DNA of 64,000 nucleotides, taken from assembly GCA_937124615.1 (NCBI GenBank), contig CAKZKR010000113.1, forward strand, positions 1,292 through 65,291. The letters are read 5' to 3'. This DNA comes from an uncultured bacterium. GTDB lineage: Bacteria > Hydrogenedentota > Hydrogenedentia > Hydrogenedentales > Hydrogenedentaceae. Every line of letters starts with the position of its first letter. Positions within the stretch are counted from its first letter, which is position 1. Positions 1 through 64,000 of this stretch are shown piece after piece. Under the pieces are notes generated by a model that was given only the letters and a program-made list of their open reading frames with translations, did not search any database and was not told the DNA's origin. A program made the position numbers and the translations under genes.

Positions 1-3000
1 GACGTTACTATTCCGATTGAGGTTTCGGGCGTAGGGACAATTAATGTGCGAATAACAATTACGGATACAAATGTTTGTGATTCGGTTCGAAATTTTGCAG
101 AAGGGAATGTCCGCCCAGGCCAGTTCTCAACGCAGAGTACACGATTAGCCGTTTCCGGGACCACAGGAAACTTGAATAACGATGGCAGGCTGAATTTCAA
201 TACATATCAAGATGTATTTATCAATTTGAATAATATCTATGGTTCCGTTGCTCAAGGGAATGCGGAATGGGCCTTGCGTGAGGATATATTCCCACCCTCA
301 TTATGGCTGGAAACACAGCCCGTAGGCAGGACCAGCCCGCCGTTAACCTATGGTCAGGATAGTTGGACTTTAAGTGTAGCAGTAGATAACGGTGATGGAA
401 TGATATGGACAGTAAATAATCTTCCTCCGACGGCCCCCCGGTTTAATTATCAGTGGTATTATGGAAGTAGTTCGGGTAATGTTACTACACCTGTTTCGGG
501 TGGAAATGTTAGGGTTCTGGCCATCAATCCGGTGAACTGGATTGGTTCGCGGTTCTTCCGTTGCTTGATAGCGGACCCGTATACCAAAGCGTCGACTTAC
601 TCCAACACGGTTGAGGTAGTCGTCCAGGCACCACCGATTATTATTACCCAACATCCGACTGTAAATCCGACACCACCGATAATGGCATTAAACCCATTTT
701 CAATTACATGCAATGCGACGCAGACAGCCGGAACATTAAGTTATCAATGGCAGATTGACCGCACATTTACGGGAAGTAATTACCAAAATGTTTCCGATGG
801 GAACAACGATAATGTATATAATGTGAGTTCTGCTACTGCAAATGATGCAGGACTGTATCGCTGTGTTATCACTTCTCTAACCTTTGGTAATGATGCAATT
901 ACGGCTTCGGTAGGTGTGCAAGTGAATACGCCGATACCCGTTGTAACGGAACAGCCGGTGGGTGCAATGATAAATATTGGTGGAAATCATGTGTTCCAGT
1001 GCAATGGTGATATAAACCCGGGGGGTGGTGGTGACCTAATCTTCCAGTGGGAGAAAGGTCGAGTGGCTTATGGGTCGCCAATTCTGGGTCCGGGACCTGT
1101 GCAATTAGCAATTGTGAACGCTCAGCCGATGAATACGGGATGGTATCGTTGCAAAATCACCTCGAATACCTACGGAAGTTTTGTATATACTTCAGAGGTC
1201 TATTTGGGTGTTGGTGTTCCGACGGGTGCGGTGTTCCGCGTAGATAAGATGGCCCCGAGACCGGGTGGAGTAGAAGATGGATTAACATGGGAAACAGCGT
1301 TTGATACGATACAAGAAGGTATAGATGCGGCGGCAGCAGAAGGTGGTGGTGAAGTCTGGGTCGCCGGTGGTCCCAATGGTGGTGGATACATATATAATGA
1401 GTTGCGGACGGTTCCATGGGGAGCCCCTGCGTATGTAGAAGGTTCATTGATATTAGAAAGCAATGTGCAAGTATATGGTGGATTTGAAGGCTATCATGGT
1501 TCTCAAGAAATAATTCGTGTAGAGCGAGGAGTCCGTCGTTCTATTACCATTATTGATGGTTCTGTTTCCCGAGGTGGACAGCCCGCATACCATGTCGTAG
1601 TAGTAGGAGGAGCCACCGAACCTGCGGTGAATGTGCGTTTGGATGGATTTGACATCCGTGGAGGCCGTGCTACAGGTGTCGCAGGCGATTACCATACCTG
1701 GCGTGGAGCTGGAATCTATAATTGGGGTTCCAGTCCAACCATTGCTAACTGCACTTTCTATAACAATATTGCAGCGGTTTCAGGTGGTGCTATATCGAAT
1801 GAGTCCAACGGGACCTACTATGCAAATGCTCAAATTATTAACTGCGTGTTCTATCAAAATACCGCACAGCGAGGAGCGGATAGCGCGGGTAATCCCATCC
1901 GTGGTGGTGGTGCGATATTTAACAATGGGGCAGACCCATCTATTAAGTTCTGCACCTTTGTTAGTAACAGTGTAGGTGCGGGTGGAAGTATGTATGGCAC
2001 GAGTAGTTCTGCTATCTTTAACTTTAATACAGTGGGCACAGGACAAATCCACAGTTCTATCTTCTGGCAAAATTCGCCGGGATGTGTAGAGACCTTATGT
2101 CCTGCAGGCAATCCAGCATGTGCTGGTTTACAGATTATTGAGTCCGATATATCACAAACTGTAGACCCTGTGTTTGTTTCTATTCCGCCGGAATTCAAGT
2201 TATCACCCGGATCACCGTTTGTGGATGCATCTACATTGACCAATCCGAATTTTGATATTCAAGGAGTTCCGAGACCTCAAGATACCGCTTCAGACCGTGG
2301 TGCCTATGAAACGGTGAAGCAGGCGATGACGGTTGCATGCAATAATATTAGTGTCAATTTAGACGACACAGGAAATGCAACGGTAAATGCAAGTTCGTTG
2401 TATAATAGCACAGGTAGCAGTATCCCCGGTGGATTGTGGAAATTGTTGGTAAATGGTTCTCCTACATTCAATCTAACTTGTGCGAATATCCCATCTACTC
2501 AACGGACTCTGACAGCTATTGACTATGCCGGCAATATCGCCACATGCCAGGCTAATATTACAGTAAATGATATAACTCCACCAGATGCCGTCTGTGCAAG
2601 TATTACGGTATATCTGAATGAAAATGGTGAATACACACTAACTGCCGGAGAGTTGGACGGCGGTAGCACGGACAATTGTGGTCCATTGAGTTTCAGCATA
2701 CCGCCTATAACTTATACCTGTGCAAATGTTGGACAAAATCAGACATTGTTGACCGTAAGAGATGGTGCAGGATTAGAGGATACTTGTCTGGCAACGATTA
2801 TTGTTCAAGATAATCGGCTACCTACTGTAGTGACCAAGAATATCGTGGTAGATTTGGATGAAATGAATCAAGCGACGATAACTCCTGCAGATGTGGATAA
2901 TGGCACATCGGATAATTGCGGTATTGACCGTCTTGAATTAAGCCGGAGCACCTTTGGTTGTGATGACCGCATTGTTCCTCAGACAGTGACATTGACTGCA

Positions 3001-4476
3001 TACGATGTGAATGGTAACTCTGCGTCTGCGCCCGCTCAAGTGACGGTGCGAGATGTGAAGAAACCGCAAATTACATTACGCGGAGCCTCTTATATGGTCC
3101 TTGTGGCAAATGTTGATTGCTATATTGAAGAAGGGGCCTTCTGGACGGATAATTGCGACGGTACCGGCGAAGCAGTTATCGGTGGTGATACTGTGCCGAC
3201 CAATTGTCCACTGTTACCTTCAGATGAAGGCGTATATACAGTAACTTATAACTACACAGATTTGAGTGGAAATTCCGCGGACGAAGTTACGCGTGTAGTG
3301 AAAGTGATAGTCAATCAACCGCCAGTAATTACACTATTGGGTGATAACCCGAGGGTCATCTCTTGTAAAGAAGAGTATATAGAACCGGGTTATATAGCGT
3401 TAGACCCAGAAGATGGCGATTTGACAGAAGAAGTAATCGTAACCAGCGATTTGAATAATCAAGAGCCTGGTACCTATCAGATTGAATACAAGGTTACAGA
3501 CCGCGACTTAGAAAATCCGCAAACCACAATTGTGTATAGAACCGTTGTAGTTGTGGATAATGATGATCCGACGGTTATATTGTCCGGTCGGAATCCATTG
3601 CCATGGCGGTTAGGCACACCTTGGAGTGAGCCGGGTTATACTGCGATAGACCCATGCTGGGGCGATGTGACAGTCCTAACAGAGGTGGTAGGTGTAGTAG
3701 ATGTGAATACTCCAGGAATGTATGTGATTACCTATACGCCGAAAGATTACAGTGGTCGCAGTGGAACGCCTGTAGAGAGAGAAGTACATGTTGGCGAGTT
3801 CTTCTCGTTCGTAGCCCATCCGCAGAATACCGATGCATATGTAGATTCCGCTCCGTTTGATTTGAAGGCAACTTTCAGTGGCGGTATCTTCATACCCGGA
3901 TATAATTCCTATGAATGGTTCCGTGGTACAAGCTCGGTAGAGACGGGCCCAGTTACAGAGAATACGGTATCGCTAACAGTTAACCCGAGCACATTGTCGC
4001 CGGGCTCCTACTTCTACAGTGTGCGGATAGAGGACCTTGAAGGTTCGAGGACATCGAATCAAGCAAGAGTACGGATTGCCAATCATTTGGCTCTGGCTGA
4101 GCCGATACCGGATGCGGAAGTGGTTCCGGGTGACCGGTTCTCTATGACGGTTACCGTAACAGGTGGTATCGGTCAATTGAGTTATCAGTGGCAAAAGTCT
4201 GATGAGAGTGGTGGGAAAGCCTGGGTTAATCTGACAGATGGTGGAAATATCTCAGGTTCGTCCACAAATACGCTTGTATTCAACCCATTCACAGAAGAAG
4301 ACCCCGGCACCTATCGTTGTGTCATATCTGATGAATTGACAGATATGATTTACTCCAATAATGTGGTGTTGACGAAAGGTTCCGGTATCCCTGTGGCCGG
4401 TGCGGTCGGTATAGCGTTGGTCAGTGCGTTGAGTGCATTGGCCGGTGTGTTTACACTGCGGAGACGGCAACGCTAA
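1..4476 (+). CDS. Large multidomain surface protein, 5' end outside the window: Ig-like domains, right-handed beta-helix, HYR-like repeats, DUF5011-like Ig repeats, C-terminal sorting signal
   Basis: Frame 1 is open from base 1, upstream of the listed GTG at 46. Ig motifs (YQW...DAGLYRCVI); DGLTWETAFDTIQEGIDAA and GGAIxN beta-helix motifs; about 3 C.NI.V.LD...DNC repeats; about 3 P.ITL.G...EPGY.A.D repeats; tail GIPVAG-hydrophobic-RRRQR. Confidence 0.85.
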   Translation, partial: DVTIPIEVSGVGTINVRITITDTNVCDSVRNFAEGNVRPGQFSTQSTRLAVSGTTGNLNNDGRLNFNTYQDVFINLNNIYGSVAQGNAEWALREDIFPPSLWLETQPVGRTSPPLTYGQDSWTLSVAVDNGDGMIWTVNNLPPTAPRFNYQWYYGSSSGNVTTPVSGGNVRVLAINPVNWIGSRFFRCLIADPYTKASTYSNTVEVVVQAPPIIITQHPTVNPTPPIMALNPFSITCNATQTAGTLSYQWQIDRTFTGSNYQNVSDGNNDNVYNVSSATANDAGLYRCVITSLTFGNDAITASVGVQVNTPIPVVTEQPVGAMINIGGNHVFQCNGDINPGGGGDLIFQWEKGRVAYGSPILGPGPVQLAIVNAQPMNTGWYRCKITSNTYGSFVYTSEVYLGVGVPTGAVFRVDKMAPRPGGVEDGLTWETAFDTIQEGIDAAAAEGGGEVWVAGGPNGGGYIYNELRTVPWGAPAYVEGSLILESNVQVYGGFEGYHGSQEIIRVERGVRRSITIIDGSVSRGGQPAYHVVVVGGATEPAVNVRLDGFDIRGGRATGVAGDYHTWRGAGIYNWGSSPTIANCTFYNNIAAVSGGAISNESNGTYYANAQIINCVFYQNTAQRGADSAGNPIRGGGAIFNNGADPSIKFCTFVSNSVGAGGSMYGTSSSAIFNFNTVGTGQIHSSIFWQNSPGCVETLCPAGNPACAGLQIIESDISQTVDPVFVSIPPEFKLSPGSPFVDASTLTNPNFDIQGVPRPQDTASDRGAYETVKQAMTVACNNISVNLDDTGNATVNASSLYNSTGSSIPGGLWKLLVNGSPTFNLTCANIPSTQRTLTAIDYAGNIATCQANITVNDITPPDAVCASITVYLNENGEYTLTAGELDGGSTDNCGPLSFSIPPITYTCANVGQNQTLLTVRDGAGLEDTCLATIIVQDNRLPTVVTKNIVVDLDEMNQATITPADVDNGTSDNCGIDRLELSRSTFGCDDRIVPQTVTLTAYDVNGNSASAPAQVTVRDVKKPQITLRGASYMVLVANVDCYIEEGAFWTDNCDGTGEAVIGGDTVPTNCPLLPSDEGVYTVTYNYTDLSGNSADEVTRVVKVIVNQPPVITLLGDNPRVISCKEEYIEPGYIALDPEDGDLTEEVIVTSDLNNQEPGTYQIEYKVTDRDLENPQTTIVYRTVVVVDNDDPTVILSGRNPLPWRLGTPWSEPGYTAIDPCWGDVTVLTEVVGVVDVNTPGMYVITYTPKDYSGRSGTPVEREVHVGEFFSFVAHPQNTDAYVDSAPFDLKATFSGGIFIPGYNSYEWFRGTSSVETGPVTENTVSLTVNPSTLSPGSYFYSVRIEDLEGSRTSNQARVRIANHLALAEPIPDAEVVPGDRFSMTVTVTGGIGQLSYQWQKSDESGGKAWVNLTDGGNISGSSTNTLVFNPFTEEDPGTYRCVISDELTDMIYSNNVVLTKGSGIPVAGAVGIALVSALSALAGVFTLRRRQR

Positions 4477-4507
4477 TGCGTTGAGAAAGCGAAACGGCAA
4501 TTGTTGA

Positions 4508-4542
4508 GGCGGTTCGCCCTTCGGGGCGAACCGCCCTTTTTA
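4508..4542 (+). terminator. Intrinsic terminator of the surface protein gene
   Basis: GGCGGTTCGCCC-TTCG-GGGCGAACCGCC: perfect 12-bp stem with a cUUCGg tetraloop, followed by CTTTTTA. Confidence 0.9.
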
Positions 4543-4543
4543 T

Positions 4544-4579
4544 GTCTGACAGGTCCGACTCGTCGGACCTGTCAGACCA
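4544..4579. repeat. Perfect 16-bp inverted repeat built from four 9-mers (GTCnGACnn), REP-like
   Basis: GTCTGACAG GTCCGACTC GTCGGACCT GTCAGACCA; arms 4544-4559 and 4562-4577; overlaps the helicase stop codon. Confidence 0.85.
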
Positions 4580-7286
4580 TACAAATCTGTTGTAGAGGCA
4601 GGTCCAACATAAATCCGCGCTTAGGGATGGTGCGGAGCCGTTCTTTCCACTCTGGGGACACTTCACACAACTTCCGTAAAAGCATGCATTTCTGAAAAGC
4701 CATTTGTGCATCTTCAACAATAATATCATTCCATAATTCTTTGTAAACTTTCTCGTAAGACACACAGCAACCCGCATTTTGAGCTAATAAACAGAGTAAT
4801 CGATATTGTTTTTCAGGGACACGGATTTTCTTCCCTTCCACCCAGACTTCACCCGGACGCTTCATATCCAGAACTAAAAGATACTTTGTCTCTTCTTTCG
4901 GTGTGTCAGTTTTTGTTGAAGAAAACGAAGAGAGAGGTTTCGGTTTTCTTTCTTCGACGGGATCATAGGAACGCTCTGGGGTAATGGGTTTATCTGCTTG
5001 TAAAAAGAATGGTTCCTGTGATGCTTTTGGCTTGAATACGGGAGAAGACGAAGTAGAGTTGAATTTAAAGTTTTTTGACCTTATCTTTTGAGCGTGCTGT
5101 TTTAGTTTAAGAATAGTGGTTGAGGGAAGATATCTGGAGAGGATTGATGAAGAAGTTTTAAGAACGCTTTCTATATCTTTTATCCCGTTGGCCAGCAAGG
5201 TAAGTATTTGAGAACGGGAAAGGAGCCCTTCAAATATCCGAGCAAGCGATAAGCCCTCTACAGGGATTCCCCAGCGGACTTGTTCGGCTAAGATTCGGAA
5301 TTCATCAGGATGATTGATAGACATCAGTTCCGCTAATTGCACCAGAACATCTAAAATCCACGAAATACGGGCACCTGCCTGTACCACCTGCCCCGCAGAG
5401 ACTGCAAATTCTTCTTCTATTTCGGACAGGGACTTTCCGCAAATCCAACTGCGAAGAACAAAAGCAATTTTTAGTCCTTTTGATTCATGTAGATGGGGTT
5501 CAGCCAATCCCTGATGGAACTTCTGGATAGGGGTTATTACATCCCAAGGGGTTCGCAATGGAGTTTCCCGCAATAATTGTAGGTATGTCTTGGATTGAAA
5601 TTCCTGTAAGGAAAATTCAAATTGAGGTAGCCATGCGTCCGGTGTAAGCGATGCGGTCAAAAGAATATCCAGTTCATCGCGTTCTCTTCCTCGGACCGTG
5701 TTTAGCCATTGTTCTAATTGTTCTAAGGTATCCGGAGATACTCCTTTTGTAGCAATAATCACACCTCGAGGAGTGAGTCCGTATCTGTATAAGTTCTTCT
5801 TTATGCAGAAGCCTCTACGAAAACAAGAGTCCATAAAGTCTGTTGCCAGAGTAGAAAATAAGTTAGGTTCGCGGTTCATTGAAATTTGTTCGTTTGCCCT
5901 CCAGGAAGACCTTAAAAATTCTTCTAAATGTTCCATAGTTACAGATTGGTAGGAGGCGATGACACTAAGCAAGGGCGTGTTCAAACCGGCTATGTTATTA
6001 GGAGGGAATGAGAGGGGAAAGGATTGCTGAATATACCATGAATATAATTGGTTTTTCTCTTCCTCGCTGGTGGCGATAAGGATAGCACGGGCAGGCTGGT
6101 TTGAGTATCCGTAACGGCCGGCTCTACCCGCCATGTTTTCATACTCTGGAAGGGATAGGGGAGAGGGACCGCCATTTCCTTTTTTGTCTGCGTAGTGCCA
6201 CTTCTCATGAGAGATAATGACATTGTCCACGGGTAGATTCAACCCTTTGGATAATGTGCTGGTGGCGACGAGAACACGAAGTTCTCTATGGCGGAAGGCT
6301 TGTTCTACGATTTGTCGTTCTTCGGGAAGTAAATCGCTGTAATGGAAGCCAATACCGTGTTGGAATGCGTGGAGTAGGGCATCACGAGCGCGAGTAGGTT
6401 CCAATGATTTTATTTGCTCCACGGATTGTTCCGCAGGGGGAAGGTGTAAGTATTCAGCCAGTTCCCATGCGAGGGCTCGGACTTCGTTGCGGGTTTTCAT
6501 GAAAATGAGACAGGTCTCTTCTTCCTGCGTCAATTTTTGGATTGTCTGGAAAAGAAGAGGAGACTCGGAAAGGGACTCATCAAAGAAAGGTTCCTCTTTT
6601 GGATTTCCATGTTCATCCATGTAATAAAAGGTGCCATTGTATAATATCCCCTTTTTTAGGGGAACAGGCCGAATGTTCGAATGGATTAACACTGCTTTCA
6701 TCCATTGTGCAATAGGGGCTGGTTCCGGAAGACAGGCGGATAAGGCTATACAACGGGCAGAAGAACCGAGACAACGCGTTAATAGAAAATCGGCAGTTGT
6801 TCCACGCTCCGAGTCAAATATCAGGTCGATATCATCAAAGACGATAAGTTGAATTTTGTCCAAAATGGAGGGTTGTCGGGCAATTAACTGGAACATCTTT
6901 TCGTAGACTACTACTGCAATATGAAATCTTCCTTGTTCTAATAAGGGGTCGTGATGACGATAGTCGCTGGTGGAGATTAGGATTTGTAAGCCATATTTTT
7001 TGTGTCGGTTCCGTAGAGTTCGAAACATCTCTTCTGCCTGAACGCGTAAAGGAACAAGATAAACAGATTTTCTATGTTGAAAACTGGTATGAAGCATGAC
7101 TAACTCTGCGAGGAAGGTTTTGCCGGTACTGGTAGGAGCGTGAATGAGGAGATTTTTCTCAGAAAATAGCATTTTATTTTTGATGATTTGTTCTTGCACA
7201 GGTAATAGTTCGTGACAGAAGTTTTGTAAATCCTTTAATAACAGTTCGGAAAATCCGGATTGAGACAAGTATTCAGTGATATTCAT
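4572..7286 (-). CDS. Hel308/Ski2-like SF2 helicase with C-terminal OmpR/PhoB-type winged-helix domain
   Basis: APTSTGKT (I), FDDID (II, atypical), LSAC (III), RPVPL, GIGFHYSDL, VATSTLSKGLNLP (V), MAGRAGR (VI), Hel308-like C-terminal helical/HhH region, then EKQYRLLCLLAQN...LWND...RTIPKRGFML. RBS GGAGA. Confidence 0.85.
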   Translation of the reverse strand: MNITEYLSQSGFSELLLKDLQNFCHELLPVQEQIIKNKMLFSEKNLLIHAPTSTGKTFLAELVMLHTSFQHRKSVYLVPLRVQAEEMFRTLRNRHKKYGLQILISTSDYRHHDPLLEQGRFHIAVVVYEKMFQLIARQPSILDKIQLIVFDDIDLIFDSERGTTADFLLTRCLGSSARCIALSACLPEPAPIAQWMKAVLIHSNIRPVPLKKGILYNGTFYYMDEHGNPKEEPFFDESLSESPLLFQTIQKLTQEEETCLIFMKTRNEVRALAWELAEYLHLPPAEQSVEQIKSLEPTRARDALLHAFQHGIGFHYSDLLPEERQIVEQAFRHRELRVLVATSTLSKGLNLPVDNVIISHEKWHYADKKGNGGPSPLSLPEYENMAGRAGRYGYSNQPARAILIATSEEEKNQLYSWYIQQSFPLSFPPNNIAGLNTPLLSVIASYQSVTMEHLEEFLRSSWRANEQISMNREPNLFSTLATDFMDSCFRRGFCIKKNLYRYGLTPRGVIIATKGVSPDTLEQLEQWLNTVRGRERDELDILLTASLTPDAWLPQFEFSLQEFQSKTYLQLLRETPLRTPWDVITPIQKFHQGLAEPHLHESKGLKIAFVLRSWICGKSLSEIEEEFAVSAGQVVQAGARISWILDVLVQLAELMSINHPDEFRILAEQVRWGIPVEGLSLARIFEGLLSRSQILTLLANGIKDIESVLKTSSSILSRYLPSTTILKLKQHAQKIRSKNFKFNSTSSSPVFKPKASQEPFFLQADKPITPERSYDPVEERKPKPLSSFSSTKTDTPKEETKYLLVLDMKRPGEVWVEGKKIRVPEKQYRLLCLLAQNAGCCVSYEKVYKELWNDIIVEDAQMAFQKCMLLRKLCEVSPEWKERLRTIPKRGFMLDLPLQQICMV

Positions 7287-7316
7287 GGTTTATTCTCCCA
7301 AAAAAGTTTTAACTAT

Positions 7317-7345
7317 ATTATAGTGAAAATTTTTTCACTATTCAA
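7317..7345 (-). promoter_or_regulatory. sigma70 promoter of the helicase gene with a palindromic operator across the spacer
   Basis: Minus strand TTGAAT (7345-7340), 17 bp, TATAAT (7322-7317). Inverted repeat ATAGTGAAAA-TT-TTTTCACTAT at 7320-7341. Confidence 0.75.
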
Positions 7346-7459
7346 GTAGGAAGGAATGTATGTAGGTTAAAGGAGAGAAAATATGTTATACTCTTGTATT
7401 CTGTATAGGACAAATTCAGGTTATGTGTTGACAGGACATTTAATAAAAGGAATAAAGTT

Positions 7460-8224
7460 ATGGCAGATAAAATTGATTATCAAATTTTTGGGGATGATAT
7501 GCAGGCCGTGCAGATAACCTTGGACCCGGGCGAATCCGTCTTTGCAGAGGCGGGAGCAATGCTTTCAATGGATGATGGAATTGAGATGCAGACGAGTGCG
7601 GGAGGAATTATGAAGGGGCTGAAACGTGTGCTAACCGGCGAGAGTTTCTTCATTACGAATTTTTATAATCAGGGCCATCAACGGGCAAGTGTAATTTTTT
7701 CGGCACCATATCCGGGGAAGATTATTCCGATTGATTTGAAGGTGTTTGAGGGGACTTTTATTTGCCAGAAGGATGCGTTTTTGTGTGCGGCGGGAGGAGT
7801 GGAAGTAACACCGACATTGGTGAAGAAGATAGGGGTTGGTTTGTTTGGCGGGGAAGGGTTTGTTTTGCAGAAAATTGTGGGTGATGGGTTTGCTTTTGTG
7901 CATATTGGCGGGACGGTGTTGGAGCGGGAATTATCGGGGGGAGAGACGCTTCGGGTGGATACGGGTTGTATTGCGGGCTTTACCTCTACCATTAAATACG
8001 ACATTCAGTTTATGTCAGGTTTTAAGAATATGTTATTTGGAGGGGAAGGAATGTTCCTTGCCACTTTGCAAGGACCGGGGAAGGTCTATCTTCAAACTTT
8101 GCCTTTTTCGCGTCTTGCGGACCGTATTATTATAGCCTCTCGTAAAAATCGTGAGGAAACGAATATCGGCGGAGGAGGCAAAGGGTTGTTGGGACGAATG
8201 ATAGGGGGAGGTGGTGGCTTCTAA
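7460..8224 (+). CDS. AIM24 / TIGR00266 family protein
   Basis: L.PGE.V.AEAGAM, GESFF, APYPGKI, CQKDAFL, FGGEG repeats, LRVDTGC, GPGKVYLQTLPFSRLA. Confidence 0.9.
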   Translation: MADKIDYQIFGDDMQAVQITLDPGESVFAEAGAMLSMDDGIEMQTSAGGIMKGLKRVLTGESFFITNFYNQGHQRASVIFSAPYPGKIIPIDLKVFEGTFICQKDAFLCAAGGVEVTPTLVKKIGVGLFGGEGFVLQKIVGDGFAFVHIGGTVLERELSGGETLRVDTGCIAGFTSTIKYDIQFMSGFKNMLFGGEGMFLATLQGPGKVYLQTLPFSRLADRIIIASRKNREETNIGGGGKGLLGRMIGGGGGF

Positions 8225-8225
8225 T

Positions 8226-8765
8226 ATGGAACAGTGGAAAGATTCAAAGGTAATTTATCAGGGAAAAATTGTAAATGTCCGGACGGGGGAAGTTTCATTA
8301 GAGGATGGAAAGAGTGCGTTTCGAGAGGTGATAGAACATCCGGGGGGTGTTTGTGTCGCGATGCTGGATAAGGACGAAGTTATATTGGTTCGACAGTTTC
8401 GTATTGCAATTGGTAAATATATTTTGGAGGCGCCGGCAGGTAAGTTGGAAGGGAAAGACGACCCGATGGAACGGGCACGAAAGGAAATGGAGGAGGAAAC
8501 GGGGTATCGAGCGGGGATATTTGAATATTTAGGGTCTGCTTATTCATCGGTGGGATATTGTTCGGAGATAATACATTTTTATTTTGCTACTGATTTAGAG
8601 TATGTTGGGACGAAACCGGATGATGACGAGAATATAGAAATAGTAAAGATGCCGTTGAAGGTGGTGAAGGAGAAGTTACGCACTTTTTGGTTTGAGGATA
8701 GCAAGACATATATTGCTTTACAGGCAATGCTTTATCGTCTTCAAGGAAGGGAGAGTAACTGTTGA
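8226..8765 (+). CDS. NUDIX hydrolase, ADP-ribose pyrophosphatase (NudF-like)
   Basis: REVIEHPGGV, LVRQFR, EAPAGKLE...ARKEMEEETGY Nudix box. ATG at 8226 preferred over GTG at 8211. Confidence 0.9.
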   Translation: MEQWKDSKVIYQGKIVNVRTGEVSLEDGKSAFREVIEHPGGVCVAMLDKDEVILVRQFRIAIGKYILEAPAGKLEGKDDPMERARKEMEEETGYRAGIFEYLGSAYSSVGYCSEIIHFYFATDLEYVGTKPDDDENIEIVKMPLKVVKEKLRTFWFEDSKTYIALQAMLYRLQGRESNC

Positions 8766-8908
8766 GAGGAAAAGAGTTTTTTATATGGTATAAGGAATGC
8801 TTGCTGTAATCCAGTTTAACATCTAACTCACCATGAGGCTCTGTGTTCTCTCTGTGGTTCTTTTTTTTCACCGCGGTAAGCAGGAACAAAGAAGATATGT
8901 TTATTTTT

Positions 8909-9499
8909 CTATTTTTTTCTGCTTCAATGCCGACAGTGAGAACTACTTCATCTCCGATTTGTGTAGGTAAATATTTTGTCATACCGAAATCGCTTCTTTT
9001 GATAGTAAAAACGGCTTCAAAGCCGATTCGTTCCTCATGGTTTCTTCCTTTTCCGGCACCGACCCATTTTGCTTCCAATTCAATAGGTTTATCTACACCA
9101 AGCAGGGTTAGTATCCCTTTTATTCGATAACGATTTTCTTCTATATGTTCCCACGATGTGCTTTTGAATTTGGCTTCAGGGAATTTCTCGACATCGAAAA
9201 AATCGGGACTTCGTAGATGTTCATCTCGTTTATTGTTTAATGTATTTATACTGTTTGTTTTGACTGTAATTGTAATGGATGCGTTTTCTACATGTTCTGG
9301 GTCAAATTGTATTTTCACCAGAAATCTCGCTGAAAGCCCCATATGCAGGACTGATAGCTAAGTGTAGTACCCTAAACCACACTGTGGAATGTACAGGGTC
9401 CATTTTATAACTGGTTACATTTGCACTCAGACCTGATGATGTAGTGATAAGCAAGAAAAAAATATATAAAATACACCTATTATACTTTGTTGCAAACAT
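8909..9499 (-). pseudogene. yceI: YceI family lipid/polyisoprenoid-binding protein with two apparent single-base frameshifts (copy 1)
   Basis: Signal peptide plus YKMDPVHSTVWFRVLHL...GAFSEISG in one frame, then IQFDPE...SINT.N.KRDEHLRSPDFFDVEKFP...RSDFGM in another. One extra A in the run at 9312-9315. One A missing in the run at 8912-8918, which would otherwise give IEAEKK-TAG. Confidence 0.8.
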
Positions 9500-9582
9500 T
9501 TTCTATCCCTTTCTTTTTTTACTTATGAAACAGATAGATGAAAAAAAATATTTCATGCGAGAGAGCAAAAAAGGAAATATTG

Positions 9583-11046
9583 TTATTGTACGGTATATCT
9601 TGTTTTTACATAGATGAAAATAAGAGAAGCAAGGAGACCTGTTAGTAAGAACAAAGTAAGGGAAAATGTGGCAGGGACTTTATAGTCCGGTTCCATATCA
9701 ATGGGATAAAAATGGGCTTTTAAACGAATGTCTTTTGTTATTTCCACAGTCAAGTTCTTTCGAGATGTACAAAAATCTCCTTCCCATCCTGTAAAAATAT
9801 ACCCTGGTTTTTCCTTCACCTGAATATTAACAATATCCCCCTCAGTGTATCCGCAATCCTTCTTTGGGATAATGATTATTTCGTCTTCAAGATGGATATT
9901 AGAAGTAACTTGTAGTTTCAGGTTTTGTTTTAATTTATACCGCATAATCCGAGGGATTACCCCTCGTGCGAGACTGTATCCAACCCAGGATTTTTCATTG
10001 TCTCGCCAATCCGCTCTTTTGCTCGCTATCGAGGCAGAGAAATTATCTGTAATTCCTTCAAGGATGCCCAACGGGATAATATAAAGATCCTTTGTAACAA
10101 AGGTTAACTCTATTCCAGCATATCCTGTACGATTCTCTGTTATAAGTAACCAACCAATATTTGGATATTCAATAGCACTCCGCACTTCGTTATAGGAGGT
10201 GCGTCCAATAACAATGACATCTAAAGGCTCTGTTCGTGGAGATATAACCAAATGAGCACCAAGATTATTGATTCTATCGTCTGTAGCCCAACAGATATAA
10301 TCTTCAGTAAACCAAAAAGTTGTTAGGCGAAATAAAGATTGTGTTTTTAACGCTGGAGGAAGAGATGGGTCGAGGTTGTAATCCGTAACATCCAACCATG
10401 TATCTCCATCATCTTTGCTTTTGAAGATTTTGGATTCTTGGCGTCTATCACCTGAGGATAAATACCAATGTCCTGTGTAGGGGTCAACCTGAATGGTATG
10501 AAAATGACGAACTTCTGGGGATTCGGAGCCACGCGCCCGTTGATAAAATACAATATCCCAAGAGGCACCTCCATTTTTAGAACGGAATACACGGGCATAT
10601 GGGTCTGTATCCCTGCAATATTCGGCTATCATTATAACCCCATCTTTTTCATCGACACTCCATGTTCCCAACCAACCCAAGACTTCACCTGTTTGGCTCC
10701 ACCTTCTTTGGACTTTATTAAAATACCATAATTCTCTATAGGGGTTACTTATAGATAAAAGAGAACCGTTTTGAGTTGTGTATACATGATTAGAAAAAAA
10801 GTTTTGAAGGTAAATGGTTTCAACTATGTTCCCGTCATGAGTTATTTTTCTCAGGATGTTATTTTGAGGATAATTGAACACCCATATATTATTATCAGAG
10901 GTATGTTCTCCAAATTGATAGGAATTGTCAAAGTTGTCTTGATTTACTTCGAGTGTGTAAGGGGTATCATCGATAAAGAAGCAAAATTGATAATTAATAC
11001 CTCTAAAGAGAATAAGTGTTAATGTTAACAGAGTAGCACTCATCAA
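9583..11046 (-). CDS. Exported Asp-box (BNR) beta-propeller protein with InlB B-repeat-like domain and C-terminal VPA-TM-basic tail (copy 1)
   Basis: Asp-boxes SKNGGASW and SKDDGDTW; RHFHTIQVDPYTG; KPGYIFTGWEGD B-repeat-like motif; tail VPATFSLTLFLL...YVKTR. Confidence 0.7.
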   Translation of the reverse strand: MMSATLLTLTLILFRGINYQFCFFIDDTPYTLEVNQDNFDNSYQFGEHTSDNNIWVFNYPQNNILRKITHDGNIVETIYLQNFFSNHVYTTQNGSLLSISNPYRELWYFNKVQRRWSQTGEVLGWLGTWSVDEKDGVIMIAEYCRDTDPYARVFRSKNGGASWDIVFYQRARGSESPEVRHFHTIQVDPYTGHWYLSSGDRRQESKIFKSKDDGDTWLDVTDYNLDPSLPPALKTQSLFRLTTFWFTEDYICWATDDRINNLGAHLVISPRTEPLDVIVIGRTSYNEVRSAIEYPNIGWLLITENRTGYAGIELTFVTKDLYIIPLGILEGITDNFSASIASKRADWRDNEKSWVGYSLARGVIPRIMRYKLKQNLKLQVTSNIHLEDEIIIIPKKDCGYTEGDIVNIQVKEKPGYIFTGWEGDFCTSRKNLTVEITKDIRLKAHFYPIDMEPDYKVPATFSLTLFLLTGLLASLIFIYVKTRYTVQ

Positions 11047-11165
11047 ATAGAAGTATTCCGTTCAGTAGTTTTTTATCCTTTTTATAAATAATTACAAAAC
11101 ATCTTAGTGCCACTGCTAAAAATATATAAAAAGAACAAACTTATTTTCAAATTATTTGCAAATCT

Positions 11166-11207
11166 AAAAAGAAACCCTGCCTTTGCCTTTTACTCGCTCA
11201 GGCAGGG
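11166..11207 (-). terminator. Intrinsic terminator after the prepilin-like gene (copy 1)
   Basis: CCCTGCCT / AGGCAGGG 8-bp stem (11175-11182 / 11200-11207), followed on the minus strand by TTTCTTTTT. Confidence 0.6.
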
Positions 11208-11235
11208 CCATAATGATGAAACTCAATAAAGAAGA

Positions 11236-12273
11236 CTACGTTGCATCAAACAAGGACATGATGTTAGCCACACCTTGATTGATGGGTTGTTTTGTTGGAT
11301 AGCGAATGAATTCTACATGCCCATCCAGATATAACACATTGCATCCACCTGGTATATGGTTGAACAGTACGGTGGTTCCACCTGCACCTAATTGGTCTAA
11401 CATAATGAAAATTTCACTTTGTGCTTGGGCTGTTGCAGAAGGATTATTAATATCCGTAATCATGAACCGTTCAATACCTTCCCGAAGGCGATATACCGTA
11501 TTTGAACCACCATTTCCATAGCCTACGAGTAGAGAACCAGAAACATCTCCATCAACAGCCGCATTCAAATCAGCAATCTGAGCCGGAGTTGGTTGCCCGT
11601 GAGAAGATGCCGTTGTCATCGCAGCTACACCATTAGGATGATTTAGTGCCATTTGGGCAATTGCAAGGGGCAATTGTGCCGCAACAAGTGTGGTTCCTGT
11701 TAATGGAGGACCTCCAATTAGGTTAACAAATGTTTGAACTTCAGGAGGGAGAGAATTAAGGGGAACTAAATCGTTGGGATTGTCTCCCATCCGGTCAAAG
11801 ACCCAGCCGAAGTAAGCATAACTGGCGTCTATAACATTGACTCCTGTTCCTCCACCTAAATAGTAGCCAAAATGAAAATCATCTGGCGTAATTCCCAATA
11901 CAGGGAAGGAATCCCCTTTCAGGGTATCATTTACTGTATCTTGAGCATCCGAAGGGCAGATAACAATAGATGGATCCGTCAAATACTCTGGATAAATAGC
12001 CTTTACCTTTGGTCCTGCTGCTATAAATAAATTCCATTGTCCGTTATCTTCTCTCTGTGCTGCTTCTAACTCTAATGGGGGGAAGCGTTCTCCTTTCGAT
12101 TCATTAGAATACATTTTGAAAACAAGTCCCCATTGTTTCAGATTGTTCTGGCAACTGGAACGACGTGCCGCTTCACGAGCACGGGCTAATGCAGGCAATA
12201 ATATCGCCGCGAGAATACCTATAATTGCTATGACAACCAGCAATTCAATGAGTGTAAAACCATGTTTTTTCAT
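11236..12273 (-). CDS. DUF1559-type prepilin N-terminal cleavage/methylation protein with H-X9-DG C-terminal motif (copy 1)
   Basis: MKKHG^[42 protein letters not shown]; [19 protein letters not shown]; RBS AGGAGGT before ATG 12273. Confidence 0.92.
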
Positions 12274-12374
12274 AAAATACCTCCTTCTTACTTGTAAAAG
12301 TACTCCATTATTTAAGATATAATTGAGAGAAATATTAATTCGATTCACCTCCTTTCTATCATTTCTCTAATAAA

Positions 12375-12403
12375 ATTATAATACAAATATTAATAAATGT
12401 CAA
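12375..12403 (-). promoter_or_regulatory. Perfect-consensus sigma70 promoter of the prepilin-like gene (copy 1)
   Basis: Minus strand TTGACA (12403-12398), 17 bp, TATAAT (12380-12375). Confidence 0.85.
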
Positions 12404-12434
12404 TGTTTTTTTGTATAAAACAAAGACCATTTTA

Positions 12435-12640
12435 GTTCGGAGATAATACATTTTTATTTTGCTACTGATTTAGAGTATGTTGGGACGAAACCGGATGATG
12501 ACGAGAATGTAGAAATAGTAAAGATGCCGTTGAAGGTGGTGAAGGAGAAGTTACGCACTTTTTGGTTTGAGGATAGCAAGACATATATTGCTTTACAGGC
12601 AATGCTTTATCGTCTTCAAGGAAGGGAGAGTAACTGTTGA
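12435..12640 (+). pseudogene. 3' fragment of the NUDIX gene created by the duplication junction
   Basis: Matches 8560-8765 except an ATA>GTA change; lacks the start codon and Nudix box. Confidence 0.85.
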
Positions 12641-12783
12641 GAGGAAAAGAGTTTTTTATATGGTATAAGGAATGCTTGCTGTAATCCAGTTTAACATCTA
12701 ACTCACCATGAGGCTCTGTGTTCTCTCTGTGGTTCTTTTTTTTCACCGCGGTAAGCAGGAACAAAGAAGATATGTTTATTTTT

Positions 12784-13374
12784 CTATTTTTTTCTGCTTC
12801 AATGCCGACAGTGAGAACTACTTCATCTCCGATTTGTGTAGGTAAATATTTTGTCATACCGAAATCGCTTCTTTTGATAGTAAAAACGGCTTCAAAGCCG
12901 ATTCGTTCCTCATGGTTTCTTCCTTTTCCGGCACCGACCCATTTTGCTTCCAATTCAATAGGTTTATCTACACCAAGCAGGGTTAGTATCCCTTTTATTC
13001 GATAACGATTTTCTTCTATATGTTCCCACGATGTGCTTTTGAATTTGGCTTCAGGGAATTTCTCGACATCGAAAAAATCGGGACTTCGTAGATGTTCATC
13101 TCGTTTATTGTTTAATGTATTTATACTGTTTGTTTTGACTGTAATTGTAATGGATGCGTTTTCTACATGTTCTGGGTCAAATTGTATTTTCACCAGAAAT
13201 CTCGCTGAAAGCCCCATATGCAGGACTGATAGCTAAGTGTAGTACCCTAAACCACACTGTGGAATGTACAGGGTCCATTTTATAACTGGTTACATTTGCA
13301 CTCAGACCTGATGATGTAGTGATAAGCAAGAAAAAAATATATAAAATACACCTATTATACTTTGTTGCAAACAT
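12784..13374 (-). pseudogene. yceI: YceI family protein, frameshifted (copy 2)
   Basis: Same as copy 1, including both frameshifts. Confidence 0.8.
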
Positions 13375-13457
13375 TTTCTATCCCTTTCTTTTTTTACTTA
13401 TGAAACAGATAGATGAAAAAAAATATTTCATGCGAGAGAGCAAAAAAGGAAATATTG

Positions 13458-14921
13458 TTATTGTACGGTATATCTTGTTTTTACATAGATGAAAATAAGA
13501 GAAGCAAGGAGACCTGTTAGTAAGAACAAAGTAAGGGAAAATGTGGCAGGGACTTTATAGTCCGGTTCCATATCAATGGGATAAAAATGGGCTTTTAAAC
13601 GAATGTCTTTTGTTATTTCCACAGTCAAGTTCTTTCGAGATGTACAAAAATCTCCTTCCCATCCTGTAAAAATATACCCTGGTTTTTCCTTCACCTGAAT
13701 ATTAACAATATCCCCCTCAGTGTATCCGCAATCCTTCTTTGGGATAATGATTATTTCGTCTTCAAGATGGATATTAGAAGTAACTTGTAGTTTCAGGTTT
13801 TGTTTTAATTTATACCGCATAATCCGAGGGATTACCCCTCGTGCGAGACTGTATCCAACCCAGGATTTTTCATTGTCTCGCCAATCCGCTCTTTTGCTCG
13901 CTATCGAGGCAGAGAAATTATCTGTAATTCCTTCAAGGATGCCCAACGGGATAATATAAAGATCCTTTGTAACAAAGGTTAACTCTATTCCAGCATATCC
14001 TGTACGATTCTCTGTTATAAGTAACCAACCAATATTTGGATATTCAATAGCACTCCGCACTTCGTTATAGGAGGTGCGTCCAATAACAATGACATCTAAA
14101 GGCTCTGTTCGTGGAGATATAACCAAATGAGCACCAAGATTATTGATTCTATCGTCTGTAGCCCAACAGATATAATCTTCAGTAAACCAAAAAGTTGTTA
14201 GGCGAAATAAAGATTGTGTTTTTAACGCTGGAGGAAGAGATGGGTCGAGGTTGTAATCCGTAACATCCAACCATGTATCTCCATCATCTTTGCTTTTGAA
14301 GATTTTGGATTCTTGGCGTCTATCACCTGAGGATAAATACCAATGTCCTGTGTAGGGGTCAACCTGAATGGTATGAAAATGACGAACTTCTGGGGATTCG
14401 GAGCCACGCGCCCGTTGATAAAATACAATATCCCAAGAGGCACCTCCATTTTTAGAACGGAATACACGGGCATATGGGTCTGTATCCCTGCAATATTCGG
14501 CTATCATTATAACCCCATCTTTTTCATCGACACTCCATGTTCCCAACCAACCCAAGACTTCACCTGTTTGGCTCCACCTTCTTTGGACTTTATTAAAATA
14601 CCATAATTCTCTATAGGGGTTACTTATAGATAAAAGAGAACCGTTTTGAGTTGTGTATACATGATTAGAAAAAAAGTTTTGAAGGTAAATGGTTTCAACT
14701 ATGTTCCCGTCATGAGTTATTTTTCTCAGGATGTTATTTTGAGGATAATTGAACACCCATATATTATTATCAGAGGTATGTTCTCCAAATTGATAGGAAT
14801 TGTCAAAGTTGTCTTGATTTACTTCGAGTGTGTAAGGGGTATCATCGATAAAGAAGCAAAATTGATAATTAATACCTCTAAAGAGAATAAGTGTTAATGT
14901 TAACAGAGTAGCACTCATCAA
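13458..14921 (-). CDS. Asp-box beta-propeller surface protein (copy 2)
   Basis: Same translation as 9583-11046. Confidence 0.7.
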   Translation of the reverse strand: MMSATLLTLTLILFRGINYQFCFFIDDTPYTLEVNQDNFDNSYQFGEHTSDNNIWVFNYPQNNILRKITHDGNIVETIYLQNFFSNHVYTTQNGSLLSISNPYRELWYFNKVQRRWSQTGEVLGWLGTWSVDEKDGVIMIAEYCRDTDPYARVFRSKNGGASWDIVFYQRARGSESPEVRHFHTIQVDPYTGHWYLSSGDRRQESKIFKSKDDGDTWLDVTDYNLDPSLPPALKTQSLFRLTTFWFTEDYICWATDDRINNLGAHLVISPRTEPLDVIVIGRTSYNEVRSAIEYPNIGWLLITENRTGYAGIELTFVTKDLYIIPLGILEGITDNFSASIASKRADWRDNEKSWVGYSLARGVIPRIMRYKLKQNLKLQVTSNIHLEDEIIIIPKKDCGYTEGDIVNIQVKEKPGYIFTGWEGDFCTSRKNLTVEITKDIRLKAHFYPIDMEPDYKVPATFSLTLFLLTGLLASLIFIYVKTRYTVQ

Positions 14922-15040
14922 ATAGAAGTATTCCGTTCAGTAGTTTTTTATCCTTTTTATAAATAATTACAAAACATCTTAGTGCCACTGCTAAAAATAT
15001 ATAAAAAGAACAAACTTATTTTCAAATTATTTGCAAATCT

Positions 15041-15082
15041 AAAAAGAAACCCTGCCTTTGCCTTTTACTCGCTCAGGCAGGG
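15041..15082 (-). terminator. Intrinsic terminator (copy 2)
   Basis: Duplicate of 11166-11207. Confidence 0.6.
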
Positions 15083-15110
15083 CCATAATGATGAAACTCA
15101 ATAAAGAAGA

Positions 15111-16148
15111 CTACGTTGCATCAAACAAGGACATGATGTTAGCCACACCTTGATTGATGGGTTGTTTTGTTGGATAGCGAATGAATTCTACATGCCCATC
15201 CAGATATAACACATTGCATCCACCTGGTATATGGTTGAACAGTACGGTGGTTCCACCTGCACCTAATTGGTCTAACATAATGAAAATTTCACTTTGTGCT
15301 TGGGCTGTTGCAGAAGGATTATTAATATCCGTAATCATGAACCGTTCAATACCTTCCCGAAGGCGATATACCGTATTTGAACCACCATTTCCATAGCCTA
15401 CGAGTAGAGAACCAGAAACATCTCCATCAACAGCCGCATTCAAATCAGCAATCTGAGCCGGAGTTGGTTGCCCGTGAGAAGATGCCGTTGTCATCGCAGC
15501 TACACCATTAGGATGATTTAGTGCCATTTGGGCAATTGCAAGGGGCAATTGTGCCGCAACAAGTGTGGTTCCTGTTAATGGAGGACCTCCAATTAGGTTA
15601 ACAAATGTTTGAACTTCAGGAGGGAGAGAATTAAGGGGAACTAAATCGTTGGGATTGTCTCCCATCCGGTCAAAGACCCAGCCGAAGTAAGCATAACTGG
15701 CGTCTATAACATTGACTCCTGTTCCTCCACCTAAATAGTAGCCAAAATGAAAATCATCTGGCGTAATTCCCAATACAGGGAAGGAATCCCCTTTCAGGGT
15801 ATCATTTACTGTATCTTGAGCATCCGAAGGGCAGATAACAATAGATGGATCCGTCAAATACTCTGGATAAATAGCCTTTACCTTTGGTCCTGCTGCTATA
15901 AATAAATTCCATTGTCCGTTATCTTCTCTCTGTGCTGCTTCTAACTCTAATGGGGGGAAGCGTTCTCCTTTCGATTCATTAGAATACATTTTGAAAACAA
16001 GTCCCCATTGTTTCAGATTGTTCTGGCAACTGGAACGACGTGCCGCTTCACGAGCACGGGCTAATGCAGGCAATAATATCGCCGCGAGAATACCTATAAT
16101 TGCTATGACAACCAGCAATTCAATGAGTGTAAAACCATGTTTTTTCAT
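15111..16148 (-). CDS. DUF1559 / H-X9-DG prepilin-like protein (copy 2)
   Basis: Same as 11236-12273. Confidence 0.92.
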
Positions 16149-16249
16149 AAAATACCTCCTTCTTACTTGTAAAAGTACTCCATTATTTAAGATATAATTG
16201 AGAGAAATATTAATTCGATTCACCTCCTTTCTATCATTTCTCTAATAAA

Positions 16250-16278
16250 ATTATAATACAAATATTAATAAATGTCAA
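16250..16278 (-). promoter_or_regulatory. Perfect-consensus sigma70 promoter (copy 2)
   Basis: TTGACA-17-TATAAT, duplicate of 12375-12403. Confidence 0.85.
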
Positions 16279-16658
16279 TGTTTTTTTGTATAAAACAAAG
16301 ACCATTTTAATCATAATTAATATAATTCTTTAGACATATAAAAGGTTCTACGATTTTTTTATTTTTTACCTTCTTAAAAGTGTATTTTGAGATTACAAAC
16401 TTTTAGAAAAAACATTATAAGAATTATCACAAATAAGATATTATGTGAATTATTAAATATGTTTAAATCTAATTAATATATAAATTATATAAATAGAGTT
16501 TTCTGAATGATATTTATTTCCAAAAACACTAATTTGTAAGAGAGAATATTGTTTTAAAAAACTCTATTCCGAAATAAATAGTTTGAAAGAATGAATATGT
16601 AAATTGTATAATTCTCTAACTTTTATTATTGAGAAAGGATATTTTTAAGGAGTATAAT

Positions 16659-16973
16659 ATGGCTTTAATATTTACAAAAGATAATTTTGCTTCGGAAACA
16701 TCAAATGGAGTAAGTCTTATTGATTTTTGGGCGGAGTGGTGTGGTCCCTGCCGTATGATGAGTCCTATAATTGACGATTTAGCAAAAGAGTATGAGGGAA
16801 GAGTAAAGATAGGAAAAATCAATGTAGATGAGGAAATGGAACTTGCTGAAAACTTTGGTGTTTCGAGTATCCCCACACTTGTAATAATGAAAGATGGTCA
16901 TGAAGTTAAGAGGTTTGTTGGGTTAACACAGAAAGCAGTTCTTGCCTCTGCGTTAGATTCATTCCTGGGTTAA
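16659..16973 (+). CDS. trxA: Thioredoxin
   Basis: DFWAEWCGPCR, SIPTL; RBS AAGGAG before ATG 16659. Confidence 0.97.
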   Translation: MALIFTKDNFASETSNGVSLIDFWAEWCGPCRMMSPIIDDLAKEYEGRVKIGKINVDEEMELAENFGVSSIPTLVIMKDGHEVKRFVGLTQKAVLASALDSFLG

Positions 16974-17046
16974 TATAATCATTAAATTAAAATCTATTTA
17001 TAATATTAGATAATCAAAAAACTAAAAGATGACAGGAATATTGTAT

Positions 17047-18051
17047 ATGAATCCCAAAGTCGTTGCAGTTGTAGGAGCCACTGGTTTGGTTGGCAGGAAG
17101 ATGATTGAAACATTGGAAAACAGAAATTTCCCTGTTAAGGCAATCAAGTTTCTTGCGTCGGAGCGTTCACGGGGTAGGAAGTTAACATATAGAGGCGAGG
17201 AAATTCCTGTCGAAGTTTTAGATGAGAATTCTTTCAAAGGGATTGATGTTGCCCTTTTCAGTGCGGGTGGCAGTACAAGCAGAAAATTTGCTCCTATTGC
17301 GGCTAAAGATGGCTGTGTTGTTGTAGATAATTCCAGTGCCTGGCGTATGGACCCGAATGTTCCGTTGGTTGTACCAGAGGTTAATGCTCACGAGATAAAA
17401 AATCATAAAGGGATCATTGCAAATCCCAATTGTTCGACTATTCAAATGGTGGTTGTTTTGAAGCCTATACATGATTATGCAAAGATACAAAGAGTGGTTG
17501 TTTCCACCTATCAAGCAGTTTCAGGAGCAGGACAAAATGCGGTACAGGAACTATTGAACCAGATGCAGGCGTATGTGGAAGGGAAGCCCTTAGAAGTAAA
17601 GGTTTTCCCCCACCAAATTTTGTTTAATTGTATCCCTCAAATTCCACAGAAGGATGCCTTTGAGGCGAATGGATATACGAATGAAGAAATGAAAATGGTT
17701 AATGAAACCAAAAAGATTATGGGAGATGCAAGTATTCAAGTTACTGCGACGACAGTTCGTGTGCCGGTGATTAATAGCCACAGCGAATCGGTGAATATAC
17801 AAACAGAAAAAAAAGTGACTGCAGAGCAAGCCCGTGAATTGCTTGCGAAGGCTCCGGGTGTCGTTTTAATGGACGACCCGGCAAAACAGATTTATCCGCT
17901 CGCTACTACTTCAGTAGGAAGATGGGAAACTTTTGTGGGAAGAATTCGTGAGGATATTTCTCATCCCAGTGCATTGGATATGTGGATTGTTTCTGATAAT
18001 TTACTTAAAGGGGCCGCCTACAACGCAGTTCAAATTGCAGAATATTTATAA
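17047..18051 (+). CDS. asd: Aspartate-semialdehyde dehydrogenase
   Basis: VAVVGATGLVG, DNSSAWRM, IIANPNCST, STYQAVSGAG, DNLLKGAAYNAVQIAE. Confidence 0.97.
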   Translation: MNPKVVAVVGATGLVGRKMIETLENRNFPVKAIKFLASERSRGRKLTYRGEEIPVEVLDENSFKGIDVALFSAGGSTSRKFAPIAAKDGCVVVDNSSAWRMDPNVPLVVPEVNAHEIKNHKGIIANPNCSTIQMVVVLKPIHDYAKIQRVVVSTYQAVSGAGQNAVQELLNQMQAYVEGKPLEVKVFPHQILFNCIPQIPQKDAFEANGYTNEEMKMVNETKKIMGDASIQVTATTVRVPVINSHSESVNIQTEKKVTAEQARELLAKAPGVVLMDDPAKQIYPLATTSVGRWETFVGRIREDISHPSALDMWIVSDNLLKGAAYNAVQIAEYL

Positions 18052-18070
18052 AAATCTTTTGTGGCTCTGA

Positions 18071-19558
18071 TTACTTTACATTTACAACTTCGAGTTGCAG
18101 TTGGTTTATAAATGAAGTTAGGCGGAACCATTGTTCAATGTTTCCATAAAGAAGCGTAATGTGTGTAGCATCTGCAATAAGTTGTCCTAATGTTGGGTCT
18201 GTTGGCGTCCATTCCCCGATGAATACCTCAGCCCATGCATGATAACCGAAACCTTGTAATTCTTCACTCCATACAAGTCCTAAACATATCCGAGTTGGGA
18301 TCCCAACAGCCCGGGCAAGTGCTGTGAAAAGGACTGCATGCTCATTGCAATCACCCTGTCGTGTTTCAAGAGTACTTAGGGCAAAAGGAATATTTATTGT
18401 TATTTTCTTCTCGATATTGTTATAAACCCAATCAAGAATCCTTTGACTTTTTTTCCATAGGTCTGATTCATCTCCTACAATTTCTTTTGCTAATTTTTGT
18501 ATTTTAGGATGTTCAACCAGAATTAAAGAGTCGCCTGTAAGTGTATTGGGAGGAATCGTTCGCATTATTTTTTCGGTCAGAGGGATTGATTTTGGCTCTG
18601 TGGGAGGTTCTATAAAATACCCCTGAGCCGTTCGGACCTGATATGCAGATACGGGTGGTTGATTAAAATCAGTTAAGCCCTCAATTTTAACCCACATCTG
18701 TTTGGCCCCGCGAAACGGCTTCATTCCTTTGGGTTTTATAATCGTTGTTGTAATTAAATCTCCCTTTTCTTCTTCGGAAGAACGGATTGTTTCTGCAGGG
18801 GATATTTTTTTTAGTTTTAACCCAAAAGGTGTTATAGCCTGCACAATTTCCTGCTCCGGAGTGACCCATATTGTAGAAGTTATTCCACTTAGAGTAACAG
18901 TCATTCGATACGACTCTATCGTTTCTCCTGCTATCTGTAAAGTTTCTTGGCCTTGGGAAGCAATAATTGCTTTCTGCACGGACATAGCAAGAGGGTCAAA
19001 TACATCCACAGAAATACTTTCTCCGGGTTCTAAAACAGGTGTATCCATGAGAGGCAAAGCAACTCCACCTGAGAGGAAAATATTTTTTCCAACCGGTAAG
19101 GAATAGGGAATGATTTCTTTGCCGGTTACAATCTCTCCGTTTAACTGTCGACCGTCATATACTCCCTCTATTTTTATACTGGTTTCATCCGAACGAAGTG
19201 TTATCTGGAAGTTTTCCAATCCTTTTTTCTGGCTAAACCATGCGAAACCGCGGACAGATAAATTCACGGATGTAGAAAAAAGTTGTGTATCTAATCGGGA
19301 AGTGAAGTTCAATTTAAAAGCAGGACCGTAGGGACTCATAGGCTCGGGTTGAGTTGTAATTTGTATATATCCAACTTTTTTATCATCTCCTGTGTATAAT
19401 CCAACACGCCAATCTTCATATTTTTCCCATCGTGTTTTGGGATAGGACCAGCTAGATTTTGTGAAGTATCCTTCACGAATGAAGAGCAGGGTCATCATGA
19501 TGACCCAAAAAATGATAATGAAACAAATGAATATTAGACGAGTTGCTTTCCACAGCAT
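18071..19558 (-). CDS. Membrane-anchored transglutaminase-like (Cys-His-Asp) protein
   Basis: N-terminal TM helix; GDCNEHAVLFTALARAVGIPTR, YHAWAEV, DPT; start overlaps the secA 3' end. Confidence 0.85.
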   Translation of the reverse strand: MLWKATRLIFICFIIIFWVIMMTLLFIREGYFTKSSWSYPKTRWEKYEDWRVGLYTGDDKKVGYIQITTQPEPMSPYGPAFKLNFTSRLDTQLFSTSVNLSVRGFAWFSQKKGLENFQITLRSDETSIKIEGVYDGRQLNGEIVTGKEIIPYSLPVGKNIFLSGGVALPLMDTPVLEPGESISVDVFDPLAMSVQKAIIASQGQETLQIAGETIESYRMTVTLSGITSTIWVTPEQEIVQAITPFGLKLKKISPAETIRSSEEEKGDLITTTIIKPKGMKPFRGAKQMWVKIEGLTDFNQPPVSAYQVRTAQGYFIEPPTEPKSIPLTEKIMRTIPPNTLTGDSLILVEHPKIQKLAKEIVGDESDLWKKSQRILDWVYNNIEKKITINIPFALSTLETRQGDCNEHAVLFTALARAVGIPTRICLGLVWSEELQGFGYHAWAEVFIGEWTPTDPTLGQLIADATHITLLYGNIEQWFRLTSFINQLQLEVVNVK

Positions 19559-22278
19559 TTTTTATATTTCTTTCCACTCCCACATGGACAGGGGTCATTG
19601 GGTCCAACCTTGGGTCCAACACGGACAGGAACTCGTTTAGGTTTATCTTCTTCTTCCTCTGATGGGGGTCCACCGGGAACAGACTGTCCTCCGAGAGCAA
19701 ACCTCCGTGTATCAAAAGCAGAGAAACTCCGGTCTGCTTCTTTATCCGCAGCAATGTAACTATAGCGTTGCAAATGAGCAAACGGGTCTTCTTCCATAGT
19801 TCCTGTTGTAGAACGAGAAGGAAGGTGTCTTTTTTTACGATACTCTGGGTCCGTAATACGAAATAGAGACAGAACAACATTCAATTCTATAGACTGTATA
19901 AGATTCTGGAATAGTTCAAATGCTTCCTGTTTATATTCTAATAAGGGGTCTCTTTGTCCATAGGCACGAAGTCGCACGGATTCTCTTAGATAGTCCATTT
20001 CATATAAATGGTCTATCCATTTCTCATCCACAGCACGCAATAAGACCATGAGTTCTAAATCATGAATTCGTTTTCGTGCTAACTTTTTAAAGTTTACAGG
20101 AGGGAGTGTGTGCCCCTCTTTTGCCTGTTGTTCATATTGTTTTTGAAGTTCTTCCTCAAGCAATGCATGTCGTCGTTCATATTCTCTCATTACCTGATGG
20201 AAGATACTATCCCGCAAAGAAGTGGGTTCTTCATCACCTTCCCCTGTTAGATTGAAATCTATTCCAAATATTTTTTTGAGTTGTTTTTGTAAACCCTCCA
20301 GATCCCATTCATCCGGAAGTTGATCTTCTGGGGCAAACTGGTCGATGGCATCTCCTATAATATTTGAAAACATCTCATGAAGACGTACAGTAACATCTTT
20401 ATCTTCCAATACTTCCTGTCGCATGGAATAGATATACTTTCTCTGTTTATCCATAACCTCATCATATTCGAGCAGGTGTTTTCGTATTTCATAGTTATAT
20501 TCTTCTACCTGTCGTTGGGCTCGTTCTATGGAACGGGATACCATGCGCTGGCTTAAAGGTTGTTCGTCCATTTCACGATTACTTCCGAACATATCTAACA
20601 ATCGCTTTACACGGTCTCCACCGAAAAGTCGGGCTACTTCATCTTCAAGGCTTACAAAAAATCGTGTTGTTCCGGGGTCTCCCTGTCTTCCGGCTCGTCC
20701 CCGCAATTGATTATCAATACGCCGTGCTTCATGTCGTTCTGTGCCGATAATGTATAGTCCACCCAGTTCACGAACTCCCTCTGCTAATTTAATATCTGTT
20801 CCGCGTCCTGCCATATTCGTGGCAATTGTTATCGCTGATTTTTTTCCTGCATTTGCGATGATAACCGCTTCCCGTTCATGATGTTTTGCATTCAATATCT
20901 GAAAATCATGGATCCCTTTTTCTTGTAACAATTGAGATAATTTTTCAGACTTCTCAATACTAACAGTTCCTACAAGAATAGGACGCCCTGTTTCGTATAT
21001 CTTATCTATTTCATTAACTACATAGCGGAATTTACCATCTTCTGTGGCAAAGATAAGGTCATTTAGATCTTCGCGAATTAGGGGAAGATTGGTCGGAATT
21101 TGTGTAACCTCGAGACCATATATTTTACTAAATTCCAGTGCCTCTGTAATGGCTGTTCCTGTCATTCCTGCTAATTTCTTATACATTCGAAAATAGTTTT
21201 GATAAGTGATTGTAGCGATGGTTTGTGATTCGAAACGTATAGGAACCCGTTCCTTTGCTTCAATCGTTTGATGAAGACCATCGGAATAGCGTCTTCCCTC
21301 TAAAGCACGTCCTGTAAATTCATCAACAATAAGTACCTCGCCGTTCCGGACAATGTAATCCTTATCACGATGATACAAATTATGGGCTCGTATGGATTGT
21401 TCAAGGATATGAACAATACCGATATTGGTATCGGTAAACAGATCATCAACACCTAAAAGCCGTTCGGCCTGTTCCATTCCTTCGTCGGTTATAAGCACAT
21501 AGCGTTGTTTTTCATCTACTTCATAGTGTTCACCTTTACGGAGTCGCCGGACGACTTCATCCACTTTTACATAGATATCGGAACTCCGTTCAGGTCTTCC
21601 CGAAATAATAAGAGGTGTCCGGGCCTCATCGATAAGTATAGAATCCACTTCGTCCACAATGGCATAATTCAATCCGCGTTGCACTTGCAAATCTTTTCGT
21701 ACCGCCATGTTATCACGGAGATAGTCAAAGCCGAATTCATTGTTCGTTCCATAAGTTATATCTGCGCGGTATCCAACCTGGCGCTCATATAAATCCATAT
21801 CATGCTGGATAAGACCAACACTCAATCCCAAAAATTGATAAATCGGTCCCATCCATTCTGCGTCACGCCGCGCTAAATAATCATTTACCGTAACGACATG
21901 TACCCCTTCTCCTGTCAAAGCATTCAGATACACAGGCATAGTGGCTACTAATGTTTTCCCTTCACCCGTTACCATTTCAGCAATACCCCCCTGATGAAGG
22001 ACAATACCGCCAATTATCTGGACATCGAAAGGCCGTAGCCCTACCACGCGTTTTGAAGTTTCACGGACAACAGCGAATGCATGGGGAAGTATATCGTCTA
22101 ATGTAGCCCCTTGCGATAATTTTTCTTTTAACAAAGCGGTCTGTGAACGAAGTTCTGCATTGGACATCTTAACAATACGAGGTTCTTCTTCACGAACTGC
22201 ATCCAGCAGGGGTAGTAATTTACGGACAGCCCGCTCTTTACTTGAACCAAAGACCCATTCGATTAATTTAAATATCAC
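19534..22278 (-). CDS. secA: Preprotein translocase subunit SecA
   Basis: AEMVTGEGKT, VTVNDYLARRD, IVDEVDSILIDEARTPLIISG, ATNMAGRGTDI, SEC-C motif (NDPCPCGSGKKYKKCCG). GTG 22278 with RBS AAGGA preferred. Confidence 0.98.
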   Translation of the reverse strand: MIFKLIEWVFGSSKERAVRKLLPLLDAVREEEPRIVKMSNAELRSQTALLKEKLSQGATLDDILPHAFAVVRETSKRVVGLRPFDVQIIGGIVLHQGGIAEMVTGEGKTLVATMPVYLNALTGEGVHVVTVNDYLARRDAEWMGPIYQFLGLSVGLIQHDMDLYERQVGYRADITYGTNNEFGFDYLRDNMAVRKDLQVQRGLNYAIVDEVDSILIDEARTPLIISGRPERSSDIYVKVDEVVRRLRKGEHYEVDEKQRYVLITDEGMEQAERLLGVDDLFTDTNIGIVHILEQSIRAHNLYHRDKDYIVRNGEVLIVDEFTGRALEGRRYSDGLHQTIEAKERVPIRFESQTIATITYQNYFRMYKKLAGMTGTAITEALEFSKIYGLEVTQIPTNLPLIREDLNDLIFATEDGKFRYVVNEIDKIYETGRPILVGTVSIEKSEKLSQLLQEKGIHDFQILNAKHHEREAVIIANAGKKSAITIATNMAGRGTDIKLAEGVRELGGLYIIGTERHEARRIDNQLRGRAGRQGDPGTTRFFVSLEDEVARLFGGDRVKRLLDMFGSNREMDEQPLSQRMVSRSIERAQRQVEEYNYEIRKHLLEYDEVMDKQRKYIYSMRQEVLEDKDVTVRLHEMFSNIIGDAIDQFAPEDQLPDEWDLEGLQKQLKKIFGIDFNLTGEGDEEPTSLRDSIFHQVMREYERRHALLEEELQKQYEQQAKEGHTLPPVNFKKLARKRIHDLELMVLLRAVDEKWIDHLYEMDYLRESVRLRAYGQRDPLLEYKQEAFELFQNLIQSIELNVVLSLFRITDPEYRKKRHLPSRSTTGTMEEDPFAHLQRYSYIAADKEADRSFSAFDTRRFALGGQSVPGGPPSEEEEDKPKRVPVRVGPKVGPNDPCPCGSGKKYKKCCGKQLV

Positions 22279-22660
22279 GAATTTATTTCCTTTTTTCAAG
22301 AATATTTTCTTAATTATAAATCTACCATAAAAAAACAGATGCTTTTGCAAATCCGTTAACGAAAAAATATTTTTACTACTATATTATAACTACTATGCCC
22401 CTTATTATACCTCTATAAGTTCTTTAAAAGAATGTTCATCTTTATACTATAAATCAAAAGGGGTGTTCTTTTATATTAATTGTTTAATGAAATAATTTAA
22501 TAATAGAAAAAGAAATGATAGATTTTTATTGTATATAATAAAGTTAATAAATATTGACGAGTTAGATAAAATTGTGTTAATTTTGTTAAAAAAGTTGTAT
22601 AATGTTTGTTATAGGGATAAAAAATATAATATTGTATTATTACCAAACATGTAATACGGA

Positions 22661-24370
22661 GTGTTAACGATGGGAAAAATGCCACAGAGATTTGTCATTG
22701 TAATAGTATTAATGGCTACCTTATTACTGTCTCTTTCACCTGCTTATGCATGGGGACCACGAGCGAGACAGTCATTAACGACAATGGCGATTCAGATGAT
22801 ACAATTTGAATTTCCGTATATTTTCCGTCCTGCAGGTTCTGCAGGTGTTGGTTATGAAAAAGAAGCCATTCAGGGTTCTGCTGATAGTTGGCAAATGATA
22901 GCAGAGTTTTATTCGTTTGAAAATGAAAAGGCTGTGTTATCCGCAATTAGTTCCGAGATACAACTTCTTCGCGATATACGCAAATTTGGACCGACTTCAT
23001 ATTATGCATACCGTCTGGGTGTCTTGTCCTCATTGGTTGCGGAAATGATGATTCCTTACGGTTTCGCATGGACGGAAGAGGAAAAACAATTGCAAAAATT
23101 GGTAAATGCGGACATTGACAAGAGGCTCGATTCTTATGCATATCAAGCAGGGAAGACACAACGCTTTTTTGTTACAGATATAAATAAATTCTTTTCTGAA
23201 CGGCGACCGTATTTCCTGGAAAATAAAAAATTAATTGCAAATGATTATCGGTTGGGGAAAGGGTATGATGGATTGCTTGCTAAAGCAGGTCTGGATTATT
23301 TTGTGCGGACTGTTCGTGCTATTTCAGATGTTTGGTATACGGTACTTCGTCCGGAAGATGATGGAATTTGGATAAGTCCTCCTTCTGACCGCACAAGGGC
23401 ATGGTATTTTGTCAAGGAAATCGAATATCTGTTGGATGTAAAGAAAAATATATTCCAGGCAGACAAGATATATGAAAACTTTACAAAGTTGAATGTGAAT
23501 CTTCCTGAAGCAGTGAATCGTATTGGGGATGCGTATTACCGTATGAACGATGTACAAGCAAAAGATAGGGCGGTTCAACTCTGGCGGAACGCATATAGTA
23601 TTTCTGTTGGAGAACTTCGTATTTCTATCGCGAAAAAGTTAAGCAAATATTATTTCGAAGAAGGACAGGCGAATTTTGCTCGTGCAGGTCAACCGGGGGG
23701 CAAAGAAGAAGATTTGAACAACGCTTTATACAGTTTTCAGCAGGCCATCGAATTTGACCGTGATAATCAACAGATTGTAGACATGATACAGGCAACTTAT
23801 CAGGAGATAAAGGAACGGACTGAATATCGAAATATGCTTGTAGCCATAATCTCGCAGGCAGAAAAGACACAAGAAGAAGCGGAAAAATACAGGCTTGCGG
23901 GTGATTATGGAAATGCCATTTTAACATATCGTATCGCAGTAAGTTTATATAATTCTGTAGACGACCGTTTTAAGGATTTGGAAAGTAACGCAAAGAGTGG
24001 ACTTCGCCGGGTAAAGAAAAGTATTTCAGATGTTATTAATGAAGTTTTGGACCGTGCCAGTGATGCGATTGACCAGGGAGACCAGCATAAAGAAAACAAT
24101 CGTTTCGAAGAATCCATATCTTCTTACGCCAAAGTGGATAGTATTGTAAGTGTAATTCCAGATGATGAAAATCCAACACTGACACAGCAAAAACAAAATG
24201 TAATTGACCTTTCCAGGAAGCGGATTGAAGAAGCGAAGATAGCAAAAGTTCGTTATGAACAAGCATTACAGGAAGCACAACAACGCGCCGCTCAAGGAGC
24301 AGGTGGAGGTGTTCGCCCTGTTGCTCCTCCTACCGCACCTACGCCTCCGGCCCCAAGAACGGGCGGATGA
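22661..24370 (+). CDS. Secreted protein: degenerate Zn-phospholipase C/S1-P1 nuclease-like N-terminal domain plus TPR-like helical region and Pro-rich tail
   Basis: Signal peptide ending AYA^WGPRARQSL; YRLGVLSSLVAEMMIPY; TPR-like GDYGNAILTYRIA and ALYSFQQAIEFD. Exact start uncertain (22661, 22670 or 22679). Confidence 0.6.
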   Translation: MLTMGKMPQRFVIVIVLMATLLLSLSPAYAWGPRARQSLTTMAIQMIQFEFPYIFRPAGSAGVGYEKEAIQGSADSWQMIAEFYSFENEKAVLSAISSEIQLLRDIRKFGPTSYYAYRLGVLSSLVAEMMIPYGFAWTEEEKQLQKLVNADIDKRLDSYAYQAGKTQRFFVTDINKFFSERRPYFLENKKLIANDYRLGKGYDGLLAKAGLDYFVRTVRAISDVWYTVLRPEDDGIWISPPSDRTRAWYFVKEIEYLLDVKKNIFQADKIYENFTKLNVNLPEAVNRIGDAYYRMNDVQAKDRAVQLWRNAYSISVGELRISIAKKLSKYYFEEGQANFARAGQPGGKEEDLNNALYSFQQAIEFDRDNQQIVDMIQATYQEIKERTEYRNMLVAIISQAEKTQEEAEKYRLAGDYGNAILTYRIAVSLYNSVDDRFKDLESNAKSGLRRVKKSISDVINEVLDRASDAIDQGDQHKENNRFEESISSYAKVDSIVSVIPDDENPTLTQQKQNVIDLSRKRIEEAKIAKVRYEQALQEAQQRAAQGAGGGVRPVAPPTAPTPPAPRTGG

Positions 24371-24399
24371 TTGGTTAATAATAACTGAATAGGTTAATA

Positions 24400-25041
24400 A
24401 TGATATTGGGTAAAGTAAAAGAAAAAATATTCATATTAAGTTTGTTATTTGTCTTTTTTGTTTCTTTTTTTGTACCTACTTTTTGTTCTGCACAGGGAGA
24501 TAAAGATACTTCTGAAGGTTGTGGCCCCTATCACTCGCGATACCAGATTCAACCGCCTGCAAAAAAAATATCAAGACCACCTGCACGAACACCTCTTCAT
24601 AATCCTCCTGCAACCTCTATTAAAGCACCTTCTGCAAGAAAATCGTTAGCCGCTCCTCCTGCTGAATCGAAGTCTGCACCTCCTGTTAAAAAACCTGTGG
24701 TAAACCCACCGGCTGTTCCTATTAAACAGCCCCCGAAAAAGATAGCGGTCTCAAACCCACCAGCGACCCCTATTTCTGCTCCATCGAAAAAGAAACCTTT
24801 TTCCGCCCCCCCGGCCCAGGCGAAATCCGCCCCCCCTGCAAAACAGCCCGTGATAAACCCGCCGGCAACCCCTATTTCTGCTCCGTTAAAAAAGAATCCT
24901 CTTTCTGCTCCCCCGGCTCAGGCGAAGTCCGCTCCCCCTCCAAAAACTTCAGCAGGTAAAGAGGATGTTTCAAGAAGCCATCCGTATTGTGTCGGTGTAA
25001 GAGAACCCGGTTCAAAGGACGCAATTCGTTTTATTCATTAA
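24400..25041 (+). CDS. Secreted Pro/Ala/Lys-rich repeat protein
   Basis: Signal peptide; eight 17-aa xPPA...xP..K units flanked by single cysteines. Confidence 0.75.
   Translation: MILGKVKEKIFILSLLFVFFVSFFVPTFCSAQGDKDTSEGCGPYHSRYQIQPPAKKISRPPARTPLHNPPATSIKAPSARKSLAAPPAESKSAPPVKKPVVNPPAVPIKQPPKKIAVSNPPATPISAPSKKKPFSAPPAQAKSAPPAKQPVINPPATPISAPLKKNPLSAPPAQAKSAPPPKTSAGKEDVSRSHPYCVGVREPGSKDAIRFIH
24550..24957 (+). repeat. Eight in-frame 51-bp tandem units
   Basis: Units begin QPPA, NPPA, APPA, NPPA, NPPA, APPA, NPPA, APPA at 51-bp spacing. Confidence 0.85.
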
Positions 25042-25051
25042 GCAAATATCT

Positions 25052-25879
25052 TTATTTTTTAGAGGGAATCATGGGTTCACTAAAAAAAGTAGTTTCATTC
25101 AGAAATTCGAGAGCAAGCCACAAAATAAGCAGAGTTGTGTGAACATTAAGGCCATCCTCAGGAACACTTGTTCCGGAGAAAGACCCATCATCCCGTTGAA
25201 AAGAAAACAAGTGGGATATCTCATTTATGTTAATAAGATTTTTCCTGCCAAGGTAGCATATAAACGCCAGGGCTTCAACTTTTAAATCAGAGGGGAATAA
25301 TAAAGGCGTAGCGATAGAGTATAAGTGACGGGTTATGTCATTAATTGCTTGTTGAACATCCTTATCATCAGGAGATAAGCATTTTTGTTCAATAAACCAT
25401 CCTAATGCTAAAGCGGAATGTGTAGAGGCATATCCCCCTTCCTCTGATTGCCTTTTTAACTGCATGATTAATGTGTTTTTATCAGGGCATTCCTCTTGTT
25501 TTTCAATAAAAAGGGCTTGTAACTCAAGCCAGATAAAACTTTCCGCTTGTTTCGGTTTTTTCCACTTGATGCCTTTGTAATTTACCAATCTACCATAGAT
25601 TTCTAATGATTTTATATCTTGTGAATCGGGATAACGAGTAAATGTTTTTTTAAATGAAAATTCTTCTGACAGAGAAAAACGGCGTTGCAAGTAGTCCAAT
25701 AAAATTAAGTCTTCCACCCTGAAACGAAATTTGTTTTTTTGAATATATTCTATTATTTTATCTCGTGTCTTTTTTAAATCCATCTTTATAGTGGGACTTT
25801 TTTGGGAGTGAATTGGTGGGTTTAATAATAATGCAGTGAGAAACAGTAAGGGAATAATTAAATTAAAAAGTGTTTTCAT
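25052..25879 (-). CDS. Exported hypothetical protein, helical, with a prenyltransferase/squalene-cyclase-like Q..DGSF repeat
   Basis: Signal peptide; GGYASTHSALALGW; FQRDDGSF...HTT; ATGA overlap with the permease gene. Confidence 0.55.
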   Translation of the reverse strand: MKTLFNLIIPLLFLTALLLNPPIHSQKSPTIKMDLKKTRDKIIEYIQKNKFRFRVEDLILLDYLQRRFSLSEEFSFKKTFTRYPDSQDIKSLEIYGRLVNYKGIKWKKPKQAESFIWLELQALFIEKQEECPDKNTLIMQLKRQSEEGGYASTHSALALGWFIEQKCLSPDDKDVQQAINDITRHLYSIATPLLFPSDLKVEALAFICYLGRKNLININEISHLFSFQRDDGSFSGTSVPEDGLNVHTTLLILWLALEFLNETTFFSEPMIPSKK

Positions 25880-26874
25880 GGCCCCTGCTGTTCTTTTATT
25901 TTCCCTTGTAACTTATCCATTAGTACCGCTGATAAAATAACAAATCCCAATGTTACCTGTTGTCCAAAAGTTTCAATACCAATCCAGTTAAGCCCACTGT
26001 TTAATGTGAATACCACACATAATCCTAACAATGTCCCCCATAACGAACCTTTTCCTCCGCTCAGACTTGTTCCACCGATTACGACACTGGCAATGACAGC
26101 CAATTCATCACCAACACCGACCTTAGGACTTCCGGAACCCATGCGAGAGGCAAGTATTACCCCTGCTAAGGCTGAAAAGGTACTACATAATATATAAACA
26201 AGTAACTTTGTTTTTTTTACAGGGACCCCGCTAAGTCGAGCAGACTCTTCATTGCCACCGATGGCGAGGGTGTGTCTTCCTATGGAAGTGTAATTTAGAA
26301 TGATTAGCCCTGTGAAAAATATCAATCCGAAGATGATGATACTAACAGGTATAAACTGAACCCAGAGTCCTCTTCCTAAAAACAAAAATTCTTCAGGCAC
26401 AGGACTGATAGGTTTGCCATTGGTTATAATATTGGCCAGCCCCCTCAATAAACTCATGAAAGCCAGAGTTACTATAAATGGAGGGATGTCCCATAAAGTT
26501 ATGATACTTCCCATTATTATCCCAATAACCATTCCCAGCAGAATCCCTATAAGAAAGGAGAGAGGCACAAAGGACCCCGATATAGAAGCAAAGTGGACAG
26601 CCATCATTGCAGAAATGACCCCGGACATCGCTCCGATAGAACCGATAGATAAATCAATCCCACCCGACATAATCACAAATGTCATTCCCACAGCCATAAT
26701 CCCAAAGATGGATAGTTGATTTAGGATAAGGATAATTGTAGAAAAGGAAGCGAAACCGGGTTGTCCCTGTTTTCTACCTATTATTTCAAAAATAGCAAAT
26801 TCAATGATAAGTGTAATGGTTAGTGGAACCCATGACCGATAAAAAAGTTTTTGAATGCTCTCTTTAAGCCACAT
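25876..26874 (-). CDS. rbsC: Ribose-type sugar ABC transporter permease
   Basis: GMTFVIMSGGIDLSIG, IPPFIVTLA, AIGGNEESARLSGV, ELAVIASVVIGGTSLSGGKG. Substrate not certain. Confidence 0.85.
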   Translation of the reverse strand: MWLKESIQKLFYRSWVPLTITLIIEFAIFEIIGRKQGQPGFASFSTIILILNQLSIFGIMAVGMTFVIMSGGIDLSIGSIGAMSGVISAMMAVHFASISGSFVPLSFLIGILLGMVIGIIMGSIITLWDIPPFIVTLAFMSLLRGLANIITNGKPISPVPEEFLFLGRGLWVQFIPVSIIIFGLIFFTGLIILNYTSIGRHTLAIGGNEESARLSGVPVKKTKLLVYILCSTFSALAGVILASRMGSGSPKVGVGDELAVIASVVIGGTSLSGGKGSLWGTLLGLCVVFTLNSGLNWIGIETFGQQVTLGFVILSAVLMDKLQGKIKEQQGP

Positions 26875-28372
26875 TCTGTTTTTTATATCCTGTGGCAAAC
26901 TGCATAATTTTTTCCTGTGTGGCCTCATTACGGGATAATTCGCCGGAGAGGTGTCCTTCGTGCATGACAAGAATACGGTCGCACATGCCCAGGACCTCGG
27001 GCAACTCGCTGGAAATCATGAGAATGGCGACCCCCTCTTCAAGAAGTCGGTTCATAAGTTTAAATATTTCTGATTTGGCGCCAACATCAATACCTCGGGT
27101 AGGTTCATCAAAAATGAGAACTCGCGATTGTGTGAAAAGCCATTTAGCCAACACTACTTTTTGCTGATTTCCTCCGCTTAAATTCTGGGCGATTTGTTCT
27201 ATGGATGGTGTGCGGATTTGCAGGTCACGCACATAATTTTCTGCTACCTGTCGTTCCTTAGCAAGGTTAAGAAAGAATCCATTTGTAATCTCCTTTAGGT
27301 TTGCCAATGTCGTGTTTTCACGGATGGTCATACCTAAAACCAATCCCTGATTTTTACGGTCTTCTGTAAGAAGACCGATACCATTTTTAATGGCTTCCTG
27401 TGGAGAATGAATTTTAACTTCCTGGCCATCTACAAAAATCTTCCCTGTATCAATGGGGTCTGCTCCAAATATAGCCCGGGCCACTTCGGTTCTTCCTGCT
27501 CCGACCAAGCCTGTTAGTCCTACAATTTCTCCTGCATGTACTGAAAAATTAATGTCATAAAAAGCCCCTTTACGGGTTAATCCTTTTACTCTTAAACGCT
27601 CTTTTCCTCGGGGTAGGGACACTTTAGGATATTCCTCGGTAAGTTCTCGGCCTACCATCATCTTAATCAAATCCTCACGAGTTACATCGCAGACCTCGTA
27701 TGTTCCAATATACTGACCATCCCGCATAACAGTAACACGATTTCCAATTTCATAAAGTTCTTCAAGTCGGTGGGAAATATAAATAATTCCGATGTTTTGT
27801 CTTCTCAAAACCCTGATAAGTTCAAATAGAGTCTTCAATTCATGGTCTGTCAAAGTTGCAGAGGGTTCATCCATAACAATAATTTTTGCCTGAATACTTA
27901 GGGCTTTTGCAATTTCCACCATCTGCTGTTGTGCAATACTTAACTCTGCAACAGGAATACGCACATCCAGTTTTAATCCGACCCGTTCCAACACTTCTTG
28001 TGCTTCTGCGTACATCTTTTTCCAATTAATAAAAGGGGTTCCCGGAATGCGCGGTTCACGACCCAGAAAAATATTTTCTGCAACGCTCAAGTAAGGAATA
28101 AGGTTAAACTCCTGATATATCATGCTGATACCCAGTTGTTGAGCATGATACGGAGAAATAATTTGTATAGGTTGTCCTTCCAGAAAAATCTGTCCAGAAT
28201 CCATGGAAACAGCACCGGCCAGAATTTTCATAAGAGTTGACTTTCCTGCACCGTTTTCGCCTATGAGGCAATGAACTTCTCCATAACGCACTTCCAATTT
28301 TACTTTGTCTAGAGCCAGAACCCCCGGAAATCGCTTTGTTATATCTCTCATTTCAAGCAATACATCACTCAT
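26864..28372 (-). CDS. rbsA: Ribose-type sugar ABC transporter ATP-binding protein
   Basis: GENGAGKSTL, MDEPSATL, LSGGNQQKV, DEPTRGIDVGAK; two fused ATPase domains. Confidence 0.92.
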   Translation of the reverse strand: MSDVLLEMRDITKRFPGVLALDKVKLEVRYGEVHCLIGENGAGKSTLMKILAGAVSMDSGQIFLEGQPIQIISPYHAQQLGISMIYQEFNLIPYLSVAENIFLGREPRIPGTPFINWKKMYAEAQEVLERVGLKLDVRIPVAELSIAQQQMVEIAKALSIQAKIIVMDEPSATLTDHELKTLFELIRVLRRQNIGIIYISHRLEELYEIGNRVTVMRDGQYIGTYEVCDVTREDLIKMMVGRELTEEYPKVSLPRGKERLRVKGLTRKGAFYDINFSVHAGEIVGLTGLVGAGRTEVARAIFGADPIDTGKIFVDGQEVKIHSPQEAIKNGIGLLTEDRKNQGLVLGMTIRENTTLANLKEITNGFFLNLAKERQVAENYVRDLQIRTPSIEQIAQNLSGGNQQKVVLAKWLFTQSRVLIFDEPTRGIDVGAKSEIFKLMNRLLEEGVAILMISSELPEVLGMCDRILVMHEGHLSGELSRNEATQEKIMQFATGYKKQNVA

Positions 28373-29343
28373 TTATTCAATCCTTCTGATAATAATATTT
28401 CGCGAGTAATTAATTTTACGGGTATATATTTTATAGGAGGAATCGGTTTCCCCTGAAAATATTCGTCGATGGTTTCGCTTGCAGATTTTCCAATTTCTTT
28501 TGGAAATTGTGCGATATCTGCTATCAAGGCTTTTCCCTCACGGATTGCTATGCATGCTTCAGGTGTAGCATCAAAACCGACTATTTTGATTTTGTCCTGT
28601 AAGCCAGCGGATTCTACCGCTGCAAGAGCCCCTAAAGCAGAGTCATCGTTAATACCGAATATTGCATCCAGGTCTGTTCGCGAAGCAATCAAGTCCTGAG
28701 CAGAACGCATAGCTTTATCTCGTTGTCCTTCGCCCGGTACTTTTTGAACAATAGTAATCCCCGGATATTTTATCAATGCATCCTCAAAGCCTTTTACCCG
28801 TTCCTGAACCGATGTTACAGTGGGATGGTCAATAATAGCGACTTTTCCTTGTCCTTTCAACTGTTCTGCAAGATACTCTCCCAATAAAACACCGCCCTGG
28901 TGATTATCCGAGGCAATGTGACAGATAACATGGGTGTCCTTAACAGCAATGTCCACAGTAAATACAGGGATTTTTTTCTCCATGGCCTGTTTTATAATTG
29001 GAGCCATGCCACTGGAATCGGTAGGGGCTACGACCAACGCCTGAACCCCTTGTAGGATAAACATTTCTATCTGGTCGTTTTGCTTACGCGGGTCAAATTC
29101 TGCATACTGGATTTTCATCAGGATATTTTTTTGTTCGGCTGTTTCTCTCATTGCTCCAGCCAGATCCTGATAGAACACATGTGTCTGTGTTAGCAACGAA
29201 GCGCCCACAATAGGATGCTTTGTTGTTTTTGGGTCTGTTGTTCCTTTACCGCCCGAACAGGAAAAGGCTAAAAAAATAATTATAAAGACGAACGAATATA
29301 TATAAAGATATAGGGGTTTAAAAATACACATTCTTATGAACAT
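28369..29343 (-). CDS. rbsB: Sugar ABC transporter substrate-binding lipoprotein (RbsB-like)
   Basis: Lipobox-like LAFSC; HIASDNHQGG, ERVKGF, NDDSALGA, VGFDA. Confidence 0.85.
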   Translation of the reverse strand: MFIRMCIFKPLYLYIYSFVFIIIFLAFSCSGGKGTTDPKTTKHPIVGASLLTQTHVFYQDLAGAMRETAEQKNILMKIQYAEFDPRKQNDQIEMFILQGVQALVVAPTDSSGMAPIIKQAMEKKIPVFTVDIAVKDTHVICHIASDNHQGGVLLGEYLAEQLKGQGKVAIIDHPTVTSVQERVKGFEDALIKYPGITIVQKVPGEGQRDKAMRSAQDLIASRTDLDAIFGINDDSALGALAAVESAGLQDKIKIVGFDATPEACIAIREGKALIADIAQFPKEIGKSASETIDEYFQGKPIPPIKYIPVKLITREILLSEGLNK

Positions 29344-29413
29344 TTCCTTATCCTACATACAACCATTTTAATATACCTCAGAACAACTAATCCAATTGAT
29401 ACAAGAGAAAGTA

Positions 29414-31141
29414 TTACTTGTCATATCCGAGAATATACCACAAATTATAAGGTAAAGGTTGAGATAACATTTCCTGTTTTATAGGGAGATTATCGATAAC
29501 AGAAGATTCCATTCCTTCCCAATTTACAGATATGTTATCAAACCAAGCCCCACTATAAGAACCTTCTTCATTTCCACACCAGACGCCTAACATGATTAAT
29601 ATCGTATCACACAATAGGGAATGATAGGGTGTGTTTGGATTTACAATCTGAAATATTTCAGGAATATTGAGGGTGAGATGATGAAAACGATAACCGTAAT
29701 CCGGTAGTCTCATAGCGGTAGCCATACCCTCTTGTTTTAATTTTTCAAAGTATTGCTGTTTTTGTGTTATTTCATCATGGTATGCCCACATTTTTGGAAT
29801 GTGTTTTACCCGTTCTTCACGGGCTCCCCAATGCCCAATCCACATCCAGCATAATTTCTTTCCTTTCAATAAAGCTATCCGCAAAAAACCTCCACCATAA
29901 AAACTCTTTTCGTTATTTGGAACATAATACCGTACTTTAATTACAGGTTTTGCGTTATGATCCGGGATTCGTATGACCTGATAGGTGTCTATACTCTCAT
30001 CATATTGCCATGCATGACCTTTGTATCGAACAAACAAATGTAGAGATTGTTCGCCTGTCAATGGATCACATTTTTTTGTTTCCCGGACAAATCCGGGTTC
30101 GTGTTCAGACAAATACCGTATCGGGAAGAACCAATCCGTGAGTCCTTGTTCAAAATCACCATTTTTAATTTCCGTATAGGGGGTTATTTCGCTCCAGGGC
30201 CGGAATGAACGAGGGTCCATATCGCGAGTGAAAATGGAAAACTGTTCCGGATATTCGTGTTTTGATTTTGTTCCTAATTGACGACCAAACAATTTTATGC
30301 TTGAACCGTTTATAATGGCCTCCAAAAAATATCCGCGGTCGTTGGATGTGTCAAATTCGGGGTATTCCTCGCCAAATGCTCTGCCGGGAACTAAGGTAGG
30401 TAGGACAACGAACCGTGTCCCTTGATATTCCCATGCTGTGCGAACGGATGCCTTGACGCCGTTGTGAACATGTCCCATAAAAACATATTGTACATTCCCA
30501 TATCGAACGATGGTGTCCAATAGTTTATTTTTCCGTTCCTTTGGATAGGTATAATATTCTAATTGAGAGAGTCCTACGGGTAATAAATGATAATGCAAAA
30601 ACACTATTACAGGACGGCGCCATGCGGAATGAAGTTCATCATTTAACCAGAGGATTTGTTCTTCAAATTTGTTTTGACCCAATAATTCAGGAGCACATAA
30701 GACAATAAACCGCCAGGACCCGCAGTCAAATGCATAATTGGGCAAACGAAAACCACATAACCTTTCCTGCATGGACAGGAATAATCCATCATTATGTTTT
30801 CCATCATGATTTCCGTGGACGAGAGCCATAGGCATTGTCAAGGGTCGCACTGCGTTTTCAAACGCAGAAAAATATTCTGGACGGGGAAAAGCAACAAGGT
30901 CTCCATTAAATACAACCAAATCTACCTGTTCCTGATTTGCTAAATTTACCGTATCTCGGAGTGTTTGTTCCAGTTCCTGTTCAAATTTTACCGAACTATC
31001 CGCAGGACCTATTTGTGGGTCTGCCACGAGGAATAATCGAACATTCTCGGTTTTATGGGTGAGCGAGGAATAATAATTTGTCGTAGGGCTATCGATTCTC
31101 TCAGGAGCACATAAGATAACACATAATAAAGTTAGTAACAT
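29414..31141 (-). CDS. Exported calcineurin-like metallophosphoesterase with extra C-terminal domain
   Basis: ADPQ, NGDL, GNHD, FLHY, GHVH motifs; the C-terminal part starts IKNGDFEQG (CBM4/9-like signature). Confidence 0.85.
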   Translation of the reverse strand: MLLTLLCVILCAPERIDSPTTNYYSSLTHKTENVRLFLVADPQIGPADSSVKFEQELEQTLRDTVNLANQEQVDLVVFNGDLVAFPRPEYFSAFENAVRPLTMPMALVHGNHDGKHNDGLFLSMQERLCGFRLPNYAFDCGSWRFIVLCAPELLGQNKFEEQILWLNDELHSAWRRPVIVFLHYHLLPVGLSQLEYYTYPKERKNKLLDTIVRYGNVQYVFMGHVHNGVKASVRTAWEYQGTRFVVLPTLVPGRAFGEEYPEFDTSNDRGYFLEAIINGSSIKLFGRQLGTKSKHEYPEQFSIFTRDMDPRSFRPWSEITPYTEIKNGDFEQGLTDWFFPIRYLSEHEPGFVRETKKCDPLTGEQSLHLFVRYKGHAWQYDESIDTYQVIRIPDHNAKPVIKVRYYVPNNEKSFYGGGFLRIALLKGKKLCWMWIGHWGAREERVKHIPKMWAYHDEITQKQQYFEKLKQEGMATAMRLPDYGYRFHHLTLNIPEIFQIVNPNTPYHSLLCDTILIMLGVWCGNEEGSYSGAWFDNISVNWEGMESSVIDNLPIKQEMLSQPLPYNLWYILGYDK

Positions 31142-31213
31142 AAAAGTTCCTTAAGTTTGTCATGTCTTCTTATAATTATATCGAAGTTTCTTCCAGGATG
31201 TATTGTTGGGTTT

Positions 31214-31258
31214 GTCAGACTTATCTGACTTATCGAAGCTGTCCTATTTATCAAAATA
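31214..31258. repeat. Degenerate 9-mer tandem repeat related to 4544-4579
   Basis: GTCAGACTT ATCTGACTT ATCGAAGCT GTCCTATTT ATCAAAATA. Confidence 0.55.
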
Positions 31259-31333
31259 TTTTTCAACAACAGTTCCAATGCGATATAATTTATTGACAGG
31301 TCGTATCGAGATTCAACAAAGGAGATTTTTGTT

Positions 31334-31888
31334 ATGGAAAAAGTTTTGGTATTGCTTGCCCAGGGATGTGAAGAGGTCGAAGCTGTGACAGTAATTGATT
31401 TGCTAAACCGTGCAGGTTTCGAAGTAACTACAGCCTGCCTGGATAAGGAAAAGGTGATACATGCCAGTCATGGAGCATTATTAATGGCACAAAAGACATT
31501 GATTGAAGTTCTGGATGAGGAGTTTGATATGGTAGTTTTGCCAGGAGGACTTCCCGGAGCAGACTATCTGGCGAATGATGAGAGGGTGATTCGCCTTATT
31601 AAAAATATGGCCGATGCGGGAAAATATGTTTCTGCGATATGTGCCGCACCGCATATCTTAGCCCAAAATGGTCTACTTAATGGAAGAAAAGCCACAGCTT
31701 ATCCGGGATTTTTGAAGAAGACAGATTTTCCGCAGATTGATATTTCTGACGAAGCAGTTGTTGTGAGTGGAAATATCATTACGGGAAGAGGTCCTGGAGT
31801 TGCTATGGACTTTGCTCTAAAACTTATTGAGGTTTTAGGTGGTGAAGAATTGCGAAATAAAGTAGAAAAAACGCTGGTCCGTTACTAA
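31334..31888 (+). CDS. DJ-1/YajL/PfpI family protein
   Basis: GCEEVEA, LPGGLPGA, AICAAP, ATAYP, ITGRGPGVAMDFAL. Confidence 0.93.
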   Translation: MEKVLVLLAQGCEEVEAVTVIDLLNRAGFEVTTACLDKEKVIHASHGALLMAQKTLIEVLDEEFDMVVLPGGLPGADYLANDERVIRLIKNMADAGKYVSAICAAPHILAQNGLLNGRKATAYPGFLKKTDFPQIDISDEAVVVSGNIITGRGPGVAMDFALKLIEVLGGEELRNKVEKTLVRY

Positions 31889-31895
31889 ACTTTTT

Positions 31896-34733
31896 CTACG
31901 GGCTGGTTGTGCTTTTTTCTTCCATATTTTGTGGAGGGATAATATGAATATTTGTAGTCAGTGGGAAAGGAACACCTATTAGACTTGGGAAAACAATTTC
32001 TGCAAAAACTGCAGTATATTGTTGAGGTTCAACGGGTATTGTTGTTCGATAAACCCCTTCTGCGGACTCTGAAAGTACTTTGTATCTCCAGCCTTTATTT
32101 TCAGGATGGAAGAGAGTGCCTCTTTTGTCTTTACTGCAGTACCATATGCGACATTCTATTACTTCTTCACTCACCTTTATACGACAATCCCCTTTTGAAG
32201 AGAATTCCCATTGGAATACAGGCATATTTTTTTGTCCTAACAATCGTTGATAAAATACCTGTATTGTATCTTTGAAATCATATATGCGGAGATGGGTATT
32301 GCTTGAAGTAGTGAAATTGTAAAGGGTTTGTTGGGGTAAAAATGCAAATTCTCGAGATAATTGGAGTTGTGGACAAACAATCCAATTAACAGGTCCGGGT
32401 ATTTCAGAAATAACCTGTTCTGACAGGGAAACGATATCATGCCATTGTTCATTATTGAGTGCGACAATAAGTTTTGGGATTCTCAAAGCCTCACGGTAAT
32501 AATAAGGGTCAATTACTTTTAAAAGATTTTCCCCATCCTCTGTTTCTAATAGAGGAAGAAGTCCTGCATCATCCATTTCTGCAAAAAGTCCCGGGAATTC
32601 AATCTCATCCATAAACATTCGCTTTATCTGCTGTTCCAGATGGAAGCCCGTGGCGTTTATGGATACCAGTCCAATAATACGGCTATCTACAGGAGGAACT
32701 AACCATGACACAAAGAAAGGGGTGTCGGAACATAAAACAAATTCTTTTAGAGGGATTTCCGAACGCAGATTTTTTAATAATAATTCCTGTATAGCATCCA
32801 TTGTCCGTACTACTGTTTTGACCAAAGGACAGAAAACGATCCAACTTGTGTCGTGGGTCTCAAAATATTGTTTTAAACTCCAACTGGCAAATTCAGCTGG
32901 CTCTAAATGAACAACCTGGGTCGGCGTTCTATAAATCCCGGCCTTATCTCGTGGAAAACCTTCAAGAATAGAAACAACAGACTTGGAGGATACCGCAAGG
33001 GAAATGAAATAGGGGGGGATCTCACTCATAGGGGTTTCCGGTGTGGAAAATCCATTAGTAAGGACCAGCATCCCAATATCTTTTACCCTCTGTTTGGGAA
33101 TAATTACAGTTAGCCAGTGTCGCCATACCGGAGGAACGGTTTTCTCCGGATGCCAACTCTGCGAAGTCAAATCAAGTATATATGCTTTATAACCTTCCCC
33201 TTGTTTCTCTTCTAACACTTCGAATTTATAGTTATTATCATACTCTTTAACATAATTAGATAATACTTTTGAATAATCAATCGGTTCTATTTTTATATCC
33301 TGTTTGTTGACGCTGGAGATTGTTGTTTCTTTCCCTGGGAGTCGGACTTTGTAGTAATAAATATATGCGATATAACCACTCAAACATAAGGAAACAAGAG
33401 AAATCAGTAGAAGGAAAAAAATGAATAGATTCATTTTGAAATTTGACGGTTGCTGAGGTAACGATGTTATCTCATAAGGGAATGGAGTTGGCATGGGAGT
33501 ATAAGTTGTACCCATAACCGTAGGGGGTGTAGAAATGGGTGTTGGTTGGAGAGATACCCCTGCATTCGTATTTGGCTGTGTTTGCATTGGAACGGTCATT
33601 GGGGTAGGAGATACAGTCGCACTACTGGTATCATAAGGGATATTTGTCCCCGGAGAGATGGGCCCTGTTCCGGGTGGTGTCCTGAAATCCGCTGGCATAG
33701 TATTAGGAGGGGTTGTTCCAGTGGAGGGAGTTTGATATTGTAGTCGTTGACTGTCTGTAGGGGTAATTGGATACCCCGGTGTTACTTCTTTCGGTTGGGG
33801 TGTAAATTCGGTTGATATAATTTCCCCTGTTTCGGATAAAAGCATCGTTTTCTGTTCGGGTGGGACAGATATTTCGCCTGATTCTCTTTTTAATATATCA
33901 TTTCTGATTTCCCGAAGACGGTCTGCTACTTCTCTGGCAGAAGATGGCCTAGCTTCTGGATTTTTTAGAAGGCCTTGTGAAATGAGTTTTTCAAGTGCTA
34001 CAGGTAAATCGGGATTTATAAGACGAACAGGCGTTGGGGGGGTATCGGTGTGTTGCCTCATTAAGGCAAGGTAGTTTTCTGCTTCAAATGGTAAACTTCC
34101 TGTAAAAAGGAAATATAAAACTACACTTAATGAATAAATATCCGATTGGGGAGTCGCTTCTTTTCCCAGGCATTGTTCAGGCGACATATATGCCGGGGTC
34201 CCTAAAACATTATGCTCGCCTGTTAGTGGAGTTAGGGATGTATCCCTCAATCGAGCGAGATTAAAGTCCGTTAATTTTACAATACCATTATTATCTACAA
34301 GAATGTTTGCAGGTTTTATATCTCTATGGACAATCTCTGCTTGATGTGCTAAAAATAAAGCCTCTGCTATCTGTGTTCCAATATCTATGCGTTCTACAAG
34401 CGAGAGATTAGGATTCTCCCGTATAAATCGGTCTAAATTTTTCCCATGCACATATTCCATTACCAGGGCTAACCGTTGATTCTCTTCTACAATATCGTAA
34501 ATTTGTACTATTCCCGGATAGTTCAAACGAGCAGCACTTTGGGCTTCTCGTAGAAAACGAGAGACACGGGCTGGTTCTGATGAGTGTTGTGGGTGAAGTA
34601 CCTTAATGGCTACTTCTCGTTTCAGCCGCGGGTCAAAACCACGATAAACAACTCCAAAACCGCCTTCCGCAATCCGTTCATCGATGCGATAAACACCAAT
34701 ATTTGAAGGTATGTCGCCAGATATTCCAGACAC
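31896..34733 (-). CDS. Hanks-type Ser/Thr kinase, Pro/Thr-rich linker, TM helix, PqaA-like alpha/beta-hydrolase ectodomain
   Basis: AEGGFGVVY, VAIK, HRDIKPANIL, DFN, GTPAYMSPEQ; TM LFIFFLLLISLVSLCL; PqaA-like LDLTSQSW...WRHWLTVIIP...IDPYYYREALRIPKLI. Confidence 0.85.
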   Translation of the reverse strand: MSGISGDIPSNIGVYRIDERIAEGGFGVVYRGFDPRLKREVAIKVLHPQHSSEPARVSRFLREAQSAARLNYPGIVQIYDIVEENQRLALVMEYVHGKNLDRFIRENPNLSLVERIDIGTQIAEALFLAHQAEIVHRDIKPANILVDNNGIVKLTDFNLARLRDTSLTPLTGEHNVLGTPAYMSPEQCLGKEATPQSDIYSLSVVLYFLFTGSLPFEAENYLALMRQHTDTPPTPVRLINPDLPVALEKLISQGLLKNPEARPSSAREVADRLREIRNDILKRESGEISVPPEQKTMLLSETGEIISTEFTPQPKEVTPGYPITPTDSQRLQYQTPSTGTTPPNTMPADFRTPPGTGPISPGTNIPYDTSSATVSPTPMTVPMQTQPNTNAGVSLQPTPISTPPTVMGTTYTPMPTPFPYEITSLPQQPSNFKMNLFIFFLLLISLVSLCLSGYIAYIYYYKVRLPGKETTISSVNKQDIKIEPIDYSKVLSNYVKEYDNNYKFEVLEEKQGEGYKAYILDLTSQSWHPEKTVPPVWRHWLTVIIPKQRVKDIGMLVLTNGFSTPETPMSEIPPYFISLAVSSKSVVSILEGFPRDKAGIYRTPTQVVHLEPAEFASWSLKQYFETHDTSWIVFCPLVKTVVRTMDAIQELLLKNLRSEIPLKEFVLCSDTPFFVSWLVPPVDSRIIGLVSINATGFHLEQQIKRMFMDEIEFPGLFAEMDDAGLLPLLETEDGENLLKVIDPYYYREALRIPKLIVALNNEQWHDIVSLSEQVISEIPGPVNWIVCPQLQLSREFAFLPQQTLYNFTTSSNTHLRIYDFKDTIQVFYQRLLGQKNMPVFQWEFSSKGDCRIKVSEEVIECRIWYCSKDKRGTLFHPENKGWRYKVLSESAEGVYRTTIPVEPQQYTAVFAEIVFPSLIGVPFPLTTNIHIIPPQNMEEKSTTSP

Positions 34734-34992
34734 TTTTTATCCTAACCTAATCATTAACCACATTTTAATATATTTTAACTATACCGATAATAACTATCCT
34801 AATCCAAATACAATAGAGAAAAAATATCCCTTCCTTTTTTAAATACAATTCAAAAGAAAATAGTTCATTAATTAGTATATGCAAAAATTGAATTTCTTAT
34901 TATTATCATTAATTTCTATATTGTCATCATTAATTAATTGAAGGGTGTAGATGCATTTTTTTGTATATGATGATAAAAAGAATATGAGGGGC

Positions 34993-36138
34993 TCACTCTT
35001 CTACAGAATCGATAGTTCCAGCACCCAATACAATGTCGCCGTCGTAGAATACAGCGATTTGTCCCGGAGTAATTGCAGATTGAGGTTCATCGAAGATAAC
35101 GCGAACAATGTTTCCAGAATCATCAAATTTTTCTAATTTTGCAGGGGTGGGTTCATGTCGAAGTCTAATTTTACAAAGGATTTTCATAGATGAATTTGGG
35201 GCACCCGGAATAGAGACCCAATTACAACTTATGACTTTCATCGATTGTTTTAGGAGAGCCATTTTACGACCTACGATAACACGATTCTTTACGGGGTCTA
35301 AACCAATAACATAGTATGGTTCGCCTGCTCCGCCTATTCCTAAGCCTTTACGCTGACCGATGGTATAATGAATAATCCCTTGATGTTTGCCTAAAACATT
35401 ACCCCTCTCATCGACAATGTCCCCTTCCTTTATTTCCTCTTTTTGAAATAGCACATCATATTTGTTGTTCTCTAAAAAATCTTGACTTTCGTTCTGTTCA
35501 GCAAGTTCAGGGAATCCTATGTTCCGTGACAGATTACGAACTTGTGATTTAGTCAAGTTTCCCAGTGGGAACACAGTTTTTTGCAATTGTTCTTGCTGTA
35601 ACATGGCGAGAAAATAACTTTGGTCTTTTTCAGTGTCAATACCGCGAAGTAAAAGATAACGATTAAGTACAGGGTCAAATCGGATGCGGGCATAATGCCC
35701 CGTTGCAAAGTAATCAAATGGGATACCTGTTTTTTGAGCCCGTTCAATAAGAAAACCAAATTTTATAGTTCGATTACAACGAACACATGGGTTTGGGGTA
35801 CGACCTGATAGATACTCATGACGAAAATATTCCAATACCTCGTGGTTATATTCCTCTGCGAGTCGGATAACATAGAAAGGGATGTTGAATCGTTTTGCTA
35901 CAGAATGAGCCATTTCGATTTCTTGTTCTTCACCGGGACCAAAACATCCTTTTACCCCGGTATCTTGTAGAGGAAATTGGTTGTCCCAGAGCGACATTGT
36001 TAATCCGATGACTTCGCATCCCCTTTCTTTTAATAGCCCTACCGCCATTGAAGAATCTACTCCCCCACTCATCCCAACCGCAACTTTTGTTTTGGGTGGA
36101 GGCAAAAGATCAAATATAAAGTCTGGTATAAGATCCAA
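34993..36138 (-). CDS. mnmA: tRNA 2-thiouridylase MnmA
   Basis: GMSGGVDSS, TPNPCVRCN, ATGHYA, KDQSYFL, YTIGQRKGLG, AITPGQ. Confidence 0.97.
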   Translation of the reverse strand: MDLIPDFIFDLLPPPKTKVAVGMSGGVDSSMAVGLLKERGCEVIGLTMSLWDNQFPLQDTGVKGCFGPGEEQEIEMAHSVAKRFNIPFYVIRLAEEYNHEVLEYFRHEYLSGRTPNPCVRCNRTIKFGFLIERAQKTGIPFDYFATGHYARIRFDPVLNRYLLLRGIDTEKDQSYFLAMLQQEQLQKTVFPLGNLTKSQVRNLSRNIGFPELAEQNESQDFLENNKYDVLFQKEEIKEGDIVDERGNVLGKHQGIIHYTIGQRKGLGIGGAGEPYYVIGLDPVKNRVIVGRKMALLKQSMKVISCNWVSIPGAPNSSMKILCKIRLRHEPTPAKLEKFDDSGNIVRVIFDEPQSAITPGQIAVFYDGDIVLGAGTIDSVEE

Positions 36139-36275
36139 TATTAAAAGACCTTCGTTTTTTTGCTTGTCTATTTATTATTATATAAGAGTCCATATAATTT
36201 TTTATTGATAAAGCATAATAATAACAACTCTACCTAACTCAAAAAATAACCCCTCCTCTACTACTACCTTGCTTA

Positions 36276-36352
36276 TGGTGGGCGGTGCAGGACTCGAACC
36301 TGCGACCCCCTGCGTGTAAAGCAGATGCTCTGACCAGCTGAGCTAACCGCCC
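36276..36352 (-). tRNA. tRNA-Val (anticodon TAC), CCA encoded
   Basis: GGGCGGTTAGCTCAGCTGGTCAGAGCATCTGCTTTACACGCAGGGGGTCGCAGGTTCGAGTCCTGCACCGCCCACCA; 77-nt cloverleaf. Confidence 0.97.
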
Positions 36353-36427
36353 AAAGTATTCCAGCAGGACTAATATATTATCAAATCAAAAATATGGTAA
36401 TCAATTTTTATGGAATAGAGAGGCTCC

Positions 36428-37822
36428 CTATTTTTCGTCCGGTTTAATCATTTTCCAGGGATCAACAATTTCATCAAATTCGGGTTCTGTAATTAATCCT
36501 GTTTTTAAGGCTTCTTCCTTTAAGGTCGTGCCATTTTTATATGCATTTCGTGCGATTTGTGCGGATGCTTCGTAACCAATTTTGCGACTTAATGCGGTTA
36601 CCAACATGAGAGAATTCTTGAGATAATAGGCTAATTTTTCATGGTTAGGCTGGATACCGTTCAGACAATTTTTTGTGAAGGATTTACATGCGTCAGAAAG
36701 GAGATGTATGGATTGAAGTATATTATAAGCGATGACAGGTTTATAAACATTTAGTTCAAATTGTCCGGAGGCTCCTGCAATGTTAATTGTAACATCATTT
36801 CCTATGACTTGTGCACAGACCATCGTCATCATTTCGCACTGGGTTGGGTTGACTTTCCCTGGCATGATTGAAGATCCGGGCTCATTTTCAGGGAGTAATA
36901 ATTCTGTAAGTCCACAGCGGGGACCACTCCCCATGAGACGAATATCGTTAGCAATCTTCATGCAGGAACAAGCGATTGTTTTTAGCACACCGGAAAGCAT
37001 CACCAGAGCATCATGCCCTGCTAATGCTTCAAATTTGTTTTCTGCGGGACGGAATGGGGTCTGCGTAATCTCTGCAATATGAGCCACTGCTTTTTCCGCA
37101 AAACCTGCAGGTGCGTTTAGTCCCGTGCCCACGGCTGTTCCACCTAATGCCAGTTCATATAGGTCTTGTAGAGAAGAGTGTATTCGATTTATCCCTTGTT
37201 CTATTTGTCGTGTATAGCCGGAGAATTCTTGTCCTAAAGTAATCGGTGTTGCATCCATTAAATGCGTTCTACCTGTTTTTATCAAATTTTTGTATTCAAT
37301 TGTTTTCTGGGCAAGAGATGTTTGAAATTCTTCCAAAGCCGGTATTAAGTGGTTATTTAATTTCAGTACAGTTGCGACATGCATAGCCGTTGGAAATACA
37401 TCATTCGAAGACTGGGACATATTCACATGGTCATTAGGATGAACGGGCTTTTTCGTACTATGAGGGTATCCTAAAAGTTCATTAGCACGAGTGGCTATTA
37501 CCTCATTTACATTCATATTTGTTTGTGTTCCGCTTCCTGTTTGCCAGACATAAAGAGGAAATTGGGTATCCCATTTTCCGGTGAGGATTTCGTCTACTGC
37601 AGTTGTAATAACTTCACAGTATTCGGATTTAAGGAGTCCCATATCACAATTGGCCTGAGCACAGGCTTTCTTTACAAGGGCCAATGCATATACTATCTCA
37701 AAAGGCATTTGTTCTTTTCCTATGGAGAAGAATTGTAAAGAGCGAACCGTTTGACTTCCGTAATAGGCATTGAGAGGAACCCGTACCTCACCCAGGGCAT
37801 CTTTTTCTACACGAAATTCCAT
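36428..37822 (-). CDS. fumC: Class II fumarate hydratase
   Basis: WQTGSGTQTNMN, HPNDHVN, GRTHLMDATP, GSSIMPGKVNPTQCE. Confidence 0.97.
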   Translation of the reverse strand: MEFRVEKDALGEVRVPLNAYYGSQTVRSLQFFSIGKEQMPFEIVYALALVKKACAQANCDMGLLKSEYCEVITTAVDEILTGKWDTQFPLYVWQTGSGTQTNMNVNEVIATRANELLGYPHSTKKPVHPNDHVNMSQSSNDVFPTAMHVATVLKLNNHLIPALEEFQTSLAQKTIEYKNLIKTGRTHLMDATPITLGQEFSGYTRQIEQGINRIHSSLQDLYELALGGTAVGTGLNAPAGFAEKAVAHIAEITQTPFRPAENKFEALAGHDALVMLSGVLKTIACSCMKIANDIRLMGSGPRCGLTELLLPENEPGSSIMPGKVNPTQCEMMTMVCAQVIGNDVTINIAGASGQFELNVYKPVIAYNILQSIHLLSDACKSFTKNCLNGIQPNHEKLAYYLKNSLMLVTALSRKIGYEASAQIARNAYKNGTTLKEEALKTGLITEPEFDEIVDPWKMIKPDEK

Positions 37823-37966
37823 ATTGTGTATCCCTTATTCAAATAAATTGCTTAGATATTTTATTTTACTTCAATACACTATAGCGAATAAATCCGTAGC
37901 TGTAACACTATTTTATTACCTGGGATGAATTTTATTTATTAAAGGGTTTTAATTCAAATATTTCGA

Positions 37967-37995
37967 TTGACAAAGGATTATTTTTATGCTATTAT
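37967..37995 (+). promoter_or_regulatory. sigma70 promoter upstream of the ftsK operon
   Basis: TTGACA-17 bp-TATTAT with a TGn extension. Confidence 0.7.
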
Positions 37996-38038
37996 ACAAT
38001 ATATTGTGTTTCTATATATTGTATATTAAGGATTGCAC

Positions 38039-40558
38039 ATGTGGAATAATCAATACATAATTACGAAAAAAGTCGTTTTTTCTATATTGTTTATGACGAT
38101 AAGCATCCTGTTTTTCCTGGCCATTATTTTTAATCCAAAAATCTACTCAGATGAAGAGCAAATCGTTCCACCTATTAACATTCCTTTTATCTCAATAACA
38201 CAGGATATTTTTTTTCAATTGTATTTAGCCATAGGACCTGCTATACATATAATTTATATTGTATTTTTTTTGTGGACGATTCTTTTGTGGGATGAACTTT
38301 GTCCTTTCTCATTAATTCAAGGATTGATGGGGCTTTTGTTATTGTTAGTAAGTTGTTCTGTGTTTTCCCAGGCCTTTCGGTTATTCTGGGATGGAAATTT
38401 GGACACGGGAAATAGTATTGGATATCGTTTGGTGGAAGAAATCCTGGTTCCTTATTTTGGCGTTACTCCCACTGTAATTGCCTCGTTTCTATTAATCTTT
38501 GCTGGACTGATATTAGCACTGGATTGGCTTTTTATTTCCTTCCTCCGTATGATCGTTGTATTTATATTGTATTTTTCTCGCTCCATAAAGAGATTTCTGG
38601 TATTAATCAAACAAGGTTTTGATTGGATTAATGAGAACATTATTTCATTAGAACAATATACGATTGTTACAGAGCCTTCCTCTGTACAATTACAACTCCC
38701 GTTGAGCAATCCCAAAGATGATTATTCTACCTTTCAGTATAGAGATACTTCATGTCTTCCAGATTTGCCATTAACAGAAGGAACACAAGTGATTCCTGAA
38801 AATTTATCACAATCAACTCCGATTGTTTTGACAACTCCTGATAAAGAAGCCCAAAAAGACCAAATTGAAGGAGAAATAAAATCTCATTTTGGAACCTTTT
38901 CAAAAAAAGAAATTAAGGAAATTCCGAAACTAAATTCAGCACTTACTTATTTACCTGATGGGGAACCTATTCGTTCGGGTCGTCCTTCACAGCACAAATC
39001 AGAAAATATTTCCTTGTCCATGTCTGTTCGTGAATATCCGAATCAATATACAAAACCTCCATTAACTTTATTGGACGAACCTATCCCTTATGAAATACCG
39101 AATTATAATGAACAACTTCAAGAACGGGCTGAAATATTAATAAAAACATTGGAACGATTTGGTGTAAAAGCACGGGTTACAGGTATTACTCATGGACCCA
39201 CAATTACAAGATATGAACTGGAACCGGAACCCGGGATTAAAGTAACACGATTTTTGTCTCACGCAGATGATATTACTCTTGCCCTGAAAGCAGACCGTGT
39301 TCGTGTAGAGGCCCCTATTCCGGGTAAAGGGAAAGTGGGTATTGAGGTTCCCAATCCTGTCCGTGAACAGGTACTTCTGAGAGAATTACTGGAAAGTTTT
39401 GCCTTAATGAAGCATCGAGGAAGGTTGCGATTACCATTAGGAAAAGATATTACAGGTGAAGTAAAAGTCGTCGATTTGACACAAATGCCGCATCTTCTTA
39501 TCGCAGGTGCTACCGGTTCGGGTAAAACGGTTTTTGTAAAGGCTCTCCTTGCGAGTTTGTTATTCCAATACACTCCTGATGAATTGCGATTGGTATTAAT
39601 TGACCCGAAGATGGTCGAGTTTTCTATATTTAATGATATTCCCCATCTGTTAGAACCCGTTGTAACCGATGCCAAGAAAGCAGGCGAGGCTCTTGATATC
39701 CTTGTAAAAGAAATGGAGCGACGGTATACTCTTTTTGCAAATACCAATACACGGAATTTGGAGGTTTATAACCAGAATGTAGAAAATGGACAATTGGAAA
39801 TTTACGAGGAAGGTGATAGGGATTTATTCTCAACACCCATAAAAGTTGTTCGTAAACTACCGCATATCGTTTGCATAATAGATGAATTAGCAGATTTAAT
39901 GATGTTGCAACGAAATGCGGTTGAAAGTGCTATTGCAAGGCTTTCCCAATTAGCCCGTGCAGTTGGAATCCATTTAATTGTGGCGACCCAGAGACCCTCC
40001 GTAGATGTTATTACAGGTGTGATTAAGGCGAATTTCCCTGCTCGTATATCATTCCAGGTTTCTTCAAAAATTGATTCCCGTTGTATTTTGGATACGATAG
40101 GTGCTGAAAAGTTGATTGGGCACGGCGATATGTTATACCATAATGCTGGGTTACCAAAGCCGATGCGTATTCAGGGTGCTTTTGTTAGCGATGAAGAGAT
40201 AGAGTCCTTGGTAGATTATTTGAAATCGCAAGCGCCACCGCAGTATCTTAATTGTATTGGTTTTGATAATCAAAAAAAGAAAGATAATGAAATTTATCTG
40301 GATGGTGATGACCCGTTATTTGATGAAGCGGTTCGCATCGTTCGAGAAACGAAACAAGCGTCTGTGTCATTATTACAGCGACGCTTAAGGATTGGGTATG
40401 CCCGTGCTGGGCATTTGATAGATATGATGGAGCTACGAGGAATTGTGGGACCCCATCGAGGGAGCAAACCACGAGAAATATTGGATATGTCTTCAGAAAA
40501 TGAGGATATAAGCGAAGAACAAATAGATTATAATGATGACATAAATCTTTCCGATTAG
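38039..40558 (+). CDS. ftsK: DNA translocase FtsK
   Basis: N-terminal TM segments; PHLLIAGATGSGKT, IDPKMVE, IIDELADLMM, ATQRPSVDVITG; gamma domain SLLQRRLRIGYARAG. Start uncertain. Confidence 0.96.
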   Translation: MWNNQYIITKKVVFSILFMTISILFFLAIIFNPKIYSDEEQIVPPINIPFISITQDIFFQLYLAIGPAIHIIYIVFFLWTILLWDELCPFSLIQGLMGLLLLLVSCSVFSQAFRLFWDGNLDTGNSIGYRLVEEILVPYFGVTPTVIASFLLIFAGLILALDWLFISFLRMIVVFILYFSRSIKRFLVLIKQGFDWINENIISLEQYTIVTEPSSVQLQLPLSNPKDDYSTFQYRDTSCLPDLPLTEGTQVIPENLSQSTPIVLTTPDKEAQKDQIEGEIKSHFGTFSKKEIKEIPKLNSALTYLPDGEPIRSGRPSQHKSENISLSMSVREYPNQYTKPPLTLLDEPIPYEIPNYNEQLQERAEILIKTLERFGVKARVTGITHGPTITRYELEPEPGIKVTRFLSHADDITLALKADRVRVEAPIPGKGKVGIEVPNPVREQVLLRELLESFALMKHRGRLRLPLGKDITGEVKVVDLTQMPHLLIAGATGSGKTVFVKALLASLLFQYTPDELRLVLIDPKMVEFSIFNDIPHLLEPVVTDAKKAGEALDILVKEMERRYTLFANTNTRNLEVYNQNVENGQLEIYEEGDRDLFSTPIKVVRKLPHIVCIIDELADLMMLQRNAVESAIARLSQLARAVGIHLIVATQRPSVDVITGVIKANFPARISFQVSSKIDSRCILDTIGAEKLIGHGDMLYHNAGLPKPMRIQGAFVSDEEIESLVDYLKSQAPPQYLNCIGFDNQKKKDNEIYLDGDDPLFDEAVRIVRETKQASVSLLQRRLRIGYARAGHLIDMMELRGIVGPHRGSKPREILDMSSENEDISEEQIDYNDDINLSD

Positions 40559-40561
40559 GAA

Positions 40562-41056
40562 ATGAAGATAATAAATATGGATAACAAGCAGAAAAGATTT
40601 GGAGATAAACTGAGAAAACAACGGGAATCCTTAGGATTATCTGTACAGCATGTATTTGAACAAACCCGTGTGCCTATTCAATATATACATGCATTCGAGA
40701 ATGAGGATTTTGAAGTATTAGCGAACAATCCAAATGTCCGCGCTTTTATTTATTCTTATTGTCAATATATTAATATAGACCCACGACCCTATTATGATTT
40801 TTATCTGGAATGGTTGAGACATCAGCGGACTTTGAATGAATCACGGAAAACAACCTCGCTGAATATTTCAAATGGAAATATGGAATTACCGCTGTGGTTA
40901 GAACCATTAATTACATGGGGGATTGTTTGTGCGGTATTGGTTCTATCATGGCTTGCATACTCCTTCTTCACTCGACCTATTCGTGAAGACCCTTCATTAA
41001 AAGTGAATGCGGGTTCTGTAGAGGCTCCGGTTGTCCATTTTGATGAAGATTTTTAA
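40562..41056 (+). CDS. RodZ-like HTH membrane protein (short)
   Basis: FGDKLRKQRESLGLS HTH, one TM helix, conserved position between ftsK and pgsA. Confidence 0.75.
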   Translation: MKIINMDNKQKRFGDKLRKQRESLGLSVQHVFEQTRVPIQYIHAFENEDFEVLANNPNVRAFIYSYCQYINIDPRPYYDFYLEWLRHQRTLNESRKTTSLNISNGNMELPLWLEPLITWGIVCAVLVLSWLAYSFFTRPIREDPSLKVNAGSVEAPVVHFDEDF

Positions 41057-41085
41057 ATTTATAAATAAGTAACATTCCAGTCAAT

Positions 41086-41694
41086 ATGAAGATAAATTTA
41101 CCCAATCAACTTTCAATTGCACGGTGTATCCTATCTATTATTTTCGTTTTCTTTATGTCATTCACACATTGGATTCCGTTTGCAATTGCATATATCATCT
41201 TTATTCTTGCCGCGATTACAGATTATTGGGATGGAAAAATTGCACGACAAACAAAAAGCATAACGAAGTTCGGACAATTAATCGACCCTGTTGCCGATAA
41301 AGTATTGATGGTTGCCGCATTTATTATGATGATGAAATTGGAGGAATTGAAAATACCGGGTTGGTGTGTTGTTATTATTCTTGCTCGCGAATTTCTTGTT
41401 ACAGGTATCCGTACCCTTGCCGCTGTCGATGGGAATATCATTCCTGCAGACCCCTGGGGTAAATTGAAAACGGTTTTACAGATGACCTATGTTATCGTAT
41501 TTTTGTTTTTAGCCACGGCGAGAAGATTTTTTTTAGATGTTCCCTTTCCCTTTATGCCTGAAGATATGACAAAATCATACGACCCTTTGTTGGCCAAAGC
41601 ATCATTAACATTTATGATGTTTATTGCCGTATATACCTTCTATTCCGGATGTGAAATATTATGGAAAAATTGGGAAAAACTGAAACTGGATTAG
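41086..41694 (+). CDS. pgsA: CDP-diacylglycerol--glycerol-3-phosphate 3-phosphatidyltransferase
   Basis: NLPNQLS, TDYWDGKIAR...FGQLIDPVADK, REFLVTGIR, GKLKTVLQ. Confidence 0.95.
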   Translation: MKINLPNQLSIARCILSIIFVFFMSFTHWIPFAIAYIIFILAAITDYWDGKIARQTKSITKFGQLIDPVADKVLMVAAFIMMMKLEELKIPGWCVVIILAREFLVTGIRTLAAVDGNIIPADPWGKLKTVLQMTYVIVFLFLATARRFFLDVPFPFMPEDMTKSYDPLLAKASLTFMMFIAVYTFYSGCEILWKNWEKLKLD

Positions 41695-41735
41695 ATTTAA
41701 CACAATCCTATCTTAATACTGAGAAAGAAGAGGTT

Positions 41736-42872
41736 ATGTCTAAAGTTATAATTGATTTGGATGCGTATCGTCATAATCTTCAAGTTGTCCGAAATCTTGT
41801 AGGTTCTTATATCCGAATCATAGCTGTTGTAAAAGCCAATGCCTACGGACATGGGCTTGTCCCCATTGCAAAATGTGCAGAAAGATGGGGCGTAAACATG
41901 CTGGCTGTTGCCAATATTGAAGAAGGAATTACTTTACGGCAGAACGGTATTAAAATTCCCATTCTTGTGTTGCTACAACCTTATGATGACGAGTTATCAG
42001 CGATAATTGAATACCAGATTACACCGCTACTATCCGAAATCGACATTGCTAAAAGACTTTCCGAAATAGCAACCCGCGCAAAAGTAAATGTTCCCATCCA
42101 TTGTAAAATTGATACCGGTATGGGAAGACAGGGATTTAATGTGGACACTGTGGTTACCGATATGAAAAGTATTATTCATTTCCCCCATATTGACATCGAA
42201 GGGATTGCCACTCATTTTCCCTGTGCGGATGAAAAAAATGATGCATTCACTCTAAATCAGATACGTGTCTTTTCCAGATTATTAAACGATTTTGAGCGAG
42301 AGGGTATCCCTTATGAATTCGCTCATTCAGCAAATTCTCCAGCCATAATTAACTACCCCAAAAGTTATCTTGATGCAGTCCGCCCCGGGTTGATGTCTTA
42401 CGGTATCTGGCCTGTAAAAGAAAAAACAGAAAGAATGGTACTGAAGCCTGTTCTTCGCTGGGAGACAAAGATAACTCAAGTTCGTTCTGTAAGAGCAGGT
42501 TCTACTATTGGGTATGGGAAGACATTTACTGCAAGCCGGGATATGGATATTGCTATATTACCTGTGGGCTATGCAGATGGCTATCGTACCCAATTATCCA
42601 ACAAAGGGGAAGTCCTTATTCATGGTACCCGATGCCCTGTACGCGGAAATGTTTCTATGGACCAGGTCGTTGTAGAAATAAGAACATCACACCCTGTAAA
42701 ACGAGGAGATACTGCTGTTATAATCGGTAAAGACGGAAATGAGGAGATACATGCGGAAGAGGTTGCCGAACGGGCAGGAACGATTGTATATGATATACTT
42801 ACCGGAATTGGACCTCGCGTATTACGCACATACATTAGCAAAGAAGATGAAGAGGGAAGGGAAACCTCATAA
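41736..42872 (+). CDS. alr: Alanine racemase
   Basis: AVVKANAYGHG, KIDTGMGRQG, VRPGLMSYG, GYADGY, SMDQ. Confidence 0.96.
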   Translation: MSKVIIDLDAYRHNLQVVRNLVGSYIRIIAVVKANAYGHGLVPIAKCAERWGVNMLAVANIEEGITLRQNGIKIPILVLLQPYDDELSAIIEYQITPLLSEIDIAKRLSEIATRAKVNVPIHCKIDTGMGRQGFNVDTVVTDMKSIIHFPHIDIEGIATHFPCADEKNDAFTLNQIRVFSRLLNDFEREGIPYEFAHSANSPAIINYPKSYLDAVRPGLMSYGIWPVKEKTERMVLKPVLRWETKITQVRSVRAGSTIGYGKTFTASRDMDIAILPVGYADGYRTQLSNKGEVLIHGTRCPVRGNVSMDQVVVEIRTSHPVKRGDTAVIIGKDGNEEIHAEEVAERAGTIVYDILTGIGPRVLRTYISKEDEEGRETS

Positions 42873-43406
42873 ATGGCGGAACATTATTATATAGACGGTT
42901 ATAATCTACTTCATGTTTTATTAAGAAACAAGAAAATAAAACATACAAATCTCGAACAGCATAGAAACCAGTTAATACATCTATTACAAGAATTTGCTTC
43001 CCTTACAGGGAACAGAATTACAGTGGTGTTTGATGGTAATTCTAATGAAAATAATCATTACCCTATCCCCAAAAAAACTTTATCGACAGGGTTCCAATTT
43101 GAAATATTATTTTCATCACAAGGTTCGGATGCAGACAGTCTTATAGAACATTGCATTTATCGGGAAACGAATAAGGAAAATATTTTTGTTGTTTCGTCTG
43201 ACCTTGCATTAAGACAGGTGTGCGTGGGTATGGGAGTGTTTGTTATGCAACCCGAACGATTTATGAAATATTACCATCAGACCCAACAAGCAACAACGAT
43301 ATATAAACAATCCTTTTTTAAGCCCATTCCCGTAGAAACACCCCTTCGCGAGAAACTTGAAAAATTTTTAAAATCCAACCTCGACACGAATACAAATAAT
43401 TTATAA
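42873..43406 (+). CDS. NYN domain (YacP/Rae1-like) putative RNase
   Basis: YIDGYNL, VVFDG, ADSLIE, VVSSD. Confidence 0.85.
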   Translation: MAEHYYIDGYNLLHVLLRNKKIKHTNLEQHRNQLIHLLQEFASLTGNRITVVFDGNSNENNHYPIPKKTLSTGFQFEILFSSQGSDADSLIEHCIYRETNKENIFVVSSDLALRQVCVGMGVFVMQPERFMKYYHQTQQATTIYKQSFFKPIPVETPLREKLEKFLKSNLDTNTNNL

Positions 43407-43408
43407 TT

Positions 43409-44158
43409 TTACTGTTGACTACCGGGCGTAGGTGTAGTCGTATCCGCAGGGATTTGGAATACTTCGTCGGGGATTGTAATATCAGTCTTGATATTTTTGT
43501 ATTCGCAGGTGAACATGGGAGTCTGGTCTTTGCCAATAATTTCTAATTTGCGGATGATTCCAAAATCAGGATCCATTAATACATTGGCGAAGGAGATGTC
43601 CTTATTTTGTCCTTCTTTGGGTTCAAGTTTTAGGTTTATCATTTTCTTCCCATCCCATTCTGTTTCAGGTCCTACGGTAATGTTCATTTTTTCTTTGACA
43701 ATGTCGAACATTTTCTTCCCACCGATGGGAATAGCCCCTTTTGTAATATCGGGTGATGTTTTGATGGTATCGGTATTGGCTAAAAGTTGATAGGTAACGA
43801 AAAATTCTGTTCCATCAAAAATGATGGTGGCTTTTGCAATGGGATTGTTGAGTAGAGATGAATTTCCTGTTTCTGCTAAAGAAGCAGGAAAAGGAGAAAG
43901 TTTTTGGGTAAATCTCTCTTTGTCGCCTTCACGCTTGACAAATAATTCGCCAATTCCTTTGAGTCTCATTTTGGCATTTTCATTGATGGGAATGTTCGCA
44001 TCGGCTCCAACATCGGCTTTGATATTTTTTTGTTTTTCCCATGCAGAAATTAACTTTGAAGAAACTTCATCCAGGGAACCTTCTGCAAAAGTTAACATGG
44101 TCCATGACAAAAGTAGTATGAAAGTTAGAGATTGGATTTTGAAGAGGTGCTTTTTCAT
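43409..44158 (-). CDS. Exported LolA-like fold protein
   Basis: Signal peptide; C-terminal D...G...K.E......EYKNIKTDITIPDEVF, typical of LolA-like proteins. Confidence 0.6.
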   Translation of the reverse strand: MKKHLFKIQSLTFILLLSWTMLTFAEGSLDEVSSKLISAWEKQKNIKADVGADANIPINENAKMRLKGIGELFVKREGDKERFTQKLSPFPASLAETGNSSLLNNPIAKATIIFDGTEFFVTYQLLANTDTIKTSPDITKGAIPIGGKKMFDIVKEKMNITVGPETEWDGKKMINLKLEPKEGQNKDISFANVLMDPDFGIIRKLEIIGKDQTPMFTCEYKNIKTDITIPDEVFQIPADTTTPTPGSQQ

Positions 44159-44177
44159 TTTAATTCTCCTTGTTGTT

Positions 44178-45125
44178 TTAGTTTTCAAGAGGTGTTATGG
44201 TCACTGTTGTCATATATCCATTGTGGTCACTCAATCTTATAGACTTTCCCGAGGGACCCATTCCTTCCTGAAGTTCTATTGTTTCTAATACTTCAAATTT
44301 ATAAAGTGGACTTTTTCTCGCGTAAATATGGTCAATACTTGATTCTATGTTCATAATTCGAACGAGATTTGAAATGATTACCAAACTATCGTGTGCGTTT
44401 TCACCTCTTCGTGTATTTAAATCACCTACCAGGATGACAGGGAATTCTGTCCAGCAGGAGGTATTAATAAATTCTGCCAGTTCCTTTGCTTGTGCTTCCT
44501 TGACGGTCCTATAACGAGGATTGCCATAACCGGCTTGCAGATGCGTATTGTAGAAGTCCAAAAAACCGATTTCGGGAATTTCAATCCGAGCCAATCCCGA
44601 ACCTTTGCCGGCCCACCAGTCGCCTTCCCAAAAACGATACCAATCCCCTGTAACCCTATATCGATAAAAAAAATATTCACGGATGGGGAAGGCACTCATT
44701 GTGAATTTTCCACTTCCGACCAAACCACTGGGGTAGTATTGATGATATTTCAATCGGCTTTTAGTGGTTAATTCTTTAATGAGGATGTCCCGGTCCTTTT
44801 GGATAAACGATTCTTGAAAACCAACGATATCGGGGTCTAATTCTGCTAATTTTCGGGCTATGGCATACATTCGTTCGGGACGGTTTCTGCCGACGACCCA
44901 GGTATCTTGAATATTATAGGTTACAATTTTTAATGTAACAGGTTTTGCAAGAGGTTTGCGTTCTACGGATTTATAAATGCTTTGAGTGAAATCATAGGGC
45001 ATGGGATTATAATGTGCACTGTAATGTGCAAGTGATAGGAAAGTAACAACAGGGAATAAAATGGGGGCTAAAATAAAGAAACTCCAGCATAATAATTTCC
45101 ACTTTCTTCCTGTTATTTCTACCAT
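44178..45125 (-). CDS. Endonuclease/exonuclease/phosphatase family protein, neutral sphingomyelinase (SMPD2/Isc1)-like
   Basis: TYNI, GFQE, GDWWAGKG, NTHLQA, VGDLN, IDHI, SDHNG; N-terminal TM helix. Confidence 0.8.
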   Translation of the reverse strand: MVEITGRKWKLLCWSFFILAPILFPVVTFLSLAHYSAHYNPMPYDFTQSIYKSVERKPLAKPVTLKIVTYNIQDTWVVGRNRPERMYAIARKLAELDPDIVGFQESFIQKDRDILIKELTTKSRLKYHQYYPSGLVGSGKFTMSAFPIREYFFYRYRVTGDWYRFWEGDWWAGKGSGLARIEIPEIGFLDFYNTHLQAGYGNPRYRTVKEAQAKELAEFINTSCWTEFPVILVGDLNTRRGENAHDSLVIISNLVRIMNIESSIDHIYARKSPLYKFEVLETIELQEGMGPSGKSIRLSDHNGYMTTVTITPLEN

Positions 45126-45136
45126 AACAACTCCTC

Positions 45137-47965
45137 CTACTTGATGGATTGTGCGATTACTTGTATAAAATGTTCTGCTTTACGGTTTGTGGTATATGAA
45201 ATCTGTTGCCTGCAACTGGTTCCGGACGCGACAATCTTTGTATTTTTTCCAAGTGTTTCTATTAATTGCTTTAAATGTTTTCCCACTTCCATTGACAAAG
45301 CATAAGTATCCTTCATTATTCCGTAAGCCCCGGCCATTCCACAACAGGAGGAGGGTAAAACTCGAATTTGTGCCTGTGGAATAAATGAAAGAACTTTCTC
45401 TGTAAGCATACTTCCACGAGTTGCTTTTGTATGGCAGTGAGTATGTATCGCAATTTCCGTATTAGTATTTTCTTTAAAAGGTAGAATCGTAGGATTGTCT
45501 TCCAACAGGGCTAATAAAAACTCTTCTAAAAGCAAAGATTTTTCCGCAACATTTTCGGCTGAATCTATTTTTAATTCCTTATAATCTTCGTAAAACATAG
45601 TAAAACATGAAGGCTCTAAAAAAAGGATAGGTTCTTCTCTCGTTTTTAAGAGATTTAGGTTTCGCTCGCCTTTTTCTCTCGCACTTTCTAGGTTTCCCAC
45701 ACTAAATGCAGGTCGTCCACAACAACTTCGATCTGGAAGTATCTCTACTTGAAATCCTGCGTTGTTTAGCACTTTGACAGCATCTTTCCCAATTTCGGGT
45801 TCATGGTAGCGTGTAAAACAGTCATCCCAAAGAATAACAGTGCCACGCCTTCCATTATTTGTTTTCCAACCGTTATAGGTTTTGTAAAACCAGCGGTGAA
45901 ATGGTTCGTGAGTATATAAGGGCAAGGGTCTCTCTTTAATTATTCCAGAGAATCGCTCTAAAATACTCCGCAACCACTTGTTTTTAAGACTAAAATTTGC
46001 CAGTGATGGTGTCATACTTGCAAGTTTACCAATTGTATCTATATGGCTTAATAAGAATTTTGCTAATTTGGGAAGGTATTTTGTGTCCAAAGCATGTAGT
46101 AATTCTGCTTTTAAGAGGGACATGTTGACATTTGAGGGGCATTCCACCGTGCAGGCACGACATGCAAGACAATATTTTAATGCCTGTATAAGTTCTGTAG
46201 AGTACAATACATCCGGGTTATTGGCGGACTCATCTATTACATGGCGGATAATATTAGCTCTACCTCGTGTCGATAGGAGTTCCTCTCTACTGGCTATAAA
46301 AGTAGGGCACATGGTAGGTGTTTCCTTTCGACAGGCTCCGCATCCATTACACTGTTCTAAATTTGCAATAAATGAGTCATCTTTTGCCGAAAAGGCTAAA
46401 CAGGGTTCAAAAGGAAGAGATAAATTTTTCCATCGTAAATTTGTATCAAAACGGAAGCGTGATAAATCTGTTATTTTCCCGGGATTCATCAAATAATGTG
46501 GGTCGAAAAATTGCTTTATTCGGGTCATGAGATTAAAGAGATTTTCTCCAATTTGTTCCTTAACAAATTCTGAATGAGCCATACCCACACCGTGCTCGCC
46601 TGTGAAAGTCCCACGATATTTCCGAACAAGTGCAAAAACCTCTTCAGCAAGTTTGCGGAATTTTTTGATATCTGTTTGTTTATGCAGGTCCAGCACGGGA
46701 CGAACATGGAGAAGTCCCGCTGACGCATGCCCATAGAAAGAAACCTGCACTCCGTAACGGTTCATAATTTCGGATAATTCCTGGACATACAGATTTAATT
46801 CTGTGGGTCGAACTGCAGTATCTTCAATGCCCGTTGCAGGTTTGGCGGACCCTTTCATCCCTGTAAGCAAGGATAATCCCGCCTTACGAAATTCCCAGAG
46901 CATATTGCGTTGCGATACATCTTTACAATACAGCGAATTACTCCCTAATTTTAGTTTCAATATTTCCTCAATCAGTTCGGCGGACGGGTCAAAAAATTCC
47001 ACGAAAAGTAAAGACTTATATTTAGATTCATCCAATCCCAGTAGACAACGAACAGGCTCAAAATTGCGTTGTCCACGAGTTTGATTAAAGAGGATGTCAT
47101 CAATATGTTCGATGCTGGCAGGCCGGAAATTCATCAAAGGGACAACAGCATTCATAGCGTCTTCAATCGTATCAAACATGAATACAAACAAAACTCGTTG
47201 TCCGGGAATAGGAACAAGATTAAGTTTGGCTCGAGTAATAACTCCCAGTGTCCCTTCACTCCCACCCAGTAGAGGAACAGGACAAGGGAAAAGTTTGCAA
47301 TAGCGGTCTAAGGCATATCCTGGCCAGCGTTTTTTTATATCATTATGAAAAGAGGTTTGTATTTCTTGAATATGTGGTTTTACCAGTTCTGATATAAATT
47401 CAAATGGTTTCCATGTATCAGACATATTTCTATCTAAAATCCGTATTTCCCCTTCAGAAGTAATCATCTCGACAGCGAGGATATGGTCTATTGTAATGCC
47501 ATAATCATGGACAAAGGCGCCGGATGAATTATTCGCAATCATTCCTCCAATTGTTGCCCGAGAACTTGTTGCTACATCCGGTCCGAACATTATCCCGTGC
47601 TTCTTTACCGCTTCATTCAGATTGTCCAATACTGTACCTGCTTCCACCCATACCGAATTTTCTTCTAAATTGGGTTTTGAGATACTACACATATACCGAG
47701 AAAGGTCTATAATCAAACCTTCACCAAGAGCCCCACCGCTTAAACCCGAGCCAGCACCTCTCGGAATTATTGGCACGCCCTCATTCGCACATAGAGTTAC
47801 AATTCGTTGAATTTCATCTGTATTTTTGGGGAATGCTATACCCGCAGGAATAAGTTCGTATATAGAAGCGTCTGTGGTGTAGAGCCAACGAGATAGACGG
47901 TCTGTTCGTATATCCAAAGAAGGGTTCGTTTGGGCCATCCTTTCAAGGCTCTTGTTCCAATCCAT
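45137..47965 (-). CDS. FAD-binding and 4Fe-4S oxidoreductase (YdiJ / Fe-S D-2-hydroxyacid dehydrogenase type)
   Basis: PRGAGSGLSG, ATIGGMIANN, GSEGTLG, GEHGVG, CNGCGAC, CLACRAC...CP, CCG domains. Confidence 0.9.
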   Translation of the reverse strand: MDWNKSLERMAQTNPSLDIRTDRLSRWLYTTDASIYELIPAGIAFPKNTDEIQRIVTLCANEGVPIIPRGAGSGLSGGALGEGLIIDLSRYMCSISKPNLEENSVWVEAGTVLDNLNEAVKKHGIMFGPDVATSSRATIGGMIANNSSGAFVHDYGITIDHILAVEMITSEGEIRILDRNMSDTWKPFEFISELVKPHIQEIQTSFHNDIKKRWPGYALDRYCKLFPCPVPLLGGSEGTLGVITRAKLNLVPIPGQRVLFVFMFDTIEDAMNAVVPLMNFRPASIEHIDDILFNQTRGQRNFEPVRCLLGLDESKYKSLLFVEFFDPSAELIEEILKLKLGSNSLYCKDVSQRNMLWEFRKAGLSLLTGMKGSAKPATGIEDTAVRPTELNLYVQELSEIMNRYGVQVSFYGHASAGLLHVRPVLDLHKQTDIKKFRKLAEEVFALVRKYRGTFTGEHGVGMAHSEFVKEQIGENLFNLMTRIKQFFDPHYLMNPGKITDLSRFRFDTNLRWKNLSLPFEPCLAFSAKDDSFIANLEQCNGCGACRKETPTMCPTFIASREELLSTRGRANIIRHVIDESANNPDVLYSTELIQALKYCLACRACTVECPSNVNMSLLKAELLHALDTKYLPKLAKFLLSHIDTIGKLASMTPSLANFSLKNKWLRSILERFSGIIKERPLPLYTHEPFHRWFYKTYNGWKTNNGRRGTVILWDDCFTRYHEPEIGKDAVKVLNNAGFQVEILPDRSCCGRPAFSVGNLESAREKGERNLNLLKTREEPILFLEPSCFTMFYEDYKELKIDSAENVAEKSLLLEEFLLALLEDNPTILPFKENTNTEIAIHTHCHTKATRGSMLTEKVLSFIPQAQIRVLPSSCCGMAGAYGIMKDTYALSMEVGKHLKQLIETLGKNTKIVASGTSCRQQISYTTNRKAEHFIQVIAQSIK

Positions 47966-48922
47966 TCATAAACCTCCAAAATTATGCAGAAATGAGTCCT
48001 TCCCTTTGATTTCAGGGGGAATTTCAAAGTGAACATTCTCTGAGGCTACACAAACTTCTTCAACGGTGCAAGGCTCAATAGAGCATAAAAATTTTACAAC
48101 ACCCTGAACATGTTCCTCAGGAACAGAGGCCCCGGATGTAATTAAAACCGTTTTTACTCCTTCCAGCCAGGTCGCTTGAATTTCGGTCGCATCCAGAACC
48201 AAATAAGTCTTCTTACCTATTCTCTTCGCTATATCTGCAAGCCGTCGACTATTGGCACTTTCCGCATCTCCAACTACAATCACAATATCCGCTTTTTCCG
48301 CTAAAGAAAGCACCGCCTTCTGCCGATTGGTCGTAGCATAACAAATATTCCCCTTCGAGGGAGACCTCAAAGAAGGAAAACGCTCATATAAAATCTTTAC
48401 AATACTTTCATAATCTTCAATACTTAGCGTTGTTTGCGTAATATAAGCAAGTTGCTCTGTTGGTGGAATTTCAATTGACCGAGCCTCCTCAATATTCTGA
48501 ACCAAAAAAACCTTCCCTTTTGCCCAACCCATTGTGCCTATCGTTTCATCATGTCCCGCATCTCCGATAAGAATAAGAGTGTAATCCTGCTCCGTATATT
48601 TCTTCGCAGAACGATGAACTCTTTCCACCAAAGGGCAAGTTGCATCAATCACTTTCAAATTTCTTTTTTTTGCTTTTTCCCATTGTTCCGGTCCCACACC
48701 ATGAGCACTGAACAATAAAATGGAATTCTGAGGCACATCATCTATATCCCGAACAAACACAGCACCCTGCTCACATAGCGATTTCACCACATGCTTATTG
48801 TGAACAATATGATTTAATACATAGACAGGTTTTCCAAACAATTCAAGTGCTCGTTTAACACACTGAATGGCTCGTTCAACGCCGGCACAAAACCCACGAG
48901 GCTTGGCTAATATTAAATGCAT
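47966..48922 (-). CDS. ispH: 4-hydroxy-3-methylbut-2-enyl diphosphate reductase
   Basis: PRGFCAGV, IVHN, FSAHGV, DATCPLV, TQTTLS, ICYATTNRQ, SGASVPE. Confidence 0.97.
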   Translation of the reverse strand: MHLILAKPRGFCAGVERAIQCVKRALELFGKPVYVLNHIVHNKHVVKSLCEQGAVFVRDIDDVPQNSILLFSAHGVGPEQWEKAKKRNLKVIDATCPLVERVHRSAKKYTEQDYTLILIGDAGHDETIGTMGWAKGKVFLVQNIEEARSIEIPPTEQLAYITQTTLSIEDYESIVKILYERFPSLRSPSKGNICYATTNRQKAVLSLAEKADIVIVVGDAESANSRRLADIAKRIGKKTYLVLDATEIQATWLEGVKTVLITSGASVPEEHVQGVVKFLCSIEPCTVEEVCVASENVHFEIPPEIKGKDSFLHNFGGL

Positions 48923-49080
48923 ACTAAAAACCTTGTTTCGAAGATTTAATTTAAACAATCGCAAGTATTATAAATATTCTCTTCCCATGATTTCTTAATC
49001 AAAGAACTTCTATTTACAAGCATTGTTTCTAAAAAAACTATTTATAATATAGAAAAAGTAATATAAGAAGGAACCCGTAT

Positions 49081-50187
49081 ATGAAAAGAAGAAATTTTAT
49101 ATTTTTGTTTTTTAGTTTAATACTCTGCGTAGTTGTTTTGTTTCTTTTAGCGTGGAGGGTACAGAAAACCCCACCTGATTTCAATCTTGCCTACGGTGAA
49201 CAGAGGATACCAATAGAGCGGTCTTTAGAGAAAACAGGCGAGACTATCTCTGTTTATTTTACATCTCCGGGTAAGGGAGAGAATGATGAGCCTGAGATTG
49301 TATCACATTTGACATACTTCCTGAACAGTGCAAGAAAAAATATCTATGGGGCCTTGTATGACCTTGATTATGAGTCGGTTGCGGAATTGCTTGTTCAAAA
49401 GTTTAAACAAGGGGTTGATGTAAAACTTGTGATTGAGCGGGATCATAGTCAGCGGGTATCCGTTTTAAAGTGTAGAGAAGCAGGCATACCTATAGTAGAA
49501 GATAACAACTCTGCTCTTATGCATAATAAATTCTTTGTGGTCGATGGTTCTTGGGTGTGGACAGGTTCAACAAATATTACATATAACTGTCTTTTTTTGA
49601 ATAACAACAATAGCGTTTTAATTCAATCTTCCCGACTTTCAGAAAATTATCTTTGTGAATTTGAAGAAATGTTTGTTAACCGCCAATATGGAATGAAATC
49701 TCCACGAAATACAAAGTATATGGAGATTAAGTGTGGCAATACGACAGTTGTATCCAATCTGTTTTCCCCTGAAGATAGGGTAGAACAAAGGGTAATAAAG
49801 GAGATAGGAAAAACAAAAAAGTCGGTTCGATTCATGGCATTTTCATTTACCTCTGAACTCATAGCGAATGAATTGGTTCAAGCGAGTAGAAAGGGAGCAA
49901 TTGTTCAAGGAGTTTTTGAAAAAAGGAATGCAGGTAATACCGCATCCCGAGATGAATACTTAAAACATTTTGGAATAGATGTTCGCTGGGATAGTAATCC
50001 TAAAACAATGCATCATAAGGTCATGATTTTAGATGAGGAGGTTGTAATAACGGGAAGTTATAACTTTACAGGGTCTGCGGAGAAGCGGAATGATGAAAAT
50101 GTTATAATTATTTGCGATGCTGAAATTGCTCGTGAATACACAAGCGAGTTTTATCGTATATTTGAAATAAGTATCCCTGTCCGATAG
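49081..50187 (+). CDS. Membrane-anchored phospholipase D family protein with two HKD motifs (Nuc/PLD-like)
   Basis: MHNKFFVVD...TGSTN and MHHKVMILD...TGSYN. Confidence 0.9.
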   Translation: MKRRNFIFLFFSLILCVVVLFLLAWRVQKTPPDFNLAYGEQRIPIERSLEKTGETISVYFTSPGKGENDEPEIVSHLTYFLNSARKNIYGALYDLDYESVAELLVQKFKQGVDVKLVIERDHSQRVSVLKCREAGIPIVEDNNSALMHNKFFVVDGSWVWTGSTNITYNCLFLNNNNSVLIQSSRLSENYLCEFEEMFVNRQYGMKSPRNTKYMEIKCGNTTVVSNLFSPEDRVEQRVIKEIGKTKKSVRFMAFSFTSELIANELVQASRKGAIVQGVFEKRNAGNTASRDEYLKHFGIDVRWDSNPKTMHHKVMILDEEVVITGSYNFTGSAEKRNDENVIIICDAEIAREYTSEFYRIFEISIPVR

Positions 50188-50249
50188 ATAATTAAGAAAT
50201 ATTTTTTGTCTGGGATTTTATATTGGAATCTATATAGAAAGGGAAAGTT

Positions 50250-51092
50250 GTGAACATTCATCCGACCGCAATTGTTCATCCAACGGCGGAATTAGGGAAG
50301 GATATAGTAATTGAGCCGTATGCGATTATTGAGCCGAATGTTGTAATTGGGGATAATTCTATTATTGGTCCTTATTGTGTTATCGGTTCTGGTACGATAA
50401 TGGGAAAAAACAATCGTTGTTTTGCTGGGGCACAAATTGGAATTGTTCCCCAGGATTTGAAACATGTAAAAGGACGGTATGGCAAAACAATGATTGGAGA
50501 CAAAAACACTTTTCGCGAATTTGTAACGATAAGTTCGAGCACGGTATACGCGGAAGATGAGGAAGAAAAAGCCACTATTATTGGTAATGATTGTCTTTTT
50601 ATGGCTTGCACGCATGTTGCCCATGACTGCCATGTGGGAAATCGTGTGATAATGGCAAATAACTCTGCTCTTGCAGGGCATGTTACTGTGGAGAATTTTG
50701 CTTCCATTGGGGGATTGAGTGGAATCCACCAGTTTTGTACTGTAGGACAATATTCCTTTGTAGGGGCTATGTCCCGCGTCGGGAAAGATGTCCTTCCTTA
50801 TATGATTACAGAAGGTTATCCTGCGCAATGTTTCGGTCCCAATGTAATAGGTTTACAGCGGGCTGGTTTTAGTGCCGAAGCCATTAGTAGGATTCGGCAG
50901 ATGTATCGTTTGCTTTACCGTTCCAGTTTGAATACACAACAGGCAGTAGAGGCTATATTGGAACAAGTTAAGGATAGTCCCGAACGGCAGGTTATCCTTG
51001 ACTTTATTAAGAATTCGAAACGGGGTCTATCCAAAGGTCCTTTATCTCCCAAAGAGGCTCAAATAAATCCAATTAGCGATGAATTGGTCTAA
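50250..51092 (+). CDS. lpxA: Acyl-ACP--UDP-GlcNAc(3N) acyltransferase
   Basis: IHPTAIV, hexapeptide repeats, PQDLK, HVAHDC, LAGHV, HQFC, NVIGLQRAGF. Confidence 0.95.
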   Translation: MNIHPTAIVHPTAELGKDIVIEPYAIIEPNVVIGDNSIIGPYCVIGSGTIMGKNNRCFAGAQIGIVPQDLKHVKGRYGKTMIGDKNTFREFVTISSSTVYAEDEEEKATIIGNDCLFMACTHVAHDCHVGNRVIMANNSALAGHVTVENFASIGGLSGIHQFCTVGQYSFVGAMSRVGKDVLPYMITEGYPAQCFGPNVIGLQRAGFSAEAISRIRQMYRLLYRSSLNTQQAVEAILEQVKDSPERQVILDFIKNSKRGLSKGPLSPKEAQINPISDELV

Positions 51093-51166
51093 ATGTATAT
51101 CGTTGTATGATAGAATATTTTGGGGATGTTAAAAATACAAAGCAAGTTTAATCTGGAAAAGAAGAA

Positions 51167-52132
51167 ATGAAAGAGAAAAATAGTAAATTACGCACGGGGG
51201 TTATCGGCTTTGGATATTTAGGTTTCCATCATACTCGGATTTATTCAGGACTTGATGATATAGATTTTGTAGGTATTGTTGATATTTCTGAGGAACGAAG
51301 AGAGAAGGCAAAGAATAACTTTCAGGTGCCTGTATTTTCATCCATTGAGGTATTATTAAAAGAAGGGGTAGATATTGTTTCTGTTGTTACACCGACATCT
51401 ACACACGCGGAAGTTACAATCCCATTCCTTGAAGCGGGGGTCCATGTTTTAGTAGAAAAACCCATTTCTACAACGATAGAAGAAGGGAAAAGAATGGTTG
51501 AGGCTGCTAAAAAGAACGGATGTATTCTGCAGGTGGGGCATGTGGAACGATTTAATGGTGCTGTTCGTGCTTTATTTAATTTGATTGGCAATACGCGGTT
51601 TATAGAATGCCATCGTTTAAGTCCGTTTCCCGGGAGGGGCACAGATGTTAGTGTTGTTCATGATTTAATGATACATGATATTGATATTATTTTGAGCCTT
51701 ACTCGCAGTTCTGTAGAATCAATGGATGCGGTAGGTGTTGCTGTCTTTTCGGATTCCGAAGATATTGCGAATGTTCGTCTCCGTTTTCAGTCGGGGTGTG
51801 TTGCTAACCTGACCGCGAGCCGTGTGTCAATGGACCGAATGCGAAAGATACGAATATTTTCAGACCGTGAATATGTTTCGACCGATTATAGTTCTCAAAG
51901 TTTGCTTGTATATCGCAAGAAGGAGGGAACAATTCCGCCTAACGGCAATCCGATGGAATTTATTGAAATTACACCCATTCAAATTTCTAATGAAGAGCCC
52001 CTGCTGGCAGAGATAAAGGCATTTGTTTCTGCTGTCCGTAATGGAACCTCTCCCGAAGTTTCGGGTGAAGATGGATTAAGGGCCTTAGAACTTTCCTGTC
52101 AAATTATTGAACAAATTCGGAGTAACAAGTGA
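51167..52132 (+). CDS. Gfo/Idh/MocA oxidoreductase, probable UDP-GlcNAc 3-dehydrogenase (GnnA-like)
   Basis: GVIGFGYLGFHH, HVLVEKPI, LQVGHVERFN, DVSVVHDLMIHDID, ANLTASRVS; lies between lpxA and lpxB. Confidence 0.8.
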   Translation: MKEKNSKLRTGVIGFGYLGFHHTRIYSGLDDIDFVGIVDISEERREKAKNNFQVPVFSSIEVLLKEGVDIVSVVTPTSTHAEVTIPFLEAGVHVLVEKPISTTIEEGKRMVEAAKKNGCILQVGHVERFNGAVRALFNLIGNTRFIECHRLSPFPGRGTDVSVVHDLMIHDIDIILSLTRSSVESMDAVGVAVFSDSEDIANVRLRFQSGCVANLTASRVSMDRMRKIRIFSDREYVSTDYSSQSLLVYRKKEGTIPPNGNPMEFIEITPIQISNEEPLLAEIKAFVSAVRNGTSPEVSGEDGLRALELSCQIIEQIRSNK

Positions 52133-53262
52133 ATACGATTTTCTGGGTAGTTGGTGACCCATCAGCCGATTTACATTGTGCGAGGATTATACGGGAACTA
52201 CGGCAATTAGCCCCTGATGTTAAGCATATCGGTTTGGGTGGCTGTAATATGGAAAAAGAAGGTTTTGTATTACTCCACGATCTATGTTCGGAGGCCTTCA
52301 TGGGATTTGTTGAGGTCGTCCGACATCTGGGTGATATAAAGAAATTAATACAAAACACAATAAACTGGATTAAAGAGAACAATCCCAAAGGAGTTGTCCT
52401 TGTAGATTATCCGGGCTTTAACTTGCATATTGCTCCCATGATAAAAGAATTAAATATCCCAATTATATATTATATTAGTCCACAGGTTTGGGCATGGAAA
52501 AAGAATAGAGTAAAAAAGATAGCCCAATGGGTCCAGAAGGTGCTTGTAATTTTCCCTTTTGAAGTGCCGATTTACGAACAAGAAGGGGTCGAATGTGTAT
52601 ATGTCGGACATCCATTACTGGATAAAATTCCCGGAATGAGGACCGAATGTAATTATACCCCCCCCTATATAATTGGCTTGTTACCGGGTAGCAGACCTCA
52701 GGAAATAAGAAGAAATTTTCCCGTTATGTTAGAAACTGCGAAACAGTTTTTGAATACATATCCACAAACACAATTTGTTGTACCTGCCTTTAACAAGAAT
52801 TGTGTAGAACACATTAAAAATATTGCTGGCGACTTTCCCATAGAAATCTATGAAGGAGGAATTGAAAAAGTATTACAACAAGCCCATGTAGGTATTGTTG
52901 CTTCAGGAACCGCAACTCTCGAGTCCGCTCTTTATGGGATGCCATTTATTCTCATATATCGGACCCATCTTTTAACTTATTATATCGCTCGATTTCTGGT
53001 GAATGTCCCATACATAGGCATTGTAAACATTTTAATGGACCAACAGGTAGTTCCGGAACTCATCCAAGGAAAGGCCATCCCATCAAATATGTATTCCCTG
53101 TTAGTTCATATGATTCAGAATTCGACTTTGAGAGAGAAAATGGTATATGATTTTAAACAACTAAGGGAAAAATTAGGTTCCCCCGGAGCAGGGAAACGGA
53201 CAGCAATTGAAATTTTAAGAACTTTGGGTATAAATCCGTCGGAAGAATCTCTCTTGAACTGA
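52129..53262 (+). CDS. lpxB: Lipid-A-disaccharide synthase
   Basis: GDPSADLH, VDYPGFNL, YYISPQVWAW, VIFPFE, VGHPL, LLPGSR, SGTATLE. Confidence 0.95.
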   Translation: MNTIFWVVGDPSADLHCARIIRELRQLAPDVKHIGLGGCNMEKEGFVLLHDLCSEAFMGFVEVVRHLGDIKKLIQNTINWIKENNPKGVVLVDYPGFNLHIAPMIKELNIPIIYYISPQVWAWKKNRVKKIAQWVQKVLVIFPFEVPIYEQEGVECVYVGHPLLDKIPGMRTECNYTPPYIIGLLPGSRPQEIRRNFPVMLETAKQFLNTYPQTQFVVPAFNKNCVEHIKNIAGDFPIEIYEGGIEKVLQQAHVGIVASGTATLESALYGMPFILIYRTHLLTYYIARFLVNVPYIGIVNILMDQQVVPELIQGKAIPSNMYSLLVHMIQNSTLREKMVYDFKQLREKLGSPGAGKRTAIEILRTLGINPSEESLLN

Positions 53263-53315
53263 GTTGTCATGGATAAAGAGAGATATTCAATATGTCAGTA
53301 TAAAAAGGCATTTTA

Positions 53316-56027
53316 ATGACAGATGTAGATTTGTTTTCATATCAATCACAAAGGCCGACAAAGAAAAAACTGTATCTTTTTGATGGAATGGGTTTTTTAT
53401 TCCGTTCTTTCTTTGCTATAAAGGCTCCTCTAAAAAGTAAGGATGGAAAATTTACAAATGCAGTGTATGGTTTTGCTCGTGCTTTATTAAAAGTTTTACG
53501 AGAACATGACCCGGACCATGTAGCCATTGCTTTTGATGCACCGGGAAAAACTTTTCGTGAAGAGATATTTCCGAAGTATAAAGCCAACCGTCCGGAAGCT
53601 CCAAAAGAGTTTTTATATCAAATCCCTATGGCCATACATCTTGCGGAGTGTTTAAACATACCCCTTCTCTTTGTTCAGGGGTTTGAAGCAGATGATGTTA
53701 TTGCAACACTCGTACATAATGCACAGTTTGAGAATTATGAAGTGGTGATTGTGTCTTCTGATAAGGACCTTATGCAATTAATAGATTCTCATACAAGAAT
53801 GTTTGACCCAACTCAAGGGGATAAGGGAAAGTGGTATTCGGGAAAAGAAGTTCGAGAACGGTTTGGAACAGACCCGCCTCATGTTCCGGATGCTCTCGCA
53901 CTTATTGGTGATACTGCAGATAATATTCCCGGTGTACCGGGTATCGGAGAAAAGACAGCAAAGAAATTAATGGAACAATATGGTTCCCTTGAAAATCTTT
54001 ATGAAAATATAGAAGCCCTTCCTGCTAAAATCAAAAATTCATTGATAGAAAATAAAGAGCAAGTTTTTGCCTGTCGGTCATTACTTACAGTAAGAAAAGA
54101 TGTTTCACTAAACATAACCCTTGATTCTCTAAAGCGGAAGCCTTTTGATAATGAAATCCTTAAAAAAGAATTATTAAACCTTTCCTTTTTGTCTTTGTTA
54201 CGGGAACTGAATTTGAATGAAACGGAAAATAAAACGGAAGAAGAAATAAACTTATGCTATACTATTGTTAGAGATACAAGTGGATTAAATGAACTCTTAC
54301 AAAAAATTAATAAAACAAGTTGCTTTTCATTTGACCTCGCTACTCTAAAAGATGGTATACTTATAGAGCAGTTAGTAGGTATTGCAATATCCCTCAAAGA
54401 AAAAGAAAATTATTTTATTCCCTTCAAAAAACAAAAAAGCGAATTTAATGAATTGGGTTTTAGTGAACTACAGAGGGCCGTCAAAATAATATTTGAAAAT
54501 AACAATTTAAGAAAACTGGGGTTTGATTTGAAAAAATCCATCCAAATACTTCATAGGAATAATATTGACTTTCAAGGTGCAGAAATGGATATAATGGTTG
54601 CCTCCTATCTAACAGATGCGGATTTTACAAACCATTCTCTTGAAAAAATTTCGGAAAGATTTTTAAATAAATATGCCTTATTTTCTGATAAATTAGAAAC
54701 TTCTGTAGAGGGTTCTATCTCGGAAAACAATATAAAAATAGTTTGCCAGAGAGCAGAAATGATTAATCTTTTATACCCTATATTTAAAGAAAAACTAAAG
54801 GAACAGTCAGTAGATAAATTATATCAAGAAATAGAACAACCCCTGATTTCCGTTTTGGCCCGAATGGAAGAACGAGGTATTGCTATTCATCCGAAATTGT
54901 TTGAGGAATTAGGGAAAGAATTGCAATCTCGAATTGTTTATTTAGAACAGGAAATTTATAGAGAGGCGGGTGCAAAATTTAATATCAATTCGCCCAAGCA
55001 ATTACAGGTAGTATTATTTGAACAGTTGGGACTAAAACCCGTTCGCAAAACAAAAACAGGCTCTTCTACAGATATGGAAGTCCTGGAAGAATTAGCCGTT
55101 ATTCATCCCTTGCCTGCTCTGATCATCGAATATCGTACACTACAAAAATTGTTGAATACATATATAGAAACACTGCCCAAATTAGTCAATTCGGATACAG
55201 GTCGTATTCATACCAATTTTAACCAGACTGTAGTGGCCACCGGTAGACTCTCCAGTAGCGAGCCTAATTTACAGAATATTCCCATCCGCACAGAATATGG
55301 GAAACGGATACGCGAAGGTTTTGTCGCTACAGATAAAAACTGGAAATTGATATCCGCAGATTATTCACAAATTGAACTCCGAATATTAGCCCATCTTTCT
55401 GAAGACCCTATCCTTTGTGAAGCGTTTTATAATGACCTTGACATTCATCGTGAGACAGCATCGAAAGTATTTGGGATTCCTTTTGATGCAGTAACTGAAG
55501 AACAACGGAGACAAGCCAAAGCAATTAATTTTGGCGTAATATATGGCATGACCCCTTATGGTTTATCCAGAGCAGTCGGTTTTAGCACTTCAGAAGCGAG
55601 TACATTTATTGAGTCTTATTTTAATCGTTTTGCCAGAGTAAGACAATGGCTGGACAAAACAATTGAGGAAGCCAGGAACAAAGGTTTTACAACTACTTTA
55701 TTTAATCGGCGGAGGTATTTATTCGGTTTAGACAGTTCCAATCAGGTCGTTCGTAAATCAGCGGAACGAATGGCTGTAAATACACCTGTACAGGGGAGTG
55801 CAGCGGATATTATAAAAAAAGCCATGATAGAGGTAGATGCTTATTTGAGGGAGTTAGGAGCATATGTATTGCTTCAGGTACATGATGAACTGTTAATAGA
55901 ATCTCCGAAAAATTCAGCAGAGGAAATCGCCCATCAGGTAAAATCTCTAATGGAGAAAATAGTTTCGCTGCGGGTTCCTCTTAAAGTGGATATAGGTTTA
56001 GGTGATAATTGGGCGGAGGCTCATTAG
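53316..56027 (+). CDS. polA: DNA polymerase I
   Basis: 5'-3' exonuclease motifs EADDVIAT, DKDL, GDTADNIPGVPGIGEKTA; TGRLSSSEPNLQNIP, ADYSQIELR, KAINFG, LLQVHDEL. Confidence 0.98.
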   Translation: MTDVDLFSYQSQRPTKKKLYLFDGMGFLFRSFFAIKAPLKSKDGKFTNAVYGFARALLKVLREHDPDHVAIAFDAPGKTFREEIFPKYKANRPEAPKEFLYQIPMAIHLAECLNIPLLFVQGFEADDVIATLVHNAQFENYEVVIVSSDKDLMQLIDSHTRMFDPTQGDKGKWYSGKEVRERFGTDPPHVPDALALIGDTADNIPGVPGIGEKTAKKLMEQYGSLENLYENIEALPAKIKNSLIENKEQVFACRSLLTVRKDVSLNITLDSLKRKPFDNEILKKELLNLSFLSLLRELNLNETENKTEEEINLCYTIVRDTSGLNELLQKINKTSCFSFDLATLKDGILIEQLVGIAISLKEKENYFIPFKKQKSEFNELGFSELQRAVKIIFENNNLRKLGFDLKKSIQILHRNNIDFQGAEMDIMVASYLTDADFTNHSLEKISERFLNKYALFSDKLETSVEGSISENNIKIVCQRAEMINLLYPIFKEKLKEQSVDKLYQEIEQPLISVLARMEERGIAIHPKLFEELGKELQSRIVYLEQEIYREAGAKFNINSPKQLQVVLFEQLGLKPVRKTKTGSSTDMEVLEELAVIHPLPALIIEYRTLQKLLNTYIETLPKLVNSDTGRIHTNFNQTVVATGRLSSSEPNLQNIPIRTEYGKRIREGFVATDKNWKLISADYSQIELRILAHLSEDPILCEAFYNDLDIHRETASKVFGIPFDAVTEEQRRQAKAINFGVIYGMTPYGLSRAVGFSTSEASTFIESYFNRFARVRQWLDKTIEEARNKGFTTTLFNRRRYLFGLDSSNQVVRKSAERMAVNTPVQGSAADIIKKAMIEVDAYLRELGAYVLLQVHDELLIESPKNSAEEIAHQVKSLMEKIVSLRVPLKVDIGLGDNWAEAH

Positions 56028-56090
56028 TAAATTAAAAAATTGCAAAAAAAATAGCGGTTATATCTCGCTAAACAAAATAAGGAATTGTTT

Positions 56091-57572
56091 ATGAATGATT
56101 ATCAAACAACTGTAAACAACAAACAACAGGAAAAACGGAAGTTTAGGACCATGGGAAGTAAAAGAACTTACTCACATCATTCCAATTCTCATCAAAATTC
56201 CAATCGGAATAACCGCAACAATCGCAACAACCGAAACAGCCATCAAAACCTGTCTAAAAAACCGCCTCTGCCGGATGTGGCAGAAGAAGAATTTAATGAA
56301 ATTATGGTGGATGGACCCGAAATCGCAATTTCGGATTTGAAAAAGATGTCCATTCAACAGTTGAGTGAGATGGCGGTGAATCTGGCAATTGAAGATTCAG
56401 GTTCCCTTAAGAAGCAAGACCTTATTTTCAAAATTTTGCAAAAATGTTTTGACCATTCCGGTTCCGTGGTAGGCGAAGGGACCCTGGAAATACTAACGGA
56501 TAATTATGGCTTCATGCGTTCGCCCGATGCATCCTACCTTCCCGGACCTGATGATATATATGTTTCCCCTTCACAGATTCGGAAATTTGGATTAAGAACG
56601 GGCGATACGATTCGTGGACATGTCCGCCCTCCGAAGGAAGGGGAACGATATTTCGCTTTGCTAAGAGTAGAATCCGTAAACGGAGACCCGCCCGAAGTTA
56701 CGCACCAACGACTCCTTTTTGATAGTTTAACGCCTCTTCATCCTAATGAACGGTTCTATCTCGAAACGACTCCTGACGAGATAGCCATGAGAATTATGGA
56801 CTTGATTTCACCTATTGGGAAAGGACAACGCGGGTTGATTGTTGCAGCACCATTTACAGGAAAAACCGTTCTCCTACAGAAAATTGCAAATAGCATTACA
56901 AAAAACCATCCCGAAGTTACCATTATTGTCCTTTTAATCGATGAACGACCTGAAGAAGTTACGGACATGAGGCGCTCTGTTGCCGCTGAAGTAATTGCTT
57001 CAACCTTTGATGAACCTCCCGATAGGCATATTCAGGTAGCAGAAATGGTACTCAATAAGGCAAAACGGCTTGTAGAGCATAAAAAAGATGTGGTGATTTT
57101 ATTAGACTCAATGACTCGACTTGCCCGTGCATATAATGTTCTGGTACCTTCCAGCGGTAAAGTGCTTTCAGGTGGTATTGAAGCCAATGCCTTACAAAAA
57201 CCGAAACGATTCTTCGGTGCAGCACGGAAGGTAGAAGAGGGGGGAAGTTTAACCATCCTTTCTACCGCTTTAATTGATACAGGTAGTCGTATGGACGATG
57301 TTATCTTTGAAGAATTTAAGGGTACCGGGAATATGGAAATTCATCTGGACCGTCGGCTGATGGAAAAGCGAATTTTCCCCGCAATTAATGTAATGCTTTC
57401 ACGAACACGAAAAGAAGAATTGCTAATTGTTAAAGAAGACCTGGAAAAAATTTGGCTATTGTTGCGTGTGTTGAGTCCCTTAGATACTGTGGAAGCAACA
57501 GAACTACTTATTGAAAAACTGAAAAAGACAAAAAGTAACGCCGATTTCCTTAATAGCATGCAAAAGATGTAA
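56091..57572 (+). CDS. rho: Transcription termination factor Rho with Asn/Arg/His-rich N-terminal extension
   Basis: [50 protein letters not shown]. Confidence 0.97.
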
Positions 57573-57604
57573 TATTCTTTGTTCTTCAAAGAATATCTTT
57601 TTAT
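57572..57604 (+). terminator. AT-rich intrinsic terminator after rho
   Basis: ATATTCTTTG-TTCTT-CAAAGAATAT 10-bp stem followed by CTTTTTAT. Confidence 0.55.
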
Positions 57605-57749
57605 TGTTATTTGGAAAAGTAGTTATTCTTAGGAAGGGGAAGAAAAACAAAAAAGTGTAAAAGGCCTTTTTGGGACACCTCTGAGTATACTATTCAAAAG
57701 TTTCTATTTCCTTTCCATTTTTTCATCAAAGTTAAAGATGGAGTTTTTT

Positions 57750-58862
57750 ATGAAAGTGCCAATGTTAAACTTAAAGGCTCAATACAGCCAGATCAGAGAA
57801 GAGATTCTAAAAACAATCGAAGAGGTTCTGGAAACGCAACAATTTCGGGGCGGTGATGTCCTTACACGGTTTGAGGAAGAGATAAAAACATTTATTCAGT
57901 GTTCTTATGCGGTTGGTGTGGGTTCAGGAACAGATGCATTAATAATTGGATTGAAAGCGTTGGGGTTACAACCGGGGGATGAGGTTATTACAACACCGTT
58001 TTCATTTATTGCCACTGCAAGCAGTATTGTGTTGGCAGGGGGTATCCCTGTGTTTGCAGATATTGAACCGGATACTTATCATTTAAATCCTGACGAAGTA
58101 GTTCGGAAAATTTCCGAACGGACAAAAATCTTGCTTCCTGTTCATCTATACGGACAATGCGCAGATATGCCCTCATTTATATCTCTAGCAAAACGATACT
58201 CCCTTCAAATTCTCGAAGACTCTGCCCAGGCAATAGGAGCACAATTGCTCGGGAAAAATGCAGGTAACTGGGGTGATGCAAGTGCTTTTAGTTTCTATCC
58301 GACAAAAAATTTAGGGGCAATGGGGGAAGGGGGACTAATCACGACGAATAAAGAGAAAGTTGCAGAGCGTATCGTATTACTGCGTTGTCATGGGTCAAAA
58401 AAAACTTATGAACATGAACTCATTGGATATAATAGCCATTTACATACATTACAAGCAGGTATATTAAGCGTAAAACTTCGTTATCTACAACAATGGAATG
58501 AAAACCGTCGTAAAATAGCCCACTACTACTCGGAACGGATGAAAGAACTATCTGAATTAAAATTACCCGTTGAACGGGAACATAGTTATGCGGTATACCA
58601 TCAATATGTCATCCGAATTCCAGACCGTGAATCTGCACGACAGTTTCTCCACCAACGCGGTATTTCTACTTCTGTTTTCTATCCCATCCCCATTCACCAC
58701 CAACCCTGTTTTCAAAACTTTGCCTCGTCCCGAGAAAGATATCCCGAAGCGGAAAAAGCAAGTCGGGAAGTATTAGCACTTCCTATTTATCCGGAAATGA
58801 CGACTGAAGAAGTGGATTATGTCGTGGAAGGGATAAAATCGTATTTAGCACACAAAAGATAG
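57750..58862 (+). CDS. DegT/DnrJ/EryC1/StrS PLP-dependent aminotransferase (GnnB/WbpE-like)
   Basis: SGTDAL, PVHLYGQCADM, EDSAQAIGA, SFYPTKNLGAMGEGG, LALPIYP. Confidence 0.9.
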   Translation: MKVPMLNLKAQYSQIREEILKTIEEVLETQQFRGGDVLTRFEEEIKTFIQCSYAVGVGSGTDALIIGLKALGLQPGDEVITTPFSFIATASSIVLAGGIPVFADIEPDTYHLNPDEVVRKISERTKILLPVHLYGQCADMPSFISLAKRYSLQILEDSAQAIGAQLLGKNAGNWGDASAFSFYPTKNLGAMGEGGLITTNKEKVAERIVLLRCHGSKKTYEHELIGYNSHLHTLQAGILSVKLRYLQQWNENRRKIAHYYSERMKELSELKLPVEREHSYAVYHQYVIRIPDRESARQFLHQRGISTSVFYPIPIHHQPCFQNFASSRERYPEAEKASREVLALPIYPEMTTEEVDYVVEGIKSYLAHKR

Positions 58863-60506
58863 ATTAGGAGCCGGTATTAAATTAGCTCCTTGCGTAGAAT
58901 TATGAACAAAAACAGATTTTTCTGCTTCTTCGGGAGTGAGAGGTACAGGACGATTTAGTAGATGGGCATATTCTTCGGAACAGAGCCAATTTTGCAAGGC
59001 CTTTTTAATAAAAAAAACATCCTGCTTCATACATAAACTTAACACAACTCCGCCTAAACCTGCACCCGTTAGGCATGACCCCAAAGCACCGTTTTGATTA
59101 GAAATATCAACTAACTTATCCAGTACAGGAGTACTGGCTCCAAAATCACCCGTAAGCGAATAAGGAACTATTTGAAGATGCTCATATATAAATAGCAAGT
59201 CATCGGTTACTTCACGATGAAAAGGGTTCCCTGCGGAGTCTAAAATACGGTCGCCATTGTGTCCCAGTGTCATTAAATATCCCGCTAAAGATATATCCCC
59301 CTGTTGAATGGATTCAAAAAAGTTTCTTGCCCGAATAGATTCGCAAATACCAAAAACTAAAGGCCCGCGTATGGGCACAACTTTAGGATGTTCTTCTTTG
59401 GGCAAATGTCCATAATATCGCTCAAAACTATCACGGATACCCGGTATGTTGAAATCATTAAATAGAGTCTCAATGGGTAAAGCATGAGGAATCGTTCGGA
59501 ATAATGAATATAGATTTTGGATGCCGCCAAGATGTTCCGGTGAAAAGTCTGCAAGAGTTTGGAAATGATTTGCTTCTTCTTCACTTAATCCTTGTGATTT
59601 TAGAATCTCTCTTAATATTGTTAGGGCCACAGAATAAGCAAAACGGTTTTTAATATAAGAGCCAGCATGGGTTGAACTAATATCCCTTTGAGTTCTGGAA
59701 TTTGTGATGATGATGGATACATTATCGGGGAAGGGATGATAATGTATCTCAAGGATTTTTGCCGTTTCTGGGTCGAGACGGACCCCTAAAAGAGTATCTT
59801 TTTTACCCAACAGTTCCGCCGTTTGGTCACTAAGACCACTCCTGGCACCTGTAAACCATTCCGCATCCTGTACTATTTTCAATTTTGCGGTTATTTCATA
59901 ATCGTAAGGGTTGCTGTACATGAGTGCATGGAGCAAGACAATGCACAATGCGTGTGAGGAACTTAAAGCAGACCCTTCTGGAATGTCTCCACCGATAACT
60001 GCATCAAGACCTGTAAAAAGAGGCCTATTTATTTGTTTTGCAAAACGGAGCAAAATACCCGTTATATATTGATGCCAGTGGCTTGAAATATCTGTCCGGT
60101 TTTGGGCATGATGACAAACTTCATTCCATGCTGACGACCATGGAAATTCATTTTGTAAAGCCTCAAAAGAGGTCGTAAAAGGCTTATGTTTAGGGTCTAA
60201 GTTATGTATATAGAATTTATCATCTTCACGAGTATGACCCACCAGAACAATCTCTTGCTCCGTCGTCATCAGATTTAAAAAACCGCCATGTGTATCTACA
60301 TGCATCCCCCGCAGGTTTATTCTCCCGGGGCACCTTGTTATAAAAACATGTTTATCGCCAAATAAATCAATAAACTTTTGCAAAGTCTGGATTATTAAAT
60401 GAATTCGTTCCTGTCTTGCCTCCCCGTAAGTTTCATTTAAAAATCGCTTCTGTTCTGTTGAATAACAGAGAAAAAATTCAATCCATTTACTTGCAAGTAT
60501 CATCAT
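58845..60506 (-). CDS. Divergent galactokinase-like GHMP sugar kinase
   Basis: CPGRINLRGMHVDTHGG, GDIPEGSALSSSHA, SGLSDQ, GSCLTGAGLGG. Confidence 0.8.
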   Translation of the reverse strand: MMILASKWIEFFLCYSTEQKRFLNETYGEARQERIHLIIQTLQKFIDLFGDKHVFITRCPGRINLRGMHVDTHGGFLNLMTTEQEIVLVGHTREDDKFYIHNLDPKHKPFTTSFEALQNEFPWSSAWNEVCHHAQNRTDISSHWHQYITGILLRFAKQINRPLFTGLDAVIGGDIPEGSALSSSHALCIVLLHALMYSNPYDYEITAKLKIVQDAEWFTGARSGLSDQTAELLGKKDTLLGVRLDPETAKILEIHYHPFPDNVSIIITNSRTQRDISSTHAGSYIKNRFAYSVALTILREILKSQGLSEEEANHFQTLADFSPEHLGGIQNLYSLFRTIPHALPIETLFNDFNIPGIRDSFERYYGHLPKEEHPKVVPIRGPLVFGICESIRARNFFESIQQGDISLAGYLMTLGHNGDRILDSAGNPFHREVTDDLLFIYEHLQIVPYSLTGDFGASTPVLDKLVDISNQNGALGSCLTGAGLGGVVLSLCMKQDVFFIKKALQNWLCSEEYAHLLNRPVPLTPEEAEKSVFVHNSTQGANLIPAPNLSFVC

Positions 60507-62329
60507 GGTGTATAAGTTGTTTTAATATTATATTTTTCTTTTAATTCTTGTAATATTTGTAAGAATTCTGTCTTTTCGCCCTCACGGACTATTCTACTTA
60601 TTATATAAAAAGCTTTATGGAAAGCCCACTTTCGAGCAATATCGACATCGCCCGAATCGGATTGGGATAAATCTGCTCTGAATATGACCTCCTTCCTTTT
60701 CCCCATAGAACTCCCTTGAAGGCGGAACACAAAGTTCTTCTGTGTTTCAGTATTAAACTTTCCAAAAATAGAAACAGGTATGCTTTGATAGAAATTGGGA
60801 AATATAAAAGGATAAATTTCGTCTCGAGGTATAGAGCCAAAATCCATTGAGACATCAATGAGTATTGGATTCTGAACCTTTTGAAAAGCCTGAGGTATTG
60901 CTGTAGATAATTGGTCTATGTTATTACGAATTACGCAGAATCCACGATTTATATAGGCCAAAAATTCAAGGAGATACCGGTCAATTGTGTTCCCCGCTCC
61001 CAGGGTAAAGATTTCATATCGCCCCTGATTCTCTAAAGTCAGATTCGCAATTATGGCTCGCGTATCTCGAAGTCCGATTGTAGGCTTTCCGTCGGAATAT
61101 AACCATAATATGTTTGGAATCCCCGGCGTTGTAGGTATCTGTATAATTTGTCGTACGGAATTAAAGACATCCGTTTGTCCCGTGGACTGTATTTGTCTTA
61201 AAAATTTCTGAGCAGAAATTTTGTTTTCCTGTGTTGCTTTTATATACCCTTCTGCAAAAAAGGTAGTCCGCTCCCGAAAAAGAACGATGTTAAAAAGGTC
61301 CTCACTCCGGAGTTGTTGTAAGGTGTCCCGAACGCCTTTAATTGTTTGATCTAATTTCTGTTGTCCAATACTTGCAGAACTATCAATAATAAAAGCAACT
61401 TGTTTAGGTATTGGAGTAATTTTGGCATCTTTTTTAGGCGAGATAACTAACTGGAAAAATCCCTGTGTCTTATCTTTTTCTAAATAGGTCTTCAGATCGA
61501 TTTCAAACAAATCGTCCCAAAATTCGTAAGGACGACTTTCTTTTTCCTTCTTTGCTTCTTCAATAATGGGTTGTTCAATGATTTCTTGCTCTAATATTTG
61601 TTCTAATGATATAGGAGGTTCTACAGGTTCCAGTTGAGGAACGAGTACGACCGGAGATTGATTGGCTTCAGGCATTTCGCCTCCTGGTTGCTCGGGAGAT
61701 GGAGTTGCCGTAATGATACGAGGGATAGAAGAAGAAGGGATGGAAATCCCTTGTGAGGAAAGCGTTGTGTTATTGATAGAAAAAATCGGTGTTTCATCAG
61801 GTTTTAAGATATGTTCTTCGGAAGGAGGTAATACTCGTCTCGCAACATCTACGGTGTCTTTTTCTGATTCTTTTTCAATCATAAGGATTTGTTCTTCCAT
61901 CTGTTCGATGAGTTCATCCGGTGCAAGAGGTTCTGTTGTCCGGTCCAGGGGTTCTGTTACCGCTTCTTTCGCTAATGATTCCTTTTGTAAAGATGAAGGA
62001 TAAGGGGGGACCGGAATTCCTATTGAAGGAAGAATTTCCTCTATAAATTTTTGAAATGAAATGGGACGAGTGGATAATGATGTACTAACAGGTTCTTCTA
62101 TTTGTTGAGAAATAGTGGTTTTTTCGTCAATCAATTTTACACGAATATTAAACGGTATTGTCTGAGGGCCTGTTGTAAATAAGGGAATAAAGCGAGAGCT
62201 GTAAATAATAGAAATATATAAAAGTATACTGATAATAATGCTGATAGTAAAACGAACATTTTTACTGCGCAGGAATTCTGAAATTCCTGAAGAGATAGAA
62301 TTATTTTGTGTAATGTTCGATTTAAACAT
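60503..62329 (-). CDS. Membrane-anchored vWA domain protein with Pro/Glu-rich linker
   Basis: N-terminal TM helix; MIDAS IIDSSAS...GQTD...YSDGKPT; layout resembling VIT/ITIH-type vWA proteins. Confidence 0.85.
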   Translation of the reverse strand: MFKSNITQNNSISSGISEFLRSKNVRFTISIIISILLYISIIYSSRFIPLFTTGPQTIPFNIRVKLIDEKTTISQQIEEPVSTSLSTRPISFQKFIEEILPSIGIPVPPYPSSLQKESLAKEAVTEPLDRTTEPLAPDELIEQMEEQILMIEKESEKDTVDVARRVLPPSEEHILKPDETPIFSINNTTLSSQGISIPSSSIPRIITATPSPEQPGGEMPEANQSPVVLVPQLEPVEPPISLEQILEQEIIEQPIIEEAKKEKESRPYEFWDDLFEIDLKTYLEKDKTQGFFQLVISPKKDAKITPIPKQVAFIIDSSASIGQQKLDQTIKGVRDTLQQLRSEDLFNIVLFRERTTFFAEGYIKATQENKISAQKFLRQIQSTGQTDVFNSVRQIIQIPTTPGIPNILWLYSDGKPTIGLRDTRAIIANLTLENQGRYEIFTLGAGNTIDRYLLEFLAYINRGFCVIRNNIDQLSTAIPQAFQKVQNPILIDVSMDFGSIPRDEIYPFIFPNFYQSIPVSIFGKFNTETQKNFVFRLQGSSMGKRKEVIFRADLSQSDSGDVDIARKWAFHKAFYIISRIVREGEKTEFLQILQELKEKYNIKTTYTP

Positions 62330-62333
62330 AAAT

Positions 62334-63998
62334 CTACCTCGGGGCTGTCGATAATGATGATGTATTGTACCCCTCGTTTAATAGAGTTCCCTTCACCTTT
62401 TCAGCTAAAGGATGTGAAGGGAAGTCATCTAATAACTCTCTGAATGCTCTCCGTGCGTTTTCTTTTTCATTAATCTTTAAGTAGCAATTGCCAGAACGCC
62501 ATAATGATTCTGGCGAAAGTTCTGGGTGGAGGAACAGGATAGCCACTTTCAGATAATTTCTACCGGCCTTTTCAAGTTCGCCCTGATTCTCATATATTTC
62601 TGAAAGTCGGAATTGAGCACGGGCACTCGTTTCACTTCCTCCGTTATTGGCACAGCGTTCATAAAATTCTAAAGCCTGAGGCATCTGATTTTTCTGTTCA
62701 TAAATTTGAGCTATTCGATACAAGGATTCTGTAGCAGATGTAGAAGACGGGGATATATCTATAACCCTTTGATATTCCTTGATAGCTTCATCTAATTTAC
62801 CCAAATTATGAATGCACTCTGCATAACGGAATTGTAGCCGTTGAGGGGCTGGATAATCTTTTAGCACCTCCTGCATTCGTTTTAAAACCGGACGAGCGAG
62901 GTCCCACTTTTGATTATCAAGGTAATACTGGGCTAGCCATGCAAACTGCTCTTCCTCTACAGTAATTTGTGGATATTCAATTATAGTTTTGAACAATGCT
63001 TCTGCAGATTTTTCATAATCTTTTACTTCATGCTGGGCAATACTTATAGCAAGCCATGCTTGTCCCGCAATAGATGGGGGGGGATTTTGGGATATTAAGT
63101 ATTGCAAAGAATCGATTGATTTTATAGGGTCTTTCTTATTCTTCAAATAATAAATTCCTAATTTTAATCTTACCTCTTGTATATTTTGAGATTGTGGAAA
63201 TGTATTAATAAAATTCTGATAAGTCTGAAAAGCCTCCTCATCCTTATTTAATCGTTCATAGCAACTTGCTAACCGTATCAATACCTGTTCTTGTAACGGA
63301 TCGTTTTGCGAGATTTCTCTGGCTTTGAGATAGATTTTCAATGCTTCTTCCCAGTTTTCATTTTTACCTTGCAAATCGCCACAACGAAGATATGCAGAAA
63401 CAATCAATGAATGTTGGGGATAAGTCTGAATAAAACGGTTGTATAACTGCAATGCAGGCTGAGTAATTCCCAGCAATTCGGCACATTCTGCAGATTTGTA
63501 TAGTGCTTCAGGTGCAAATTTAGAAGTAGGATATTTTTCATATACCAACTGGAGTTCCTCCATAGCGTCTTCATAGTTTCCTTCCGCTATGTATAAAGAG
63601 CCCAGCAAGAAATAAGCATCCGGTCTTAGTGAGGAGGAATCCCCGCTTTTATCGAGAAACTCCATAACGCTTGTTTTTGACGCGGTGGAGTCATTTTTTA
63701 AAAAATATATCCATGCAATTTTGTATAGTGATTCTATTGCATAAACAGAATCTTTAAATTGTTCTCGCAATGTATTGTAAAACGATAAAGCCTCATCCTG
63801 TAGATTTTGTTCTAAAAGGGAATTCGCAAGAATATAAATTGCTAAGGGTTTCTTCTCTGATTGAGGATATGTTTGGAGGAAAGTCTTTCCTTCATTTACA
63901 GCCTCGGGGAACTTTTTGGCTTGATATAAAGTCCATAAGTATCCGAAATCGGATTTTTCTTTATACGGTCCTTCTTTAAATTGTGTTTTTAGTATTTG
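62334..63998 (-). CDS. Long TPR repeat protein (BamD/CpoB-like repeats), 5' end outside the window
   Basis: Repeated YP.S..A.EALY motifs; the frame stays open from 63770 to the window edge (QILKTQFKEGPYKEKSDFGYLW...). Confidence 0.88.
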   Translation of the reverse strand, partial: QILKTQFKEGPYKEKSDFGYLWTLYQAKKFPEAVNEGKTFLQTYPQSEKKPLAIYILANSLLEQNLQDEALSFYNTLREQFKDSVYAIESLYKIAWIYFLKNDSTASKTSVMEFLDKSGDSSSLRPDAYFLLGSLYIAEGNYEDAMEELQLVYEKYPTSKFAPEALYKSAECAELLGITQPALQLYNRFIQTYPQHSLIVSAYLRCGDLQGKNENWEEALKIYLKAREISQNDPLQEQVLIRLASCYERLNKDEEAFQTYQNFINTFPQSQNIQEVRLKLGIYYLKNKKDPIKSIDSLQYLISQNPPPSIAGQAWLAISIAQHEVKDYEKSAEALFKTIIEYPQITVEEEQFAWLAQYYLDNQKWDLARPVLKRMQEVLKDYPAPQRLQFRYAECIHNLGKLDEAIKEYQRVIDISPSSTSATESLYRIAQIYEQKNQMPQALEFYERCANNGGSETSARAQFRLSEIYENQGELEKAGRNYLKVAILFLHPELSPESLWRSGNCYLKINEKENARRAFRELLDDFPSHPLAEKVKGTLLNEGYNTSSLSTAPR

Positions 63999-64000
63999 AT

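Follow-up and report, generated by a model that had tools for sequence, protein, structure and literature searches.

The window, a 64,000-nt stretch of DNA from an uncultured member of Hydrogenedentaceae, encodes a protein that in its predicted structure is a complete Hel308 fold followed by a disordered linker of 58 residues and an OmpR/CadC-type winged helix-turn-helix (wHTH). Judged from its promoter, the gene looks like a member of the LexA/SOS regulon. The protein may sense damaged DNA and switch genes, beyond repair alone. The reading put forward here, tentatively, is a DNA-damage-inducible nucleic-acid sensor in which a Hel308-type helicase is wired to a transcription-factor-type DNA-binding output. 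The literature searched contained no description of a helicase-wHTH fusion, in line with the earlier note on this DNA, which had regarded the architecture as undescribed. No description of the SOS system of Hydrogenedentota was found there, either.

Domain architecture and helicase motifs

The gene is present in one copy in the genome. Its features are listed in Table 1. The earlier note had reported a 904-aa Hel308-like open reading frame (ORF), and the ORF, Pfam, AlphaFold2 and Foldseek agree with it. The end coordinate given in the note, 7345, is to be corrected; the ORF spans 4572..7286, and 7345 is the first base of the promoter -35 hexamer.

Table 1. Features of the helicase-wHTH gene and its promoter (positions in the window)
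Feature	Position	Strand	Remarks
-35 hexamer TTGAAT	7340..7345	-	helicase promoter
16-bp palindrome GTGAAAAAATTTTCAC (as read on - strand), predicted LexA (SOS) box	7323..7338	.	fills 17-nt -35/-10 spacer
-10 hexamer TATAAT	7317..7322	-	17 nt after -35
Helicase-wHTH CDS, 904 aa + stop	4572..7286	-	ATG start; stop codon 4572-4574
RecA-like domain 1 (approx. residues 25-205)	6672..7214	-	Pfam DEAD 29-188; Hjm/Hel308 alignment; model; approximate bounds
Walker A APTSTGKT (residues 50-57)	7116-7139	-	in RecA-like domain 1
Motif II DDID (VFDDIDLI; residues 151-154)	6825-6836	-	in RecA-like domain 1
Motif III SAC (ALSAC)	6732-6740	-	in RecA-like domain 1
RecA-like domain 2 (approx. residues 206-420)	6027..6671	-	Pfam Helicase_C 301-393
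Motif IVa-like GFHYSDL	within 6027..6671	-	in RecA-like domain 2
Beta-hairpin, strands 361-365 and 372-376	within RecA-like domain 2	-	model secondary structure
Motif VI ENMAGRAGR (YENMAGRAGR)	6114-6140	-	in RecA-like domain 2
Internal winged-helix domain 3 (approx. residues 421-515)	5742..6026	-	Hel308/Hjm fold match, ~750 columns; alignment
Helical "ratchet" domain 4 (approx. residues 516-672)	5271..5741	-	Pfam Helicase_dom4_arc 603-672
Helix-hairpin-helix domain 5 (approx. residues 673-740)	5067..5270	-	NCBIfam PRK02362 alignment to 739; model helices 676-743
Disordered Ser/Thr/Pro/Lys-rich linker (residues 741-798, 58 aa)	4893..5066	-	pLDDT <50 (AlphaFold2)
OmpR/CadC-type wHTH (residues 799-904)	4575..4892	-	Pfam, PDB profile, model, Foldseek

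Pfam detected DEAD (82.1 bits), Helicase_C (46.9 bits), Helicase_dom4_arc (28.7 bits) and Trans_reg_C (28.2 bits against a gathering cut-off of 26.2, at residues 818-894) in the 904-aa protein. The full-length AlphaFold2 model, with 87 aligned homologues, has a mean pLDDT of 87.1. The top Foldseek matches of this model are the Hel308/Hjm structures 2va8, 2zj8, 2zj5 and 2p6r (E 6e-41 to 5e-36), with TM-scores by target of 0.84-0.88, in keeping with the five-domain fold. The phmmer alignment to Hjm covers residues 26-712 (E 1.5e-62). The profile searches of the HMMER/InterPro type and the structure prediction that the earlier note had proposed as a check confirmed both the helicase and the wHTH (Pfam, AlphaFold2, Foldseek).

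Solved Hel308/Hjm chains have DEIH, SAT, FHHAGL and (H/K)QMxGRAGR opposite the window motifs in the phmmer alignments. Neither DExH nor the motif VI Q is found in any of 120 homologues. The replacement of H by E or Q at the fourth position of motif II, of SAT by SAV, and of Q by N in motif VI is shared by 104 of 120 close homologues and most of the 150 distant representatives. Relatives in the phylum have DExE, SAV and ENMxGRAGR; in the wider bacterial family, motif II reads DExQ. Relatives with these family-wide changes retain the catalytic Glu. The earlier note had read APTSTGKT, DDID at 6825-6836, SAC and ENMAGRAGR correctly, but three of the four odd motifs are no sign of a degenerate enzyme, because they are family-wide and the relatives keep the catalytic Glu.

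Conserved in the 87 homologues are the Walker A Lys, the motif III Ser, motif V, both Arg residues of motif VI (R388 and R391, invariant), the hairpin aromatics (W363 and Y365, kept in at least 90% of rows) and the ratchet Trp (W614 and W643, both invariant). In the chains of Hjm and of A. fulgidus Hel308, it is the Trp of "taeW" that aligns with W643. The family consensus of motif IVa is AFHNADL, in which H315 and D318 are invariant.

The linker shows 7-11% pairwise identity among homologues. It had been estimated at ~90 aa; the disordered part is 58 aa (741-798), and residues 673-740 belong to the folded helix-hairpin-helix domain 5. The C-terminal 110 residues modelled alone reached a pLDDT of 91.9, and the Foldseek matches of the wHTH include BaeR, ArlR, RpaA, CadC and ToxR (E 2e-6 to 4e-5). 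The wHTH model matched 71 PDB chains at E <= 0.001, and those listed are OmpR-family domains. A profile of 18 wHTH domains compared with PDB found CadC (E 7.6e-8), ToxR, and response regulators including ArlR. PF00486 is present in 112 of 120 homologues in precomputed annotation. Two conserved stretches, W-G-D..VE..Q...QK and PKRGF, coincide with the recognition helix and the wing. The Trans_reg_C-like C-terminus described in the earlier note, which would have been abandoned had no wHTH match been found, is thus upheld. Pfam found no Response_reg match in the window protein, and a response-regulator identity was rejected as there is no such domain at its N-terminus.

The LexA-type box in the helicase promoter

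The 29-nt promoter string is exact at 7317-7345, and none of 100 shuffles matched it. Among 39 orthologous promoters, 38 have a TTGA(A/C)(T/A)-type hexamer at the equivalent position, and TAT... follows the box in these 38; the 39th locus is cut by the contig end. The box is located between the -35 and -10 hexamers in 38 of the 39 genomes, 26 times exactly and 35 times with at most one mismatch. The background per 500 nt is 0.0015 for exact boxes and 0.046 for those with at most one mismatch.

In the 3.37-Mb genome, the helicase box is the sole exact GTGAAAA-N2-TTTTCAC. It is also one of the 10 exact sites of STGAA-N6-TTCAS. Four of these 10 sites are directly upstream of recA, lexA, an IMS-family (Y-family) polymerase gene and the helicase gene. 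A radical-SAM+HhH gene is preceded by a near-match, with two mismatches to GTGAAAA-N2-TTTTCAC. All 28 genomes examined for recA have the box upstream of that gene, 24 of them as an exact match, and all five further genomes examined have it upstream of lexA. The recA set includes five genomes without a helicase match; therefore, the protein that binds the box is not the helicase-wHTH protein. Common to the recA and lexA promoters, overlapping the core promoter and kept in orthologues, the box has the properties of an operator of a LexA regulon. Because the same box precedes recA, lexA and the Y-family polymerase gene, the helicase gene looks LexA/SOS-controlled. The link to DNA damage, suggested earlier, is now indicated by this predicted operator. 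Only the LexA box and the core promoter are conserved upstream of the gene. Because nothing else is conserved, there is no sign of autoregulation, and no DNA motif targeted by the wHTH could be derived.

Distribution, C-terminal domains and the motor in the window's genus

In Hydrogenedentota, the gene is present in 126 of 135 genomes and 62 of 66 genera. Its neighbours vary between genera (surface protein, AIM24, NUDIX and varied others), and no conserved neighbour gene was found outside the window's genus.

By sequence comparison, members of the bacterial family as a rule carry an OmpR-type wHTH or a divergent tail that resembles one. Out of 150 family representatives, 74 align directly to the wHTH, and hhalign against the wHTH profile gives a probability of 96-97% for two more tail clusters, of 35 and 5 members. 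In a clade of nine clusters, a histidine-kinase catalytic domain (HATPase_c) replaces the wHTH. This clade retains all helicase motifs and is nested in the tree among relatives with wHTH-like tails, with support of 98-100. At locus L197, the only kinase-fused locus with downstream DNA (n=1), the stop of the kinase fusion and the start of the next gene share 4 nt; this next gene encodes an NtrC-type regulator with receiver, sigma-54 AAA+ and HTH_8 domains. One kinase-fused locus adjoins DUF2971 and RecD/UvrD-like genes. A fusion to Sigma54_activat is observed in a single sequence on one contig, where an error of assembly or of gene calling could have produced it. As in signal-transduction proteins, a recognised C-terminal output or transmitter domain is present and is swapped among relatives. 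The idea of a helicase feeding a regulatory output, raised in the earlier note, gains comparative support from the kinase-for-wHTH clade and the NtrC-type neighbour in one locus.

All 16 proteins of the window's clade and all 8 genus loci have DDID, so it is neither a private change nor an error, the outcome by which the earlier note would have been refuted. This Glu-to-Asp substitution is the only motif change restricted to the window's genus. The genus retains 42 of 74 columns in RecA1, 45 of 67 in RecA2, 2 of 12 in the winged helix and 10 of 17 in the ratchet that are conserved at >=95% elsewhere, and winged-helix domain 3 is the domain with the greatest divergence. For the wHTH, 16 of 17 such columns are retained. 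For a RecA identity of 74-82%, the motors are 43-46% identical within the genus and 59-64% identical between other families. The stem branch of the window's clade is 0.83 substitutions per site. The motor of this genus has evolved ~1.7 times faster than in other lineages, with the wHTH constant.

Possible functions and comparison with known systems

The promoter strongly suggests that in undamaged cells a LexA dimer would sit on the 16-bp palindrome in the -35/-10 spacer and keep the gene off. It suggests as strongly that, upon damage, RecA-stimulated LexA cleavage would derepress the gene together with recA, lexA, the Y-family polymerase gene and the radical-SAM/HhH repair gene. From the fold, the N-terminal 740 residues would act as a five-domain motor, binding ATP and threading single-stranded DNA (ssDNA) past the beta-hairpin and the ratchet helix. 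Comparative architecture gives moderate reason to propose that engagement of ssDNA by the motor controls the wHTH on its linker, either by loading several molecules side by side on ssDNA or by releasing the wHTH from the core. By either route, the protein would be a one-component, second-tier damage regulator. It might do repair work as well, as Ada does. In the window's genus, the catalytic Glu-to-Asp change, the faster motor and the fixed wHTH would fit an ATPase for sensing or proofreading, not for processive unwinding.

Several points weaken the sensor reading. It lacks a wHTH target motif, a sign of autoregulation and, outside the genus, a conserved neighbour gene as target. A disordered linker of 58 residues is ill suited to allosteric coupling and looks just as expected of a simple tether. 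All motor elements are conserved, as for a working helicase. The response-regulator neighbour comes from one locus and the sigma-54 fusion from one sequence. SOS regulons consist mostly of repair enzymes.

An extension to the whole family is held a shade more tentatively. In it, the bacterial Hel308-fold SF2 ATPases would be "signalling helicases" that read single-stranded or damaged, possibly also foreign, DNA and relay the signal to transcription. They would act in a one-component form with a fused OmpR-type wHTH, as in the window, and in a two-component form in which a histidine kinase is fused to the helicase and works with an NtrC-type partner. In Hydrogenedentota, the wHTH form would add a second tier to the DNA-damage response under LexA control, and the ATPase in the window's genus would be retuned, with DExE changed to DDxD, so as to cycle slowly like a sensor.

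A close rival to the sensor reading, and a quite possible one if somewhat less favoured, is an ordinary SOS-induced helicase of repair or recombination. Its 3'-5' motor would act at stalled forks, gaps or crosslinks, with the wHTH as a duplex-DNA anchor and no role in transcription. The complete Hel308 fold with hairpin and ratchet, the ATPase and DNA-contact residues invariant in 87 homologues, and the box shared with recA and the Y-family polymerase gene are consistent with such an enzyme. Hel308/HELQ are reported to act in repair and recombination (PMC13623763). The gene is near-universal, single-copy and vertically kept, the long disordered linker is typical of a tether, and accessory DNA-binding domains anchor other repair helicases likewise. 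To our knowledge, however, the Trans_reg_C class is almost exclusively a transcription-factor output. An anchor also leaves the kinase transmitter and the adjacent response regulator of the relatives unexplained, and in the window's genus it is the motor that is loosened, not the wHTH, and the catalytic Glu is replaced.

It is unlikely that the protein acts on RNA polymerase (RNAP) or RNA:DNA hybrids, as a Ski2-like helicase at stalled transcription complexes or R-loops after damage whose wHTH contacts promoter DNA or RNAP. Ski2-like helicases include RNA and RNA:DNA helicases, there are weak Pfam matches to the DSHCT and Suv3 DEXQ models, and PDB titles among the Foldseek matches describe solved activation complexes in which RNAP is contacted by OmpR-type domains. 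Mycobacterial Lhr is reported to be damage-inducible and to unwind RNA:DNA (PMC5758891). In fold and sequence, however, the protein is nearest to DNA helicases, namely Hel308/Hjm and the helicase domain of Pol-theta, with Brr2 behind them; arch, KOW and DSHCT domains are all below the Pfam threshold, and no data point is specific to RNA.

Very unlikely is an anti-phage defence helicase, Hachiman (HamB) or related, switched on by DNA damage: PADLOC HamB profiles (<=130 bits) and PDC-M23B (115 bits) match the RecA domains, one structural neighbour in the Atlas combines a Hel308-like helicase with a caspase-type peptidase, and one kinase-fused locus adjoins DUF2971 and RecD/UvrD-like genes, but the HamB matches are partial (residues 23-214 or 250-422 of a generic helicase core), no HamA-like or other conserved partner adjoins, the single-copy gene in 62 of 66 genera is unlike patchy defence genes, and the operator is common to recA and lexA. 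An identity as Hachiman HamB was rejected, with neither a full-length profile match nor an adjacent HamA.

If the sensor reading is true, a helicase motor would be a new input module of bacterial one- and two-component systems and a bacterial counterpart of helicase-based nucleic-acid sensing. Even as a repair enzyme, the protein would represent an as yet undescribed branch of the Hel308 lineage, widespread in bacteria, with its own active-site signature (DExQ/DExE, SAV and N in motif VI), and the gene would be a core SOS gene of Hydrogenedentota. The predicted LexA box, STGAA-N6-TTCAS, makes the regulon directly testable and is usable for annotation. The Glu-to-Asp change and the constraint shift in the genus offer a natural experiment on what the ATPase is needed for.

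Hel308/Hjm, together with metazoan HELQ and the Pol-theta helicase-like domain, share RecA1, RecA2, winged helix, ratchet and helix-hairpin-helix with the window protein, which also retains the ratchet Trp and, ahead of motif VI, the hairpin. It differs in motif II (DDID, with DExE or DExQ in the family, not DEIH), motif III (SAC or SAV, not SAT) and motif VI (N for Q). Motif IVa of Hel308 is given as F/YHHAGL (PMC10484726), and the window has FHYSDL and the family FHNADL instead. None of the NCBIfam equivalog cut-offs is reached: NF040935 (224.3 bits, cut-off 1200), NF002654 (296.6, 887), NF001308 (241.7, 1216) and NF002251 (217.7, 891). The window protein is bacterial and has the extra linker and wHTH, and its gene is under a LexA-type box. 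The receiver-less OmpR/PhoB effectors CadC and ToxR share the wHTH fold, which consists of a beta-sheet at the N-terminus, three helices and a hairpin at the C-terminus, but in the window it is attached to a 740-residue helicase instead of a receiver or a membrane/periplasmic sensor.

DinG is a damage-inducible bacterial SF2 helicase. Lhr, another damage-induced SF2 helicase, is described as having a winged helix and a ratchet-like domain in common with Hel308 (PMC5758891). The ligase-associated Lhr-type NCBIfam model scores only 58.8 bits on the window protein, and helicases of the Lhr and DinG types are without the OmpR-type wHTH. The C-terminal cassette of Brr2 is Hel308-like and is reported to bind adenine nucleotides without ATP hydrolysis as a regulatory platform, a precedent for a motor turned regulator (10.1101/758169, PMC8220420). 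Brr2 is eukaryotic, a tandem helicase and RNA-directed, whereas in the window protein all ATPase residues apart from the Glu-to-Asp change in motif II are intact. In RIG-I-like receptors, an SF2 helicase ATPase recognises nucleic acid and signals via an appended output domain. The principle is the same but the likeness is analogy only, as these eukaryotic receptors respond to RNA and use CARD domains for signalling. Alike in proposed working principle, and precedents for the sensor reading, are PafBC of mycobacteria and DriD of Caulobacter, reported as transcription factors activated by damage-made ssDNA (PMC9186387, PMC11804915). They would not be expected to be related in sequence to the window protein. 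In these accounts, unlike in the window protein, ssDNA is sensed by a WYL domain and DNA is bound by an N-terminal HTH, with no ATPase, and DriD is SOS-independent, whereas the window gene is apparently LexA-controlled.

Architecture and surroundings of the helicase gene

The motifs named in the earlier note (APTSTGKT, DDID, SAC, and ENMAGRAGR) are all found in the translated ORF. The ORF itself also stands, but the end given to it there does not; 7345 is the first base of the -35 hexamer. Walker A occupies residues 50-57, and the regions of motifs II, III, and VI read VFDDIDLI, ALSAC, and YENMAGRAGR. Pfam matches are DEAD, Helicase_C, archaeal helicase domain 4, and Trans_reg_C, the last at residues 818-894 with 28.2 bits against a cut-off of 26.2. 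Archaeal Hel308 models of NCBIfam cover residues 24-739, with 218-297 bits against cut-offs of 887-1216. The full-length AlphaFold2 model, with 87 homologues as input, has a mean pLDDT of 87.1, and Foldseek ranks Hel308/Hjm best for it, followed by the Pol-theta helicase domain and Brr2. A separate model of the C-terminal 110 residues (pLDDT 91.9) matches OmpR-family DNA-binding domains. A profile from 18 such domains matches CadC, ToxR, and response regulators. Both the Hel308-like core and the C-terminal wHTH are confirmed by profiles and structure model. The low-complexity linker between them is present, but it is 58 residues long (741-798, disordered in the model), not about 90.

Features of the window
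Feature	Position	Strand	Remarks
Surface protein, >1476 aa	1-4476	+	Bacterial Ig-like and Ig-family domains; C-terminal hydrophobic anchor
Helicase ORF	4572-7286	-	904 codons, ATG start
Motif II of the helicase	6825-6836		DDID
-10 hexamer	7322-7317	-	TATAAT, helicase promoter
Palindrome	7338-7323		GTGAAAAAATTTTCAC, perfect; between -35 and -10 of the helicase gene
-35 hexamer	7345-7340	-	TTGAAT, helicase promoter
AIM24-family and NUDIX genes	7460-8765	+	254 aa and 184 aa; divergent from the helicase gene
Tandem duplication	8560-16310		Period 3875 bp; one ORF set twice (251, 487, 370 aa)
Second exact STGAA-N6-TTCAS	19461-19476		GTGAAGTATCCTTCAC; inside transglutaminase-like ORF 18071-19558

The surface protein gene, incomplete at the window start, is convergent with the helicase gene. 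Of the proteins from the duplicated unit, that of 487 aa has a weak InlB B-repeat match and that of 370 aa is a type-IV-pilin-like DUF1559 protein. Its two copies are similar, not identical, and the first begins within the 3' end of the NUDIX gene.

The gene is present in one copy in the window's genome. In the phylum (Candidatus Hydrogenedentes/Hydrogenedentota), 126 of 135 genomes have it; among high-quality genomes the count is 81 of 86, and 62 of 66 genera are represented. Relatives are observed in MAGs labelled Armatimonadia, Sumerlaeota, Nitrospirales, Myxococcota, Desulfobacterota, Coatesbacteria, Dehalococcoidia, Zixibacteria, Hymenobacter, and others. A FastTree phylogeny built from 77 motor cores groups the bacterial family into a single clade (support 100), separate from four archaeal Hel308 sequences. 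The helicase frame is interrupted by a stop in the C-terminal stretch at one locus (L018, in genome G071). At L106, from an Armatimonadia MAG, the ORF has 765 aa, yet the match extends to residue 879. Both interruptions fall ahead of the wHTH part or inside it, and they could reflect sequencing errors or gene decay.

The divergent AIM24-NUDIX pair is kept within the genus only (six of eight loci, L001-L006), and the neighbourhood differs in other genera. Among 22 neighbouring ORFs scanned at 12 loci, no conserved operon partner was found outside the genus. The window's genome encodes RecG, Mfd, and PriA. A RecQ match is absent from all ten genomes of the window's genus (g1: G000, the window's own, and G049-G057). 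A phylum-wide role as RecQ substitute is ruled out, because RecQ-family matches (E <= 1e-30) occur in 97 of 135 phylum genomes, in most of them alongside the helicase.

Active-site motifs and constraint on the motor

The homologue alignment contains 120 sequences of 31-100% identity, one row identical to the query being left out. The window's clade in this comparison comprises 16 proteins (42-100% identical) and has DD(I/V)D in motif II and SAC, SSC, or SAS in motif III. The other 104 homologues have DExE (103) or DELK (one) and SAV, respectively. The Q position of Hel308 in motif VI is N or S in both groups. When 1.84 billion cluster representatives were searched with a profile, 4658 proteins passed E <= 1e-30; in the best 150 of them, motif II is DExQ in 127, DExH in 7, DExE in 6, DExD in 3, DDxD in 2, and of another form in 5. 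These counts show that altered residues at position four of motif II and in motifs III and VI are the signature of a large branch, bacterial and within the Hel308 lineage, which retains the catalytic Glu of motif II. What the earlier note took for oddities is thus mostly family signature, present in 104 of 120 close homologues and in most of the 150 more distant representatives.

The Glu-to-Asp change is fixed at the level of the genus: all eight loci from the window's genus have DDxD, and all 12 loci from other genera have DELE. DDID is therefore not a private change or an error. DExH is found in none of the 120 aligned homologues. The attacking water in Ski2-like and DEAH helicases is positioned by the motif II Glu and the motif VI Gln and Arg (10.1101/758169). 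Both the family-wide Gln-to-Asn and the genus-level Glu-to-Asp changes therefore touch the catalytic centre, but only the latter replaces the catalytic base itself. A literature search found no paper on a DEAD-to-DDAD mutant and no confirmation of DDAH in the Brr2 C-terminal cassette.

The reference columns were those with at least 95% conservation among the 104 homologues outside the genus clade. The numbers kept within the clade are 42 of 74 in RecA1, 45 of 67 in RecA2, 2 of 12 in WH, 10 of 17 in the ratchet, and 16 of 17 in the wHTH. With RecA as clock, six pairs from different families are 75-82% identical in RecA and 59-64% in the motor; within-genus pairs are 74-78% and 43-46% identical. 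The stem branch of the genus clade in the motor tree is 0.83 substitutions per site. Thus column retention, RecA-clock pairs, and stem branch point to a motor that evolves faster, or was remodelled, in the lineage where Glu is replaced by Asp. Even so, the motor retains its Walker A Lys, the two Arg of motif VI, the aromatic residues of the hairpin, and the ratchet Trp; the change is one of tuning, not decay.

A putative LexA operator at the helicase promoter

The helicase-promoter palindrome is the only exact GTGAAAA-N2-TTTTCAC in the 3.37-Mb genome. The looser STGAA-N6-TTCAS occurs ten times, four of them directly upstream of recA, lexA, the IMS/Y-family polymerase gene, and the helicase gene. 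A radical-SAM+HhH gene is preceded by a near-match with two mismatches to the exact form. These five genes constitute a predicted small regulon (contigs C35, C71, C97, and C4; loci L040, L041, L037, and L039). The genome background per 500 nt is 0.0015 exact and 0.046 one-mismatch sites. Allowing up to two mismatches does not discriminate, as 863 of 2000 random 500-nt pieces then match, and only exact or one-mismatch matches and promoter position were counted as evidence. The second looser match in the window is probably due to chance, because two matches arise in 8 of 100 shuffles.

The box takes the form GTGAA...TTCAC in the window's genus and CTGAA...TTCAG elsewhere in the phylum. CTGAA-N6-TTCAG lies upstream of both lexA and recA in all five genomes inspected from four other genera. 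The box is located between a TTGAC-like -35 and a TAT... -10 of the helicase promoter in 38 of 39 genomes examined (26 exact, 35 with at most one mismatch); the 39th locus stops at a contig edge. The box precedes recA in all 28 genomes (24 exact), including five without a helicase match. Autoregulation by the helicase's own wHTH at the palindrome is ruled out by these five genomes. Palindromes such as CTGT-N8-ACAG are targets of LexA dimers, and the usual SOS members include recA, dinB, and radical-SAM repair genes (PMC8565304). Together with the distribution of the box, this suggests that the box is the LexA operator of the phylum and that the helicase gene is among its best-conserved targets. 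Repression of the helicase gene by LexA and its induction by damage are strongly indicated.

One type of LexA box is GAAC-N4-GTTC. Outside the phylum, a perfect CGAAC-N4-GTTCG lies in the -35/-10 spacer of an Armatimonadia orthologue, and a Sumerlaeota relative has TAGAACATGTGTTCTA at the helicase and TAGAACACCAGTTCTA at lexA. A MAG labelled Nitrospirales (G137; loci L112, L184, and L192) has CTGAA-N6-TTCAG at the helicase, recA, and lexA, as in Hydrogenedentota, and a DELD-type motif II; its label or binning may be worth checking. No LexA-type box was seen upstream of Smithellaceae and Myxococcales relatives. A literature search found no paper treating LexA and Hydrogenedentes together.

Output domains and possible function

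Among the best 150 representatives, 74 align directly to the wHTH. Among the 61 long representatives that do not, Pfam detects Trans_reg_C in two and, in one case each, a sigma-54 AAA+ and a histidine-kinase ATPase domain. Their tails group into three clusters (35, 13, and 5 members). The largest and the smallest match the wHTH profile with 96-97% hhalign probability; the 13-member cluster shows no match to it. The sigma-54 fusion (P0137) is a single sequence that matches only itself among the 120 matches listed, and it therefore carries little weight.

The kinase fusion is a real clade. It consists of nine clusters from several sources (P0145, P0396-P0403), six of them full-length at ~1065 aa. 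The helicase motifs are all intact, and the tail has stretches resembling the N, G1, F, and G2 boxes; a candidate His pair is at residues 833-834 of P0145. The clade is nested among relatives with wHTH-like tails, with FastTree support of 98-100. A metagenome scan with one protein as query found no relative; a scan with the alignment found five loci. At L197 (1-3806 of a metagenome contig), the only kinase-fused locus with downstream DNA, the stop of the helicase gene and the start of the next gene share 4 nt; the latter encodes an NtrC-type response regulator with receiver, sigma-54 AAA+, and HTH_8 domains. Loci L196 and L198 share a TGAACA(C/T)(A/T)TGT element just past the -10, resembling a degenerate GAAC-N4-GTTC box. 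Within this family, the helicase module thus takes the input-domain position for signalling outputs of at least two kinds. In addition, an Atlas cluster of 362 Hel308-like helicases of ~1000 aa, mostly from Pseudomonadota, carries a fused caspase-type peptidase (Peptidase_C14 in 87% of members), a further output swap on such a core.

Architecture, family signature, distribution, shared operator, output-domain swaps, and constraint shift were computed directly. Judging from its fold, the motor is likely to engage ssDNA, and its control of the wHTH is moderately supported. Our tentative preference, although at somewhat less than an even chance, is for a helicase-sensor that is induced by damage and has a regulatory output through DNA binding, since the wHTH belongs to a transcription-factor class, relatives exchange it for a kinase transmitter, and in the window's genus it is the wHTH that stays invariant and not the motor. 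Against a sensor stand the lack of a known wHTH target motif, the long, disordered linker, the response-regulator neighbour in one locus only, and the fact that most SOS genes encode enzymes. A repair helicase for which the wHTH is a DNA anchor is possible, at roughly one chance in three, and the two readings are mutually compatible. A role for the helicase in anti-phage defence is unlikely.

Public records annotate proteins of this family as "DEAD/DEAH box helicase", and a literature search found no description of a fusion between Hel308 and an OmpR-type wHTH. There is a substantial chance that this fusion represents a new signalling principle. DriD and PafBC are damage regulators activated by ssDNA; in contrast to a helicase module, their sensing uses WYL domains (PMC9186387, PMC11804915).

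What the first reader, a model, noticed from the sequence alone, without database searches (positions are those of the whole stretch)
31896..34733. Receptor-type Ser/Thr kinase with a catalytically degenerate PqaA-family hydrolase ectodomain and DFN in place of DFG
Seen: kinase, then about 130 aa of Pro/Thr linker, one TM helix and a roughly 480-aa domain with PqaA-like motifs (LTSQSW, WRHWLTVIIP, IDPYYYREAL.IPK). Where PqaA has its nucleophile elbow (G-A-S-K-R-G-W, from memory), this protein reads CSDTPFFVSW, and the downstream Asp/His positions also look lost. The kinase keeps VAIK and HRDIKPAN but has DFN (GAC TTT AAT) and AEGGFG. Known: Hanks kinases usually use PASTA, TPR, WD40 or FGE sensor domains. 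Inference: an inactive alpha/beta hydrolase reused as a ligand-binding receptor, analogous to hydrolase-derived receptors such as plant GID1. This could be an undescribed signalling architecture.
Basis: partly seen in the sequence, partly recalled or inferred. Interest (0 to 1): 0.72.

Follow-up and report, generated by a model that had tools for sequence, protein, structure and literature searches.

The report
Receptor kinase with dead hydrolase sensor
A membrane-spanning signalling kinase of an uncultured Hydrogenedens bacterium carries, on the outer side of the membrane, a hydrolase-like domain that has lost its catalytic residues yet is strongly conserved, so it most likely works as a sensor; this design is shared by a small group of relatives and seems not to have been described.

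Summary
Window 31896..34733 (-) encodes a 945-aa protein: Hanks kinase (aa 15-267), Pro/Thr-rich linker, one TM helix (435-461), then a PF10142 (PqaA/AprA, MEROPS S82) domain plus beta-sandwich. The ectodomain model (pLDDT 90) is an alpha/beta-hydrolase fold (Z 21 to CE7 esterases). In 22 distinct fused proteins the family's invariant Ser-Lys-Arg elbow and His are absent (0 of 22), whereas 41 of 41 canonical members keep them. The acid, a G-G glycine and the VPNQP loop are also lost. New invariant residues appear, and dN of the dead domain is about as low as the kinase's. The fused ectodomains form one clade (SH-aLRT 100). They occur in 11 of 135 genomes of the phylum, 8 of 10 in the genus, and make about 24 clusters among 5.8 billion proteins. 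The kinase keeps all catalytic residues, but DFG is always DFN or DFS (0 of 22 DFG; 66 of 67 control kinases DFG). Best reading: a receptor Ser/Thr kinase whose sensor is a pseudo-hydrolase. The ligand, substrates and kinase activity are untested, and no operon partner is conserved. No paper on this architecture was found, though automatic annotation already names both domains. It is a new variant of a known kind, of moderate interest.

The parts
31896..34733 (-). Whole gene: 945-aa receptor-type Ser/Thr kinase with a PF10142 pseudo-hydrolase ectodomain (stop codon at 31896-31898)
33933..34691 (-). Hanks-type protein kinase domain, aa 15-267 (G-loop 21-30, Lys44, HRD 136-138, Asn143)
   Evidence: Pfam PF00069 E 1e-50. 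The catalytic residues are invariant in 17 of 17 aligned fused proteins.
34260..34268 (-). DFN (GAC TTT AAT) in place of DFG, aa 156-158
   Evidence: The clade has DFN or DFS in 22 of 22 distinct proteins. Control kinases: 66 DFG and 1 DLG of 67.
34176..34241 (-). Activation segment TSLTPLTGEHNVLGTPAYMSPE, aa 165-186, with invariant Thr168 and Thr171 as candidate autophosphorylation sites
   Evidence: invariant columns; the role is inferred
33435..33878 (-). Cytoplasmic Pro/Thr-rich juxtamembrane linker, aa 286-433 (P 19%, T 19%); fast-evolving
   Evidence: dN 0.35 against 0.045 for the kinase
33351..33431 (-). Single transmembrane helix, aa 435-461
   Evidence: the only strong Kyte-Doolittle peak. 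Distant orthologues have Arg/Lys clusters on the N-terminal side of it.
32232..33284 (-). Alpha/beta-hydrolase-fold core with helical cap, aa 484-834 (PF10142 match aa 491-869 = 32127..33263)
   Evidence: Z 21.1, rmsd 3.6 A over 276 residues to 6agq_A
32703..32732 (-). Degenerate nucleophile elbow CSDTPFFVSW, aa 668-677. Canonical G-x-S-K-R-G-W; here Ser is Thr671, Lys is Pro672 and Arg is deleted.
32946..32963 (-). Clade-specific loop EGFPRD, aa 591-596, replacing the canonical V-P-N-Q-P-L loop after strand beta4
32445..32450 (-). Former catalytic-acid position, Glu762-Gln763 (canonical G-D-x-F-F); not conserved in the clade
32358..32360 (-). Former catalytic-His position, Leu792 (canonical P-N-x-x-H)
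31938..32216 (-). C-terminal beta-sandwich, aa 840-932, also present in canonical family members
   Evidence: model secondary structure; aligned with canonical proteins in A2
34899..34927 (-). Promoter-like site (ATGACA-17-AATAAT, 10 of 12) in the 260-nt gap upstream; weak evidence only
   Evidence: 9 sites found against 11.7 expected, so not above chance

Best explanation
The gene encodes a single-pass receptor-type Hanks Ser/Thr kinase. The kinase and a long Pro/Thr-rich linker sit in the cytoplasm. The C-terminal 484 residues sit outside the membrane and form a PF10142 (PqaA/AprA, MEROPS S82) alpha/beta-hydrolase domain plus beta-sandwich. That domain descends from an exported, catalytically active enzyme like P0029. 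It has lost the Ser-Asp-His triad and other active-site residues but has kept its fold and cap, so it is a pseudo-enzyme. Inferred mechanism: the dead domain binds a molecule related to what the active family members process (a peptide or an ester/glycan), or a product of the organism's own five secreted PF10142 enzymes. Occupancy changes the association or orientation of receptor molecules. The kinase then autophosphorylates on activation-loop Thr168/Thr171 and on the Thr-rich linker, and signals to cytoplasmic targets such as the genome's FHA-domain proteins. PP2C phosphatases would reset the signal. The clade-wide DFN/DFS change probably stiffens the DFG segment in an active-like position, so control would lie mainly in receptor association. 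Shown: architecture, fold, loss of the triad, conservation, single origin. Inferred: topology, ligand binding, kinase activity, downstream steps.
For: Architecture. Fold: AlphaFold model pLDDT 90.3, pTM 0.90; Foldseek E 3e-11 to CE7 esterases; VIA Z 21.1, rmsd 3.6 A over 276 residues, with S9 peptidase domains at Z about 17. Triad mapping: the family profile aligns its Ser, Asp and His with the G-x-S-x-G Ser, an Asp and a His of solved hydrolases 7qjn and 5xks (weak E 0.003-0.01; that these are their triad residues is general knowledge). Loss: 41 of 41 canonical proteins keep S-K-R and His, while 0 of 11 and 0 of 22 distinct fused proteins do, and P0259 likewise lacks them. Residues 100% conserved in canonical members (Glu612, Ser671, Lys672, Arg, His792) are all lost. 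Still functional: dN against L086 is 0.069 for the dead domain, 0.045 for the kinase and 0.349 for the linker. The clade also has new invariant residues: His528, Pro534/535, Glu591, Gly592, Asp596, Arg862. Single origin: 17 of 17 fused ectodomains lie on one side of a branch, SH-aLRT 100. Conservation of the fusion: 20 of 20 hits carry both Pfam domains; 11 of 135 genomes of the phylum and 8 of 10 of the genus have it. Kinase competence: Lys44, Glu63, HRD, Asn143, Asp156 and the SPE motif are invariant in 17 of 17. A natural DFS kinase, TbDYRK, is active, and its S-to-G change lowers activity (PMC7136023, passages read). Exported ancestry: canonical paralogues and P0029 begin with signal-peptide-like or lipoprotein-like N-termini (judged by eye). 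Partners exist: 4 FHA ORFs and 2 PP2C ORFs in the genome.
Against: No binding, ligand or kinase activity has been tested. I could not inspect model coordinates, so it is not shown that a pocket persists or that the new invariant residues line it. No conserved neighbouring gene points to a pathway. The substrate of canonical PF10142 enzymes is essentially unknown: the family is called 'barely characterized' (PMC11878206), with only a DPPIV-like activity reported for AprA (PMC8326840). So the ligand class is a guess. The distribution is patchy: 3 of 125 genomes outside the genus, and not found in 2 of 10 genus genomes with this query. In this protein the TM flanks carry more positive charge on the C-terminal side (printout), so topology rests on the lack of a signal peptide, on distant orthologues and on the exported nature of the family. 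dS is saturated, so the omega values are only rough.
Confidence: 0.68

Rival explanations
1. The dead hydrolase domain is not a small-ligand sensor. It is a protein-binding, anchoring or oligomerisation module. For example, it could dock onto one of the active secreted PF10142 paralogues or onto an envelope component, and so place or constitutively dimerise the kinase.
For: Pseudo-enzymes often act as scaffolds (general knowledge). The genome holds five active paralogues, two of them in giant surface proteins. The DFN/DFS change may make the kinase constitutively active-like (PMC7136023, by analogy), which fits a role in localisation rather than in switching.
Against: Nothing specific supports a partner. 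No paralogue or other gene is a conserved neighbour. The invariant remodelled EGFP-x-D loop lies at the C-terminal end of strand beta4, which in this fold is the active-site face (inferred from topology). That suggests a rebuilt site rather than a new surface.
Confidence: 0.2
2. The ectodomain is still an enzyme that uses non-classical residues, for example Thr671 or Asp670 as nucleophile, or a new site built from His528, Glu591 and Asp596.
For: The clade has gained invariant polar residues His528, Glu591 and Asp596. Position 670 is Asp or Glu in most members. P0020 keeps a G-S-S-T-G elbow and an Asp.
Against: No residue at the nucleophile column is conserved (A, I, S or T). Position 670 is Ala or Ser in P0019, P0020, P0023 and P0259. 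The general-base His is absent in 0 of 22 and nothing conserved replaces it at that column. The Gly560 of the G-G motif is also lost; its oxyanion-hole role is my inference.
Confidence: 0.05
3. The kinase is a pseudokinase because of DFN and the A-E-G-G-F-G loop, and the protein signals, if at all, as a scaffold.
For: The DFG glycine is replaced in the whole clade, which is rare: 0 of 67 control kinases have DFN or DFS.
Against: Every residue needed for phosphotransfer is invariant: Lys44, Glu63, Asp138, Asn143, Asp156. The metal-binding Asp of DFG is kept. Kinase dN is very low. Natural DFS (TbDYRK, PMC7136023) and DFD (MNK, search listing only) kinases are active.
Confidence: 0.05
4. The divergent ectodomain is simply decaying, a fusion on its way to loss, and has no function.
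For: Low Pfam score (148 bits against 310-430 for the paralogues) and patchy distribution.
Against: The frame is intact in all full-length orthologues seen. Identity is 88% in the alpha/beta core against 57% in the linker for the same pair, and dN is 0.069. There are 60-odd invariant ectodomain columns across proteins as low as 33-38% identical.
Confidence: 0.02

Closest known systems
PASTA receptor kinases (M. tuberculosis PknB, B. subtilis PrkC, S. aureus Stk1)
   Same: Cytoplasmic Hanks kinase, juxtamembrane linker, one TM helix and an extracytoplasmic sensor whose fold comes from enzyme-associated modules. Activation is by ligand-dependent association (review PMC6213207, passages read). 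The kinase part aligns best to this model (NF033483, 306 bits).
   Different: There is no PASTA repeat. The score is below the 450-bit cut-off and covers only the kinase. The sensor here is a roughly 480-aa globular pseudo-hydrolase. The kinase has DFN/DFS instead of DFG.
M. tuberculosis PknD (beta-propeller sensor) and other receptor Hanks kinases with non-PASTA ectodomains
   Same: The same receptor layout with a large globular ectodomain of unknown ligand (PMC6213207).
   Different: The ectodomain fold is different. Here the evolutionary source of the sensor, an active exported hydrolase family with paralogues in the same genome, can be identified.
Canonical PF10142 / MEROPS S82 proteins (Salmonella PqaA, Dictyostelium AprA, relative P0029)
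   Same: Homologous domain: shared S-Q-x-W, W-x-H-W, P-x-x-K-S-x-V-R-A-M-D and I-D-P-Y motifs, helical cap and C-terminal beta-sandwich. Both are extracytoplasmic.
   Different: Canonical members keep G-x-S-K-R-G, G-D-x-F-F and P-N-x-x-H and are stand-alone or joined to PKD, Big, dockerin or PASTA modules. AprA has a reported DPPIV-like activity (PMC8326840). The fused clade has lost these residues and is joined to a kinase through a TM helix.
Hydrolase-derived receptors in eukaryotes: plant GID1, and cholinesterase-like neuroligins (recalled, not tested here)
   Same: An alpha/beta-hydrolase fold with an incomplete triad reused for binding. Neuroligins are also single-pass membrane proteins with the dead hydrolase outside.
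   Different: They belong to other alpha/beta-hydrolase families and have no kinase in the same chain. The resemblance is one of principle, not of descent.
BlaR1/MecR1 beta-lactam sensors (recalled)
   Same: A bacterial membrane receptor whose outer sensor is derived from a hydrolytic enzyme (beta-lactamase/PBP-like) that binds but does not turn over its ligand.
   Different: A different fold. The sensor keeps its acylating Ser. The output is a zinc protease, not a kinase.

Membership tests
Hanks-type (eukaryotic-like) Ser/Thr protein kinase, PF00069 | Profile match above the curated cut-off | tested here: met
   173.1 bits against 31.7, aa 15-267
Hanks-type (eukaryotic-like) Ser/Thr protein kinase, PF00069 | Catalytic residues: beta3 Lys, alphaC Glu, HRD Asp, catalytic-loop Asn, DFG Asp | tested here: met
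   Lys44, Glu63, Asp138, Asn143 and Asp156 are present and invariant in 17 of 17
Hanks-type (eukaryotic-like) Ser/Thr protein kinase, PF00069 | Canonical D-F-G glycine | tested here: not met
   DFN here. The clade has 15 DFN and 7 DFS among 22 distinct proteins. This is a variant, not a disqualifying feature.
Hanks-type (eukaryotic-like) Ser/Thr protein kinase, PF00069 | Phosphotransfer activity | not testable with these tools
   needs an autophosphorylation assay
PF10142 PhoPQ_related / MEROPS S82 | Profile match above the curated cut-off | tested here: met
   148.1 bits against 20.3, profile positions 1-361 of 367. This is much lower than the genome's five paralogues at 311-429 bits.
PF10142 PhoPQ_related / MEROPS S82 | Alpha/beta-hydrolase fold | tested here: met
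   Z 21.1 to CE7 esterases, model pLDDT 90.3
PF10142 PhoPQ_related / MEROPS S82 | Catalytic Ser in G-x-S-K-R-G, acid in G-D-x-F-F, His in P-N-x-x-H | tested here: not met
   Thr671/Pro672 with a deletion, Gln763, Leu792. It is therefore a homologue of the family but not a peptidase or esterase of it (a 'non-peptidase homologue').
PASTA kinase Stk1/PknB family (NF033483) | Score above the cut-off and PASTA repeats in the ectodomain | tested here: not met
   306 bits against 450, match confined to aa 15-303; no PF03793 hit
Chlamydial PknD (NF009651) | Full-length equivalog match | tested here: not met
   119 bits against 839, kinase part only
CE7 acetyl-xylan esterase / cephalosporin-C deacetylase | Sequence-family membership and an active Ser-Asp-His triad | tested here: not met
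   Best structural neighbour only (10-15% identity). The triad is absent.

The most novel reading that the evidence does not exclude
This is the founding example of a bacterial receptor Ser/Thr kinase whose sensor is a dead S82-family alpha/beta-hydrolase. The pseudo-enzyme would still recognise the substrate or product of the phylum's greatly expanded secreted PF10142 hydrolases. The kinase, held active-like by its DFN/DFS motif, would report the availability of that extracellular polymer and tune the degradative machinery. That would be a substrate-sensing loop built by duplicating and inactivating the enzyme itself.
Probability: 0.3. Interest if true: 0.65.

Novelty: new variant of a known kind. 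Interest (0 to 1): 0.5.

Why it matters
Very few ligands or sensor mechanisms are known for bacterial Hanks-type receptor kinases outside the PASTA group. Here the evolutionary source of the sensor is clear: an exported hydrolase family with active paralogues in the same genome. That gives a concrete way to look for the ligand, namely by finding what the active paralogues cleave. It would also add a bacterial kinase-linked case to the short list of alpha/beta-hydrolase pseudo-enzymes reused as receptors. It also offers a natural clade in which the DFG glycine is always Asn or Ser, which is useful for studying how DFG rigidity affects kinase control. The family is narrow (one uncultured phylum, about 24 sequence clusters), and the idea of enzyme-derived sensors is established, so the advance would be incremental rather than conceptual.

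Tried and rejected
(1) A phmmer search of PDB sequences with the ectodomain alone gave only chance hits (Borealin, E 0.3). The family profile was needed. (2) search for related loci on genome contigs chose kinase peptides as seeds, so 76 of 77 loci were generic kinases and only L008 was an orthologue. I reused those loci as a DFG control and used the genome search for the orthologues. (3) Homodimer prediction of the ectodomain returned 'no answer' (score 0.00), which counts neither way. There is therefore no expression evidence. (5) Model coordinates are not exposed to scripts, so I could not inspect triad geometry, pocket volume or the clustering of the new invariant residues. (6) Gene neighbourhood: DJ-1/PfpI lies convergent downstream in 3 of the 7 loci looked at (window, L117, L118), and mnmA lies upstream in 2 (window, L117). 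The other four loci have unrelated neighbours (ARMT1-like/MetH, GLUG protein, inositol monophosphatase with a sigma-54 response regulator, URO-D-like). No FHA or PP2C gene is adjacent, so a functional operon was rejected. (7) The 'Nitrospiraceae' label of P0017 is not a wider distribution: the protein is 100% identical to that of genome G093, which lies in the window's phylum. (8) P0259 first looked like a kinase fused to an intact hydrolase (302 bits to P0029), but its sequence shows the same dead motifs. (9) The last profile search searched only proteins of 913-2605 aa, so it missed shorter members and added just P0268. (10) The earlier-findings look-up by sequence found nothing.
Full report
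1. What is there

Window 31896..34733 (minus strand) is one open frame of 945 codons starting at GTG. Orthologues begin at the same point with M-S-S-I-S-G-D-I-P. Pfam finds two domains above their curated cut-offs. Pkinase covers aa 15-267 (E 1e-50, 173 bits). PF10142 'PhoPQ_related' covers aa 491-869 (E 3.7e-43, 148 bits, profile positions 1-361 of 367).

Between the two domains lies a Pro/Thr-rich stretch, aa 286-433 (19% Pro, 19% Thr). It is followed by the only strongly hydrophobic segment of the protein, aa 435-461. The DNA reads GAC TTT AAT for DFN.

2. Organism and paralogues

Source names of the closest proteins and of locus L008 say Candidatus Hydrogenedens sp..

The genome (3.37 Mb, 116 contigs, 96.6% complete) holds six PF10142 copies above about 140 bits. 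Five are canonical, at 311-429 bits: three short exported proteins and two inside frames of 1639 and 1598 aa, one of them with PKD repeats. The kinase-fused copy is by far the most divergent, at 146 bits.

PF10142-like matches are widespread in the phylum. 125 of 135 genomes have at least one match at E <= 1e-20, often several per genome.

3. The ectodomain is an alpha/beta-hydrolase fold

An AlphaFold2 model of aa 472-945, built on a 52-row alignment of 11 fused and 41 canonical proteins (A2), has mean pLDDT 90.3 and pTM 0.90. Foldseek's best solved matches are CE7 acetyl-xylan esterases and cephalosporin-C deacetylases (E 3e-11, TM 0.55-0.64 on the target). VIA-align gives Z 21.1, rmsd 3.6 A over 276 residues to 6agq_A. 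The whole CE7 group scores Z 20-21, and S9 peptidase catalytic domains score about Z 17.

Model residues 13-363 form the hydrolase core, with a helical insertion (cap) between strands at 215-221 and 283-289. Residues 369-461 form a beta-sandwich that canonical members also have.

A review of alpha/beta-hydrolases lists PF10142 as MEROPS family S82, cap-bearing and 'barely characterized' (PMC11878206, passages read). The only biochemical activity I found reported is a DPPIV-like protease activity of Dictyostelium AprA (PMC8326840, a passage citing Herlihy 2013 and 2017, which I did not read).

4. The triad is gone in the whole fused clade

A profile of A2 aligns the family's Ser (G-x-S-K-R-G), Asp (G-D-x-F-F) and His (P-N-x-x-H) with the G-x-S-x-G Ser, an Asp and a His of the solved hydrolases 7qjn and 5xks. 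The E-values are weak (0.0026 and 0.0096), but all three residues line up. That these are the catalytic triad of those enzymes rests on general knowledge of the fold.

In A2, 41 of 41 canonical proteins have S-K-R and 41 of 41 have the His. 37 of 41 have the Asp, and the other 4 have Cys. None of the 11 fused ectodomains has S-K-R or the His.

I extended this to all fused proteins then in hand, which are 22 distinct sequences because P0001 equals P0002. Of these, 0 of 22 have S-K-R and 0 of 22 have the His. P0259, found later, is the same.

All fused proteins share a one-residue deletion in the elbow. The elbow reads C-(S/A/G)-(D/E)-(T/A/I/V)-P-(F/Y/L)-F in the subclade that holds the window's protein, and T-G-x-(A/S)-(N/D/T)-G-(W/I) elsewhere.

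P0020 is the least degenerate. It has G-S-S-T-G and an Asp, but no His.

A column-by-column comparison of 17 fused proteins against 46 canonical ones shows what else the clade has lost:
- canonical Glu612 (100% conserved)
- Gly560 of a G-G motif after strand beta3, which I infer to be an oxyanion-hole element
- the V-P-N-Q-P loop after strand beta4
- Gly711, Asp769 and Asn789
- a D-F-R motif in the sandwich

In this protein the canonical positions read Asn560, Pro612, Thr671, Pro672, Arg deleted, Gln763 and Leu792.

5. The dead domain is not decaying

Against the orthologue in L086, amino-acid identity is:
- 92% in the kinase
- 88% in the alpha/beta core
- 80% in the sandwich
- 57% in the linker

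The dN values are 0.045, 0.069, 0.115 and 0.349 respectively. dS is saturated at about 1.1-2.4, so the omega values of about 0.03-0.15 are only rough.

The clade has acquired its own invariant residues, absent or variable in canonical members. They are His528, Pro534-Pro535, Glu591-Gly592 and Asp596 (an E-G-(F/Y/H)-P-x-(D/N) loop in place of V-P-N-Q-P-L), Gly599, Val638, Gly734-Glu735, Arg862 and Pro916-Ser917.

The remodelled loop follows strand beta4. By the topology of this fold it therefore lies on the former active-site face. This is an inference, because I could not read the coordinates.

6. One origin, narrow distribution

In an IQ-TREE tree of 63 ectodomains (quick search, LG+G4), the 17 fused ones lie on one side of a branch with SH-aLRT 100. 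A long internal branch (0.83) leads to the nine-protein subclade that contains the window's protein and all the proteins labelled Hydrogenedens sp.. The root is at the midpoint only, so no order of events is claimed.

P0029 is a 476-aa protein with an intact triad, a signal-peptide-like N-terminus and a hydrophobic C-terminal tail (the last two judged by eye). It shares the clade's W-H-P deletion and many other motifs, and it is 38% identical to P0259. It is the nearest catalytic relative found, although the tree leaves its position unresolved.

Counts from the searches:
- Word-indexed search over 5.8 billion clusters at 90% identity: 20 hits, and 20 of 20 carry both Pfam domains.
- Exhaustive phmmer over 1.84 billion representatives at 50% identity: 1551 hits at E <= 1e-3. 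Scores fall sharply from 960 and 310 bits to the general family.
- Of 35 long hits scanned with Pfam, only P0022 and P0023 carry a kinase. The other 33 are canonical domains (290-760 bits) joined to PKD, Big_13, dockerin, SprB, FG-GAP or PASTA modules.
- Two further searches added P0259 (1 kinase fusion among the 120 rows listed) and P0268.
- Total: 24 clusters plus one fragment (P0027).

Among 135 genomes of the phylum, the fused form (E <= 1e-68, frames of 895-965 aa, one cut by a contig end) is in 11. That is 8 of 10 genomes of the genus, and it was not found with this query in G054 (91% complete) or G057 (85% complete). The other three genomes belong to two other families. The one protein labelled 'Nitrospiraceae' is identical to that of G093, which lies in this phylum.

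7. The kinase

Lys44, Glu63, His136-Arg137-Asp138, Lys140, Asn143, Asp156 and the G-T-P-A-Y-M-S-P-E segment are invariant in 17 of 17 aligned fused proteins. So are Thr168 and Thr171 in the activation segment.

The DFG glycine is never present. Among 22 distinct proteins, 15 have DFN and 7 have DFS. In this genome, the four other kinase ORFs where my pattern found a catalytic loop have DFG, and two further kinase-like ORFs were not read by the pattern.

As a wider control I used generic bacterial kinases that are 36-44% identical to this one. Of those read, 66 of 67 have DFG and 1 has DLG. 9 of the 76 loci could not be read.

A natural DFS kinase, TbDYRK, needs its Ser for full activity. Changing it to Gly lowers activity, and the motif is predicted to make the segment rigid and 'in' (PMC7136023, passages read). 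MNK kinases with DFD are a further precedent, from search listings and recall only. I therefore read DFN/DFS as a derived, clade-defining variant of an active kinase and not as a defect.

8. Context and pathway

The gene appears to stand alone. There is a 260-nt gap upstream with one promoter-like site, which is not above chance. A DJ-1/PfpI gene lies convergent downstream.

mnmA upstream together with DJ-1 downstream recurs in one genus relative (L117). DJ-1 alone recurs in another (L118). All other orthologous loci have unrelated neighbours.

The genome has 4 FHA-domain ORFs and 2 PP2C ORFs, none adjacent. So the usual reader and eraser parts exist, but no specific target can be named.

9. 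Mechanism proposed

The protein is a single-pass receptor kinase with the N-terminus inside and the C-terminus outside. The kinase has no signal peptide. Distant orthologues have Arg/Lys clusters just before the TM helix. Canonical family members are exported.

The outer pseudo-hydrolase would bind a ligand related to the family's substrate, either a peptide or an ester/glycan. This changes receptor association. The kinase then phosphorylates itself in trans on Thr168/Thr171 and on the Thr-rich linker, which may then recruit FHA proteins. PP2C enzymes would reverse this.

Architecture, fold, loss of the triad, purifying selection and single origin are shown. Topology, binding, activity and targets are inferred.

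10. Comparison and novelty

The layout is that of PknB/PrkC-type receptor kinases (PMC6213207), but membership in the PASTA family fails (306 bits against a cut-off of 450, and no PASTA repeat).

The ectodomain is a homologue of PF10142 but fails that family's catalytic definition. In principle it resembles the hydrolase-derived receptors GID1 and neuroligin, and the bacterial enzyme-derived sensor BlaR1. These comparisons are recalled and were not tested here.

Three full-text searches found no paper on a kinase-PF10142 protein: PqaA/PhoPQ-activated, PF10142/S82/AprA, and Hanks-type plus hydrolase plus sensor/pseudoenzyme. Subscription journals and bioRxiv supplements were not searchable. Automatic annotation (JGI, NCBI) already names both domains.

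I class it as a new variant of a known kind, with interest 0.5.

Noticed in passing
G000 contigs C81:21498-22700 and C38:6853-7968 (loci L004, L005): Two canonical PF10142 domains sit inside giant frames of 1639 and 1598 aa. L005 also has five PKD repeats. Both have several hundred C-terminal residues with no Pfam match at E <= 1e-4. By eye these residues contain a G-x-P-Y-Q-M-G motif.
   Followed up: partly
Proteins P0026, P0174, P0176-P0178, P0229, P0244, P0252: PASTA repeats (PF03793) occur together with PF10142 and PKD domains in large extracellular proteins that have no kinase or PBP domain. This is an unusual setting for PASTA.
   Followed up: no
Proteins P0180, P0181, P0184, P0188, P0196, P0205, P0226, P0260: Canonical PF10142 domains are fused to alpha-L-fucosidase with F5/8-type-C, GDSL esterase, glycerophosphodiesterase, C45 acyltransferase-like or ceramidase domains. 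This hints that the family acts on glycan or lipid esters as well as, or rather than, peptides.
   Followed up: no
P0029 (476 aa): This is the nearest catalytically intact relative of the fused clade. It has a signal-peptide-like N-terminus and a hydrophobic C-terminal tail, so it may be a membrane-tethered active enzyme and a plausible ancestor type of the receptor's ectodomain.
   Followed up: partly
G000 ORFs C3_+_1_7789 (294 aa) and C85_+_0_4711 (314 aa): Two kinase-like ORFs (E 7e-41 and 2e-35 to the kinase domain) in which my pattern found no H-R-D-x-K-x-x-N catalytic loop. They may be divergent kinases or pseudokinases.
   Followed up: no
window 29417-31141 (-): A 575-aa protein whose only Pfam match is a calcineurin-like metallophosphoesterase domain at aa 59-227. 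The C-terminal roughly 350 residues have no family match.
   Followed up: no
window 24400-25038 (+) and 25055-25879 (-): Two ORFs of 213 and 275 aa with no Pfam match at E <= 1e-6. They lie next to a sugar-type ABC transporter operon (permease, ATPase and periplasmic binding protein, 25879-29343).
   Followed up: no
L115:12061-14216 (genome G078): In one distant orthologue, the kinase gene is followed by an unannotated 227-aa ORF and a divergently transcribed sigma-54-dependent response regulator. This is seen in that locus only.
   Followed up: no
P0023 (1199 aa): A fused-clade member about 250 aa longer than the rest. Its PF10142 match is split into two or three stretches, which implies a large insertion within the ectodomain.
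   Followed up: no
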